Shown here: piece by piece, positions 1-64,000 of the stretch
How the letters are laid out: each line of letters starts with the position of its first letter
How positions within the stretch are numbered: position 1 is the first letter of the stretch
Assembly (NCBI GenBank): GCA_020891255.1
Contig: BQFW01000008.1
Location: forward strand, 1,736,001-1,800,000
DNA: 64,000 nucleotides
Direction: 5' to 3'
From: Entomortierella parvispora E1425
Lineage: Eukaryota; Fungi; Mortierellomycota
The notes under the pieces: model-generated
What the model was told of the DNA's origin: nothing
Seen by the model: the letters and a program-made list of their open reading frames with translations, nothing else
Databases searched by the model: none
Program-made: the position numbers and the translations under genes

Positions 1-331
1 CATACTCTCTAGATGTTTACGCATACATTCGATATCATTTCCTCTAGATCTCCAAGAGTCCGTTGGGGGCCCATCCAAACTGGTCATTGACAGTCGCCTC
101 TATGCCTGGGCTGTCGGGCGTGAATTTTCGATCTAACTCCTGCGTGTTCTCAGGCACCTGCCCATGTCCACCTGCCCATGTCCGCCTGCCCATGCCTTGT
201 ATATCGCCTCGATTTTTTTGCGGCATTAAAATTAAAATGGAAACAATGCGTTTAATGTTGGAGGTTCTATTATACATTTGTATGGAAGGAATATATGAGG
301 AGAGAGAGAGAGAAGAGGAAGCAACACTTCC

Positions 332-985
332 TTATGCAGTGGTGGTAGTGGTGGCAGTAGAGTTCTCGGAAATATCCATCATGGCCTCCTTTGCCTTCTT
401 GGACTTGGTGTCAGCCCTCTGAAGTCCTGCTGCTGCGTCCGCCTCCGCCTGAGTATAAGGCTCCTCCTTCAACAGCTTTACTCTATTTCGACAAAAACAA
501 TTTGGGATTTGAAAATGTTAGAGACCATGATACATCAGTCGGTCCATGCTGTAGCTTCTGTGCTCTTTCTTTTCCTACCTCTTCTTGTGGATCTTTCCTT
601 TCTGATGTTCCTCGAGCGACACCTTGTTGATGTGGTGCTTACTATGTGGTAGGAGAGGAGAGAGGGAAAGGAGAGAGAAAGAGGGGGAGAAGAGTAGAGT
701 TAATCCTTTGCTCGCCCGTTTCAATTATCCGCTCGATGCTAAAAGTTGAATCCAGCCAAGAGTGGATCAGCTCCATAAAACGACAACATACGCGCAAGGG
801 ATGCAGTAGAACTGGCCAAGACCGGGCAACTCTGGGTCCAACTCAGGCTTCTCGAACTTTGCAGCGTTTTCAGGCTGGATATCACCATGGATCTGGTCGA
901 GATCACGCATATAGCGCTTTGTGCGGTATTTGCGCTGAATATCGCGGATTCCCTTGTGCACTCTTGAGCGGCGAAGACGTCCCAT
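332..985 (-). CDS. BUD20: Bud20/ZNF593 C2H2 zinc-finger ribosome (60S) biogenesis factor, 3 exons
   Basis: Spliced translation [33 protein letters not shown]...[12 protein letters not shown]|[21 protein letters not shown]|[19 protein letters not shown]; GT-AG introns; stop TAA at 332-334. Confidence 0.92.
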
Positions 986-1306
986 GATGGTAATGTGTTG
1001 ATGGTGATGGAGTAATGAGGGTATCAAACAAGAAAGGAGACCGAGGTTCGAAGGGTCGTTTGCTGCCTGCCTGTTTTTTTTTTTTTCTTTTTTTTGAGTG
1101 ACTGCTCTTACTGGTCCATGTTGTTGAAGTTCAAATTGAGTGCAAGGCGAAAGCCTGTTTTTGCAACTGTCACCGATTTCTACCTGATCGCACACGTTAT
1201 ATCCGCTCCCACATTTCGGAGCATGATGACCCCTCTGGCGGCATTTCGAAAAAGAGACTTGATCCGATCATCTCTCTTCAAACATCTCCATCTATACACA
1301 TTTACA

Positions 1307-1950
1307 ATGGCCGGCTTCCACCCCCATATGCCCGCTACCCGCTACTCGGCTGTTGCCAAGGTCCTCGGAGCCTCCATGTGGTTCTGGGTCATGTACAAGG
1401 CCAAGGAGGAGGGTCCCGTCGTTCTCGTACGTGCCTCTCGACACTCTAAACTTTTCCCTCTCATCATGGACCATTCAGGACTTCCCAACCCTCAGGACCA
1501 AAATAAGCGGGAACAGGGATGGATCCAAAATGGTGGTCAATGCAGGATATCGTATTCTGAGGGTTATGTCGCCTCCAACTCGCAGCTCGACACCTCTAGG
1601 CGCCGTACGACCAGCAGCCAGATTGACGCTATTCATAGAGATACAAAGATGCCGGAACGGAGAGGCGCGTTCACACCATTAGAGCAGCAATTGGAGACAC
1701 AGGAAACATTTCTCAGAAGAAAAACGACATCTTGTCTGCAGAGGACAGTCAATTGATACATAAAGGACCCTCGGAGGATATGTCCGGATAGTCGTGCATG
1801 GACGCGTCTATATGGCACCCTGATATTAACCAAAAGTTCTCAATTACTTACTTTTTATAATCCCTGTTCCTCTAGGGTCTCCGTCATCCTTGGGATGGCC
1901 ACGGTCACGGTCACGGACACGGACACAGCGCAGAGGGAGAGCACCATTAA
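1307..1950 (+). CDS. NDUFB2: Complex I accessory subunit NDUFB2/AGGG-like, 2 exons (intron 1427-1875)
   Basis: MAGFHPHMP...LGASMWFWVMYKAKEEGPVVL|GLRHPWDGHGHGHGH matches the remembered family motif MWFWxxYRAKQDGPVxxGWRHPW plus a His/Gly tail. Confidence 0.85.
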
Positions 1951-2184
1951 ATTTTGCCTCAGCACTCACCCGGACCAGAATCACTCAACACCTAGACCTT
2001 CACCCTCCTCTCTCTCAACACTGAAATACCGATACACCCAAGCAGGAGACAGTTCATACGATTCGTCGGGAAGTCTGCCTCCTCTAAGGATTGTACTTGT
2101 AAAAGAATAAACGTCAAACGAAATACAGTATACATCTTCAAAAATCCAGGAGCTACTTGAGCCTGCTGTACATTACAAATTTAT

Positions 2185-5100
2185 TCAAAGATCACTGTCA
2201 TCGCTGTCCTCGGTATCCAGAGATCCGACGGCTACATCCTCATCTTCATCATCGTCGTCCTCTTCAACGTGTGGATGGCTGTAGTTATGGCCATGGCTGA
2301 AGCTCTGACTGCGATTCTCGTTCTCCTCTTCATCATCTTCCTCGTCATCATCATCCTCATACTGGTCCTTCTTCTGACGCTTGTGGTCGCGTCTGCTAGA
2401 GGCAGATCGAGAGCCGACACTGCTGCTTCGACTGTGCTGGCGAGCATGCGAGGCAGATCTGCCATGGGATCGCCGATGTTCTAGTGACATGACATCCTCG
2501 TCAGATCCAGGGGCAGTGCGCTTTAAATGGCCCTCTGCATTATGAGATTGATTTTCGAACGCAAGTTCTCCTCCGGGGCAAAGCTTGTCGAATACCTCAT
2601 CAAAGGCCTCCTAAAAAAATTATGAAGCAAAACGTAGCGAGCCATGTTAGTTACATTTTGTGCGTGAGGATTGGGCTTTTCACAATGACCATATGAAATT
2701 TACCTCCAAGCGCTCAGCATCAACATAGACCCAGCTGCCTTCAAGGTTGAACTGGCGAGCATTACCGAACATCTGGTGAAAGTCTTCACGGAACTGAGAA
2801 GCAATCTTGTAGAAGGAGGACCGCATTCGCTTCTTGATCATGTCCATCGCAATGGGTCGCGCAATGATTTGGTAATAGGCAGGGTACTCCTTCTTGCTAG
2901 GAAGGTGCAAAAACAACTCGCATCGGCGACGCGAGATTCCTTCTTCTACCACAGTACAAGACTCAACAGCCTTGTAACATTGCTCAAAGACATTGTTGAG
3001 GGCCTTGCGTTCCTCATCCTGCGCAGAATCGTCTGCATCCGACCTTTTGGTCTTTCGACTGCGACTGGCAGCTACCTTGGTGGTGGCCTTCTTCACCTTC
3101 CGGCCAGCAGAGGAAGAGTCCAGAACTTCAGAGTCCTCATCAAGATCCTGAAGGAATTTCTTGCCGCGTCCGCGACCCTTCTTGGACGGAGTCGCCTGTT
3201 CTTCTACGGGTTCGTCTTCATACCCCTCTGTTTCCTTCAGTACCTTCTTTTCTTCTCTCTTGCGACGGCGTTCGGCCTTGGCTGCAATGATCTCGTTCAC
3301 GTCCTTAGTTTCATCTTCCATTGCATCCACCCACTGCTCATCTGTCAAGCCATCGTCATAGCGAGTCTCTGCTCTAACTCTCTGTCCCCGTCCCAGATCT
3401 TCCTCCACCTCTTCGATAATGTGGGCATCGTCGCTTTGGCTGTAAACCTCTGGAAGTTCTGATTCTTGGATCATTCGCTCACGTCTGGGTAGGATCGATC
3501 CAGCAGCTCGCCATTCTTCGTCCTCCCGTTGTTTTCTTTCCTCGTCGAGTTTCTTGAAGATCTTCATCTCCTCCTCGCTTCGAGCGACAATCTCATTGAG
3601 CTCATCATCGCCCATATCTTCCTCTTCCTCGACATCATCTTCTTCCTTGTTGTTGTCATTCTCGAGTAAAGATCTCAAGAATGATTCTTGCTCCTCGGCG
3701 GTACTTTTGTTGTCGAATTTACCAGCCTGGATGACCTTGCCGTCGATCTCCAGCTTGTACTGGGCGCGCGCAAGAATGTGCTCCTCTACAGATTTCTCAG
3801 TTACCAAACGGAAGATTCGGACTTCCTTAGTCTGACCGATACGATGGGCACGATCCTGAGCTTGCAAATCCTGATGAGGGTTCCAATCCGAGTCGAAAAT
3901 AATGACGGTATCGGCAGTCTGCAAGTTCAGACCCAAGCCTCCTGCACGAGTACTCAGCAAGAATACAAAATAGGGAGAGTCCGGTGCATTGAATTGTTTC
4001 AACAAGGCAGAGCGATCGTCAGACTAGTGACCATGGTAATGTAAAAAGAACGTTAGATCAGGTGAAATCAATAGCATTACAATATGGGCGAAATAGGTCG
4101 CTTCTTACCTTTGTTGAACCATCCAGACGCATGTATTGGTAGTGGCGATAGTGTAGATAGTCCTCCATAATGTTCATGATGGCTGTCATCTGGAAAAAGA
4201 TCAAGACTCTGTGACCAGTTTTGAAGAGCTTGGGCAGCATGCGATCCAACAGCTCAAATTTGCCTGCCACTCTCCATAATCCATCGCCGTTTGTCTTCAT
4301 CGGGTTGATAACACGCTCCACCTCCTCGAAAACGTACGGATGGTTGCAAATCTTTCGGAGTTGCATGATGGTGTTGTTGAGTCCCTTGATTCCAGTACGT
4401 CTGTGAAAGATTTAAGTGTGGGAGTGGTTAGGTATTTTTCTAACAGTTGAAATAACATTCGGCTCAAGTGACATACCCTTTCTCGCCGGCCTGAGTGAAT
4501 AACATGCCGTGCTTCTTCATCTGGTTATACAGCTTGGACTGCAATGCCGTGAGTTTACAGCGGATGACACGCTCCACTTTGTCTGGCAACTCTGATTCTA
4601 CATCTTTCTTCAAACGACGCAACAGGAAAGGTCTGAGAACCTTGTGCAGACGTTTGATAATAAGTAGCGCCTCTTCTTCGTTCAGCTCGATTTTGTCCTG
4701 CCCTCCAGTATTCGCAAAAGGGGTGTTGAACCATTCGTCGAAAGACTGAGCCGAATTGAACACGCGAGGTAAAACCATGTTCAATAGCGCCCAAAGCTCT
4801 GGCAGGTTGTTTTGCAAGGGGGTACCGGTCAGAATAAGACGGTATCTTGACGAGTAGTGCTGCGTCAGAGTCACGAAAAGTTTTGAATTGGCGTTCTTCA
4901 GGCGATGGCCTTCGTCAATGATCATATACACCCATTTGATCTTGCTGAGAATCGGCCTGTCCTTAATGACGTATTCATATGTTGTCAAAAGCACTTGGAA
5001 GTTGCGATGGCGGATTTCGGTCTGCTGAATATGCTTTCGTTGCGAAGGCACTCCCTTGTAGACGACCTTTGTCACCTGTGGCGCCCATTTTTCGAATTCC

Positions 5101-7299
5101 AAGGTCCAGTTGGTCAAAGTTCTAATAAATACACCGGTTAGCTTTGAGTACAGAAGATATCAGTCACGATTACTGCCATGTACTTACGAAAGGGGCACGA
5201 GAATAAGGAATGGTCCATTTTGCTGCTTCGCCTCAATCAAGAATGTCACCAAGGAGATGGTCTGGATGGTCTTGCCCAATCCCATCTCGTCTGCAAGAAT
5301 TCCATTCAGACGATTGTTGTACAACGACGCCATCCATTGAAGACCCTTCATCTGGTACTCTTTCAGAGTTCCGCCTGATAGAATGGTTGGCTGCTTTGTG
5401 ATTTTTTCTTGAATCTTGTGCGCGATATTGTAGTAGTCGTTGCGCCTATTGTCCTCCTATAGATACACGACCTTTGTGAGCAGGAGCACATCAATAGCAC
5501 AAAAGAAAATAAAGTACCCAGAAAAAAACACTTACTCCATCGCCATAGTCGAAATCGGCTTCATCGTCCATGAGTTCAATGCCTCCACGAGTAATCGTGT
5601 CGGTATGCACTGCATCATTTTGTTGGGCTGTAACTGCCTCGGCCAGCGAGGCGAGATAAGAGTCGGTTTGCTGCAGCAGATGTGTAATACGAGTGTCCTT
5701 GGCTTGATCGATAAGCTTCATGTACGCCTCCTCGTCGTCGTTCTTCAACGCTTTAAGACGTTCCTTGGAAATACGTTCAACGCGCTTCGCCTCTTCCTTT
5801 TCAACATGCGAGTGGAATTGCAACACGAGGCGACCAAGCTTGTTTTGCCGCATCTGCTGAGCCCGATGCCACTGAATCATCTCTCGGCCGTGGTTGACAA
5901 TGCTCTGCAAGTAGTCTACATGCTTTTGCTTTTCCCGTCCTTCTCGGTCCTGCCGTTGTTGCCTCTCCAGTTTCTCTGTCATTCTAGCTTCTCGCAATGA
6001 CTGTTTCTTCATGCGGCGGTACGCAGCCCGATCAGTGGACGCAGCAAGCAAGGTTGCCTTGGACATCCCACTAACAATTTCAGCACGAAGCTAAATCAAA
6101 CAATACAACTCCTGTCAGTAGTTATTCATCATACGTTGTTGAAATAGCAGGATCTTTCATTCCAGTGAGTACCTTCTTTTGCCTCTCCAGCAGCTTCAAC
6201 GATCGCAGCTCGATCAAAGATTTGATCTGCAGTTTGGACGAGACGGGCTTGACTTCCACAATTTCCATTTCTAGGCTGTCTACTGCTGGCTCTGCTGGTT
6301 CTGCTGGCGTCGGCCCCACATTGAGACGATCCAACTCATCAATCCGATTCTGTACTCGTGACCTCAAATAGCTATCGCGTTCCATCACAAGTGCATAGGG
6401 ATCAAGGCCGACTGGTGTTGCGCTGGGGATGAGTAGACGCTGTTGCCGTGAGGCATGCGCAGTTGTAGAGATGTCCTTTTGCAGGAATGAAAACGGCTCA
6501 GAATAGGCATTAAAGTCTGCGGCTACTGGGGTGATTTTGTCGGACAAATGCTTGTGAACGATGTCTGTAATTCTGCCCGCAACCGATGCTGTTGGTTCCT
6601 GAGCATTTAGCACTTGATCTACCACCTTTGGAGAAAGGATGGCCTCCTGAAGATGGGACGGTACAGGCATGTTGGCAGATATAAGCTTGAAGGCAATAAT
6701 CTGATAACGAAGATCTGAAATCTGGTCTGGAGAAAATGGGGTTCCATGCGTGTACGGCAGAGGCGGTGCTCCTGGGGGCTGTTGCTGTTGCTGTTGTTGT
6801 AACTGAAGCTGTTGCGCTTGCTGGATTTGCTGGAACTGCTGCTGCTGCTGTTGAAGAAGTAACTGTTGTTGCTGCTGCTGGGGAGTAAGACCTATGCACG
6901 AGAAATAAAAGCACAAACGTTGAATCTGTAAGGATCTGCCCGAGTTGCCTTTTTGCATGTCTGTGTCTGGTCAAGAGTCCATGTATTACCAATCGCAGCC
7001 TGAGCGCGCTGTTGGTTCAGAGCCTGGGCAGCTTGATACGCTCGCAGGATGGCCATAAGCTGTGCATATTGATGGTTCGAGACTTCGGTATGTCCTGCAG
7101 CTTTTAATGTTTTCACAGCCTTTATTTGACAGAGAGACAGAGAGAGACAGGCCGCAAGTTAGCCGACAGTTCACAAGCAGGAGACACAAGGTCGACAATT
7201 CACTTCATTTACATTAAGAACACTTGTGATCTGTTCCTGGGTAAGGTTGGCGATGACCTCTGGACTGATTTGAGGTTGGGCGGGTTGTGGCTGCTGCAT
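2185..7299 (-). CDS. SNF2: SWI/SNF or RSC chromatin-remodelling ATPase (Snf2/Sth1/BRG1 type), multi-exon
   Basis: QLQ ([22 protein letters not shown]), HSA, ATPase motifs ([36 protein letters not shown]), HELICc ([29 protein letters not shown]), SnAC and a C-terminal bromodomain ([23 protein letters not shown]). Confidence 0.95.
6778..6880 (-). repeat. CAG/CAA trinucleotide tracts encoding poly-Gln in the SNF2 N-terminus
   Basis: (CTG/TTG)n on the + strand; translation [34 protein letters not shown]. Confidence 0.9.
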
Positions 7300-7940
7300 G
7301 GTGATGTGTAGGATCGGGGTGGTGGCACAGGGTTCGTGGCAACGGCCTTGTTGAGATAAAGTGCAAGGCCAAAATAAAAAATGCAATAAAAAAAAAAGAT
7401 AGCACAGGAGCAAGCCTTTAAGGGAAAATGCGCAGCTATATGAGAATGGATCTCTTTCCAATTAGCAGAATCCCAAGAAGAGAGAAGACAAATGAAAGAG
7501 ACGTGATCGCCCAAGGATGCGTGATGAAAGGATGGGTGGATGGATGCCAGGCGAAGGGTATTTCAAGGTGCGGTTCGGTGCAGTGTTCAGAGTTCTGGTG
7601 GCAACCAAAGTGAGAACTGGAGTGAGAGGGGAGTGGCGGTCTCTTCTGCTGCAAAGCCTCAAGCCAAAAGTCGACGTCACGGGATTGGATTGGCTGCACG
7701 TGATATAGTTCACTTTGCACAGGCAGAAGGCATTGCTTGTGGAGTTGCAATTCCAGAGGGTGACCAGACAGCTGCATGCACGCTCCCATGCCTGTCTTGC
7801 CTGCTTCACCTGTCTGACTCGACTCCTTCTCTTCTTCCTCCTCACCAAGCACTCTTCTTCGTCGTCCTTCTTTCTCCTGCATTACCTTTGTCTCTTGCTC
7901 TCCCTCTCTCTTCCATTCTCTCTGCTCTTGTTCTATATCA

Positions 7941-9725
7941 ATGGCAGCCGCTTTCAAAGTACGACTTCCCTCATGGACACATCGCGTTTCTGGTGTCTCA
8001 TGTCTCGAGGTGACTTTACTGTTACGGTCGTGTTGTAGCACGATTCTCATCGCCAGTCCATTGCCCTCCTCCTCTCCTTTAGGGTCGAGAGTCTCTGACA
8101 CAGTCGGAAACCGCACGCCTGTCGACATTTCTCACTGAGTGTTTACTTGTAGGAACCCTCAAAGTAAGGAAAAACAAGCGGGCCCAGCAGAGGCCCGCTC
8201 GCCTGCCTGCTCTTATCCCCAAAAGCCATGCAGCAACCGAGAGAACACCGACCTGTTTCCACCCAAGAGTCTTTTTTCTTTTTCGAATTTGAAAAGGGGG
8301 AAGGGCGCTGCATGCAGCTGTGTTCAAGGCAGTCGTCCACTGGGAGCCTTTTCTTGCGCGTCGTCGTACTCACGTTCCTGAATTCTTTTCACTCTTTTTT
8401 TTTTTTTTTTTTTGGTCATACATTAGGGATTCTACTACTTCGAGGTGTATCTTCGAGGAAGAGAGGAACTTCTTCTTCAGGTCTACAACGACATCAACCC
8501 CATCTCAAACGGCCTCAGCCCCAGCACACAACCAAACTCGATCACGCTCGCAAAATCAAGGTACGACACTGCACCCACACAGCAATGTGGACACACACAC
8601 ACACACACATATACACACACGCTCTTCCTCTCTCACGCCACAAACAACACTCGTCTCGTCATGTCATGCGAGAAGGATGTTGCACTAAACATTGCGATCT
8701 TGTGTCTGTTACACCTCGTAGACCAACGAACGTTCTTTCAACACGGACACTGCGATCGTAAGTGACAGTTACGGGGTTTTCCATGGATCATAAATCTGCG
8801 CCAACGGCTTTTTTTTTGATTCACAAAAAAATGGATGATTCACACCGACGCGTTTGCTCTCCGAAATGTTGGTTATTTTTATACGCATTCGCCCCTTCTA
8901 GACTGAAGTTGAGCTCATCCAAATCAGCGCCTCCTCCTTTAAGCCCGATTGACACGGAACTAGAGAAGGATGAGTCGCGGGCGACATTCTTGATTGCCGG
9001 ATACCCTCGATACAAGTGTCCCTATGTTTGGGTAAGCTGATCGCCACATTCCCAAACTGAAATAACTAGGCGTCAGTGGGCCGTCAACATTAACCCGGAG
9101 ATTACTCCTTCTCCCTCCTTTTGGACAGCTTCGCTCAAATCATAAGCGGTTGATCCAGAACACCGACGGCCAAAAGTTCGAAGCTAACGATCCCTTGAAG
9201 CTCGGTACAATCTCATCCTGGCGCACAGACGGTAAATATTGTTTGCTGCTCTTTATGGCATAGACGGGAAAGGGGGGAGATGATTTCATATTAATGCAGC
9301 CTTCATTTTTCATATTGTACTTCGCCCTGCATATAGACATTCGTCTCTGGGATATCATGGCAGAAATCATCACCCTCACTCTCTCACCCTCACCTATCAA
9401 CCCTTTCCGGATCAACCACGCCTACTTTGACAGCCTACCACTGGAGGAATGCGTTGTGGCGACTGGTGCTATGATGGATTTTTTAAGACGGGTTTACATG
9501 AAGGATACGACCTACACCGACGCGGTGTATGCTGACATCAAGCACCTGCAGAAGCTTCATTTCTTACTGTATGATGAGTTGCATTCATTCTTGACGGAGC
9601 GGAAAACTGGCCCTGCGGGAGGAGGAGGAGCAGCAGTAGGAGCAGCAGCAGGAGCAGGAGCTGGAGCAGGGGCTGAAGTCAACGGGGTCAATGGACAAGC
9701 TCTTGCAGCTGTTGCTATGCAATAA
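7941..9725 (+). CDS. Conserved uncharacterised protein of 296 aa, 7 exons (7941-7958, 8083-8163, 8427-8560, 8722-8757, 8902-9031, 9129-9231, 9337-9725)
   Basis: All six introns are GT-AG with consistent phases; the exons total 891 nt and give one open frame: MAAAFK|GRESLTQSETARLSTFLTECLLVGTLK|GFYYFEVYLRGREELLL...FLIAGYPRYKCPYVW|LRSNHKRL...|DIRLWDIMAEII... Confidence 0.8.
8591..8620 (+). repeat. (AC)n microsatellite in intron 3 of the unknown gene
   Basis: acacacacacacacacacatatacacacac. Confidence 0.9.
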
Positions 9726-9911
9726 ATACCTCTCGATCACCCAACATAAGAATCCTCACCCCCCCCCCCCCTTTGCCCTTGTACCATAGTTCCAGTAGGA
9801 ACAGCAAAAAATAAGAGAAACCATCCATAAAAGCATTGAATAGTATACAAATCCGCATTCTGCGTTATTATTAAGAGAGACTGGGGATTGGCCATGTGGT
9901 GAACAGCGATT

Positions 9912-11665
9912 CTACATTCCAGCGTCGTTATACAGCTTCCGGAGATCATCCGTTCTGCAAGGCATCAAAGTCACTGGGCAACGTCCATGGTCTTCTACTT
10001 GCTTGTAGGCGCAGGGGTAACAGTACACGTATCCTGAAGACAGGGCAGTTGGGTTGGTAATTGTCTTTGTGCAGATAGGGCATACATTAGCTGCTCTTGG
10101 TAGAGGCAAACCATCGGGGTGAGGCTAAATTTTCATGAGATTGTTAGCATGATGGTCAAAAAAATGCCAACAAATAAAACAACCAGTGGACTCGCTTTAC
10201 CTTCACTCTATCAGGTGGAGGTACTTCAGCACTATCGCCCGCCGTAGATGCCTTTCGGTAATAGTCCGATTGGTACCACCATTCCAAGAATTTGAAAAAG
10301 AAGATAGACATTGGCAACAACACCTTGAGGAAATCAAGCGATCCGGACAAGAGGGCAAGGACATTGTTTTGAATGGACTCGCGTAATGAGTTGGAGGCTC
10401 TTGGAGCGCGTTTCGCCTTCTGCAAGATTTCACGCTATTAATGATTCAAAGTGTCGTGTTAGTGCGTTGCTTTCATACGTACAGAGTAAGAGTTTGACTT
10501 TCATATCGACTTACATAGTCTGTCGCAGTCATACGCTTGACCTCAATGCCAATCAGTCGCAGCCAAGGAGAATAGAATGGGGTCTTGTTGTACAGGTATC
10601 CAATGTAATGACCCAGGATCGAGAGTTGATACAACGCGTTGACGTATGGGTACCCTTTCTTGAAGGCCTTGATCGCAAATGCTTTGGATCGGACTGCAAG
10701 TGGTTGCTAAAATCAATCCGAGTCATATGAAGTCAACGAGCGTAAGTCGACGATTCTTTTCAAAGCAGATGAAGATTGATTTCAAAGACTCCTCTTCCAC
10801 TTACACCAGTCAGGTCTTCCTCCTCCTGAGTAAACTCGTCGCCAAAGAGTCGAGCCGCCTCGCCACCAGAGACCTTTTCATAGTACTCGTCCAATTTGCA
10901 TTTGACATATGGCAAACCAATCTAGATATTCACTCTGGCTTATTAGTTTCTCGCCAATTGTTTTGGTACTGGTCCAATGCATAGATAGTTAAAAAAAGCC
11001 ACAAAGAACTCCTTACCAAGAACACCAACGATCGACGAATGTCTCTTCCACGAAGCTTGTTTGATCCAGGCATAGAAGACACGGCTGCAGCCGCTGCGGC
11101 AGTTGCCACTGATTCATCGTCAATGTTGACCTTTGTTTGCTTGACAGCACGTGGAGCTCTAACTCGCTTCAAGCCATAAAAGTTCTCTGCAAACGAAGCA
11201 CCTACCCACCCGAAAAAAAAAGATCCCACTGACATTAATCATCGACGTTTTTCAACGGAAGTTCTTTCGTACGACTTGTTATGAGATGCATCGGAGTAGA
11301 TCATACCATATTCACGAAGGTAATGGCGTTCAACTAGCAGCATCAGGAGGGCATAAAACTCGTCGTATCGGTTCACGATCCGGATCAGGTAGCGGGGGTA
11401 TCTTTGAGCGTAGACCTAGAGACAAGCAAAGCAGTCGAGAGGCTCTAAAGGTCAGTTTTCTCTCTAATGGAGTAGAGTCCCAGACTGGACAAAGTCCTTC
11501 TTCCTGTTCCAGAGGGCAGTGAAAGCGGTTGAGTGGCAAACATACAGCAATGACATAGCGCAAGGCCGGCTCGAGCATCTCTCGCATCTTGTCCTGCGCA
11601 ATGAGTTCAAACAGCGACGGTCGGTCGGCTTGCGCCCCTCCGCCCAAATTGGACATAAATTCCAT
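9912..11665 (-). CDS. PEX12: Peroxin-12, RING-finger peroxisomal import ligase subunit, multi-exon
   Basis: N-terminal [44 protein letters not shown], and C-terminal [38 protein letters not shown]. Confidence 0.93.
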
Positions 11666-11950
11666 GATGTGCTATGGCAATGGTGCAACCGGAGGCTGGG
11701 GAGTAGTGTAGAAGGGGTCCGGTGGAGCGATGAAGGAATGTGAACAAGAGACGGATGAAGAGAAGAAAGAGACACTTTGATGCATCTCTCTTCCTCGTGC
11801 GTTCGGCAGAAGCCTGCCGGCGGGCAACGAGTATACATCTGTTAAGGGGTCAACAGACCCAACCACCATTCGCACGTCTTGAATGAAAGGCGCATTTCCA
11901 GCCCTGATCATCTCTGTCTCCCTCTCCTCCCACACCAAAGCCCATTCGAC

Positions 11951-12649
11951 ATGTCCAGCAGCAACAAGGCAGCATCTAGCAGCAGCAAAGCGGCGCGTCC
12001 AAGCGACCAGGAACTCACTCAGACCTACAACAGCATGAAGTCAGAGCTCACTTCGCTGGCACAGAAGATTGGTGAACTTGAGACTGAGTCCGATGAACAC
12101 ACGTAAATACTCAAAGTGCTGTTTATATTTATCATGGCGTGCATTCATGGAGGCAGCTAGGGCTTACTATATCCCCAGCGGCCTGATAATTTCATGTTCA
12201 AAGCGTTTATGGACGGTGGACTCACTAGAAAGGAAGATGGCTGTGACCGATACCACCTTTACGTTACATTTTGTGCTGACATTTATGGTCCCCGTTTTGT
12301 TGCCCCTGTAGACTTGTTGTGGACACTCTCTCTCCTTTGGATGGTGACAGAAAGTGCTTTCGTCTCGTTGGTGGCGTTCTCGTAGAACGCACAGTCAAGG
12401 AGGTCTTGCCAGCATTGAAGACCAACCAGGAGGGCGTAAGTTTGGATCATGTCCCGATTGCACTGAACATGACATTCGGCGAGTGTGGATCAATTACAAA
12501 CTATATTCACAACAGCTCACACTTCATCTCTTGATATATTGGTTAAATAGATCAAGACTGTTACTATGCAGTTGGTTCAAAAGTACAAGAACAAGGAGGA
12601 CGAGTTTATGGCATTCCAGAAGAAGTACAACATCCAGGTCAAGCAATAA
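11951..12649 (+). CDS. GIM4: Prefoldin subunit 2, 3 exons
   Basis: LAQKIGELETESDEHT|LVVDTLSPLDGDRKCFRLVGGVLVERTVKEVLPALKTNQEG|IKTV; introns 12103-12311 and 12436-12550. Confidence 0.93.
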
Positions 12650-13286
12650 ATGCCAGAGAGCAGACAATCAAAATATCATAACTGTGAAGCCAGCTAGCCG
12701 GCCAGCCGGCCTAGCAATGCATATTTTCTTTTTGTATTCATCCATTGAAGGTCATGAAGTCCCAAAGTCCAAGTGGATGGAAGCATGAAGGTCGATTGAT
12801 CCAACAATGGTGGCAAACGGAAAATCACGTCCAAAGAATGACAACATACATACGTGAAAAAAGAAGTGCCTGGGCCACTTCCGTTGCTCTTCTCGGTGCC
12901 TGGGTTTTTACCTGATTTCTTTCATTGACACCCTTCAGCCCTTCCTTCACTCCATTCACACAGCCTCCCGGCCTCCAATCCTCCTACCAGGAACCAGGTA
13001 GGACTGCGAATTAATCCACCCGGCCCAGCATTGTCTGCATGACTTCCCGCTCTTCACATCGCAACGTTGCTTAAACTTGGGCAGCATTGCTCACTTTACC
13101 ACACTCAACCAAACTTTCCCTGCCCCCTATCCTTTGACCTTTATCTTCTTGAACTTACCGTCTTACATGTTGGATGACCTCTCTAGACCTACTCTGATCA
13201 AGTTCCATACCTGTCTTTGGATCAAATTCATTCATTCGTACGCCTGAGCCATATTTCAGCAACAACTACACAGCCGCTTAAAAAAA

Positions 13287-14048
13287 ATGACTGTGATCAA
13301 CATCAAGTGGGGAAGAGAGAAAAAGTCTTTCGACTTTCCAGAGAGAACCTTAGCCGATGTTCGGTTAGGAGAGCTGCGCAAGGGATGCCACGGGTGGTCT
13401 AGAGTTCCTCTCGGAGGTCTGACTCTGATCTATGGAGGTGCTACTATGAAGGACGACAACGCCCCTCTGTCCTGTTTTGGGATCAAGCCCAATGCACAGA
13501 TCGTCATGATGGGAACTCGGCCAAGTGTAAGTGTCTAAATACATAGCTCTCAGTGCCAATGTCGCAGTGAATTGAGATAAGGCGCAATTGGCTTGATGGA
13601 AGCTATGAGGACTCACCCAATGCATTGATCTCGAACACATTAGAAAACGGATATCAGCACATTGACAACTCATGGAGATCCAGAAGAGTACGCTCTGATC
13701 GTCAAGATCCAGACTTCACTCCAAAAGACCATGGAACTTGTGGCAGAACATGTGCCGAAATACGAGATTGCAGTTGAGAACTATATTCAATCGAATCCCG
13801 GACCTGTCAACCTGAACGACCCTCATCTGCCCCCAGCAAGAAAGAGCCTTCAAGATTCACATACACTCCTCTCCGAGAACTTGATGCGATCCCTTTTGGT
13901 CTTTGATGGCGTAGTCTGCAAACCGGATTTCGAGGTTGCTCGTGCCACTAGGCGTGAGGCTGTGAAGGAAACACAGAGGATCTTGGATGTCATTGATGGT
14001 ATGAATGCCAAAGTCAAGTCCTGCGACAGTTCATCTCTTCCAAACTAA
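13287..14048 (+). CDS. BAG1/Bag101-like co-chaperone (ubiquitin-like + BAG domain), 2 exons
   Basis: UBL-like N-terminus (INIKWGREK...LTLIYGGATMKDDNAPLSCFGIKPNAQIVMMG); BAG helices (LSENLMRSLLVFDGV...RATRREAVKETQRILDVID); intron 13527-13643. Confidence 0.85.
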
Positions 14049-14407
14049 ATAAAGATTGAGATCATGAGTTTAGAGAAGAGAAGTAACATGTTTTATTATG
14101 GGAATATTTTGCAAATGAGAATAGTGGTAAAGGATTGCAAAAGAGAGATTATTCAACAAGTGTTTTTGTATTTTTTTGTAGTAAGGCAACCAGGGAAAAA
14201 AAAGGGGCAAGGCAAACGGTAAAAGCAAAGGGTAGTCGAATAAGTAGCACAAAGTCATAAAAGAAATAAAGAAGTAAAGAAGTGGTCGAAACAAAAGAGA
14301 GGAGCGAAAGGACAAGAAAAACAATTCAAAAATGGTCAATGGTATCTTGACATGGATATCATGCAAGGTCTCGCAAACCAGCCACACTTCAAGGAGCAGT
14401 AACTGTA

Positions 14408-17400
14408 TTAACGACCCCAACCGCGGTCCAGTGGGGATTCTGCCAAAAAAGGAAGGGCCGAAGGGGAAAGCGTAGACCCCATCAAAGAAGAGGAACCACC
14501 AGTGCGTCCATTCGTCTGGTTGTCCATCGAGTTCCCGAGGCCAGAGAGGGCATTGTTCGAAGGGGCATTACCATGACTAATAGTGCCACCACCAATGATC
14601 CCCCCCAAGCCGCTGGAGAATATATCCCGGTCATTACTGAACGCGGATCCAGACAAGTTCAAAGAAGCACCAATCGGAGAGCGACCAGAGCCGATGCTGT
14701 TTTCTTGCTGCCCGATCGTGTGTCTAGCCATGGCACTCACGAGTGACTTCCGAGCGTAAAGGTCAGAGCTGCTGTTGCTGAGGCGAATGACATTCGGTGG
14801 AGTGGTCACCGGTTGCTGAGACGAGCTGTTTTGGTGATACAACTGTTGGTTGCTGTACATTGAGCCCATGGAAGGGACGGACCCTCTTCTGTTAGACACC
14901 ACGGGTGGGCCTCCGAGTGAGTTGAATCCACTGTTAGTTCCAGGATACTGCTGTTGATATTGCGAGTTGAAGGAACGGTACTTGTTCCTCATATCGTCAA
15001 AGGGTTCGTCACCCTCATCCTCCGTAGAAATATCGTCACTGTTGACACTTCCGCCAGTGGATCCAAGGCCTGTACCTAAAAACATTGTATGGTGGCTCGC
15101 ACTACTGGTGTGACTCGAGTGACGTTGTCGCTGTTGAGGGTATTGACTGGATAAATTGCTGTTGGGCTGTGAAGGGTATGTTTGGCTGGACGGGTGCTGC
15201 TGTTGGTATACCATCTGCTGTTGATGGGTTCGAGCACTGCCGCTGTTGAGAGATGGCCCATAACCGGGCCCGAAGGCAGGACCAGACATCATCTTGTCCT
15301 CCAAAAATTGCAAGCTATCACGAGAACCTGAGGAGGTACCTGAGAGGGGCCGCTGGGGTGAAGGCTGATGGTGATGGAGTTGCTGGTGTTGTTGACTGGG
15401 CGACTGGTGACCCATAAAACCAGAGAATCCATTGCTCGAAGAACCCTGCACTGGGGAGTTGTTGTTGGAGTACAAGTGGCCCGAGGGTGCAGAAGGGGTT
15501 TGATAGCTTAGAGCGCCGCCTCCATAGGGTCCTTCAGGTGAAAAGATCTGCGATTGCTGACTCTGATTGTTGGTAGAGAAAAATCCACTTGGAGAGTTAC
15601 CATGCATACCTCCGGACGCCGAGTTGGACATTCCAGGTGGTGGTGTCCGGAACTGACCAATCGAACTGGGATATCCAGATGTAGAAGATTGAACCTGAGG
15701 GTGTTGTTTACCAGGACTGCCCCAAGGATCAATAGGCAAAGACGTAAGTCTGTTATAAGGTGACTGGCTGGTGTGCTGGATACTGTTGGCTGGCTGGTTA
15801 CCGGTAAATGCTGGTCCTGATGCGGTCATTGTAGCATTGAGTCCTACAGAGGATCCAGGGACAGACGTCAATTGACGGGAGTGCTGTTCTGGCCAACGAG
15901 GAGGCGATGAGGCGAGGGGTGGGAGGCCCCCTGCTGATGGCCCTTGAGGGAACAGGGATCGAATATCTGGAGCGACCATCGATCCAGGACCACTCATGTT
16001 GGCACTGTGACTACCGTTAACAGGCCCGGGGGCGCGACTCATGGAATCGAAAGCGTTGCCGGCGTTCTCAAACAGTGAGTAATTGAGGAATGCTGGGGCA
16101 GGAGTAGGGAGTTCTAAAGGATCAGAAGGATGAGTGTCAATGTCTCTGGATAATATAACGATCGTTGAAGTCTGCTAAATAAGTCGAAATCTTACCTCCT
16201 CCAGCGACCGATGACAGGATCTTGCTGTTAAAATGTGGGAAGGCTTCAGCGAAAGAGTCCGATCGAGGTCTTTGGACGCGGATTTCATCATCGTAGACTT
16301 CAATTTGGTTATCAATAAGATATTGAACCAAAAGTTCCTTGGCGCTCTGAAGGTAGTCCTCGTTGTTCCGGCTGTACTTGAAAATGAATACAAGATCCTC
16401 TTCCTCGCTGTCTTCGTCTTCATCATCGCTATCTGTAAGGCTACTGAGAGATCGAGTTAACTTTTCATCTGTTTGCTCCTCCGTGTCGGTTTTGGTAGAA
16501 ATGGGCTTCGTGTCTGCAGTGGGCTGTGCTTTTGTGTCAGACTCGGTGTCCGCACTAGACTCTGCAACCTTGGGCTTTGTTGCCTCGTTAACTTCTGGAA
16601 CAACAAGAGTCATATTCCACTCCTTCTTCATCTTGACCAAGACGTCGCTCTGGAACTCGGGCTTAGACAGGACTCGGCCCATAGCCTCAGAATACGGCAC
16701 TGGGTACACATACTGTTCATCCACGAGGGAGAGGAGCATCGACGTGGCTTGCTGAATCAGACTCTCGGGTCCAGAGATCCACACAGTGTCGCTTCCTGTC
16801 TCTTTCTCAGGGAACATGACCATGGCATTGGTAGCCTCCTGCATCTCATGAAGAGCCTTGGAGTGATCCGATAAGAGCGAGAGATGGTATTGTTTGGGAA
16901 TGGTCAGGGAGTGGTGTACAAAGTCCTTGTCCTTTGGATTGACCAGCTCCATAACTGCGTGCTTGAGGTTGTCGAGATTCAGTGCGTTCTTTGATGGTGT
17001 TCTTGCGACAACGTTGTCCAAGTTGTCGAAATAGCCTCCAAGGTTAGCAAACTCTTCCGAGTTTGAGAACTTGACATACACACCAAACTTTTTCATGATA
17101 CGTTGAATATTCTTGCCCCCGACACCAATGATCCGCTTGTGATACGTCTCCGGCACGTAAAACGAAATTTCAGCGGGCAACTCCTCCTGAAGAAGCGCAA
17201 GGGCTTCAACAGCTTTGACAGCAATGGTGGAGCTGAGATCGACGTAAAAGTTGTACTCGTTACAGGGATCAAACTTGATCTTTGCACCTGTGGCCTTCAT
17301 GATTCGGTTGATTTTGCCGTTCTTTTTTCCAGAGATAAACTCGCGATGTTCATTCGCCAGCTCAACCGAGAACTTGACCTCATAATGCAAAGTCTTAATA

Positions 17401-19516
17401 AAGTCAATCTCAGAGAGAAACTGTACGGCCATCCTTGTTTGAATCTCGTTTCCAAAAATGAAGAATCCATTGTTCCTGAACTCGACCTCAGCTCCAGAGG
17501 ACTGTGAAACCAGCTTTGAGATGTTGGCAAATGGAGAAAGTGTGTTGGGAGGAGACATAGGGACGGCAACCAAGTTATCTCGGATAGCTACGAGCATGTT
17601 GATTGAGCCGGAGTGAAATTGAGAGGACTAGGTGCGAACAAGAGAGATATTAGGATAGATCCCGCAAATATAGAAAGAATGCGAGAGCGTGCATATAACT
17701 TACCAGCTGCATCACAGTACGGATGGTTCTCTCCACATTGACCCTAGATTCTCCGTAGACGAAAATAATAGGGTGACTGGCGCCCAGTGGTGGGAAGGCG
17801 ATGAAGGTAGCGTTGTCGGTCATAATAGAACGCAGTTTGTCGCGGTGGTTCAGCAACATCCAGTCAAGTTTGCGAGACGCAATATTGACTTGACGAGTGC
17901 AAGAAGGTGCCGCTTGTTGTGCACGAGAATAAGCTCGAGAAAGCGTGTCCTTGACGATCTGTACGTTGGCGGGTTCACCAGTTATGATAATCTCGTTGTT
18001 CCTGGGATCGACTGGACTTCCACTCTTGTTGACAGTCTGTACAAACGGGGAGGCAAAGTAGATGCTTGTGCGAGTCTTGGCCATAAGGTCCTGCGCATCT
18101 TGGCGTTTGCGACCTCCGATCATGTTTTGGAACTTGAGCTCTACCTGAAGCCTTTCCTGAACAACCCCTGACTGCAACGAGTCGATGGCTGCCAGAAGCA
18201 AAAGTCTCGCCGCTTCAGCATTCTCCCAAGTCCCTGAAATAAGCAACTCTGCCATTTCCTGACGAGCATGAGCAGCAATGGCGGATTTTGCTGAGGGAAG
18301 AGCATGGAACTGGCTCGAAACTAAGCTGATGGAGGTCTTTGTCGCGATTGAAATCTGGTCCACCTGGACCTTGAACTCAGGCAGAACTGTCAGGTAGGTG
18401 GAAAAAGACGAAACTGCGGGAGGTGCGGGGGCAGTGGGTGACGCCGATGGAGATCTGTCTCCTGAAAGTTGATCCTGGCCTTGAGATTGGGTATTGCTGT
18501 CGGTGGTGGGTGTTTCTTTGTCTTGGGCGGGTATGGGGGTTGCTGGAGATTGCTTTGTAGCATTGGTGGTGGTCGTAGTGGTGGTTTTAGACTGATCTGT
18601 CACTGCTGGGAGATCTACACTAGGGTCGACAGTGATGGCGGTCTTGCCGATCTTGACAGAAAGTTTTGGCTACAGAGAAGAAGAATTTGGTGGCGTTGAG
18701 CAAATAGCACGGAAGACGAGCACAGGATCAAGCTCCTCAGTATCAGTATCCACTCTGGGACACCACAGCATCAGGACAAGCAAGTAGGGCGAGGTGAGGT
18801 GAGGTGACGCTATCCTTTGGCCGTCATGCAAGTCAGCTTGCCAGCCACAGGTGAGACACACCACGCTTCGTTCTGCCTGGTTGTCCTCAGCGGTGTCAGA
18901 TTGGACAGAGAGAAAATCATAACAAAAAAAAAAAAATCCCCAATCATAGCAGACGCAAAGTGGGCAGAAAGAAAAAGAGCTGCCCGTTGACGTGTTTGAT
19001 GGCTTGCCAGCATGCAGGTCTGTGTCTGCGTCTGTCTGTTTGTCCGTCTGTCTGCAGGTCTGTGCAACATGCGCAAGAGACTCAATCAGGTCCAATGCAG
19101 ACGGAATTCAAATTGCAGTCCCGCCTCTCCTTCCTCTCTCAGTCCAAATTGAATCCACTGTCATTTGCGGCCTGGATCCTGCAATTAGATCCCACATGGG
19201 GGGAGAGCAGGGTAAATGCGGAAATGGAATATACCTTTAGAGGATTATTGCGAATGAGGGCACCTCTGGCCAACATAACATTCTGATAAGCACCGGAAAT
19301 GGTGACATTGTACACAGACTGGTGGGTATCGATCGACAGTCTCTTCTTGGCTTGTGAATTGTTCAGGCTGACATCGAGGATCGCCTGACAGTGGTGACTA
19401 CGACCAATCTCCATGCACAGTTGTTGGAATGCATTCGTTATGGTCTCGTCCACTGGGCCAGTCTGTGCTGGTGTAGGACAAGGAAAGCATAGCGAGAGGA
19501 TCGTGTTCTCTGCCAT
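14408..19516 (-). CDS. Multi-KH-domain RNA-binding protein (Bicaudal-C/Mug60-like) of about 1461 aa with a long low-complexity tail, 4 exons
   Basis: Exons 19516-19235, 18669-17704, 17627-16196, 16113-14408 join in frame; KH GxxG loops (MIGGRKR, ISGKKNGKINRIM, RIIGVGGKNIQRIM) plus degenerate KH repeats. Confidence 0.88.
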
Positions 19517-22500
19517 GGTTTGTCGAGGTGGCGCTGCTTCCTTAAGGAGAGGTCGATCGCCGCTGGAGCAGAAGGTATGGGGGGACTGATTTAGGCGCGG
19601 TGCGTGGAAAGGTGCGAGTGTAGGGTGGTGTGGCTGTGATCTATGGAGAAGGATCGACAGGGCTCAGGTCTAGGACTTTGGTCTTTCGAGAGCTGGATAG
19701 GGTTGAGTGTGGCGTGGCGTGAGTGCGAACGATAAAGGAAGGGTCCAAGGAAACGAAGCCAAAGAGCTGACACGAGAGCCAGAGAATGAACAGGGAACGA
19801 GAGAAAGAGTTAAAACGGTGAGCAACGGTCCGTTAGCGTGGAGAAATCGTGAAGAAATCGAACCGTTCAAAAAAAGGAAAGAATAAAGGAGGTGGAACAA
19901 ATGAATGCGAGCAGAAAACGATGGGAAGAATGGCACTCACACAGCTGATGATGGTGAGAACGAGAAGTGTCGAAGGAAGAGGAAAGGAATAGTGGAACAG
20001 CGGATGAAGGCAGAGAGAAAGAAGAGAAAGAAAAACAGAGAAGCAGAGTGGCGCCGTGTGAGTGGCCAGAAAGATTTTTTTTTTTCTTCAGTAATGTGAC
20101 ATGACGATGTGCGCAGGAACAGAAGCGACTGTTCCTATGCACCACCTTCTCGACCTTCAAAGAACTTTGGCAGAGACAGTCAGATCTCTCGTATCCACTC
20201 TGCATCTTATACATTGCCTTCACGGGTCATTCTGATGGTATTGATCGTGATGCTATGATAGAGTGTGGTTGCTCTGTCGGGTCCATTGTGACAGCACTCG
20301 AAGATACGGATCGAGAGAGCCCATTGTACCAAAGAGCACGTCGTGTGCGTCGACGAACGAGCACAGCAAAAGATCGCGTGCACACGTTATAAAAAAATGG
20401 CGGGAAAACGGTTTGTGGACACAGCCCCAGTTCACCTTTGGCGAAATCTTTGCCTTGCCTTTTTTGATCAGAAATCTGATCACACGGACTGCCACCACCC
20501 CTGCGCTAACCTTGCCGAGAGTCTACGCTTTACAAGCCATCCAAAGCGATCTATACCCGGTTCAGCCACCTTCACCAGCGTACAAATATCAGTGCTGAAA
20601 GGAAAAGAGATGTTGATCCTGGCCTTCAACGAACGTTATATTTCAACAGCACAACGTCTGCACGACACTGATCTAGCGTTCCAGCAAGTCCTTATGATCG
20701 GCGCTGAAAGGGACAGCTCAGCCGTTGATTTTCACCAGAATTTGATTTAGGTGCCTCTTTTTTTTTTCTTTCTTTACCTCATCGTCCTGCTGGATAGGAA
20801 TGGATCGAGATGTGGAATCCATTATGTCCTCGATTTAGCCAATGCCTTTTGCATTGACTTTAACTACATGCCCAGGGGTAGTTCGAGGACCCAGTAGGAA
20901 TTGGGCATGAGAACATTATAAATTTCAATAAGGATTGAAGGAACAAAAGAAAGGAGAGCAATGTACATATTATGAGCCAGCAGTTCATTTGGAAACTAGG
21001 CGGAGGTCACTAGAGTGGGGAGATTTCGACTAATTGGATTGGTCAAACAGCCATGGGGAGGGCAGAGGGCCTAACGGCGAAAATCTCCATGTGCTCTTTC
21101 TGCATGTTCGCAAGGGTTCATCCGGGTGCACTCAAACTGTCGAGGTTCTGCTGCAGAACGGGGATGAGTCCGCTTTCATCTCAACGCTCCATGAACGTAA
21201 TATCGATTGGTAGCGAGGAAATCTGTGGGACAACAAACAATAAAGACCTTCGGAGAATTGTCCGAGAAGGTGCGACAGCGACGGAGTGAACGCCATAAGG
21301 GCCAGGCCAAGCAAGCACAACTGCGGTCAATCGAGGCTGGCCAATAACAGTCAATGCTCTCTGCGCGGAAATTGTCCCTGGATGAACTTGGTCGCTTCCT
21401 CTTCGGGATTGGCCTGCAAAAGACCTTCCCTTGTCCCAAAGTAGCGCGCGAGTACATTGCACCAATATAGTCTGCGGCCCAGGCACACAGGGGTGCTGCA
21501 GGAGTAGGTATTCCGTCCTTCCCACGGTCCTTTTGTGTGAATTGTTGGTCAATTACCCCATCTTTCTCAGTTTTTTCTACATATTAGACTATAGCACCAC
21601 TGGAGCCACCCTCCTGGCCCTCGCCGGAGGAAAAAAAAGTTTCCAGATCTTTTGGGACACGCAACACCCAGGTCATCAACAGACTGCCCCCCCTGCGATT
21701 CCCCAACTCAAACCCTGTACTGTTGCACAAGGGAGAGAACCTTTTTCCGAACGCCCAAAATGTAAACAACTCATCCACTCGACCCCGGCTCTCGCTCTGT
21801 TTTTGTTTGTTTGCTCTCGGGAGTCTACCACGGCCCACTACACAAAAGGATATTGACGTCCCTGGGAAGGTACCTTTCCTCATGTTGAGTTGGTCGACTA
21901 CATACAGTCGTCTGCATGTATGTACGTACTGTACAAACAGCTGGATCAGCTGGTTGGAGTTGTATATGGCAATTTCCGAGCTAGTGTACACAGCGTGTGT
22001 GTATCTCCATTGTGACCAATAGTAGAAAGAAAGAAGGGTGGAGGGGAGCAAGGGGCGAGACAGGTTCCGACAAGCACGCGAGATGGTCTTTCAGCTCTCT
22101 CCGCCATGGTCGGTCTCCGAATTGTCCCAGTGTGCGAGTGAGAACATTTTTATCAAATCTCTCTATCGGCGGCTAATTCATGAAGAATGAAGATGGGGCT
22201 GTCGGTTCTCAAGCCGACAGCGAATCCAAGAGAAGAAGAAGAGGGCAATAACCGGCAAGCATACCGACAAGCTGGCTACAAAATAAAAACAATCCCCGCC
22301 AAGGTTCTGCCGTCCAAAAAAAAAAAAAAAGGCACCGGCTACTATTCTCCGACAGAAGGTCGACTTGAAAAAGCCAAATTGGGGGCCGATCTGAGACTGC
22401 ACCAAGGAAAAGAGACCCGCTCAGTGCAGCCAACGAGCTGTCGAAGCAAACGGTGTTATCGCATCTCTGTTGCCTTTCTGGGACATCTGAGTCGTCGCTG

Positions 22501-23305
22501 GTGTCTCTCGGCCTCTCTGGGCCGCTTGCCCAGGCGAGTATTTTTGCCTTGCAACCCCATTCGCTCACGCCCTGATCGACCTCTGGAGCGGGGGCCATTG
22601 ATCTAAACCCAATGGCCAGCCATGTGGAGCCTGTTTACCGTGGAAAAATAAAGGGGGAGAGACACAAGCACAGACGAGCAGGCAAGCAGGCAAGCAGGCA
22701 CAAGGGCGAAAACAATCATCAGTTGCTGCAAGAGGGCGAAAGAATGCAGCAGTGCAGTGTCAATCGACATTATTCATCATTGTTGCAACAACCGGACCCA
22801 TGCCCCCATTCACAACAGCAAGGCGTGCGAAAGTTGGCTAGAGTGGCCAGGAAGAGAAAAAGAGTTTTGCAAGAGCCAACATAATTCACGAATACAATGC
22901 GCTAACCATCGTCATCGATTGAACTGACTGAATCTTTATTGTAAAGTTAACCCCTGTGTTTGGTTGGTCCCCTCCCAGGATAGACAGGGACCGTCTGCTG
23001 GCGGTTTCTCTTCTTCTCTGGGCTTCTTCTCCCCCGATCGGGGTTCACCTTTCTTATAAAGAGCGTCCCTTTCCACTTTTTTTTTTTCTTCCTCACATCT
23101 CTTCTTCATCCTTCATCCTCCTCGACTGTCGTTGCTGCTGCTCCTTCTTGGCTGTCTGTCTGCAACACACCCCTCTCCCCCCTCTTCCTCCTCCTCCCTT
23201 CCCATCTCATCTCTGCCTTCACCCCAGATCTGATCATACCCCTGTCTGTCGCATCTCTACCTCACTCACACCTCACACCCTTCTTTACGACTTCAACTCA
23301 TCACC

Positions 23306-25133
23306 ATGAAGCGTGAATACGACGACGATACTACCGTCTCGCCTGCTGTCGAGATGGCCTACAAGAGTGACCCCATGATGGCTGCTGTCCACAGCTCACT
23401 TCACCCTCACAACAAGGAGGCTACCCATATGACCGAGGTCATCGAGGGCGATGGTCGTGAGCCAACCCTCGAGGAGGAGAGCACCCTCCGCAGGGTCGCT
23501 GATCACATCCCTGCTTCTGCCTGGTTGGTTGTCGTGGTCGAGTTCTGTGAACGTTTCACCTACTATGGTCTCTCGGGTCCATTCCAGAACTACATCCAAT
23601 ACCCATATACCTCAGAGCGCGGAGCTGAGCATCCCGGTGCCATTGGCAAGGGCCAGCAGACCGCCACAGCTCTCAACTACTTTTTCCAATGTAGGTTTCA
23701 CAGATCGCTGTTTTGAATTGGCTGCGCTGCGAATCTTTACTGATAATTTTTTGCTCTACATTACTTTAGTCTTCTGTTATGTCACTCCTATTCTCGGAGC
23801 CATTGTTGCTGACCAGTACCTGGGCAAGTACAAGACCATTTGCGTCTTCTGCGGCATCTACATGCTCGGAGTCTTGGTCTTGACCTTGACTTCCATCCCC
23901 GTTGCTATCCTCCACGGCGCTGCCTTGCCCGGTCTTGTCATTGCCATGGTCATCATCGGTTTGGGTACCGGAGGTATCAAGGCCAACGTTTCCCCTATGG
24001 TTGCTGAGCAGTACACCGGCACCAAGCCTACCATCAAGACCCTCGAGACTGGTGAGAAGGTCATTGTCGACCCCAATGTCACTGTCCAGTCTATTTTCAA
24101 TTGGTTCTACTGGTCGATCAACTTGGGTTCCCTCTCTGCTATCATTACCACCAACGCCGAGAAGTACTACGCCTTCTGGTTGGCTTACTTGATCCCCTTG
24201 CTCATGTTCAATGGTGCCGTCTTGGCTCTTTGGTGGGGCAAGGACAAGGTTGTCAAGACCCCTCCTCGTGGATCCGTCTTGTTGGAAGCCTTCCGTGTCT
24301 TTGGCATTGCCATGAAGAACGGTAACAACCTCGACGCTGCCAAGCCCTCTGAGATCCAAGCCCGCATGCCCGAATCCGACCTTGCCTTTGTTACCTGGGA
24401 CGACGTCTTCATTGATGAGCTCCGCCTCACCCTCAAGGCCTGCTCCGTCTTCTGCTTCTTCCCCTTGTACTGGGTCATTTACAACCAGATCACCACCAAC
24501 TTGACCTCCCAAGCCGGTACCATGCTCTTGTACGGAATCCCCAACGATGTCGTCAACAACATTGATCCCATTGTCTTGATCATCTTCATCCCCATCTTTG
24601 ATAAGATTGTCTACCCTGGTTTCCGTCGCATGGGTTTGGAGCTCAAGCCTGTCACCCGTATCTCCCTCGGTTTCTTGTTCGCTGCCATTGCCATGGCCTG
24701 GACCGCCATTGTCCAGCACAAGATTTACATCACCGGCCCCAACTACGCTTGCACTCTTTGCGATCCCAACCAGACCCCCAACAACGTCTCGATCGCTTGG
24801 CAAATTCTTTCATACTTCTTCATTGCCATCTCTGAGATCTTTGCCTCCATCACTGGTCTCGAGTTTGCATTCACCAACGCCCCCGCAACCATGAAGTCTG
24901 TGGTCATGTCCATCTTCTTGTTCATGAACTGTGCCGGTGCCTTGCTCGGCTTTGCCTTCTTGCCCTTGACCAAGGATCCTTTGCTTCTCTGGATGTACAC
25001 CGGTTTGGGTGTTGCTGCTTTCATTATTTCGGCCGTCATCTACTACTTGTTCCGTGATTACGACAAGACCATGATTGCTGAGAAGTTGGCCCTTCAGGCC
25101 AAGTACGATGCCAGGGCTGAGAAGGACCTCTAA
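23306..25133 (+). CDS. PTR2: POT/PTR family proton-dependent oligopeptide transporter, one intron near 23691-23769
   Basis: ExxERFxYYG motif (EFCERFTYYG), GAIVADQYLGKYKTI, GTGGIKANVSP, FYWSINLGS, EIFASITGLEFAFTNAP; about 12 hydrophobic segments. Confidence 0.95.
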
Positions 25134-25217
25134 AAAAACGCACTTAATATTGCACCTATCCCATCGTCATCTCAAGGACGCTTAGCTCCTTTGTAATAAA
25201 TTGTATTCTACATTTTT

Positions 25218-27482
25218 TCAATTTAATTTCTCGGTCTCTAAAGTGTATTGCTCGATTGCCTCGCTCAGCCCAGGTAGAGATGATGAGCGCTGGATATCGC
25301 AAATTCGGACCATAAACGGCGTAGTTGCGAACATCGAGGGAGTCGTACTTGGGTATATTGTGGTGCGAACTGCTGAGAACTATAAAAACGAAAATGCAAG
25401 ACGATTGAGTTAGACAAGGTCCTCATTCCATTCAGATTTCAGCACCCAATGGCGTCAGTTTTGTTACCATTGCTTGCCAGGGAATAGGGCCGCCTTGACT
25501 CATGTAGAGACCCAAGGCACAAATCAAATCTGCCATTACAACAGCATTCAAAGAGAGAACGGATCGAAAGCTCCCCAACTTCGCAGACAAAAGAGAATCG
25601 AAGCTTGTTCGAGACTCCTCGATTTCACAGTAGGCAGAGCTGATGATATACAGTTCCTTCAAGAAGCTTTGAACATGATATACAAGGCTTGCCCGGTATT
25701 GGTCTGTATCACATTCTAAAAAGAGCTCTGCTATGATGGCGGGGATGACTGACGGCTTTGTCTCTACCAATCGCGTGACCTCCAGCTCCTTAAAGTGTTT
25801 AGAAATCAGCAGCAACAAAAGATGCCGATGAGTCCAGCATGCAGCGCTGACAAGAAAGAGCAGCCTCCTTCTGAGGGTTAACTCCGTAGGTCCTTTTGAT
25901 TGAAGTATATATCGACGTCCAGCTTCTTGTAATTGTGTCAAAGTGGTGTCTCGACAGCTAATATCAGTTTTCGTTCCTGCCTTTCCAAGTAGACCTCTTG
26001 CTGTAGAAAGAACGTCCGTTATTAAATCGCCTCCGAAGGTCGCTACTGGGTTGCCTCCATAATCCTTCCCATTTTGCAGAGTCCATTTGACGAGTAGAGA
26101 GCATAGCCGAGAGAACCGCCAATCAGGGACTTCTGCTGCTATCTCTGTCAGACTTTGCAAGAATAGCTCCACAGGATAGCAACCCATGTCTAGTGACTCT
26201 GTCATCGCCACCAGGAAGCGTGAGCTCTCAGCGTGCTTTGTCAATGGATCCTCCATATTAAGCGACGAGAGATGTTGTTGACCTGCAAAAGTCTCAAGGG
26301 AACGTGTGATGCAGCGCACAATGACCTGTTGTCGAATCAGTGGTGATATAGTCCACAGTCTAGTTTGATATGATGAATAACAACAATAAGAATCTGGAGT
26401 ATCACTCTCTACAGAGTACAGCTTCATTATTTCGTACTTCATCAACCGTTTGTTATCAAGGCAATATGGAGCAGCCATGACGCAATCCTGCTGTTTCCTA
26501 ACGCTGTCGACAAACGTTGGATCGAGTACCTGGTCAAGAGAAGCATCGCGACTTTTTTTCGATCCCATTCTGGACAGACTGAATGCTAAATCAACCACTC
26601 CCGCCACCAAGGTTTGCGATCTGACATCGCCGACCAACGGTGAACACAATCCTGATAGCCCGAATGTCCAGCAGGGCTATATGTAAAATACATTCTTGAT
26701 CAGTATTTCAGCCTCCATAGGAATCAGTTTCATGACGACATTGAGATGCTTACCAAGGCCTTCCTGTGTGTCTGCTCTCGATCAGATTTGGCGAGTGCAT
26801 CTACAATTAACTGTAGTTTTCTTGCCAAAATTGAAAATAACTCGGTAAACTCCCGCTCCTTCATCTCCTCGGTAGAGACTAAAAAGAGATCTTCAAATGG
26901 ATCTAGCTTGCTTCCTGGATCCCTGTCTGTCATGAATATATCCTTTAAGCGAGCCGTGCACCAGGCTTCTGCTTTTGATTTCTGCTCTCGAACATGTTGT
27001 TTCTGCCATGATGTCCAGTCAGAATAATCCCGAGTTCCAGTTTGACAAGAATAGCCGACCACGGCTTGAATCAATAAACAATCGATGGCCTTTGAGCTCA
27101 AGACAACGGGATTCCTACATAGTCTGTAGAGGAGTGGCCCAAGAGTTGGATAGAGCTGGGAGGGCGGGCCACCGGCTCGCGTCCGGTCAATCGTGTCATG
27201 AGATTCACCCAGACTCCTTTGATGTTTTGTAATGCTTTCGCCCAGATGCTGCAAGTGGGGTTGAATTTGTTCCAGAAACGCTTGTAGGTCAGGTAAACAC
27301 GAAGTGATTGAAGCTGTGGCCGCGGCACGACTAGAGAATGTAGTAGATTAGGTCAATCAAATTACAGTGGCTTTACGAGCATCTTCCAGGAACAAGCATG
27401 AATAGCAGCATTACTCTTGCTTGGAGCATCGTTCTAAGAATGAAAGAAACTCCTTTGCTCGAGCTTCAATATCCTGATCCAT
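25218..27482 (-). CDS. 671-aa helical protein resembling Fanconi anaemia group C protein (FANCC), 4 exons (27482-27415, 27330-26754, 26676-25468, 25379-25218)
   Basis: GT-AG introns; exons total 2016 nt in one frame; several colinear blocks match remembered human FANCC ([18 protein letters not shown] vs [26 protein letters not shown] vs [19 protein letters not shown] vs EILQPEFFEAV). The gene is well supported; the identity is recalled, not searched. Confidence 0.72.
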
Positions 27483-29511
27483 TCCATGTGCGGCTGTTCG
27501 CGGCTGCGATGGCGAGGCGACTGCAGGTTGATTGTCTAGGGCGAGCAGAGGTTCAATGAGAGGTTTGGGAAGGAGCGTTTTTTATTTTTTTTTTGGTGGC
27601 AAATCGGAGTCGTGAGTGACTTCCAGGATCTCGCGTCGATTTTTTTTCCCAGTTGTCACAGCTTCTGACTGAAGACAAACTGCCCCCTTTGCGGTACCTT
27701 CCCTTGACTATTCCTGCGAAATTGCAGCAAGACTCAGACAGGTCATGTGTGAGTTGTCAATGGTGCACAAAAGAGATTCTTCATCGCTAGATAGTGGCCC
27801 AATCTTGTGTTCTCTGAAGCACTTTCTGAAGATGGTACATGCACTCTCTAAACCCGTGCCTAAGGAACAAACCAGGGTGGTTTCGAAAGATACAAACACA
27901 AACTGTCGCAGTGGACACCATTGTCTGACTTTCACATCCCTCCCATTCACTCACTTGGGTTGGGGGCAATATCCACGTCAGGGATGTTGCTATGCAAAAA
28001 GTGAAAAAACGAGAAAACGAAAATCGACGAAAGAGATGAAAGAGACGTAGACAGATATGTTGGACAGCAGCTTGCGAAAAGGGAATCTCTTATCCCAAGA
28101 AAGCGCTTGCTTTTTGCTAACCAGCCCGGCCGGGCGTTGCATTGTACACACACACAAAAATGCCCCAAAGGACAAGACTATCTAGGTTTTTACCCACCAG
28201 AGCTCAAAATACCTTATTTTGTTTGAGCCTCATCGGCAAACCTCAAAAAAGGATGACTATTGGCTCGCTGTCATTGCTGTCCTCATGCCCCTTGCAGAAG
28301 GTGGGACAGCTCACTGCTGGGAAGGATGTATGTACTGGGCTGGTTCGAGGGCGCAAAGCGAGCAACTGAGGCCTGAACCGCCACACCTTCATTGTCGCGT
28401 CTTGTTCCACAGTTTGATTCGAGTTCACAGTCATCGTTGTTGATGAGAATCTTCTCTTGCTCGCTGCTCTCTGCCTCTCTCAGGGTGTAAACAAACAGGG
28501 GAAGGGGGAAGTAAATCTGCCAGTGGGAGCATTGTGCGATAACAGTATGCAACGATCCTCTCTTTCATCCAATGTTGGCTTCTCTAGATAGCACTTTGGC
28601 CCTCATCCGCGATCTGGCCAGATAATCAATTTTATGTGGGAACCATCCCAGCCTTTGGTAGTTAAATTGTGGACGGGGGGTCATTGAAGGCGATACAGCC
28701 AAGGGCACACACTCATTTTCGAATTTTTGTTTTGTTATGTTGCTGCCCTCCTCACAGTTGCAGTGGGACTAAGGGAAGGTTGTGTTTGTGTGTGCAACAA
28801 AACTCGACCCTGTCCACTTTCCAGGGAATGGAAAGGAAAGTTAAAAGACAAAAACAGACCAGACGTAGGTTCGAAAGGACCTGGACGCCATCGGATGAAG
28901 TTGTTCACGCACAAATCACTGGCGATTTTGGGGGTCAACATATTATGAGCTGTCCGGTGACGGTGGAAGAGCCAAGTCGCGAAAGGAAATGAAAGGGTAA
29001 AAACAAGGCACAAATCTCTCGAACGAACCAGAGGCGGAGGGACTGTCGAGCGGAACAACGATGAATGAAGAGAAAAGAAAGGCTCTTGTTGTTGTTTTGT
29101 TGTTGTCTATCTGTCTGTCTGCTGTCTGTCACACACACACAAACACCCACGCCTTGTCCAATCCAACACCAATGCCTGAACTGTGCCTGAGTGAATGAGA
29201 GCAAAGAGCGAGTCTGGTTCTTTGCCATCGGTCTATGCCGTACTGTACGTTGGCTGGGTGCATTCGATTATTAGAGTGTCGAGTTCTCTTGTCCGTTCGC
29301 GGACATCCTCTTTCATTTTTTTTTGTCTCTCTTCACTCTGTCCTCCACCCTTTTTTCTTTTTGTTCTTCACTCTCGTGCCTTATCAATACCCCTGCATCC
29401 ACGGCGCTATTTCTTCTCCCTCGCCTGATCTACCCCTACTCTCTACCCTACTTCAGTTCTCCGCCAAGTACACCATCATCCCCTCAATTCACAAAACCCC
29501 ACAGCTATACC

Positions 29512-32500
29512 ATGTTCAACCCAGCCATGAAGTTTGGCATGCACTCTTCCGTCATATCCTCTTTCCCTTCTGTGGAATCTAGCTCAAGCAGCTCTATCAA
29601 GAGTGGCAAAAGCGGTAAAAGCGGAAGCACTGGCGACTCTTTCTCACACTATCACAGCAATTCCAGTATCAGCACCGTTCAGAGTAACGGAACGACAAAA
29701 ATGGGCAGCCCTCCTGGCTACAACAACCAAAATGCTCGAAACGGAAGTATATCCTCTATGCTTTCTGGTGGACCTCCCTCTCCTACGCAGCCGTTCGCCA
29801 ATGGCCACGGTTATCAAAGCAATGGCTACGGCGGCAAGTTTGGGGCAATGACTGCCTTGACAGAGGAGGATCCCCTTTCTCCACAATACTCGTACGAGCC
29901 CCAATCGTTTGCGGAGCTTGACGATTATCGACAGTGCTTGCAGTGGCTCCAACAGACCTGTCGTCCAGTCTTCATGAAAGAACTTGTTCAGCTCCAAAAT
30001 GTGCCCATCCCGATCACTGCTGCGAACGCAAAGGATGCGAGCCAGATTGGTGGCACACGGAATGTCCAGGTAGCGAGCTGGAAGCAATCTCAGGTCCAGA
30101 TCGTTTCCATTGACCGATGGGGATCACCCGAAGACGTTCTTGAAGAGGTAAGAAAAATAGATTGACTGGTCCCGTTATCTTGTTCCTTTTTGCATTTGGA
30201 AAAACGGACAAAAGAAAATGAGCCAGAAGGGAAGAAGAGGGGGGAGTAAGGGTGCCACATGGTTGTCTTCAGCGGAGTTCACCCTTTGCGCAGAAGACCA
30301 CCTCTCGCTGACATTGCAGGTGCTCCACACGAGCAACGCACCCACCATCCAGCTCATCATGGGCTTCCGTGCATCGTCATTCTTTTCACCGGACCTTTTT
30401 TTCGTTTTTTCTTGATACCTTTTTCATCGTAAGATTGAATGGAAAGCAAAAAAGGGCTTGGGCCCGGGCCCTGCCCTGTTGCGCTGCAAATGCACGCGCT
30501 CTTGGGGTGATGGTTTCTTGATCCGACTCCAACTCTCTTTGACTTTATGTTTATCCGTCCTCGACAACCTGTAGACACATGGGTTGCAGTGCTTTTTCTT
30601 TCCCATGGCGTTATTTGTGCATTTCTTTTCCATTACCCCTGATCTTCTATCACTTAAAGGAAAGGACGAGACGCATGAATGGGAGGCTAAGGGTGAGGGA
30701 GCGATAGAAGCGATCGGCTGTCTGGCCACCACAGTTCCAAACCACTTCAAGTAGTCACTCAATCGAGAGTTAACTACAGCTCGGTCCCTCGTCCGTTACC
30801 TTTGTTTTGTTGTGTCCACAGCCTTCATTCTCTTTTCATCTCATTTTCCTTCAACAACACTCACCAGCCTCGGCATTCTCGGATATTGCATTCATCTCAG
30901 CAATAACAATAACCCAAAAAAAAAAAAAAAAAAAGTTCTCACGCACACCAACGTTCACAACAACCTCATCTTGGAGACACAACATCAAACAGCACTGTCC
31001 ACACCGAACAGCTCTGTTCTTTGTCCATATCAACAAGTCGAGCCGTTCGCCCTGGATTGTTTCTGTGCCAATGGGCGTCTTCAGTTCCCTTCATTCTTCC
31101 CCTCGTACGAGAATTAGAGTGGAGACAGGGCGTGAAAACAAACATAAAAAAATTGAGGGCGAGGGCGTAGGCCAGATTAGTAGCGATGGAATGGCTGCTT
31201 ATCATCCATCGCCATCTCTTTCCTTCATGGGCAGACGACCAAGAGCATCTCGAACTTGTTGGGCGGTGAGGTGACACAGAGAGTGAGCGAGAGCAAACAA
31301 AAAAAAAGAATCAATTCAACGACCAAGACGGTTCTTTGTTCCCAAGCCCAACCAGAACACCCACGCAACAACGCACTCTGTTCAGCTCAAGCAAACTCTT
31401 GTTCCCTGCATTCACTACGCTCACTCTTCGAAGACTTTCCTAGTTTGTTCTTTGTCACAACCCTCCACTGTTCTCATCTTGGCTTCAACAAAGTCCTGCC
31501 ATTCCCCCTCCCCTCCAAAATTTCATTTTCTCTGGCACGAGGTGGCCATGACCCTCAATTCGTGTTGCCAAGAACAGCGCCAAAGAAGGGCACGCATTCT
31601 TCTGTGCAACGTTCATTCTTCGCTAGTCCATTTTTTAATGTTCTGTTGGAGCTTTGGTCGCTTCTCCTTGTTCTAGTCCCCCTGCATGTTTGTTGGCTCT
31701 CAGACGTTGCCCATTCCAGCGGCTCACCACTGCTCCCCTTCGCCCAGTGTCATTTCACTCCATTTCCTCGGAAGAAAAAACTAGATACTTATTCATTTTT
31801 ATCTTTTCATTTTAGATCCAAGCATTGCATAAGCTGCGAAAGTGCAGACAAATCATCCAGCTCTACGGTTACCTTCCCATCGCCAACCTTCCCTCAGGCC
31901 AACTCCCCGCGCTGCTGGTTCAGCAACCGAGCCTGGGTTCCCTTCGACAGTTTTTGGATCATCATTTCGATTCGATTCAATGGCCAGAACGTTACAAGTT
32001 GGCTCTGGATATGGCTCAGGGCCTTCGGTACTTGACCTCGCAAAACATCCCTTGTTCAATGCACTCTGGAAACATCTTGGTCGATGCAGAGGGTACGGCA
32101 ATCCTTACCGGATTTGGCACACCCGGGGGAATGGTGGCATCGGCGCCTTGCCAGATGACTGCTCAGCCATCCCCATCGGCTCTGTTGGTGTATATGGCAC
32201 CGGAACAGATCCAAGGCAAGTCTGGGTATTCTCCAGATTGGGAAGTCTACTCCTTGGGAATTTTGCTATGGGAACTTTCCTCGGGCCGAATTCCTTTTGA
32301 GGAGATCATTGCAAGAGCTGAGGCTGGACCTAGACTTGCCAAGAACATGGAGCAACTTTCGTCTGCGATCGCAAAGGGTCTCCGTGAGGAAACGATCCCT
32401 GGAACCCCAGAGATTTACGAACAACTGTTCAAGATGTGTTGGGAGACGGATGCAGAGTCAAGACCTCCTTTAGAGGTTGTGGAGGAGACTCTGCAAATGC

Positions 32501-33659
32501 TGGTCGTCGTCGAGCCTATGGACATGCTGATGCTTCCTGGTGAAGAGTCCAGCATGAACATTTCTACTACTGGTATGCATATATGTTTTCGAACAGTTCG
32601 AGTTTTTTATCGTTATAGTGGCTAACTTTGATCCTTTTTACTGTTCTTTTGTGTGTAGTCTCGGATAGCATTGATGGCGATTCTGTGAGTAGTCATACGG
32701 CCACTCGTCCCAACAGTGTCCGCTCTAATTCCCCAGGTCCCAACCCGGTCCGTAGCCATACCCGCCCCACAACACTCCATCAAGCAATCAGTGTCTCGAA
32801 TGCCGATATGACCGAATGGTTCATTCTCTCGGGTCATGATCTGAATGGCTATCAGATTGTGAGCACCTTCTCGCTCGAATGCGAAATCACGCCCATCCAA
32901 ACCTGTCTGGGACATTTCTTGCCCTCATCCCTCCCTATCCTGAAAGAGCTTCTGGAGCAGGACGTAGACACAAAGCTGTTGGCCAAGAGGTCCCTTCAAA
33001 ACTGTCTCCACATTCTTCTTGACCGATACATTCCTTTCAAGAACGACAATGGATCCGCCCATCTCTTTGCGGCCGTGGACATGCTTTTGGAGTTGAACGT
33101 GGAGGTGAACGCTCAAGACGTTCAAGGGTACACACCCTTGCATCTTTTGATGCGCAACCCAAAGATCTCGTCTGAGGATGTGACCGAGGTCCTGAAACGA
33201 CTCCTGGCCAAGGGTGCGGACACGTCTATCACGGTGCCTAGGGACGGCAACGTGTTGGCAGTAGCATCGAAGTACTTGCACTTTGAAGCGGCCAAGATGA
33301 TTTTGGCGACGGATGTCACAGCCTCTGATCCCGAGTCTATCGACAAGGCGATCGAGTCCTGTATGACAATGACAGGTCGGCCCACAGACAAGTTTGTCAA
33401 CCTAAGGGCCAAGACCCGCGAGCTCCTCAAGCTTTGGACAGGAACCGTGGGTACGCCAAGAAGGGAGCGATTGGTGATCAAGGTTTTGAATGAGGCCGGC
33501 ATGGTCGATGCGTCGGGTCTGAAAACCAAGGGCAAGGTGATCAAGATGGCGCCGCCACGCCAGCTGGAGGTGGCGTCGGCGTATTACGAGAATAATATCC
33601 GCAAGCAACGCGAGAAGATCTACGACGCTATCGCGTTCGGTGCCTACATGACACGGTAG
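29512..33659 (+). CDS. TKL-type pseudokinase with C-terminal ankyrin repeats, about 797 aa, 3 exons (29512-30147, 31816-32572, 32659-33659)
   Basis: Kinase C-lobe motifs (ERYKLALDMAQGLRYL, YMAPE, EVYSLGILLWELSSGRIPF, CW...RP); ankyrin motifs (NAQDVQGYTPLHLL, LLAKGAD); Ser-rich N-terminus. Confidence 0.85.
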
Positions 33660-34053
33660 AGCTGTCAGGCATATATACATACACTATACTCATGCAATAT
33701 GACTCCACAATTCATAACACTCTTCATGATAAAAGATAAGATTTTCGAAGATTTTCTGTATGGATCACGTGATGCATTTCGATCTGATAAGAATGCTGTT
33801 TGTTGGTGGCTTTGACAGTCGTCGCATGGCAAAGCCATAGAAGGGAAAAAAAAAAAAAAAAAAAAAAAGAAAGGCACCTGCGCTATCAAACCATTTTTTA
33901 AAAAAGTGTTCAAGAGGCGCTTTCTTGCTCTTCCTTTTCCCCTCTGCTCTGCGCACCATCCCATTGGACTCATCCCAATTGGATCCTTCCATTTTGCGAA
34001 TCCTTTCGTCGCTCTTTCTTCTCTCCTCCCCACTCTTGCTCTCATCCTTCCCA

Positions 34054-35200
34054 ATGGCCTTTGAAGACGTTACCGTTGCCAAGCCCAGCGCTGAAACTTA
34101 CAAGGCCCTCGAGGCTGACCTTTGCAACCTTTCTGGCAAGGTCCCTCTTCACGAGCGCTTCCGTGCTCTCTTCACCCTCAAGGCCCTCGCTGACAATGCC
34201 AGTGTTGACATTATTGGAAAGGGTAAGTGACTCTTGTGCATTTGTCCATTTTCAAAGACAAAATCTACAAATCTGGTTTCATTGTCCTCCATGGACCAGT
34301 CAGGCTAAGCAACCTTTTTTTTTGTTCCTTTTTCTTACCAGCTTTTGAGGACGAGTCTGCTCTCCTCAAGCACGAGTTGGCCTATGTCTTGGGTCAGATG
34401 AAGAACCCCCACGCTCACGGTGTCTTGTTGCGTGTTCTTGCCGCCAAGGAGGAGGACCCCATGGTTCGCCACGAGGCTGCTGAGGCCCTGGGTGCGATCG
34501 GTTCTTTGGACTCCTTGGTCATCTTGGAGGAGTACCTCAAGGATGAATCTGAGGTTGTTTCGCAGACCTGCGAGCTTGCTATTGAGAAAATCAAGTACGA
34601 CAACCGCAAGGAGAAGGAGGTCATTCCCCAGAGGTAAATAAGCATTCAACGCCAGATCACATCACGCACGTTGCCTCTATGTTGAACCCAGCTCACACCA
34701 GAAAAAAAAACTGGATTCTTTCCTCTTTTAGTGCCTACTCCTCCATCGACCCTGCGCCACCAACCACCGCGGAAGAGTCCACTGAGCAATTGAGAGAGAT
34801 CTACTTGAACCAGAAGCTCCCTCTTTTCGAGCGTTACCGTGCCATGTTTGCTCTCCGTAACCAGTGCACGACCGAGTCTGTCCTTGCCCTTGCGGATGGT
34901 TTCGATGACCCCTCTGCCTTGTTCAGACACGAGATCGCCTACGTCTTTGGTCAGATGCAGCACCCTGCGGCCGTTCCCTCGTTGGTTAAGGTCCTCTCCA
35001 AGTTGGATGAGGCCAACATGGTCCGTCACGAGGCTGCCGAGGCCTTGGGATCCATTGCCACCCCCGAGTGCTACCCTGTCTTGGAGCAGTTTCGCGATGA
35101 TAAGGAGCGCGTTGTCCGCGAGAGCTGCATTGTTGCTTTGGACATGTACGAGTACGAGAATAGCGAGCAACTTCAGTATGCTGATGGTCTCAACAAGTAG
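34054..35200 (+). CDS. LIA1: Deoxyhypusine hydroxylase, 3 exons
   Basis: HEAT-like repeats with four HE motifs: [47 protein letters not shown]. Confidence 0.95.
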
Positions 35201-35383
35201 AAGAAAGGATGGAATTGTATAATAGAGCAGAAAAAAATAAAACCAAATAAATATATCTTCACGTTTAGTCTGTGTCCTTGGACATTCCAGGGAAGTTGGG
35301 GCAGATCAGCTAGGTGCTCTTCATCTTTTCTCCCCCTTGAAGGACTCGTCCGTTCGAGCATACCCTCTTTCTTTCTTCTCGCC

Positions 35384-37440
35384 ATGCGGATCCGTCCTGC
35401 GATTGGGACCCTAATACTTACGTCGACTCTTGCGCTACTGCCCTTTGCCAATGCTCAATTGGATGAGAAAGATGGATGGCTCAACTTGACTGTCATCCAC
35501 ACAAATGATATCCATTCCCGAGTTGACCCTGCAATTACCTAGAAACCACTTGCACCGCCGAGGACATATCAATCGGGAACGGTTACGGAGGAGCTCCCAG
35601 GCTTAAAGCTCTGATTGAGCGTCTCCGAAAGGGCAAAGAACATTCGCTCCTTCTGGATGGTGGCGTTGAATTTCAGGTAAAAAAAAAGAAAAAAAAGAGG
35701 CAAAGGGTTTATCCCTAGACCATGACGGTGTTCAAGGAGCTTACCTTTGGTTTCTTCTACTCTTCACTCTGACATTGTTAGGGAACACTGTTTTACAGTT
35801 ACTTCAAAGGAAATGTCACGGCCCCAGTGATGAATGCACTTGGATACAATCTAACAACGATCGGTAATCATGAATGGGATAATGGACCGGATAACCTCTC
35901 AGATTTTAGGCCAAGCTCAAAATTACCCGTCATTTCCAAATGTCGATTTTTCAAAGAACCCAGCTCTTCCGAAGTTTGTCAAGCCATGTCATGTTTTTGA
36001 AGACTTAGGAGTCGGTATTATCGGATATATTACACCTGCAAGCCGTGGCTATTCTCTTTCATTCATACAGTCAAAAAAAACAAAACATGGGTGAATGGCG
36101 ATATCAATGGTCTCTAGACTGACTTGCATCCGCACTCTAGACAGCTGTAAATATGTCGCATTCAGGACCAGCCATCTCGCTCACAGATCCCATTCCAGCG
36201 GTTCAAAAGTATATCGATGAGTTGCAGTCCAGGGGTATTGAACGAATCCTAGCACTCTCTCACCACGGCTATAACGAAGACATGGATGTGGTGGCCCACA
36301 CCCGTGGCGTGGACCTCAGTGTTGGTGGACACTCACATTCGTATCTTGGGGATTCCTCCAATCCACTCTACCAGGATCCTTATCCAACAGTGGTTAATAT
36401 CTTAATGGAGACAATACTCCTATCGTACAGGTAATGCCAGACGTGCGTTTTATGTTCGCCTTTTAATTGCTGGCAATGACACGACGTTTTTTTGTTTGAC
36501 AATCAGTCATTCTGCTGGGTCGCTATATTAGCGATCTGGATATTGTGTTGAATCCAGAAGGAAAGGTTTTTCCTGGCAAGGAGGACCAGTGCTGGTTGAA
36601 GATTCTTTTCCAGGAGATCCTGAGCTTTTGAAGGAAGTTGATGGTTGGAGAAACGAATTTGAGGCCTGGTCCGATACCGCGTTGGGCGTGGCGTTGCCTC
36701 GGATGACTTTACATTAGACGGCTGCGGTTCTCGAGACTGTTACATGGGTAATCTAGTAGCCGATTCCATGCTGAATCACGTCTGAGGAATTGTTCAAAAG
36801 CGAAATGCAGCCGATCTGAATGAGGTCCAGAGCTTTAGAAATAAGAAAAAAAAAAAAGGAGGTGGAAGAGGCAGAGGAGGTAGAGCAGGCAGAAAAGGTA
36901 GAAGAAGAAGGGCTGTAGTTACCAAGACCTGTCCGACGACTCCTGTACCTTGGGTCGACTTTTCAATCATGAGTTCAGGAGGCCTTCGCGCCGGGATCGC
37001 GAAAGGAAATGTCACTGTCGGGGATATCACGACAACTTCTCCCTTCGGTGATCAGGTATGTAGTTCAGTTTAGCGTGTCAGGCCAAGAACTCCTCTTGAC
37101 TCTTGAAGATGTCGCGAGCCAATGCCACCGAGAGACGCAGGTGGAAGTGCTGTCATCTATCCAGCTCTAAGGCTTGCGGTTCGTGTGCGACTCGACCAAA
37201 GCAGGGAATAACACGTCAGGTGGACCTGTGCTACTGAAAGCAGAGGTTCAAGATGTGCACAAGAAGTGGCTAAAAAGTCGACCCTGAAAAGACGCACTCG
37301 GTCGTGTCGATCGAGTTTGTGGTTGGAGGGGGGGACAATATTCTCCAAAAATACGAGGGTGGCCGACCTGGAGGAGAGATTGCACACGGCAAGATAGATG
37401 AGGTGCTCATGGTGCGGTTCCGAAACGACGGTTGTTAGAG
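35384..37440 (+). pseudogene. Decayed secreted 5'-nucleotidase/apyrase (calcineurin-like metallophosphoesterase + 5'-NT C-terminal domain)
   Basis: Signal peptide, then LTVIHTNDIHSR, LLLDGG(V)EFQGT, IGNHEWDNG, LSHHG, GGHSHS, GNLVADSM, GGLRAGI...PFGD; several frameshifts (about 35533, 35900-35940, 36400, 36510-36580, 36700, 37273) and in-frame stops (TGA 36783, TAA 37168). Confidence 0.9.
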
Positions 37441-38156
37441 GCATTGTTTGCAAACAACACCCATGTCCAAATAAGAAGTGTCGCGCACTGTCCTCCCCTG
37501 GGAGAAATGATTGGCTGTGTTTCTGCTGGTGGCTGAGCCAGGTTCACAGGGCCGCTGCTGTGGCCCATTTTTTTTTTTTTTTTTTTTTTTTGTTTACCTT
37601 TTCCATATTTTGGCGGGAAAACCATGACATGATGGCTGCGAAGGGCAGAGTACCGAGGTGGACGGCGACAAAAAATCCTTCTTCAAGTAAGCAAGAACTG
37701 ATTATGACATGAAGTTGCAATGGCTGGAGTAGCAGTTCCACCTTGGCGGCGCACAGGGGCAAGCGATCGTGGCACCCGGTAAAAAACACAGCGGCTGGCG
37801 GCAGCGACTCGGGTGACTGGACCCCGTTCCAACCGATCAATCACATCGCAGCACTGCGCGGCGGGGTGAATCGCAGCCAGCCAGCAGGGTGCAGTTTTCT
37901 TTTTTGTGGGTCTTGCGCCCCTCGTCTGGTTGGTGTTTTTATTTTCTTTTCCCTTCTTTCCTCTTCTCTTTATTCTCTTCACAGCCTCCCCTCCTCCGTC
38001 CCGTCTGACCGTCAGTCTGTTTTAATCCTTCATCACCTTATCATCATCGCCTTTATGTCTCTTCTTCGCAACACTTAACGGTTCTATTCACCCCTATCTT
38101 CCCACCCCTTATTACTCTTATTACCTTTACTCGTTAATATATGCCCATCCGTCATC

Positions 38157-41100
38157 ATGGGCTCTTCCCTCTCGAAGTCAAAAAAGAAGAACCAGAACCG
38201 AAAGTCGGTTCCCTCAGCACCCCTGTCCTCACAGAAAAACCGGCATGCCCGACCCGCTTCCGAGCCCTCGACTGCCCAGAGCCCATCTCAATGGAATCAC
38301 CAACCCACAACTGCACGCCCACTGGCTGTGCAGGGAGAGGAAAGTGTTCACTACACTCCCATGAACAACTATGACCACAATGACCTTTACCAGGGCAAAG
38401 GCGGCGCAACGGCCAACGTTAGCTCCAGCAACAAGAAGAATCCCAGGAACAGTGGCGGTAACAACACACCACAGCACAGCAACGCGAACCAGCCTCGCAC
38501 CAGTACCTCCAACAGTCGACCCTCTTTCTCGTTGCTTCGTGGTCGAAAGAGCTCTCAGTACCCTCGCGATTCCGATGATGGCCACCAATACCAGCCCATC
38601 CTTCATATCAGTGCACCTATTATCGAGCCCATCATCACTACGGGAAGCAGCAATTACAGCCGGGATGTCACCTATGGATCGTTATCGACTGAGCAAGCAC
38701 CTCCTGCAAGAGTTTATAGATCGAGGCCAAGTCTCGATGCGAATAGATACCAGCAGCAGGTGAACGGCTACGTTGAGCCTCCAAGAGCTCCTGCAACAGG
38801 CGCCTACCGTGCTCCTGTACCAGCACTCCCTACCTCGACTCAAGCATCCTCCCTTTCGCCCCCTCCCCAAATATCCACCCCACCTTTACCATCTCTAGAG
38901 ACTTCTGCATTTCCCGCCCCACCCCAAAGCTACCCATACTCTCAAGAGCCACAACGTCTTTGGCGCGAGAGCCTTCGGAATGCAGCTGCTGTCGAGGGCC
39001 GGAAACCTGATACTGGTCTTGTTCGTTCCAACAGCAACGCCAGTTATACCAGCCACGGCAGTCAGTCTAGCGCTGCATCTTCACCCAGGGGCTACAGGAT
39101 GAATAAGCCTCTGTCCGCATCCACCTTTGGTACTTCAACCCTTTCATCCTCTTCCTCCAATGCCTCTCAATCGAGCTTTGGCATGAGTCGTCAGCGTTCG
39201 TTGAGAACCAACGCCATTCACCCCGAGAGTCCGCAATCTCGCCCCCGACACTTCCTTTCAGAGAGGACGGCTGACAATGCATCGATCATTTCATTGCCAG
39301 GCTCAAGGTTCAGAGAGGGCGGAGCTGGATATGACGACAACGTGGGCTCCGCAGAAGGGTCCATAGTGGGCTCTCCTCAACTGCATCATCACCATCATCA
39401 TCACCAGCAAAACCAATTTCCGTTCCCTTCTGGCGGAAGTAGTCCCAGTCTCTCTGGAGTCAACACACAAAACAATCGCCACGACAGTCAGTTCTCGAGT
39501 CCTCGTCAATCGATGGCGAGTTTGTCACCTTCTCAGGGGTGGTCGCATGTCGCTGCCATGCTCGGTCATCATGATCAGCTTGATGGTTCAACCTTTCCTG
39601 GGTCCATGTCGCCTGGAAGAACTCGCTTTGGCATCAAAACTGCATCATCTTCTGCACGCGAGTCCATCTCCTCGATTAGCACGGCCAACTACCAGTGGAT
39701 GGAGGAGCAGGGAGAGACTTCTGAGGCGCAGGATGCTCTTCACAGGGACTCTCTCTGGTCTCTCTTCAACTCGTCTTCAGCTTCTGATTTCAGTAACTCT
39801 ACCCCTTCCCGTACCAAGAACCTTTTGATCAGCCCCAGTCTTAGCCCCGAGCAATCAGCCTTGCAACGCCAGGAGCAACAGACACAACAGCATGCGCTCC
39901 TCAAATACTTCTTCAAGGGCAACTACCGCGCACCTGTGAACAAGGACGACCTTGGCTCTGTACTTGATGGTAAGTTTTTTGTTATGTAACATTGTTGTCA
40001 TTGTTGAATAGGGTCCCCTAGTTGGGTCATGACGACGCATTAACCTTGTTTCGCGTATGATGAAATGATAATCACGCCTGGTTCTAACTTATATTGCTGA
40101 ATCTCACTCCTTATTAGTCGGCTGCGGTACAGGAATGTGGATGAAGGACATGGCTCTTGAGTTCCCGTTGACAGAAATCCACGGAATCGATCTTGTTGTT
40201 CCAACACGTCGTCGTCGTCCCCGTGTAGCTGCACCTCTTCATTCTTCGTCTTCTCTGGGCAGGAGGGTGGACTCTCATGCCAGTGTTCAATCAGCAGGTT
40301 CCTCTGTCCGATCGTCAGATCCTTTCTTGAGCGGTTTACCAAGGGGCTCTGCTCGATCTGCCACCACCGGAGCTGCACCAGTGATGCTGGATTCTATGCC
40401 CAGCAACTGCTTCTTCCACAAAGGAGACATCACACAGGAGCTGCCATTTGGGGATAACACTTTTGACTATTGTCATGTCCGCTGGGTTCTCTGGGGTTAC
40501 CCTTTGAATGCCTTCCCTGAGCTCTTGACAGAATTAGTTCGCGTGACCAAGAAGGGAGGATGGATCGAGTTTGTGGATATGGATCCCTGTATCAAAAAGG
40601 CAAATGAGTCTGGATTGCGCATCAATGAATGGGTAAGAGGAGATGTGCTTTGATTTACTCCACGAGGCTTTGGCATCGATGTGGACAGCTCGAAACTGAC
40701 AGCGTTTTTAATGCCCAACTTGCTTATCCCCCACAGATCAAGACCGGATTAATCCACAGCAACATGGACCCTGATCTTGTCAAAACCTTACCTCGATTCC
40801 TAAAAGAGTTTTGTGATGCCACAATGGCCGCCACCGCACCTCGAGATCTCGTGCTGGATCCTAGTAACAAAAAAGAGTCCTTTATCCTGCCCTCTGCCCC
40901 CTATGGCCTTGATCATCTCAAGGTCTCCAAGATCTCGCTCCCCTTTGGCCCCTGGGGAGGTCAGGTCGGAGAGCTTTGGCAACAAAACTTTACCGCATTC
41001 TTGCGAGAGTTGGAGCCTATGATGATGGACGCTACTCTTTCTGGTCTCGTCATGGATCAATACCACCGTCAGTGTCAGCAGGAGTTGCAGCAGCTTTATG

Positions 41101-42566
41101 ATGCCTCTAACCAGCGGATGAGCTTTGACGGTAGCCTGGAGGGACAGCAGAGAATTTCCAACTTTGACCAGCGACTTTGCACACACAAGGCTTGGCACCA
41201 TTTGATCCAACAGCTGGTCAAGGACGCCAACCTCTCGTCAGACTCTGTTTCCTCTGGCGCATCCTCGTCCTCCTTCCCGACTCCATTCTCTCGTGGCCTG
41301 GGTCACCCGCCTATTCAGAACCCCACTCCGATGACATCCACATCCTCGATCAAGGAGATGCGGTCGTACAACAACGTTTACATCGCGTACGCTCAAAAGA
41401 TTGATTTGGAGGAGCTGAAGCAGCAACAGTTGTTCAAGCATCTGGAGGAGGAAGTGTTGAGTCCAAACCCCAACCATAGCGCTTCAGCAACTTTTGGCAC
41501 CATTGCCACTGCCGGTGCTGGGGCTATGGAAGGCGCGATGAGTATGGAGCAGGTCTTTGATAAGGCTGAACTCCACTCACCTACGGCATTTGAGGCCGAT
41601 AACAGACTTTCGATAAACGAGAACTTGAAATCAGAGGAGGCGGAAGCTGTCGCGTCTAGCGCTACCCCAGAGAGCATGGTCGATGAAGTCGAGGCAGCAC
41701 ACGAGCCAAAGACGACCACTGATTCCATTGAGCAAGATGAACACCCCATGGCCCAGTTTATTCAGCTTGAGGCCGAGTCTTCGGATGAGGAGGGTCAAGG
41801 CGAGGACACAATTGAGATCCTCAATCGAGTCTCATTGGATGACGTGCAACCAGCTTCTCAAGAACGTGCCAGCGAAAACGCTGAACGCGAGACAGAGGTC
41901 GAGGATCCTGCACTGCAAATGCTCAACGTGACAGACGACGGCGATGACAGCGATATCGAAAACGACGGTGATGATGACAAGGAGGAGGTCTTGCTCATGT
42001 TGGCTCCAGGGTCCCGATCCTCAACGGTTGAGATGGTGGAGCCAGAGCAAGAGTCGGCCCTGGAAGAAAAGCCTACCGTTATCATGATTGATGGTGATAC
42101 GGAGGAGGCCCCTGTTCCCGCCACGGAGGAGATCCCTGTTCCCGCCAAGGAGTCGCTCCCGGTCGAAGGATTAGCCTACGATAGCGAGACCAATGACAAT
42201 GCTCCCGTCATTGTGAAGGAGGCAGAGGAGCAAGGGGTCAGAGAGAACACAGTCAAGGGGGTTGTGGAGGAAGAAGCGAAAGAGACCCCAATTGCAAACA
42301 CTGCCGAGGAGGACCAAGTGGAAGAAGTTGCCGAGCCAGAGGACGAGGAGGAGGACGAGGAGGAGGACGAGGAGGACGAGAGTGAGGGAGAAGAGGACGA
42401 AAAGGAGACCGAGCCCGGGTCCAAGAAAGATTCTTTTGCCGTCGATAGCCAAGGAACACAGGAGGACGATACATCCAGGCCAAAGAGCGTGGATAGGACA
42501 TTGGCCGAGCTTCGCAAGCAAAAGGCGCTGAAGAAGAAGTCAAAGTCCAAGAAGTCTAAAAAATAA
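38157..42566 (+). CDS. Class I SAM-dependent methyltransferase (LaeA/Methyltransf_25-like) of about 1385 aa with disordered N-terminus and acidic C-terminus, 3 exons
   Basis: GNYRAP...VLD|VGCGTGMWMKDMALEFP..EIHGIDL (motif I), NCFFHKGDITQELPFGDNTFDYCH, ELVRVTKKGGWIEFVD; introns 39970-40117 and 40633-40736. Confidence 0.85.
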
Positions 42567-42857
42567 AAGTGACTGCCTTTCAGATTGTGTTTTTTTTTTT
42601 TTTTTTTTTGGTCCATCAATCAATCAATCAATCAATGGGACGAATGCAGGCAGACATGCATCAACTCTCGCAGGGCGGCCTTTGAAAAAAACATTCAATG
42701 CATTTGATTGCAATTGTTTTTTTTTTGGAGGGATTGTTTTCATTTTCTTGACCCTCGAGAGCTCTGTCTCATCATCCTTTTGCTCCTTCCTCTCCCTCCA
42801 TCCCTCCATCCCTCTTCCCGCCATTCATCCTCTTCATCCTTCTCGCTGCTTCATTCA

Positions 42858-45800
42858 ATGGATCATTCGGCACATCTGCAGCAGAACGGCAGGGCTGCAG
42901 GCGAGCAACACCAGCATCCGCTGGCACACCATCCTCATTCGCCGCACCCTCTGCAGCATCATCACCACCCGGTCCACCCCCATGCTCACTCACACCCTGT
43001 CCACCCACCCTCGGCATCATTCCATCATCATTCACACTCTCATCAGTCCCAGCACCAGCACCAGCACCACCAGCAGCACCAGCACCATAGCATGCATCAT
43101 CAACCGCATCCGCACCATCTCCGAGGACACCGGCACTCCACAGACTCTGCAGCAGCAGACACTCTGCTGATGCTTAGTGCCGCGGCCTTCATGGACCCTG
43201 CTGCAGCCCAGTCCGTCCTAGACCAACCTCAAGAGGACAAGCGTGGCCATCACTTTGGTCAAGGCCATCACCCTGCACACCAATCCAATCCACAAGCGCA
43301 CGGCCCTCGACGAGCCTCGCCCTCTCCTCCGCCGCTGCACCAAGGCCATGCCCGTCTGCCCATGGCCAAGACTGTCTCTGCACCTCCTCTGCAGTATCAT
43401 TCTTCCTCTTCCTCCTCGTCTGCATCGTCCCTTCCCCCCTTGCCCCGCTCTGCGAACCATCCCCTCAGAGAGCTTGGAGAGATCGAGTCGACAAGAGGAC
43501 ATCCCCTGTCCATCTCCATTCCCCACAGACAGCAGCACTCCAACGGTGCCAGCATGAGCAATCCACTCTCTGCTCACACAGTCTCTTCCCAGCCTGCCTC
43601 TCCCACAAGAGCCAGAGCTGTAGGATCTGCTGTGAGCATCTCTGCTGTCAATGCAAACAACTCGAGCTTGCCCATGGATCTGGACTCTCCCCACCCCAGC
43701 TCTAGTGCTCCAACCCCTGCAAAGGGCAATGGCATCAGCCAGGACGAGGACGAAGAGGAAGAGGAAGAGGACGAGGTCATGTCCGAAGGTGTTGTCCATG
43801 TGAACAAGACCCTGGCTCCCATTGCGTTGTCCCCTCAGAGCAAAGGTCCTCCAGCCAACTACTTCACCCATCCGCTCCCACCTTTGCCACAGTCCATCTC
43901 GACCCACAGTAACCATTGGTCGCAACAGCAACAGCAGCAACAAGACCAGCCAAAGACGCCAAGAACGCCCAAGCAACCTCGGACTCCAAAGACTCCGAAG
44001 ACCCCCCGACAGCCCAAGAAGAGCCAGAATGGACAGCGTGATTCCTCTGCAGACTTCTTCTATTCACCGTTCCCACTCTCCAGTTCGCCTGCCTCTTCAC
44101 CGTCGTCGCCGTCATCGTTCCATTCGCAGCTTCAGTTGCTCACTCATAACTTTGTGTCGATCCAACCTCATGCCTCGCCTACGAACCGATTCAGGAGGAC
44201 ACCTTCTGCCATCACCCCTGCCACGGCAACGCCCCCGTTCTCTCCACCAGCATCTCCGGGCGTCGAATTGATGCGAGAGACACCATTTTACCCAGGATCA
44301 TCTGCCAACACTTCACCGGTGAAAGATGGGTCTGCCAATCCTACGACCCCAACTTCGGCCGGTTTTCCACGGTCCTCCAGTGGAGCAACCACTCCTCAGA
44401 GGTCCCATTTCAAGCCCCGCTGGCACACTCAACCATACATGATGTTCCTGGCCTTGCGTGCCATGCCAGACCGGACGGCGGCCCGTCAGGAGTTAATCAT
44501 GGCCGCAGTGGAACTCGACAAGAAGTTTAGTGCAGAAAAGGGTCTCCCACGTGTCTTTACGGGCAAAGTAAGTTTCTCGGGCCTTAATGTCTCACACGAT
44601 CAAGAACAAAAAAGCTTGTTGGCTGACTGTTTTTTTTTATATGTCTGCCTTTCCCTCCATGTTAGACTCCGATGAATTCGGCCTCGGCCTGTTTGACCAA
44701 CAACGGTGACAAGTACTTTATTCCTTTCAAGCCAGAAGGTAGCAGGAGTACTCATTTCAGGCTCGCATATCAGCCTGGCAACTTTGACACCGCCGTCGGT
44801 GAATACAACGCGTGGATGGAGCAGCTTGTCCAACGGGATTGGCCTCTGTGCTTCGGAATCCCAAAGAGTCGTCAGCAGTCCGTGAAAGAAGATCCTGCTG
44901 GTGGACGTGATGGTGAATCAAATGATAAGAAGGAGGAAGGAAGACCAGAATTGCATCGCACACACTCATCTTTTGAGTCTAGAAAGCGCCTTCATGGTCA
45001 TACTGAGATGGAACAACACGAAGATGGCGATAATAGCAAAAAAGTCAAAGCCGAGATGGACATCAGCAAGGACGCTCCACAGCAGGACGAGTCTTTGGAA
45101 TCCACAGCTGCAGAAGACAGTAAGGTCACTGACAAGCTCCAGTTGCTCGATCTTCAAAAGAATGGATCCTGCCCTCCTACGCCGACAACAGGGGTGGCCC
45201 CATATCCCAATCCCGAAAGCGACCGGTTTGCATTTGCGTTGGATCTTGGTCGAGGAACAGGCTCTCAATCTTTTTCCTTGCAAGATCGTTTGCAGGATCT
45301 GGATTTGAGTCAAGTGCCCACTAAACTGGAGGATATTGTGCGCGTGGACACGTCCTCGATCCCCAATGCAGGCATGGGACTCTTTGCTGTCAAGGATCTG
45401 CCTGCAGGAACACCTTTGGGATTCTATTTTGGTGTGCCCATGACCGAAAATGAGTTTGACTCTCTCAAGGACGGCGTCGGTCAGGCTTCTCAGTACTCAA
45501 TCATGTACCGCCGGACGGTCTTGGATGCGACGGATGAGAGCGGTCAGCCTTATACAGATCCTTTGGGTCGTCTTTACTGCCCTTTTCATTTCATGAACGA
45601 AGATCCCAATGGCAGCGTCTCTTTCATCACTGGCAGTGTTGTGAACCAAGTCATTTGTACAACAAATCGCGATGTCAAGGCCAACGAGGAGCTGTTTGTG
45701 TTCTATGGAAAGGAGATGGACAGACATTGGGCTGCACAAGGTCAAGACGGTCTTGGGAATGACGGATCTGATTCCAGCAGGAAGAGCCGAGGTGGTTCAC

Positions 45801-45919
45801 GGTCCAGGGCATCCTCTCCATCAAGGAAACCATCCTCAACTGCTGCGGCGATGAGTGTTGATGATGCCGGACGGCCGAGGCGAGAGACTGCCTACAAACC
45901 TATTCGATATACTCGCTAG
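42858..45919 (+). CDS. Chromatin-type protein of about 987 aa: His-rich IDR, HARE-HTH-like winged helix, C-terminal SET domain; 2 exons (intron 44568-44665)
   Basis: SET motifs VDTSSIPNAGMGLFAVKDLPAGTPLGFYFG, FMNEDPN, TNRDVKANEELFVFYG; winged-helix-like block ...GK|TPMNSASACLTNNGDKYF...HFRL. Confidence 0.83.
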
Positions 45920-46083
45920 AGACGCTCTCCATCCTCCTCTCTCTCTCTCCTATCCCATTCCTGCCATGACTTGCCCTACCCTTTGTTTTATTATCATTTG
46001 ATCACTTTCTGGTCATGTTGTGTACTTTTAGAAACGTTTGTAATAAAAGCCTCTCATTTTTTTTCATAATTTATTTTGCAAAC

Positions 46084-47232
46084 CTATGGTTTGATCATTT
46101 GGGCAGCGACTCTGAAGTTCATCTTCAGTTTCCGTTTCTCAGTGTAAAGGGCCTGTACATCTCGTTGACGAGCCTCCATCATCTGAGTCAAAGCGGCGCT
46201 GGGATGAGACGAAGACTGTGCAGAAGGGGTGGCTGGTGTGGCTGGCGTTCCAAACGCTCCAGAGCCGGTCGAGGCTACTGCGGCAGCGGCGGCTGTGGCT
46301 GCAGAAGAAGGGGTCGAAACCATTCCAGAGCCGGGCAGCATTCCGTTGGCGTCGAACTGACCTGATGCGGCTGGGGTTGAAGACGACATGATAACATCTG
46401 AGCTTGGAAAGGGGGATGCAGGGTTCGCGACCGGTTGCGGTACAGGAGTAGGGATATTGTTGGTTGCGCTTGGGGTAGCGCCAGTGGTTCCAGTGGTGGC
46501 GGTGGTGTTGTTCAGTGCCGAAGCCGATGCAGCAGGCGTGCTAACAAGACTCAGGGGTACTGGCGACATCATCTGAACATCCATCCCGGTATTGTTATTG
46601 TTGGTTGAAGACGAAACATTGAGGTTGTTGTGAATATGGTTTTGCATCCTTGGTGAAAGAAACATTGGCTTGGGTGTTCCTGCCATGACGCTTGAAGAAG
46701 ATGCTGAGGGTGTTGAGACGACGGTGGGTGAGGTGGGTAGTAATGTCAAAGCTCCGAATCCTGTTGTCCTTGCTTGGGTTGTAAGGGTGTCGACATGAAT
46801 CAGTAACGAGGCAGTATCCGCTATTCGACATCAAGCAGGACATTAGTCAGGGCAGGAACAGTAATGCCTGTACTCAGCTCCAAAGGTACAAAAAACGTCG
46901 GCCAAGTTCATACCAATCGCTTCCTGTTGTGCGTAAGGGTGCTTGAAGGACTCTTCACTATTTAAAACAAAGACGCCCTCCTGATTAGGCATGATGTCCT
47001 TTCAAAGCTCATTCCATCCTTGTCCGCCAGTCCGCTCTTCCCATTCCGCCAGAGCTACGGATGCTTACATCTTTTGGAACATGACCAAGCCTTGTTGCTC
47101 CACAATACTCAGTTGATCAAGCAGTACATGGAGCGATGCCATGAGTTCCTTGTCATAAGGAACCTGGTTCTGCTGTGCTGATGGTCGGCTCTGAGGCCGT
47201 GGTGATTGAATGTTGTTGGCTGGTGATTGCAT
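46084..47232 (-). CDS. Uncharacterised 314-aa protein (two helical blocks flanking a Ser/Thr/Pro/Ala/Asn-rich linker), 3 exons (47232-47069, 46957-46914, 46820-46084)
   Basis: GT-AG introns with CTAAT/CTGAC-type branch points; exons total 945 nt in frame; the 737-nt last exon is open. Confidence 0.7.
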
Positions 47233-47429
47233 GTCTTTTTCCTGGGGTATGTTCGTGTCCTGTCCTTGTAGCTGCTACGCTGTTGACGCAAAGATGATGT
47301 CGTGGTCGAGATGCAAGATTGCGCGCGTTTTTGTGTCGCAGAGATTGAAATGAGGAAATTGGACGCCACCAAAAAAAAAAAAAAAAAAAAAAAAATCTAG
47401 CAATTTTATTACATGTAGTCCTTTGAGCT

Positions 47430-48686
47430 TTAAAGCTCCTTGGCCTCCAGAGACTCCTTCTCCTCGGTCTCCTCAGACTTTTCAGCCTCTCCCTCGACGA
47501 CAACATCCGCAAAGGTGACACCCTCGTGCATTCTCTTCAATTCCTCAGTCTCGACCAAAACCTCCTCCTTCTTCTCAGACTCGGCTTCCTCCACAGCAGA
47601 CTCCTCTGTGCTCTCTGAGGCAGCAGCAGCAGCAACCTCCGCAAAGGTCACACCCTCCTTGACCTCGGCAGTGTGTTCCTGGACCTCGGACTCTGAGACG
47701 ACCGAAAACGAAGTCGATTCCTGCAATGGGTGGCTCTTGGCAACATCGGCAAAGGAGACACCGTCCCGGACCAAATCGTGCTCAGCATGTCCGTTCGACT
47801 TTTCCTCGTGATGCTCAGCCTTGGAAGCAGCAGCAGCCTGAGCAAAAGAGACTCCCTCACGAACGAGATCGTCCTCTGCATGACTGTGAACATGTTCCTC
47901 AGCCTGAGCTTCAGCAGCGGCAGCTTCCTTCTTCTTTGCTTCTTCATCCTCCTGCTCCTTCTTCTTTCTCTCCTCCTCTTCCTCTGCGGCAGCCTCTGCG
48001 GCCTTGCGCTCATAGATCTCAACAGCTGTCACTCTGTCCTTGATGCTGTTCCCGATATGGTCCATCTGGGTCATGATCTTTTGAATCTTTGCAATATCGG
48101 CTCTCTTTCTCTTGCGAATCTTCTCGAAAGCTTGAACCTCGAATCCGTTGGCGGAGGGGAGACCGCCCTTTCCGTTCCCAAGATCCGTGATCTCTCTTGG
48201 CGAGATGGCATCCAGGGACTCTAAGAGTCGCAACAAACGTTCGTTGACAGAGTTGATCAGGAATTCGAGCTTCTTGTAGCCCTGACGAACCTTTTGAGGA
48301 TCCTGGGCCAATCCCAACATACGTTCGCGAACCAACTCGTCCGAGGTCTCTTGAATGTCGGCACCCAGGTTCTGCTGATCCTGTTCCTGAACCAGCCCCA
48401 AGGAAGGTAATTGGACATGGGGATCACCAGGGTAGATGGGATGTGTACGAAGGGTCTTTGTCCTGACCTGAGATAGTCGAATGTCGCCCTCCACCAACTC
48501 CTCAACCGACTTTTCGACCTGGGCGAGCTTCTTGCCCAAGGACTTTTGAAGGGCGCGGACCTGGCGTTGATGTTTGGCACGGCGGTCGTCCTGGATCAGC
48601 AAGTAGGCCAATGTGGAGACTGTGGTCAGGCCAATGACGGCCGAGGCAGTGAGGATCAGAGTCTTTTTGGCAGAAGCGGAGACCAT
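47430..48686 (-). CDS. Signal-anchored BAG-domain-like protein with an acidic repeat tail, single exon, 418 aa
   Basis: N-terminal hydrophobic helix (LILTASAVIGLTTVSTLAYLLI) followed by basic residues; BAG-like VNERLLRLLESLDAI...IRKRKRADIAKIQKIMTQMD; four xxEGV[ST]FAxV repeats. Confidence 0.78.
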   Translation of the reverse strand: MVSASAKKTLILTASAVIGLTTVSTLAYLLIQDDRRAKHQRQVRALQKSLGKKLAQVEKSVEELVEGDIRLSQVRTKTLRTHPIYPGDPHVQLPSLGLVQEQDQQNLGADIQETSDELVRERMLGLAQDPQKVRQGYKKLEFLINSVNERLLRLLESLDAISPREITDLGNGKGGLPSANGFEVQAFEKIRKRKRADIAKIQKIMTQMDHIGNSIKDRVTAVEIYERKAAEAAAEEEEERKKKEQEDEEAKKKEAAAAEAQAEEHVHSHAEDDLVREGVSFAQAAAASKAEHHEEKSNGHAEHDLVRDGVSFADVAKSHPLQESTSFSVVSESEVQEHTAEVKEGVTFAEVAAAAASESTEESAVEEAESEKKEEVLVETEELKRMHEGVTFADVVVEGEAEKSEETEEKESLEAKEL

Positions 48687-48877
48687 GTTGTTCTCTTTCG
48701 AGGTGGGTAAATGTGAGTAGCCAGGAATGGGAATGACTTCAAGGAAGGTTGATCTCGGGACTTGACTGCCGGGAGTCTGGGACTGTTTCCCTGCACGTGA
48801 TACACCTTGGACATGCAGGTCCGTGCGATAAAGATAATAGATACCGTTCTACAGTTTTTTTTTTGTTTTTTTCACGT

Positions 48878-51800
48878 CTACACTTCGGTGTCCTCCTTTC
48901 GGCTCTTGATCGTCGCCTCGAGATGCTCGGCCTGAACCTGCAGCGTCTCCTTGCGTGCGTTTTCTACCTTTTGGATCTCCACAGGGACCCTCTGGGTGTA
49001 CTCTGGGCGCTCCGTCTTGGCTGTCAGCTTTTCAAGATCGGATCGTACACTGACCAACTTCTTTTCCAGTCTCAGGAGCTCTTGCTCTTTCTTTTTGATT
49101 CGAGAAAAGGCATTCGCATTCAAACTCGCTCGAAGCTCTTCGTCCGCTTGATGGTCCGCAATTGCCTTTTGAATTGCGGCCAGAGGTGTGTAGATCTTCA
49201 GTCGTGGTGAAATCACATGGGCGGCCGAACGTGGATCAACAGCAGACATTCCCTGGGCTCCATCGGTTGCACTGGACCCATCAATAAAGACCACCTTTCC
49301 TTGTGTGCGACCAAAATGTTCTAGGTAGTGCAGGTTCTTCTTCAAAGCGCCGTTTTCCGCTGTCAGCGATGGATCGTCAGACCAAATCGTGAAAGGCAAT
49401 GCCTTCGTCACTGGAGCCTGGTGACTCTGACGCATCGATCGGGTTGCTTGAATCACACTCAGTACTATCTCCATATGTTGCTCGGCCTCCTCATCCTTCC
49501 AAGACGCCAACTCTGTTTCCGAAGGGAATGAGGACACCATGATGGATGTCGATGCAGGCGCTGATTCAGGGAGCATCTTCTGCCAAAGCTCCTATGAGAC
49601 AAAAATAAGAAAGGGAGAGAGAGGGAGTATGAGATTCAGCAGCACTTTCCTCGGGCGATAAAATCTTTTAAAGATGATGAGTTTTGGATCTCATAGATGC
49701 GATTATCCTTACCTCTGTTACAAACGGCATGAACGGATGCATCATCCTCAACGACGCGTCAAATGATGTCTGGAGGGCCAAAAAGATACCAGGCTTCTGA
49801 GTACGGGAGGCTATGTCCCCAGAGTGCATGATCACCTTGGAGAACTCGACATAAACATCGCACAGATCCTGGATAATAAACTTGCGAACGATCTCGGTTG
49901 CCATCGAGGGCTCCAACTCTTCCATGCTAGCATTGAACTTTGAGACCGTTTCTGCCAATCTCGACAAGATGAATCGTTGAGGCAACGGCAACGGGTTCTG
50001 GGGGTCATTCCGGAGCTCATCCAGTCCTGCTGCAATCACAGATCCAGCGTGTACGGATGACTGATGAGAGCAGCCATACAGTCGCGTCCTGTAAAATTGC
50101 GACAAATTCCACAACTTATTAGCAAAGTGCTGGGCAGAAGTGACGTTGGAAAGATCCAGATTGATTTGTCGCGTTTGTTGAGTTGATGCGACCAATGCGT
50201 ATCGGAGGGCATCTGCACCACTGGCCTTGATTCCCCTGGGAAATTCCTTGTCCATAAGACTCTGCGAGCGTTTCACTTCTTTAGGAGCCAGGTTACCGCC
50301 TTCCAAAGTCGCCTTCAGGTCCTTGAGTGTAATGCCTTCAATGACATGGATTGGGTCAATGACATTACCGACAGACTTGCTCATCTTTCGGCCCTGTGCA
50401 TCCCGGACCATTGCATGGAACATAATATCCTTGAACGGGACTTCACCCGAGAGATGGGTACAGAGCATTACCATCCTGGCGACCCAGAAGAACATGATAT
50501 CCGTTCCTGTCTCAATCATGTTGGTGGGGTATCTCTCTGGAATCATTCCTCCAGCCGGAAGCTCCTTCCCAGTCCAACCAAGGGCAGAGAGAGGCAAAAG
50601 TCCGGAAGAGAACCAAGTGTCAAGAACATCTTCGTCCTGTACAACTCTATACTTTTGATCCTGCAAGCCCTTGTCCCGCAAGAACTGTTTGATCTGCTGG
50701 TGTGCGCTCTCTTCATCTTCAGCAACAAACCAAGGACCATCTCCAAACCCACCATCCAGGACTTCTGAGCTGCCAATTCCTTGTTCGAGCACGGGCTTAT
50801 ACGCTGGGATACGGTGGCCCCACCAAAGCTGTCGAGAGATGCACCAGTCTTGAATGTTTTCTAAAATGAAAATCGGACTCCCAGTTATTACACGTGAAAA
50901 ATTGACACAAAACTCCAAAGTTAGGAAATAGCATCCTACCTAACCAGCGATTCCAGTCTTTAAGAGCCGACTCTGAGTGAAAGACCAATTCGTTGTTGGC
51001 AGCACTCTCGAGAGCGCGTTGTGCGAGTCCTTCCGACTTGATATACCTGTAAACGACAATCATCAGTCAGGCGATTAGCCAAATGGGACGAGTCATCATG
51101 TACAAAGTGAAAACAACAACAGCTTCCAAAACATACCATTGAGGCATCACCATCGGTTCAATGACATCTCCTGATCGTGAACAGCGGGCTAGTCGCATGG
51201 CGTGATTTTCAGTCTTGCCTCTATAAAGGCCGAGTTCCTTGAGCTCGGCGATGATCTTGTCACGAGCATCAAATCTGTTCAGACGCTATTATTGAAAAAA
51301 AGATGGCGCTGTCAGTCGATAGCCCCACTGTTGTTGTAGTCATTTCTGTTTGTTCTTATATATTCATGTGACAGTACCTCATAGCTTTTTGCTCCGCAGT
51401 TGGCATTAAACTTTCCATCCTTGTCCAGAATATTAACTATCGGAAGGCCATGCCTCCGTCCACACGCATAGTCATTTGGGTCGTGTGCCGGTGTCACCTA
51501 GAAAATAATTGAAACTAGTCAAAGTCAGGCACAGGGTCACACTATAACAAGCTTTCAAAAGTTCCTCACTATACCTTGACCACACCAGTTCCAAACGCCA
51601 TGTCAACCAGCTCTGGATCGCAAATAATGGGCAGGCGTTTTCCAGAGATTGGGTGGATTACAAACTTTCCATGGAGATGTTTGTACCGCTCGTCATCTGG
51701 ATGAATCGCTACAGCCTCATCTCCGAGCATGGTTTCAATACGAGTTGTCGATACGACCAATTCCTGTGTAGGCTCGTTTTCAATTTTGTATGCAAAATCA

Positions 51801-52929
51801 TGCAAAACTCCAAACTCCACCCTAAGATAGGCAGAGAAAGATTCGATCCCAATGATGGTCAGAACGCGGTGTTGTCGGGAACGGTATGACTATCACAATT
51901 ACTACTCACTTCTTAAGTCGTCCAGGAACATTCAACATTGTCTTGCCTGGGATGTCCTCATGTTCGACTTCGATGTCAGAAATGACCGTTTCTAATGCAC
52001 AGCACCAGTTGACCAGTCTAGTATCGCGATAGACCAATCCATCCTTGAACAGTTGAATGAAGGCCGACTGAACAGCTTGAGTCCGAGTTTCGTCCAAGGT
52101 GAAAAAGCTCTGGTTCCAGTCCATAGACGCGCCTATACGCTTGAACTGCTCCGTGATCCTATCCCCATGCACGTTTTTCCAGTCCCAGATCTGATCGATA
52201 AAGGCCTCTCGTCCGAGGTCGTGGCGACTCTTTTTCAGCTCGCGCATCAGTTTCTTTTCAACGACGGTCTGAGTACTAATTCCAGCGTGATCCATGCCTG
52301 GGATCCAAGAAACACTCTCGCCTCTCATACGACGCCACCGGACAATGGAGTCTTGGATTGACGCTGTTAAGGCGTGCCCAATATGAAGGTATCCCGTTAC
52401 ATTCGGAGGCGGCGTGATCATGGTGAAATGCTTTGTGCCTTCCTCTCCTTTTCTATTAATGCCTGAGGTCCCCGATGCAACAACACGTGGAGCAAAAAAT
52501 CCTATTTGAGCATATTTGAGAACAGAAGTCAGAATCAGGATTCAATTGCTCAATGAATTGCGAGATCTACCAACGTGAATCTACAGCAATCAGTCCTACC
52601 TTGCGACTCCCACCACTCATACCAGCCAGACTCGACAGCAGTCTAGAAAAGAGCGTAATATGACCAGATCCAGAGAGAGTGCGCTTTCTAATTTAGTACG
52701 CGATCCCGGTGTACAACGTCAAGTAAACAGGACATTCGGTACTAACGGTATCATATTTCTCCAACTCGCGCTTTGGTTTCTGGGGCAGGGATCGAGCCCT
52801 TGCCACGTTGCTGGCCGAAGCCGAGGAAGTGCCCGAGGAGGCTATGGATCGTCTGAGTTGACAGAGCGGATGAATGCGTCTGCATGCTGACCGGTGTGCC
52901 AGTTGTCCGATTCCGATTGCCCGCTGCAT
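48878..52929 (-). CDS. VARS2: Valyl-tRNA synthetase, probably mitochondrial, multi-exon
   Basis: [15 protein letters not shown] (HIGH), [45 protein letters not shown] (KMSKS), C-terminal coiled coil; Arg-rich, acid-free N-terminal presequence. Confidence 0.95.
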
Positions 52930-53140
52930 GATTCTCCGAGTGGCTCCTGGTGCTTGCTCTCCTGCAGACTGGAATGGAAGGGACAGACAGTGATTCAATG
53001 CAAGGCCATTATTGCATGCATTGTGTTTGGACACGCCACCAAATCGGAAAACCACGCGAAGCGCCATTGTGTGACTGCATGATCTCGGATGAATGCGCGG
53101 CGGATGAGCAGGGAGATGCACCCCTTAAATGTGACTGTGC

Positions 53141-53190
53141 CGATGGATGAATTTTTCGGGTGATGCATCGCTCCCGAAATTCATCCATCG
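53141..53190. repeat. 50-bp near-perfect palindrome (inverted repeat)
   Basis: cgatggatgaattt-tt-cggg-tgatg|catcg-ct-cccg-aaattcatccatcg, centred on ATGCAT. Confidence 0.9.
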
Positions 53191-53796
53191 CTTTCTTTCC
53201 TTCCCATCCACCAAACATCCACGCTTCCCCTCCGCCTCCTATCCATCCGACCCAAGTTCCCAAGGTGAGTGCAGCTGTTGGTGGTCGTATTGAGTGCGCA
53301 AGACGGGCGCATGGGTATCTATGTAACGAGCGGGGCCGCAAGGCCTGGCTATTCCCTCCTTTTCGGTGCAGACTGATGCGCGAGGTGATGTGCCTGGCCT
53401 ATTTTTGGTCGGCAGTCCAGTCCTGACCAGCGCCACCCTTTTTAACTCCGCCGTTGGCCAGGGTGCAGTTTACCCTTGCTGCCTTTTAATCCCTTGCCAT
53501 TCTCTCGGGGATGGGAAGAGATGCCGGAGGATGGAGAGGGACCCCCTTGATGATGAGCTCAGATGATGAGCGCAACTAGGGATGGGCCGGTAGCCAGACA
53601 ACTCATCTGAACCCTGTTTAATATGAGGGTCATTAAAGTTGCGAAGTCATCAAAAAAAATGAAAGAGCGCGACAAGCAAACACCCTCACTTCACACATGT
53701 CCTCCCCAGACTTTCACAAGCTTGTGCTAACCGCTCTTTACTTCTTGTGCCCCAGGACGCGTTCTCTCACTCTCTCTTTGAACAGTCCCAACCAGC

Positions 53797-54958
53797 ATGG
53801 CCGACACTAACGTCGACATTGACTCTATCATCGAGCGCCTTCTTGAAGGTAAGGGACCGAAGGCCTAAACAACACGTCTCCTTGTCTGCCCTGGCAACGA
53901 ACTAACCCATCCTTGGTTTTCGTCTACTAGTCCGTGGCTCCCGTCCCGGCAAGCAGGTCCAACTCGGTGAACATGAAATCAAGTTCTTGTGCACAACTGC
54001 TCGTGAGATCTTCATGTCGCAACCCATCTTGCTTGAGCTCGAGGCCCCTATCAAGATTTGTGGTGACATTCACGGGCAATATTACGACTTGCTTCGCCTC
54101 TTTGAGTACGGTGGATTCCCCCCAGAGGCGAACTACCTGTTCCTTGGAGACTATGTCGATAGAGGCAAGCAATCGCTCGAGGTCATTTGCCTTTTGTTCG
54201 CGTACAAGATCAAGTACCCCGAGAACTTTTTCATCCTCCGTGGAAACCACGAGAGCGCAAGCACAAACCGTATCTACGGTTTCTATGACGAATGCAAGCG
54301 TCGCTACAACATCAAGTTGTGGAAGACTTTTACCGACTGCTTCAACTGCCTGCCCGTTGCCGCCATTGTGGACGAAAAGATCTTCTGTATGCACGGAGGT
54401 CTCTCTCCCGATCTTCTCAACATGGAGCAGATCCGTCGCGTGATGCGTCCCACCGATATCCCCGACACTGGTATGTCAACTGCCACGTTTTGTTTTTATA
54501 TGAATGCTATGCAAGTGATCGAAGCTTTGAGCTGACAAACTAGTTATTGTCTTCTAGGCTTGCTCTGCGATTTGCTGTGGTCAGATCCCGACAAGGAAAT
54601 CACTGGTTGGAGTGAAAACGATCGCGGAGTGTCCTTTACATTCGGACCAGATGTTGTCAGTCGATTTTTGCAAAAGCACGATATGGACTTGGTCTGCCGT
54701 GCCCATCAAGTTGTCGAGGACGGTTACGAGTTCTTTGCCAAGCGTCAACTGGTCACCTTGTTCTCGGCACCCAACTACTGCGGCGAGTTTGATAACGCCG
54801 GAGCGATGATGAGTGTGGACGAGACGCTGATGTGCTCTTTCCAGATCTTGAAGCCAGCAGAGAAGAAGCAAAAGTACACCTATGGAGCCTTGGGTGCAGG
54901 GAGGCCGGTGACCCCCCCACGCGGCAAGAAAAAGAAGGAGATGGCCAAGGTCACGTAG
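53797..54958 (+). CDS. GLC7: Protein phosphatase 1 catalytic subunit, copy A (introns 53849-53930, 54471-54557)
   Basis: [43 protein letters not shown]; C-terminal RPVTPPR. Confidence 0.97.
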
Positions 54959-55432
54959 ATGACTGTGTCAGTTCACCTTTTTTTTTGTATTCTTTTCTCA
55001 TTCCTGTCAATACCCCTTCCGATCCACAACCCCCGTGCGACCGAGTTCTATCCACATGGGTGCCACCATGTTGCACTCCACAATAAAAAGAAAAATAACA
55101 GTTGTACATAAGGATAAAGATACGCATACAATCGTCTCGGTGGTCTGGTGTGGATGCATGCCATGCAGGTGAGCCACGGTCAAGACGAGACAAGGAGCAC
55201 ACCCGCCCCTTAATCCACATAAGACATCGTATCCCTTTTGTGCCAGCCCGCGCTGTCTCTGTGATCAAAACTTTTTTTGCGCTCATTCCCTCTCTTGTTC
55301 GTTCCATCTCCACTCCATCCATCCATCTCGTCCGTCCGCTCGCGCCCCTTTCTCTCCTTTTCTCCCTCTTCCTGCCCTCCCTCCTCCCTCCCTCCTCCCT
55401 CCTCCACCCTCTACCGATTGCCGTTTCTCGCC

Positions 55433-57032
55433 ATGGCAGAGACCGCTGACGTTGACCTTGACTCGATCATCGAGAGACTGCTGGAAGGTAAATGGACGCC
55501 TCCGCGGTACTATTGCATCCCAATACCTCACGGGCTGTTGTCGCTGACAAGAATCAAGAAAGGAGGCTGGCTCCTTCTATCTTTCCATGGCTCTGCGTGT
55601 TCCATTCGATCCCAGTGCTCGCCTGAACCCAGGCCATGATCATTTTTTGCTGCTGCACGCCAACCCAACTTTGTGTTAATGATTGAACCGTGCTCATTAA
55701 TGCACTTGCACACACTGCACACTCATACTCACACGCAATTGTATTGACGCAAGGAATCAATTCGACTTACAAAATCATGTCTTTTTCTCTCTGTTATAAA
55801 CGTTTCTTCGATCAGTCCGTGGTTCCCGTCCAGGAAAGCAAGTGCAGCTTGGTGAACACGAGATCAAGTTTCTGTGTACGCAGGCACGCGAGATCTTTCT
55901 TGGCCAACCTATCCTTCTGGAGCTGGAGGCACCAATAAAGATTTGCGGTAAGTTGGTTGGGTCATGACCACGAAAATCAAGGAGGGAGAAAGCACGGTAG
56001 TGAGGAAGGGTCGACCCTTTTCTTCATATTATGAGCATGCCTTTTTTTGTTGTTTTTTTTTTCCTTTTTCCGCTTTCCTGTCTTTCTTTAGACGGCGTGG
56101 CCTGACCTTGTAGAAGGATTGCACTCCAACACTTTGTTATATCCGTAATTTCCTGTCATCATCCCTCATTATGCTGCAACGTGAGCTCATCGCAAAAAAA
56201 AATCTCTCTGTTTGCCTTGTCTGGCTGTATAGGTGATATTCACGGCCAATACTATGACCTGTTGCGCCTTTTCGAGTATGGTGGATTCCCCCCAGAGGCC
56301 AACTACCTGTTCCTTGGCGACTATGTAGATCGTGGCAAGCAATCTTTGGAGACAATTTGCTTGTTGCTGGCTTACAAGATCAAGTACCCCGAAAACTTCT
56401 TCATTCTTCGTGGAAACCACGAGTGTGCAAGCATCAACCGTATCTATGGATTCTACGATGAGTGCAAGCGCCGTTACAACATTAAGCTCTGGAAGACTTT
56501 TACCGACTGCTTCAACTGCTTGCCTGTGGCCGCCATTATCGACGAGAAGATCATCTGCATGCACGGAGGTCTTTCACCTGACTTGCTGAACATGGAGCAG
56601 ATCCGCCGTGTGATGCGTCCTACTGATGTACCGGATACAGGATTGCTTTGCGATTTGTTGTGGTCTGATCCCGACAAGGATATTACGGGCTGGAGCGAGA
56701 ACGATCGTGGAGTGTCCTTTACATTCGGACCAGATGTTGTCAGTCGATTTTTGCAAAAGCACGATATGGACTTGGTCTGCCGTGCCCATCAAGTTGTCGA
56801 GGATGGATACGAGTTCTTTGCCAAGCGTCAACTGGTCACCTTGTTCTCGGCACCCAACTACTGCGGCGAGTTTGATAACGCAGGAGCGATGATGAGTGTG
56901 GACGAGACATTGATGTGCTCTTTCCAGATCTTGAAGCCAGCAGAGAAGAAGCAAAAGTACTCCTATGGTGGACTTGGAGGAGCCTCCGCTCCCCGTGGAA
57001 AGAAAAAGAAGGAGATGGCCAAGGTCTCGTAG
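55433..57032 (+). CDS. GLC7: Protein phosphatase 1 catalytic subunit, copy B (introns 55488-55815, 55948-56232)
   Basis: Same PPP motifs with canonical [15 protein letters not shown]; the C-terminus lacks TPP. Confidence 0.97.
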
Positions 57033-57463
57033 ATATCTTTTCTTGTTTTGTAGTTGCTGTAGCCCTAAACCCTTACCAGACTACCTTGTTCTTTTTTTTT
57101 TAAATTCTTTACCCACCCCACCCCACCCCTCTTCACATAACTCCATCGATACTTGAATACAAAGTAACGCCAGCTTTTTTTTTTCGGATGAAGAGATCAC
57201 CCACAGTCTCTCATAGAGGTGGTTTCCACTTGTCGGACCAGTCCTCCCACACCCCTATCAACGAGGACCAATCCCTTTCCATCCCTCCAGAAGTGTCGTT
57301 CACCGCTTTCAGTAGCGACTGAAAGATGCTGAACTCTTTCAAACAACCCTCCTCGCTCAAACGTCAATGATTGCAGCAGGCGCGTCTCCTACGACCGCAG
57401 AGGGTGGTACGTTCTTTGTGACAAACACTACCTTCCAGAACGGTGACTCCGCGGCCGATCTCG

Positions 57464-57479
57464 CCCCCCCCCCCCCCCC
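57464..57479 (+). repeat. Poly(C) homopolymer of about 16 nt
   Basis: Run of C in lines 57421-57480. Confidence 0.85.
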
Positions 57480-58266
57480 GGATACATCAGTGTCCCACCC
57501 TTGATCTAACAACCATCCTCGATGTTGATGGGTTGCCCAAAGTCTACATTGTAGTCTGGATGTCTCAGAAACGGGTTCAAGGGATGAGTGGCCCCCCAAA
57601 GAGTCAATAGCGAGGTTCGATCTTTGTCCTGGAACCATGGCACAATAGTCCTGACCGAGAATGAGGTTGCTTTGCTTTTAGAGGAGGAACGGCACCATTT
57701 TGTTTGAACGCGTCATGATCAGGTAGCTAGTTCTTCCCCGTTAACAAGGCAAGCCCAAGCATTCCCCCGATGTCTGGTTCCTTGACTAGAGTCTCATAGG
57801 TACCTTCTTTCCTCTGTTTGAATCTTGCCCGTGTAAGGTCGTGGTGCATTGTCCATGGCATTAAAGAGTGCCGATCATTAGCCTTGTTGACGATCCTAGA
57901 CCAAAACGGACCTAACCCATCATACATTTTGGTCGCTAGTAGCCGATCCTTGTGGTCTCGACGAGACGAGACCGCACATTCTGGGACAACCCAGCTGAAG
58001 GATATCGATGCTGTCAATAGACGTCAGGGGATCAAGACTGCCTGGAGGTGCAGGGGTTGGTTGTGCTGGTTTTTGGGGACGAATGAGAAGAGAGGTGAGG
58101 TGGAAAAGTTTACTGCCCATGCAACACCCATGCACAACCGACAGGGGCCATCCTTCACACCCGTGACATGCGTCCGCTTCAGACAGAACATTCTCACGCA
58201 CAGGGATCTTTTTTTGTGATTCAATATACATTTTTTTTTTTATTGTCGCGCGTTCATTCGCATTCT

Positions 58267-59519
58267 TTACTTCTCGGTGTAAGTGGTCTTGTTGTCCTTT
58301 GTGACAATCTCCACGAGCTTGCCAGAGTTGACAGACTTGCTCTTGGAAGCCCAAGCGTACAAGGTCCTAAAAGGCAAAAAGAAAAAGAAAACATATCATC
58401 AGAAAGTGTTCACAGCCATATTGAGCCGACAATTGAGCCGATTCAGTTGAAATCCTTTGTCATGCTATATCCACGTACTCGGCAACCTCGGAGCAAGGAG
58501 TCCAGGAGCTGAAATCGGCGCTGGGCATGCCGGAGCGGTTCATGGGCGTGTCCAGGGTGACGCTAGAAAAAGAAATAGCCATGACAAATCAGCAATTAGG
58601 ACCATCAAAAGGTCAAACATGCAAGCATTCTGTACACGATAAAATGTACAAGTTGGACTTACGGGAGAATGGCGTTCACCTTGGCATCGGCTGGGAGACC
58701 AGAGTCAGGGCCGGCCAAACTAGCGACCAACTGGTGGACGGCAGCCTTGGCCATACCGTAGCCGATCATGAAGGGAGTTCCCTTCTGGGCAGGGTAAGCT
58801 CCGGTCAAGGTCAACAAACCGCCACTGTTGAAAAAAAAAAAAAAAAAAAGAATCGCGCACGCGTTCAGAGCGTTAGTTCTACAGGCGAAAAAGATCGTAA
58901 ACACACTCAGGTCCTGTTCAACAACGACAACATTACGCCTTCAAGGACTTGGAAGCCAAGTGGGCGGCAACCAAGGAAGAGTGGACGGACTGCTTCCACA
59001 TCAACTCGGAGTTGGCAAAAAGCTCTAGAATATTGATGATACACATGAAGAATTTATCGGCGTTGGTGTGTGAGATCACTGAGAGTTTGTTGGTCATTCT
59101 CCACATGCAGGCTCTCCTGTTGTCTGGCTGTATTCCTTACCAGGGGAGGCAGCGTTTCCACCAGCCCATCCTCCGGCAACACAGACGATGGCATCAACGG
59201 GCTCCTTGACTTCGTTGACCACGCGCTTTCCCTGCTCCTCCAAAGAGTCGTTCTTCACCAACAAGATGTTGCTGGTGGCCTCCTGGTTGGGGAAAAAGTC
59301 GACCGAGATGACAGACTAGATGAGGTTGAAAAAAATACAAAAGAAAAAAGAGACAACAGGTGTTAGAAGGTCCATTGGGGGTGTGAGGAGTTGGCGTGGG
59401 AATCTTGCGACAAATGAGACACGGCAAAAGTAACTTGCCCATTTCTTTGCGATGAAGGCAGAGACGATGGCGCGTCCAAGAGCGCCGGATCCACCATAGA
59501 CGACGATTGAGGAGATCAT
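58267..59519 (-). CDS. QDPR: Dihydropteridine reductase (SDR family), multi-exon
   Basis: YGGSGALG Rossmann motif, [27 protein letters not shown] (YxxxK), AILP|[22 protein letters not shown]; last exon [32 protein letters not shown]. Confidence 0.93.
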
Positions 59520-59870
59520 GATTGTAATGTGAATGTGAGGGGGGAGGAGAATGAGAAGATTATTGAAGAATGAGAAGCGAACAAAGCAAAAAACGGCAAA
59601 AAGGGAGGGAAAGAGACCGAGCCTGGGAAAAAAACCCCGTGTCTAGACTTGGTTTGGTGGCAATTTGCAGATCGGGGTCCTTTTGCTCCTTTTGTCGCTC
59701 CCTTTGTACGCCCGGTCTATCCAAGGGTGTCTGCAGATACAGAGAAGGGGAGGAAGAGGAGAGTGACCATGGTGTCCTACTACAGCACAGTACGTCAAGA
59801 GGCGAATGGTAGGGCTAATGGCTGGGTCTAGAGAAAGGCAGACAGGAGCTCCGAAGACGTCGACAGGCAG

Positions 59871-60269
59871 ACGACACGACACGACACGACACGACACGAC
59901 TGCCATTGCTGTTTTGTTTACATACAAACAGAGTGTTGTTTTGGTGGCGGGATGTGAATCATCCTCACTCACTCACTCACTCACTCACTCACTCACTCAG
60001 CGAGAGAGACTCTTTTCTGCCCATCCATACGGAGATTGAACATGCCTCCCCGCAAAATATCGATTGCCTTTTCGGGGCTGTTTCCTCTGTCTGATCTGAG
60101 AAGGAAATCAGACGGACGAACCAGACGGCATTGGCGGGCGGGGAGAAAGCGTCTTCTTATCTGGGGTAAGTAATCGATGGGATGACTCGAGGTAGGTGGC
60201 AGGAGAGTGTGGGTGAGAGTGAGAGTGAGAGTGAGAGTAGTGAGAGTAGTGAGAGTAGTGAGAGTGAGA
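59871..60269. repeat. Microsatellite cluster: (ACGAC)6 59871-59900, (CTCA)9 59964-59999, (GTGAGA)/(GTGAGAGTA)n 60213-60269
   Basis: Read directly from the QDPR-ADE6 intergenic region. Confidence 0.92.
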
Positions 60270-60405
60270 AGAGTAAGACGAGGCAGAAGAAGCAAGAACA
60301 AGCACGAAGATAGATAGACAGCCACCACTCCAACCTGGCGGGCAAAGGGAACAACAACTTTTAGCTCGGATCACACTCTGCCCCTTGACTTCTTGACTTT
60401 GACTC
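60183..60405 (+). promoter_or_regulatory. Candidate Gcn4/Bas1-type TGACTC sites upstream of ADE6
   Basis: TGACTC at 60183-60188 and 60400-60405, with TGACTT at 60386 and 60394; function inferred only from yeast ADE gene regulation. Confidence 0.3.
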
Positions 60406-60552
60406 CTTTCACAGGAAGGAAACATAAACAAAAAAACTTCTTTTTCCCCTCTCTCTTTTTTTTTTTTCTCTCTTTTTCTTTTCAGTCCATCTCATCACTC
60501 CATTCTCCATCCCCTCCCCTCCCCCCCATCCCACAACCCTCCCCACCTCAGC

Positions 60553-63500
60553 ATGTTGGTCCTCCCCGGAACTCAGGCCCTGTCGTCTTTCAAGGCCCAT
60601 GCCCTCTTGAACCAGGTCCAGACCGCCGTCCCCGCGGTCCAGTCCGTTGCTACCCGCGCCGTCCACTTTGTACAGCCTAACGCAGATCTGGACCAGGCCT
60701 CGCTCCAGGAGTTCCTCACCTCGGACTCGACCCCGGAGAGAACAATCCTCAAGACCATGTTTGCCTCTCCCTCGTCCGCAGATGCCCATGCTCAGGTGAG
60801 TCTTCACGTTTACTTCAAAAAAAAAGGACAAACAAAAAAGACCGAGCGTGTGCCTTTTCCTTGTCTTTCTTGTTTTTCAACTGACAATGTCCTTTTGATG
60901 CTGTCCTTAGTCGGATGAAGATTTGATCCAGTTGTTATCCGCCCCCTCCTCGACGGCGACCAAGGAGGGATTCAACTTTTTCATTGTCTTGCCTCGCGTC
61001 GGAACCATCTCCCCCTGGTCCTCCAAGGCCACGAATATCGCCCAGATGTGCAACCTGGATCGCCATGTGAAAAGAGTGGAGAGAGGCCAGGCCTACCTGA
61101 TCAGGACCAAGGATGGAAAGCCTTTGACTGAACAAGAGTTCAAGGCCATTGCTGCCTTGGTTCATGACCGCATGACCCAGGATGTTCTGAACTACATCCC
61201 TCACGATAATGTCATCTTCAAGGTAAATCACTTTTCTATGCAGTTGCAACAGACAGATCGGGAATGAAGTGAATCATGCACTTTGAGGCTTGATAAGAGG
61301 GATGGACAAGAGCAGACCAGATGAGGAGACTGGTACCGTGGGAATAGCGTATCGATACTCAACATTCAATCTCCATCTTTCTTTATTCGGAATCAACAGC
61401 AAGGCACACCAGCCCCCTTGACGACCGTGCAATTGATGGGAAGCAGCTCAGAGCGTAACCCCAAGGAGGCACGCGAGAGATTGGTCCTGGCTAACAAGGA
61501 GCTGGGACTTGCCCTTGCAGAAGATGAGATCGATTACTTGGTTGCTGCTTTCATTGGCAGCAGCAAACTCAGCTCGGACAGCTGTCTCGCCAGAAACCCT
61601 ACGGATGTTGAGCTTTTCATGTTTGCCCAGGTCAACTCTGAGCACTGTCGCCACAAGATCTTTGGCGCTGACTGGACCATCGATGGCGAGAAGAAGCCCA
61701 ACTCGCTCTTTGGAATGATCAAGAACACCCATCAACTCCACCCTCAGTACACCCTCTCTGCTTACTCTGACAACGCCGCTGTCCTCCAAGGACCCAAGGG
61801 AACTCGATTCGCCCCCTTGGCCAGCGATAACTATGCTTACAACCTCTTTGAGGAGGATGTCCACACTGTCGTCAAGGTTGAGACCCACAACCACCCCACT
61901 GCCGTCTCACCCTTCCCCGGTGCTGCTACAGGATCTGGAGGAGAAATTCGTGATGAGGGTGCCACTGGTATCGGCTCCAAGCCCAAGGCTGGTTTGACGG
62001 GCTTTACCGTCTCCAACTTGTTGATTCCTGGCCATGTTCAGCCTTGGGAGATGGATTGCGGAAAGCCCTCGCACGTTGCTTCGGCCCTTGACATCATGAT
62101 CCAGGGACCTCTTGGAGGAGCTGCCTTCAACAACGAGTTTGGACGTCCCGCTATTACCGGTTACTTCCGCACATTCCTCGAGTCTGTTCCCACCGTTGAT
62201 GGAAAGGACGAGATCCGTGGATTCCACAAGCCCATTATGCTGGCTGGAGGTTTGGGAACAATCCGCCCTCAGCATGTCCACAAGAATAAGATCCAGCCCG
62301 GCGCTCACTTGGTTGTGCTCGGTGGACCCTGCATGTTGATCGGATTGGGAGGAGGAGCTGCCAGTTCGATGACCTCTGGAGAGTCTTCGGCCGCTTTGGA
62401 CTTTGCCTCTGTTCAGCGTGAGAACCCCGAGATGCAGCGCCGCTGCCAGCAGGTCATTGATTCGTGCACTGCCCTTGGCGACAAGAACCCTGTTCAGTCC
62501 ATTCACGATGTCGGTGCTGGAGGACTTTGCAATGCCCTCCCAGAGATTGTTCACGACTGCAACCTTGGTGCCGTGATTGAGCTTCGCAACATCAACAACG
62601 ACGATCCCAGCATGTCCCCCATGGAGATTTGGTGCAATGAGTCCCAGGAACGTTATGTCCTTGCTATCGGGCCCGAGAACATTGAGACCTTCAAGGCCAT
62701 CTGCGAGCGTGAGCGATGCCCTTACGCCTTGGCTGGTCTTGCCACTGCAGAGGAGAAGTTGGTCTTGAACGACAGCCTCCTTGGCACCACCCCCATTGAT
62801 CTCCCTATGTCGACCCTCTTTGGAAAGCCCCCCAAGATGTCTCGCACCACCACTACTGTCATTCCCACCCGCCACGCTTTCGACAGCAGCTTGAAGTCCT
62901 ACTTGCCTTCCCTGTCCCAGGCCTCCGAGCTTGTCACAGACGCCGCTCATCGTGTCTTGAGACTTCCTGCCGTCGCCTCCAAGTCCTTCTTGATCACTAT
63001 TGGTGATCGTACCGTTACCGGCTTGGTCGCTCGCGACCAGTTTGTTGGACCCTGGCAGGTTCCTGTTGCCGATGTTGCCGTGACTGCTACCTCCCTCGGC
63101 GTCTCTGTTGGAGAGGCTATGGCTATGGGTGAACGTCCCCCTATTGCTTTGATCTCTGCTGCTGCCTCTGCCCGTATGGCAGTCGGTGAGTGCATCACCA
63201 ACATGGCTGCTGCCAACATTCCCTCGTTGGACCAGATCCGCATGTCTGCCAACTGGATGGCAGCTCCTGATCACCAGGGTGAAGGTGCTCGTCTTTACGA
63301 GGCCGTCCAGGCCATCGGTTTGGACCTTTGCCCCGCTTTGGGCATCAGTATCCCTGTCGGCAAGGACTCAATGTCGATGAAGATGAAGTGGAACCAGGAT
63401 GGCCAGCAGGTCGAGGTGACCGCTCCTTTGGCTTTGAACATTACTGGATTCGGTCCCGTCGCTGATGTTCACAAGACTCTCACCCCCGAGCTTATCACGG

Positions 63501-64000
63501 ATGCTGACAACACTGTCTTGGTCCTGATCGACCTTGCTAATGGAAAGGAGCGTCTCGGAGGATCAGCCATTGCTCAGGTTTACAAGCAGATCGGAAGCGA
63601 GGTTCCTGATGTGGAGAGTGCCGAGACTCTCAAGGCTTTCTTCAAGGCCATCCAGGCTGTTCGCCAGCACGACGATCTCGTCCTTGCTTACCACGATCGT
63701 TCGGACGGTGGTCTTTTTGCCACTGTTGCCGAGATGTGCTTTGCTGGACATGTTGGTGCCAAGATTGATGTCTCAACCATCACTCAGGATGCCGTCGCTG
63801 GTCTTTTCAACGAAGAGTTGGGAGCAGTTGTTCAGGTCCGTGAGAACCAGGTTGAGCAGTTGAAGGCCGTTTTTGCCGAGAACGGATTCCCTGCCGAGTG
63901 TTTGAAGATTGTCGGAACTGTCAATGCCAAGGGTGACGATTCGATCGTGATTTCCCACCAGGGTATCCAGGTCTTGAACTCGACCCGTGTCGAGCTTCAG
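60553..64000 (+). CDS. ADE6: Phosphoribosylformylglycinamidine synthase (large PurL type), truncated by the window end
   Basis: [102 protein letters not shown]; introns at about 60796-60910 and 61222-61398. Confidence 0.97.

Follow-up and report, generated by a model that had tools for sequence, protein, structure and literature searches.

A gene on the minus strand of a 64,000-nucleotide stretch of DNA from the fungus Entomortierella parvispora (the window) raises the question of whether an early-diverging fungus has kept FANCC, the scaffold subunit of the Fanconi anaemia (FA) core ubiquitin-ligase complex. FANCE binds FANCD2, and through the module formed by FANCC, FANCE and FANCF (C-E-F) the FANCD2-FANCI pair is brought to FANCL and UBE2T, to be monoubiquitinated. 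An earlier note on this DNA had proposed that the gene encodes a fungal FANCC homologue. This proposal gains support from the Pfam Fanconi_C matches of orthologous proteins, from a family profile searched against the Protein Data Bank (PDB) and from Foldseek structure comparisons. The gene product, EMPS_06221, is very probably a highly diverged FANCC, the Mortierellomycota orthologue of that protein, with the predicted fold of a 645-aa all-alpha solenoid. Sequence profiles speak for this identification, and structure does so more strongly.

Gene model and protein family

The whole gene extends over positions 25218-27482 of the window, as the earlier note had placed it, and is read from the minus strand, with its ATG at 27482 and its TGA stop at 25218-25220. 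Exon 1 (27415..27482), whose translation matches the database protein, encodes aa 1-22 and two bases of codon 23, and is followed by intron 1 (27331..27414; 84 nt, GTAATG..CTCTAG, G+C 0.39). Exon 2 (26754..27330; aa 23-215) encodes the N-terminal helical domain and contains the Pfam Fanconi_C match; downstream of it is intron 2 (26677..26753; 77 nt, GTAAGC..ATATAG, G+C 0.35). Exon 3 (26438..26676) covers aa 216 to about 295, and exon 4 (25468..26359) encodes the C-terminal solenoid, including two motifs that are invariant in the family, DWR (aa 374-376) and LRRRL (aa 457-461). Between these two exons lies a probable intron 3 (26360..26437), a 78-nt segment that is in frame and is bounded by GTACGA..AACTAG, with a G+C content of 0.33. 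Intron 4 (25380..25467; 88 nt, GTAACA..TTATAG, G+C 0.40) separates exon 4 from exon 5 (25218..25379), which supplies the final 53 aa and the TGA stop.

The product spliced in this manner is identical to database entry EMPS_06221, a 645-aa "hypothetical protein" of E. parvispora. The gene had earlier been described as encoding a protein of 671 aa in four exons, and the exons of that reading (27482-27415, 27330-26754, 26676-25468 and 25379-25218) do join in frame across GT..AG introns of 84, 77 and 88 nt to give exactly 671 aa. It is probably one intron short, the missing intron being 26360-26437; the two translations are identical except for the 26 residues that correspond to this segment, which are removed in EMPS_06221. 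Read through as coding sequence, the segment would specify YEIMKLYSVESDTPDSYCCYSSYQTR, and these residues are present in none of 16 aligned homologues. Its G+C content resembles that of the other introns (0.35-0.40) and differs from that of the 68-nt exon 1 (0.41) and of the other four exons (0.47-0.50), and its length is typical of the introns in this gene. The five-exon, 645-aa model is therefore the more likely one, because an in-frame GT..AG segment of low G+C content and intron-typical length is absent from 16 homologues. When four sequencing runs carrying the same species label were compared with the gene, nothing was placed except 38 nt of exon 1, and the proposed gene model draws on sequence signals and conservation.

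An exhaustive phmmer search of 1.84 billion representative sequences recovers 31 relatives of EMPS_06221. Every named relative is a hypothetical or uncharacterized protein from a genus of the Mortierellomycota (Dissophora, Entomortierella, Gamsiella, Mortierella, Podila, Modicella, Lunasporangiospora, Lobosporangium, Linnemannia and Actinomortierella). A word-index protein search with the largest exon returned EMPS_06221 only, and with the family alignment (A1) also one 179-aa fragment; this index missed known relatives, and so could not have reached the FANCC proteins of Mucorales or animals. The family shares the motifs LSxLCxP, LDxxFV, an invariant DWR and LRRRL, together with a 15-residue motif.

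It could be supposed that the gene is mispredicted or decaying and gives no functional protein, and the rapid evolution of the family, whose members are about 25-35% identical between genera, would be in keeping with such a fate. However, the reading frame stays open through all five exons, whose splice sites are canonical, full-length relatives with conserved motifs occur in more than ten genera, and the protein yields a confident AlphaFold2 model, which needs a coherent, coevolving family. Decay is thus most improbable, and the locus is a real, intact gene.

Sequence profiles and FANCC

Among Pfam families, the best match of EMPS_06221 is Fanconi_C (PF02106), and the outcome of this comparison, which the earlier note had suggested as a check, differs between the protein and its relatives. 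EMPS_06221 itself, at 16.2 bits (E 0.0046), falls short of the gathering score of 25 in a match over aa 83-117 against profile positions 64-98, whereas an orthologue from Modicella passes that score with 27.1 bits (E 2.3e-6). An orthologue from E. chlamydospora reaches 22.8 bits (E 4.7e-5), and two further family members, likewise scanned singly against Pfam, have weaker matches. Placed on the family alignment, these matches are collinear, running from aa 30-246 of EMPS_06221 against profile positions 33-210; the part of the Modicella match that covers Fanconi_C positions 144-209 maps onto aa 182-245. In the same scan of family members, there was no consistent match to COBRA1 or to another helical family. 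Matches of Pfam DUF5063 to the N-terminus (E 0.026 and 0.0045) were judged to be noise.

The family profile built from alignment A1, searched against 177,635 distinct PDB sequences, has human FANCC (7kzp_C) as its sole notable match (E 0.006), in an alignment that includes the DLQAFLE stretch and takes in blocks 1 and 2 of the earlier note. A realigned family profile (A2) finds human FANCC slightly more weakly (E 0.044) through the same blocks, and a second domain of this match, which is not significant alone, pairs LSGLCaPLv...Lveg with a third human block (LSGLCSPLV...). The earlier note had listed five blocks of human FANCC. The first two are real human sequence, and HMMER pairs them with the profile of the fungal family in the register that the note gave; block 3 is reproduced in the non-significant domain, and it falls inside the stretch of Fanconi_C that the Modicella orthologue matches above threshold. 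On the exon map, the most conserved motif, an 18-residue segment at aa 83-100 that is part of both the alignment to 7kzp_C and the match to Fanconi_C positions 64-98, is encoded by 27099..27152 on the minus strand. The second block shared with FANCC (22 residues, aa 222-243; 26593..26658, minus strand) is the one found in the sub-threshold HMMER domain, onto which the Modicella Fanconi_C match also maps.

Searched as single sequences against the PDB by phmmer, EMPS_06221 and its Modicella and E. chlamydospora orthologues give no FANCC match, a null result that is accounted for by the insensitivity of such searches when, as here, identity to human FANCC is only 12-14%. The similarity to FANCC exceeds chance, yet judged from the sequence of EMPS_06221 by itself it is marginal.

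A weak similarity of this kind might also be expected of a lineage-specific helical-repeat protein of the Mortierellomycota with an unrelated function, its likeness to FANCC being due to solenoid convergence and one short chance motif. The restriction of phmmer relatives to the Mortierellomycota and the sub-threshold Pfam score of EMPS_06221 are consistent with such an origin. The Modicella and E. chlamydospora orthologues, on the other hand, give Fanconi_C matches that are significant and collinear, and from the whole of the PDB the family profile picks only FANCC, both of which argue against a chance motif.

Predicted structure

An AlphaFold2 model of EMPS_06221, built with a 23-sequence family alignment, is all-helical, in agreement with the helical protein described in the earlier note, and has a mean pLDDT of 79 and a pTM of 0.66; two inserts, at aa 65-74 and 120-165, are modelled with low confidence. 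Superposition of such a model on FANCC of the core complex had been proposed, and it gives an end-to-end match: in a Foldseek search of the PDB, the best hit is 7kzp_C (E 1.1e-6, TM 0.41/0.46, 662 columns), followed by NELF-B (E 9e-4, TM 0.21). In the Swiss-Prot section of the AlphaFold database (AFDB), the top four entries are all FANCC, from rat, human, mouse and cow (E 4.7e-7 to 1.9e-5, with residues 1-645 aligned to 1-558), and NELF-B is again next (E 2e-3). Among the AFDB clusters, the best match is an uncharacterized 551-aa protein, A0A068S6G1 (E 1.5e-7, TM 0.46/0.53), which we take to belong to a Mucorales proteome; eight entries have E values of 1e-3 or lower, and the sole named one is a "Fanconi anemia group C protein homolog". 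When the ESM Atlas is searched by shape, the best match is a FANCC cluster (TM 0.40/0.52), and the next is a cluster of V-type ATPase subunit H (TM 0.31/0.36). FANCC is thus first in the PDB, in Swiss-Prot AFDB, in the ESM Atlas by shape and in an unbiased VIA search, and is the only named entry in the AFDB clusters, with two aligners having been used.

The full-length all-alpha solenoid accordingly superposes on 7kzp_C with its parts in the same order, at a global TM-score below 0.5. Comparisons with FANCC give global TM-scores of 0.36-0.46 and a large global rmsd. Values below 0.5 are usual for long, flexible solenoids but are no proof of the same fold, and they are the main weakness of the argument from the modelled structure. 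They would also be compatible with the unrelated helical-repeat protein considered above. Set against that origin, FANCC comes out on top in five independent libraries and with both aligners, in matches that extend from end to end and preserve the order of the parts. Convergence is consequently unlikely to explain the resemblance, and homology to FANCC is preferred.

The consistent runner-up deserves separate consideration, as EMPS_06221 could conceivably be a divergent subunit of the negative elongation factor complex resembling NELF-B (COBRA1). A separate AlphaFold2 model of residues 166-645 has a pLDDT of 83.6 and a pTM of 0.83, and for these C-terminal 480 aa NELF-B stands first by Foldseek E-value (3.4e-4, TM 0.27), above FANCC (2.4e-3, TM 0.46). 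Ranked by Z, the same residues have FANCC first (Z 16.6, rmsd 7.3, chain positions 132..556) and NELF-B second (Z 12.1). In a language-model feature search, NELF-B and NELF-D clusters rank high; with the whole protein as the query NELF-D leads and FANCC takes third place, at 0.92-0.93, an ambiguous result that serves as a lead only, and a query with the N-terminal 300 aa puts FANCC at the top, though with a value of 0.88 and likewise only as a lead. Against a NELF-B-like identity, no profile signal for that family is present, as Pfam COBRA1 (PF06209) matches neither EMPS_06221 at E values up to 10 nor the 23 family members at E values up to 1. Furthermore, the TM-scores to NELF-B (for example PDB 8JJ6 chain A and 7PKS chain V) are 0.21-0.27, compared with 0.41-0.46 for FANCC, and the NELF-B match begins only near residue 150 and runs to 645, leaving unmatched the N-terminal domain that carries the FANCC motif. 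It is therefore very unlikely that the protein is a NELF-B relative. The Foldseek E-values of the C-terminal model do call for caution: taken by itself, this part of the solenoid does not separate FANCC sharply from NELF-B on 3Di statistics, and much of the FANCC-specific signal therefore resides in the N-terminal third.

Proposed role and comparison with known systems

Cryo-EM of the human core complex at 3.1 Å shows FANCC in contact with FANCE, with FANCF and with the RING ligase FANCL (summarised by Singh et al., 2023; PMC10085685), and in Arabidopsis C-E-F and FANCM-MHF jointly keep class II crossovers low (Singh et al., 2023). By analogy with these systems, it is plausible that EMPS_06221 functions in a core complex. 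It would bind FANCE, which would dock the FANCD2-FANCI substrate, and might also bind FANCL and, if that subunit is present, FANCF. FANCD2-FANCI could thereby be positioned for monoubiquitination by UBE2T and FANCL at stalled forks or interstrand cross-links. Conceivably, the protein may have a further part, alongside FANCM-MHF, in restricting class II crossovers at meiosis, as the plant module does.

Partners that such a role needs exist in the Mortierellomycotina, given that Lobosporangium expresses FANCD2, FANCI, FANCL, FANCM, UBE2T and MHF2 and that a FANCE tree contains a protein of Linnemannia gamsii (Barua et al., 2024; PMC11061109). Within the window, a Pfam scan of 20 of the 30 open reading frames of at least 180 aa found no other FA gene, and the more extensive claim that this lineage retains a near-complete core (C-E-F plus B-L-100) receives no support here. 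The scanned frames with a Pfam match encode a PTR2 transporter, a Snf2/bromodomain ATPase, a KH protein, a kinase-ankyrin protein, a SET protein, a class I tRNA synthetase and a PP1-type phosphatase. A narrower idea, that the Mortierellomycota keep the whole C-E-F module, including a FANCF of a kind never reported in any fungus, and that it works with FANCL, UBE2T and FANCD2-FANCI, is put forward tentatively and is somewhat less probable than its opposite. If it were true, the "minimal FA complex" that has been published for early-diverging fungi would be an artefact of searches made at BLAST level, and those Mortierella species that can be transformed would provide a fungal model for C-E-F in cross-link repair and crossover control.

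Two recent papers are in conflict over FANCC in fungi. Singh et al. (2023; PMC10085685) identified FANCC in plants, described FANCC-FANCE-FANCF in Arabidopsis, and reported Rhizopus azygosporus RCH79564.1 as a FANCC from a fungus; they assigned the C-E-F module to the last common ancestor of eukaryotes and considered FANCC to have been lost, or to have diverged beyond recognition, in most fungal lineages. All fungi are said to lack FANCC by Barua et al. (2024; PMC11061109), whose searches used BLASTp only (E ≤ 1e-5) with queries from human, mouse, worm, Dictyostelium and yeast, and would not be expected to find the Mortierellomycota family, because its identity to human FANCC is 12-14%. As a probable FANCC, EMPS_06221 contradicts the 2024 claim of absence, but with respect to the 2023 report it amounts to an extension from Rhizopus to a second early-diverging lineage. 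The family thus decides between the two papers in favour of retention, and it supports a gradual, lineage-specific loss of the fungal FA core over an early absence.

In light of these reports, some premises of the earlier note are superseded. Its treatment of FANCC as an animal or vertebrate gene is outdated by the plant and Rhizopus proteins, and its dating of the module to the opisthokont ancestor had already given way to a deeper placement (Singh et al., 2023; PMC10085685), so that the inferred age of the module is unchanged by a Mortierellomycota FANCC. The note had also cautioned that an existing fungal FANCC would lower the novelty of the finding, and RCH79564.1 does so, the concept of a fungal FANCC having been published with it. 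In a full-text literature search, no paper linking FANCC with Mortierella was found, and what is new here is probably a Mortierellomycota-wide FANCC family of about 30 unannotated proteins. Mortierella alpina, which is both industrial and transformable and whose orthologue is KAG9323976.1, offers a place to study what the C-E-F module does in an organism that is neither animal nor plant.

The Rhizopus protein is likewise a FANCC homologue of an early-diverging fungus, missed by ordinary similarity searches and detected only with profile methods (Singh et al., 2023; PMC10085685). It belongs to the Mucorales, however, a lineage different from that of the family described here, and the phmmer search from EMPS_06221 across 1.84 billion representatives made no connection to it. 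Arabidopsis FANCC (At3g60310) is likewise a remote orthologue, 16% identical to the human protein and recognised by HHpred and structure modelling (Singh et al., 2023). The plant protein forms FANCC-FANCE-FANCF, pulls down FANCL and MHF2 and has an anti-crossover phenotype, whereas the identification of EMPS_06221 draws on sequence and a predicted structure. Human FANCC (UniProt Q00597; PDB 7KZP chain C) differs from EMPS_06221 at all but 12-14% of positions and is about 90 aa shorter than the fungal protein, which has the two low-confidence inserts. Yet both are all-alpha solenoids of similar length, and both carry, in the same order, an N-terminal (F/Y)PT(I/L)GxLLxxxCxNPxxL motif followed by an LSxxCxPL block.

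Other genes and ORFs in the window

The FANCC-like gene, carried on the minus strand, converges with a plus-strand gene for a PTR2/POT peptide transporter at window positions 25133-25220. The last ORF of the transporter gene (23451-25133, plus strand, 560 aa) matches its Pfam family with an E-value of 1.9e-82. Because the stop codons of the two genes lie just 84 nt apart, their 3′ UTRs must either overlap or be very short.

Elsewhere in the window, at 38157-45919 on the plus strand, there are four consecutive long ORFs of 610, 645, 655 and 415 aa, the last of which contains a SET domain; the first three are without a Pfam match at E ≤ 1e-5. These ORFs probably belong to a single very large chromatin protein or to two of them.

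The 5′ end of the FANCC-like gene

Five nucleotides upstream of the FANCC-like start codon is an out-of-frame ATG (window 27483-27487, ATGGAATGG), which on reading the sequence opens a short overlapping upstream frame that terminates inside exon 1. This upstream frame may reduce translation of the main frame.

Within exon 1, a 38-nt segment (27419-27456) matches high-depth contigs with 2 mismatches in three sequencing runs, all made from a single sample under the same species label. The rest of the gene is absent from these three runs. The short match is probably due to chance, or to a sample that is divergent or mislabelled.

Relatives in Mortierellomycota

Many of the deposited models of the Mortierellomycota relatives are split or truncated, as illustrated by those from Lobosporangium (525 versus 764 aa) and Gamsiella (617 versus 708 aa). 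The family comprising the E. parvispora protein (P0001) and these relatives (P0002-P0031) displays unusually rapid evolution, with identity of approximately 25-35% across genera of a single fungal family.

Follow-up and report, generated by a model that had tools for sequence, protein, structure and literature searches.

A HARE-HTH-type winged helix joined to a SET domain in a protein family of early-diverging fungi, a candidate 6mA reader

Introduction

In early-diverging fungi, 6mA occurs at ApT downstream of active gene starts, between H3K4me3 nucleosomes, and the search for its readers has been named as the key next step for the study of fungal 6mA (PMC13297926; PMC12695648). A gene of Entomortierella parvispora raises the question of whether such a reader may be joined, in one polypeptide, to an enzyme that methylates lysine. 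The gene lies in the window, by which we mean the whole stretch of 64,000 nucleotides of DNA that was analysed. A sequence-only reading of this DNA had proposed that the gene product fuses a HARE-HTH winged helix to an atypical SET domain, and that it could act as a reader of a DNA mark and a writer of lysine methylation with a link to 6mA. Here we ask how far each part of this proposal holds, first for the gene and its two domains, then for the family to which it belongs and for the function that the family may have.

Gene structure and protein layout

The gene occupies window positions 42858-45919 on the forward strand and consists of two exons and one intron (Table 1), the product being 987 aa long. 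Translated separately, the exons match exactly residues 1-570 and 571-987 of the database protein P0001 (hypothetical protein EMPS_06225, Entomortierella parvispora, 987 aa). The peptides quoted in the sequence-only reading were all recovered, PYMMFLALRAMPDRTAARQELIMAAVEL...RVFTGK as the end of exon 1 and TPMNSASACLTNNGDKYF...HFRLAY as the start of exon 2. From the position of the intron (44568-44665) it follows that the winged helix is split just 5' of helix 3. In the paralog, which lies on contig 4, the split falls at the same profile position as in the window gene, and RVFTGKTPMNSAS, which spans the intron site of the window gene, is uninterrupted in homologs from many species. Outside the two domains, the low-complexity residues 1-518 are missing from the 546-aa paralog, and the terminal basic motif of the tail, RPRRETAYKPIRYTR, is common to the window protein and the paralog.

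Table 1. Features of the gene and its product, in window coordinates.
Feature	Position	Strand	Residues, remarks and basis
Exon 1	42858..44567	+	Residues 1-570, from ATG; ORF, sequence, translation identity with P0001
Low-complexity N-terminal region, His/Gln/Ser/Pro-rich	42858..44411	+	Residues 1-518; sequence; no Pfam match
Winged helix, part 1	44412..44567	+	Residues 519-570; AF2, alignments A1/A3, PF05066 matches in relatives
Intron, 98 nt, GTAAGT...TTAG, phase 0, within the winged-helix domain	44568..44665	+	Sequence, P0001 comparison
Exon 2 and stop codon	44666..45919	+	Residues 571-987; translation identity with P0001
Winged helix, part 2	44666..44857	+	Residues 571-634; AF2, alignment A3
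Linker, acidic, Ser-rich	44858..45313	+	Residues 635-786; homolog lengths differ; no Pfam match
SET domain with conserved flanks	45314..45730	+	Residues 787-925; Pfam SET match at residues 806-918 (45371-45709)
GxG motif, SAM pocket	45371..45379	+	G806-M-G808 (NAGMG = 804-808); aligns with AGEGLF of SETD7
HFMNE motif	45587..45601	+	H878-E882 (FMNE = 879-882); HMM alignment to SETD7 and LegAS4
Catalytic Tyr917	45704..45706	+	End of EELFVFY; aligns with Tyr of ELTVAYG (SETD7) and LLINY (LegAS4)
C-terminal tail, Ser/Arg-rich, Cys-free	45731..45916	+	Residues 926-987; sequence

The N-terminal domain

Residues 519-634 are predicted to adopt a winged helix-turn-helix topology, H-S-H-H-S-S followed by a C-terminal helix (AF2, pLDDT 80). 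The part encoded by exon 1 comprises, in order, the KPRW motif, helix 1, strand 1, the long helix 2 and the loop GLPRVFTGK; the part encoded by exon 2 comprises helix 3 (PMNSASACLT, 44669-44698), two wing strands and a long C-terminal helix peculiar to the family, which closes with DWPLCFG. W106 of alignment A3 is invariant. The model aligns with solved winged helices at Z 7-8.7 (VIA-align). An extra helix inserted in the HTH has been described as a feature of HARE-HTH (Helbrecht et al., 2024); in the AF2 model the 19-residue helix 2 is followed by a 10-residue loop and helix 3, and no separate extra helix is resolved. Searches of the domain model with Foldseek, VIA-align and ESM Atlas end on a generic winged-helix plateau, on which structure cannot separate HARE-HTH from the rest of the winged helices, and the top 50 structures include none of HARE-HTH. 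An HMM search of PDB sequences with profiles of the N-terminal domain gave chance matches only, for example an ephrin receptor.

The assignment to HARE-HTH made in the sequence-only reading was upheld through relatives of the window protein but not by that protein itself. No match to PF05066 at E <= 10 was obtained for the exon pieces, P0001 or P0001:512-642, so that for the window sequence the outcome that the reading itself had named as refuting it, no profile match, was literally what was found. A six-frame scan of the genome with PF05066 returned zero matches, and Pfam recognised no HARE-HTH in close relatives, with eight family members searched at full length and 28 as isolated domains. 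The signal emerged only once an exhaustive profile search brought in diverged members: PF05066 is matched in register by 10 of the 63 diverse members in alignment A3, any other family by two at most. The highest of these scores, 28.2 bits against a curated cut-off of 25.9, belongs to residues 32-151 of P0129 from the chytrid Clydaea (24.3 bits for P0129 at full length), while P0137 and P0130 score 23.2 and 19.8 bits, and the window domain is 39% identical to the P0129 domain (E 5e-31). A language-model search ranked the HARE-HTH of ASXL1 first (0.80), followed by the WHD of NFRKB and then by a chlorophyte HARE protein. The Pfam HARE-HTH profile spans only about residues 530-594, with the C-terminal helix falling outside. 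Judged by these profile matches, the N-terminal domain of the family is homologous to Pfam HARE-HTH.

The SET domain

The call of a SET domain is borne out by a direct Pfam match (PF00856), which scores 32.6 bits for exon 2 alone and 31.2 bits for P0001, the cut-off being 22.4. The GxG (NAGMG) and the terminal Tyr (EELFVFY), described earlier as intact, are both conserved in alignments A2 and A4, where the second G of GxG never varies and the first hardly does. The reported change of NH to NE also stands: in the HMM alignment, N881 pairs with N296 of SETD7 and E882 with H297. The motif H[FY][MIV]N[ED] is present in 87 of 89 family members, with N-E/D where a canonical SET domain has NH, and NE is thus a conserved family trait and not decay. 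The post-SET cysteines are indeed missing, there being zero Cys after Tyr917, and with no CxCxxxxC zinc motif the domain groups with the SET7/9, PRDM and RomA-like types. Profile A4 matches LegAS4/RomA (6e-13), SETD7 (1.7e-8), KMT2C (1e-6) and PRDM9 (5e-5). The word "atypical" was overstated, since the nearest relatives (SETD7, RomA/LegAS4, PRDM) normally have no post-SET Cys and NE is family-wide. The Tyr of GFYFG (FY-x-G), Asn881 and Tyr917 are invariant across 40 diverse members, from chytrids to Mortierella (A4), which shows strong purifying selection; the role of the catalytic tyrosine has been described (PMC10653858). For the SET domain, AF2 gave a poor model (pLDDT 56), too weak for pocket geometry. 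From the conservation of these residues, the domain is probably an active lysine methyltransferase.

Extent of the family

When 1.84 billion representatives were searched with the profile of the N-terminal domain, 173 clusters were found at E <= 1e-3, of which 61 also pass E <= 1e-30, which places the observation far beyond chance. All named members are non-Dikarya fungi, namely Mortierellomycota, Mucorales, Bifiguratus, Zoopagomycota, Chytridiomycota and Gonapodya, and in a tree of the domain the rows cluster roughly by phylum. The SET domain is C-terminal, and it reaches the Pfam cut-off in each of the 10 diverse full-length members that were scanned over their entire length and read as one gene; in four more, among the closer members, the SET match falls slightly under the cut-off. 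There is no SET match in P0110 (338 aa) and P0141 (508 aa, Hesseltinella), and P0075, a probable merged gene model, scores 13.5 bits. On the strength of this sequence comparison, the two-domain architecture is fixed in the family. No published account of a family combining HARE-HTH and SET was found; such an architecture may have been depicted earlier.

Proposed function and alternatives

The reading that we favour, and hold to be somewhat probable, is that of a nuclear chromatin protein from an old non-Dikarya fungal family, in which a HARE-HTH-type winged helix sits on DNA and a SET domain methylates a protein nearby. The winged helix (residues 519-634) would place the protein on DNA, the flexible linker would let the SET domain (residues 787-925) reach a nearby substrate, and a SET domain of the SET7/9-, PRDM- and RomA-like kind would methylate lysine, most likely on a histone tail. 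DNA binding, catalytic activity, the substrate and a preference for modified DNA such as 6mApT are what we infer for this protein. The combination of a HARE-HTH with a probably active SET domain, in a family confined in its named members to early-diverging fungi, makes it a candidate 6mA reader, and the earlier proposal of a DNA-mark reader and lysine-methyl writer with a 6mA link is plausible and in keeping with the taxonomic range of the family.

A more specific form of this proposal is possible, if doubtful: the HARE-HTH would recognise 6mApT, whether symmetric or hemimethylated, in the linker DNA downstream of the TSS, and the SET domain would then methylate an H3 lysine (e.g., K4), so that the protein would couple AMT1/MTA1c adenine methylation to active histone marks. 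HARE-HTH has been proposed as a reader of modified DNA (Iyer et al., 2016), and the HARE-HTH of ASXL1 selectively bound 6mA DNA in pull-downs (Kweon et al., 2019). All named members come from early-diverging fungi, lineages that use 6mA where the Dikarya largely do not, and according to both reviews fungi have no known 6mA reader (PMC13297926; PMC12695648). In Rhizopus, 6mA coincides with H3K4me3/H2A.Z, and the knock-down of mta1 alters H3K4me3 (PMC13297926). The genome of E. parvispora holds at least three loci identified at the level of MT-A70. A further point in favour of a 6mA reader-writer is that, among the four characterised SET enzymes that lie nearest, three act on H3K4. However, presence in early-diverging fungi and not in Dikarya is the pattern of many genes, and the specificity of HARE-HTH is disputed, Aravind and Iyer (2012) favouring cytosine modifications according to the citation of their work in Helbrecht et al. 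(2024). The winged helix could also be something other than a reader of DNA marks, either a general-purpose anchor to DNA or nucleosomes or a module for protein-protein contacts, with the SET domain acting on a non-histone substrate, and this we think rather unlikely. Helix 3 consists mostly of small residues (NSASACLT), offers no obvious base-reading surface and is without the basic and aromatic residues that base readers usually have, and the structural neighbours include winged helices that do not bind DNA (cullin WHB, GPAT1 and a ribosome-associated chain). Among winged helices, the WHB domains of cullins have proteins as their partners, the HARE-HTH found in the delta subunit of bacterial RNA polymerase is possibly a protein-protein module, and SETD7 has many non-histone substrates. 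The ASXL1 HARE-HTH is moreover dispensable for the activation of BAP1 on nucleosomes (PMC4729829). Speaking against such a non-reader are the conserved basic residues on either side of the fold, found in the KPRW motif, ahead of GKTP (R/K) and within the wing (R/K), and the fusion of prokaryotic HARE-HTH with restriction endonucleases and DNA methylases (Iyer et al., 2016).

Two further alternatives concern the identity of the domains. It is very unlikely that the SET domain is a pseudo-enzyme, in which the change of His to Glu abolishes catalysis and leaves a scaffold that binds peptide or methyl-lysine. E882 does sit at the position of H297 of SETD7, and H297A is the usual catalytically dead mutant of that enzyme, but the FY-x-G Tyr, Asn881 and Tyr917 are invariant and GxG is conserved from chytrids to Mortierella, an acidic residue is fixed at the position of residue 882 in 87 of the 89 members, and the active RomA/LegAS4 carries Phe where the His would be. 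That the N-terminal domain is a diverged forkhead, and not a HARE-HTH, is scarcely credible, even though forkheads provide the top Foldseek PDB matches (E 5e-3 and weaker, TM 0.41-0.46) and the top named structural neighbours in ESM Atlas. The resemblance extends superficially to the KP-aromatic at the start of the domain and the N-S that opens helix 3, and the canonical forkhead genes of the E. parvispora genome also have an intron just before helix 3. When the N-S pairs are aligned, however, the window intron lies three codons from the forkhead intron, and a position that is close but not identical is not evidence. Of the 91 domain sequences (28 in A1, 63 in A3), not one matches Pfam Forkhead (PF00250) at E <= 10, as against 10 that match HARE-HTH, the VIA Z for forkhead (about 7) ties with those of H5, TubR, PCL/PHF1, SAMD1, cullin and MarR, and the base-contacting Arg-His of the forkhead NSIRHNLS is Ser-Ala here (NSASAC vs NSIRHN in the genome's own forkheads). 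Forkhead was rejected as the family assignment, the Foldseek lead having no profile support.

Returning to the HARE-HTH-SET family as a candidate reader, we put forward, tentatively, that it may be the missing 6mApT reader of early-diverging fungi, directly writing a histone lysine mark (e.g., H3K4) beside clusters of methylated adenine, and that the Dikarya would have lost it along with the AMT1 pathway. If true, it would be the first eukaryotic reader-writer of adenine methylation. The family is a concrete candidate that can be tested genetically. Some of its members are found in the Mucorales, and that order has species in which knock-outs are routine. Even without the reading of 6mA, it represents a conserved putative chromatin enzyme, lost in Dikarya and without an assigned function, as well as a natural experiment on the SET active site, with Glu for the canonical His.

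Comparison with known systems

The N-terminal domain shares with ASXL1 and PF05066 the winged helix, the long helix 2, the G-K/T-T/S-P turn before helix 3 and a helix 3 of small residues, and in both the window protein and ASXL the HARE-HTH lies on the N-terminal side of a chromatin-modifying module. In contrast to ASXL1 and PF05066, the window protein is too diverged to score, and its family has a conserved KPRW motif and a C-terminal helix of ~25 residues (...Y..W...L...DWP.CFG) that PF05066 does not have. The partner domains also differ, being DEUBAD plus PHD in ASXL1 and SET in the window protein.

The SET core aligns with that of SETD7 (SET7/9) over ~125 residues (E 1.7e-8), and both have the GxG, the FY-x-G Tyr, the H..N of motif III and the catalytic Tyr, with no Cys-rich post-SET. 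Unlike SETD7, the window protein has Glu for His297 and is without the MORN-like N-terminal repeats; its short C-terminal flank (YG.E.DR.W) differs from that of SETD7 and looks more PRDM-like. Among solved structures, the SET domain comes closest to RomA/LegAS4 of Legionella (E 6e-13), which is also without the NH histidine and has Phe there (N-F), where the window protein has Glu. RomA/LegAS4 is active, binding SAM with a Kd of about 2 uM and methylating H3K14 (PMC10653858). It is, unlike the window protein, a secreted bacterial effector in which the H3 tail is bound by ankyrin repeats at the C-terminal end, and it has no winged helix.

A reader of DNA methylation and a SET domain are combined in one polypeptide in the plant SUVH/KYP proteins (SRA + SET) and in the animal SETDB1 (MBD + SET), with which the resemblance is one of functional analogy only. 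The SRA and MBD folds read 5mC, and these architectures are not homologous to that of the window protein. Their SET domains are of the SUV39 type, with pre- and post-SET zinc clusters, and these proteins act in repression.

Gene Structure and Paralog

The HARE-HTH-SET proteins of early-diverging fungi appear from their sequences to form an uncharacterised, lineage-restricted family with an N-E active-site signature. Existing annotation calls them 'hypothetical' or 'SET domain-containing' only, and the papers returned by a full-text search on HARE-HTH, SET domain and fungi combined describe no such family; the bare HARE-HTH and SET architecture may have been drawn earlier. Two long forward-strand open frames, 42708-44675 and 44672-45919, cover the window gene and are joined by an intron, and the span proposed in the sequence-only reading, 42858-45919, coincides exactly with its start and stop codons. 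The exon translations, queried one by one and not as a joined sequence, are the two halves of P0001 (hypothetical protein EMPS_06225, Entomortierella parvispora, 987 aa), each half compared separately; P0001 was used as the full protein, and a word search with the 81 C-terminal residues of exon 1 finds it at 100% identity. The support for splicing and expression comes from the annotation and from the cross-species continuity of the protein.

Features of the HARE-HTH-SET gene and its surroundings (window positions), and other loci of the same genome (G000, contig:positions)
Feature	Position	Strand	Details
Neighbour gene, upstream	40629-42566		product very acidic, Glu/Asp-rich
Poly-T run, then (CAAT)n microsatellite	42600-42640		intergenic, upstream of the HARE-HTH-SET gene
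Exon 1	42858-44567	+	570 aa
Intron	44568-44665	+	98 nt, GTAAGT...TTAG, phase 0
Exon 2	44666-45916 + stop codon	+	417 aa
SET domain	45314-45730
Basic motif	45872-45916		P0001 C-terminus, residues 973-987, RPRRETAYKPIRYTR
MT-A70 (PF05063)	C12:978255-978925
MT-A70 (PF05063)	C15:263076-263886
MT-A70 (PF05063)	C15:1636553-1636912
Forkhead gene L001	C8:1024101-1027250
Forkhead-like frame (L010, L011)	C4:2351179-2352015		755 aa

Contig 4 carries a paralog, EMPS_03323 (P0032, 546 aa), whose split falls at the profile position where the window gene is split. The paralog's C-terminus has a basic motif, RPRRSNVYMPARYGR, similar to that of P0001, and both motifs follow a variable Ser/Arg-rich tail; the shared motif may serve either in nuclear localisation or as a regulatory or pseudo-substrate tail.

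The N-Terminal Domain

Residues 519-634 (KPRWHTQ...DWPLCFG; mean identity 81% among the 28 close relatives of alignment A1) are predicted to be a winged helix, since the AF2 model built on A1 (pLDDT 80) runs helix, strand, long helix, 10-residue loop, helix, two wing strands and long C-terminal helix. Structure searches with the model confirm this fold and leave the family undistinguished: Foldseek against the PDB placed forkhead domains on top (E 5e-3 and weaker, TM 0.41-0.46), VIA-align gave a flat plateau (Z 6.8-8.7) of GPAT1, TubR, histone H5, PCL/PHF1, SAMD1, cullin WHB, Fox, Fur and MarR, and the ESM Atlas shape search returned the domain's own family and after it forkhead (TM 0.47-0.49).

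In Pfam at E<=10, the N-terminal domain of the window protein and its close relatives matched no family, and a profile search against PDB sequences gave chance matches only. Because the Pfam scans left the family open, an exhaustive profile search with A1 was run over 1.84 billion representatives; the 173 clusters that it recovered at E<=1e-3 include many that are far more diverged. When every member of a diverse set (A3, 63 sequences, mean column identity 46%) was scanned against Pfam, 10 matched HARE-HTH (PF05066), two the next family and none Forkhead. The PF05066 matches agree in register (domain residues 5-80 align to positions 2-65 of the profile) and include P0129:32-151 from the chytrid Clydaea vesicula (28.2 bits against a cut-off of 25.9, E 2.5e-6), P0137 and P0130 from Piptocephalis (23.2 bits, E 9.3e-5, and 19.8 bits, E 0.0011) and P0115, P0127, P0104 and P0113 (13.8-16.9 bits, E 0.008-0.08; P0127 a named chytrid, the others metagenomic or chytrid). 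Full-length P0129 carries both HARE-HTH (24.3 bits) and SET (46.6 bits), and its domain is 39% identical to the window domain over 116 residues (E 5e-31). A language-model feature search with P0001:512-642, whose scores are leads only, ranked the ASXL1 HARE-HTH first (0.80), the second WHD of NFRKB next (0.79) and a chlorophyte HARE protein third (0.76). The relatives' matches, the P0129 alignment and these leads, taken together, assign the domain to HARE-HTH on the basis of transitive homology; the call made in the sequence-only reading thus holds through the relatives, although the window protein itself has no PF05066 match at E<=10. The Pfam model spans about residues 530-594, and beyond it the family has its own KPRW motif and a C-terminal helix with an invariant Trp and a DWP.CF motif.

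The likeness to forkhead domains is real in structure and also in sequence (KP-aromatic, and N-S opening helix 3), but it has no profile support, and a forkhead origin is extremely improbable. The base-contacting Arg-His of NSIRHNLS in the genome's own forkhead gene is Ser-Ala in the window domain, and the introns (slash) fall at GWQ/NSIRH in forkhead and at TGK/TPMNS in the window gene, three codons apart with the N-S pairs aligned. The canonical forkhead genes (L001 to L008) share their intron, ...NGWQ/NSIRHNLS..., immediately ahead of the recognition helix; the intron of the HARE-HTH-SET genes lies further upstream when measured from the N-S pair. One open frame on contig 4 holds two matches to the forkhead profile, ~660 nt apart and each covering the profile's N-terminal two thirds, and is possibly a tandem forkhead-like protein.

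The SET Domain

Pfam SET matches exon 2 at 32.6 bits and P0001 residues 806-918 at 31.2 bits (curated cut-off 22.4); the AF2 model of this domain is poor (pLDDT 56). A profile from 40 diverse family SET domains (A4), run against PDB sequences, found Legionella RomA/LegAS4 (E 6e-13), SETD7 (1.7e-8), KMT2C (1e-6) and PRDM9 (5e-5). In the SETD7 alignment HFMNED stands opposite HKANHS, so that Asn881 corresponds to N296 and Glu882 to H297; EELFVFYG stands opposite EELTVAYG, which makes Tyr917 the catalytic Tyr, and NAGMGLFA opposite SAGEGLFS. This alignment bears out the earlier description of an intact GxG and terminal Tyr with NH changed to NE, and the P0001 sequence has no Cys downstream of Tyr917, as had been noted. 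The label 'atypical' is too strong for these two departures: an acidic residue in place of the His is a family trait, and the nearest relatives (SETD7, RomA and PR domains) have no Cys-rich post-SET either.

Of 89 family members, 87 have the motif H[FY][MIV]N[ED], and NH at this position is seen in none. Across the 40 A4 domains, which range from chytrids to Mortierella, the second Gly of GxG, GFYFG's Tyr, the Asn and the catalytic Tyr never vary, and the first Gly hardly does. Such conservation argues for a constrained active site rather than a decaying one. RomA/LegAS4, a Legionella effector, is the best solved relative of the fungal SET family, ahead of SETD7, which hints that the effector SET derived from a eukaryotic SET of this family's general type.

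Range and Architecture of the Family

All named members come from early-diverging fungal lineages: Mortierellomycota (many genera), Mucorales (Mycotypha, Hesseltinella, Gongronella), other Mucoromycota (Bifiguratus), Zoopagomycota (Dimargaris, Dispira, Tieghemiomyces, Mycoemilia, Basidiobolus, Piptocephalis, Syncephalis, Massospora, Neoconidiobolus), Chytridiomycota (Spizellomyces, Clydaea, Lobulomyces, Nowakowskiella, Terramyces, Thoreauomyces, Fimicolochytrium, Cladochytrium) and monoblepharids (Gonapodya). No Dikarya or non-fungal names occur among them, though public fungal genomes are mostly Dikarya. In a maximum-likelihood domain tree, rooted at the midpoint only and with four long branches uncertain, unnamed metagenomic members nest within named early-diverging clades, and the groupings are chytrids with Gonapodya, Mucoromycota, and Mortierella with Dimargaris and Basidiobolus. 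The simplest reading would be a fungal-ancestor origin, vertical inheritance and loss on the Dikarya stem.

Each of the 10 diverse full-length members that were scanned at full length and treated as one gene reaches the Pfam SET cut-off; in four of eight closer members SET lies just under it (19.5-21.9 vs 22.4 bits), and P0110 (338 aa) and P0141 (508 aa, Hesseltinella vesiculosa) have no Pfam SET match. The 1741-aa model P0075 (Bifiguratus adelaidae), with extra Pex2/Pex12 and RING peroxin domains (E 1e-42), is probably two adjacent genes merged in annotation and not a true fusion.

Proposed Function

The two-domain architecture and its conservation are observed in the sequences; for function, we lean slightly toward a DNA-anchored, active lysine methyltransferase, in which the winged helix would dock onto DNA and the SET domain would then methylate a nearby lysine. 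The narrower proposal of the sequence-only reading, a reader of DNA marks joined to a lysine-methyl writer, is attractive but doubtful in its specific 6mA form. HARE-HTH has been predicted to read modified bases (Iyer et al., 2016), and the ASXL1 domain selectively bound 6mA DNA in one pull-down study (Kweon et al., 2019), but the specificity of HARE-HTH is disputed (Helbrecht et al., 2024), and helix 3 of the family consists mainly of small residues. The family's range fits lineages using 6mApT (PMC12695648, PMC13297926), a phyletic pattern nevertheless common to many genes; in Rhizopus 6mA co-localises with H3K4me3, which is disturbed by mta1 knock-down (PMC13297926), and, according to two recent papers, no reader of 6mA is known in fungi (PMC13297926, PMC12695648). 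At least three MT-A70 loci are present in the Entomortierella parvispora genome. As separate alternatives, a winged helix that does not read DNA marks, or a non-histone substrate of SET, is unlikely, and a pseudo-enzyme SET domain would be a distinctly improbable reading.

A reader domain and a SET writer in one protein are a known design, as in SRA-SET and MBD-SET proteins. For the enzyme itself, the comparison is with RomA/LegAS4, which has N-F where the window SET has N-E. Its Kd for SAM is about 2 uM, and H3K14 is the lysine that it trimethylates (PMC10653858).
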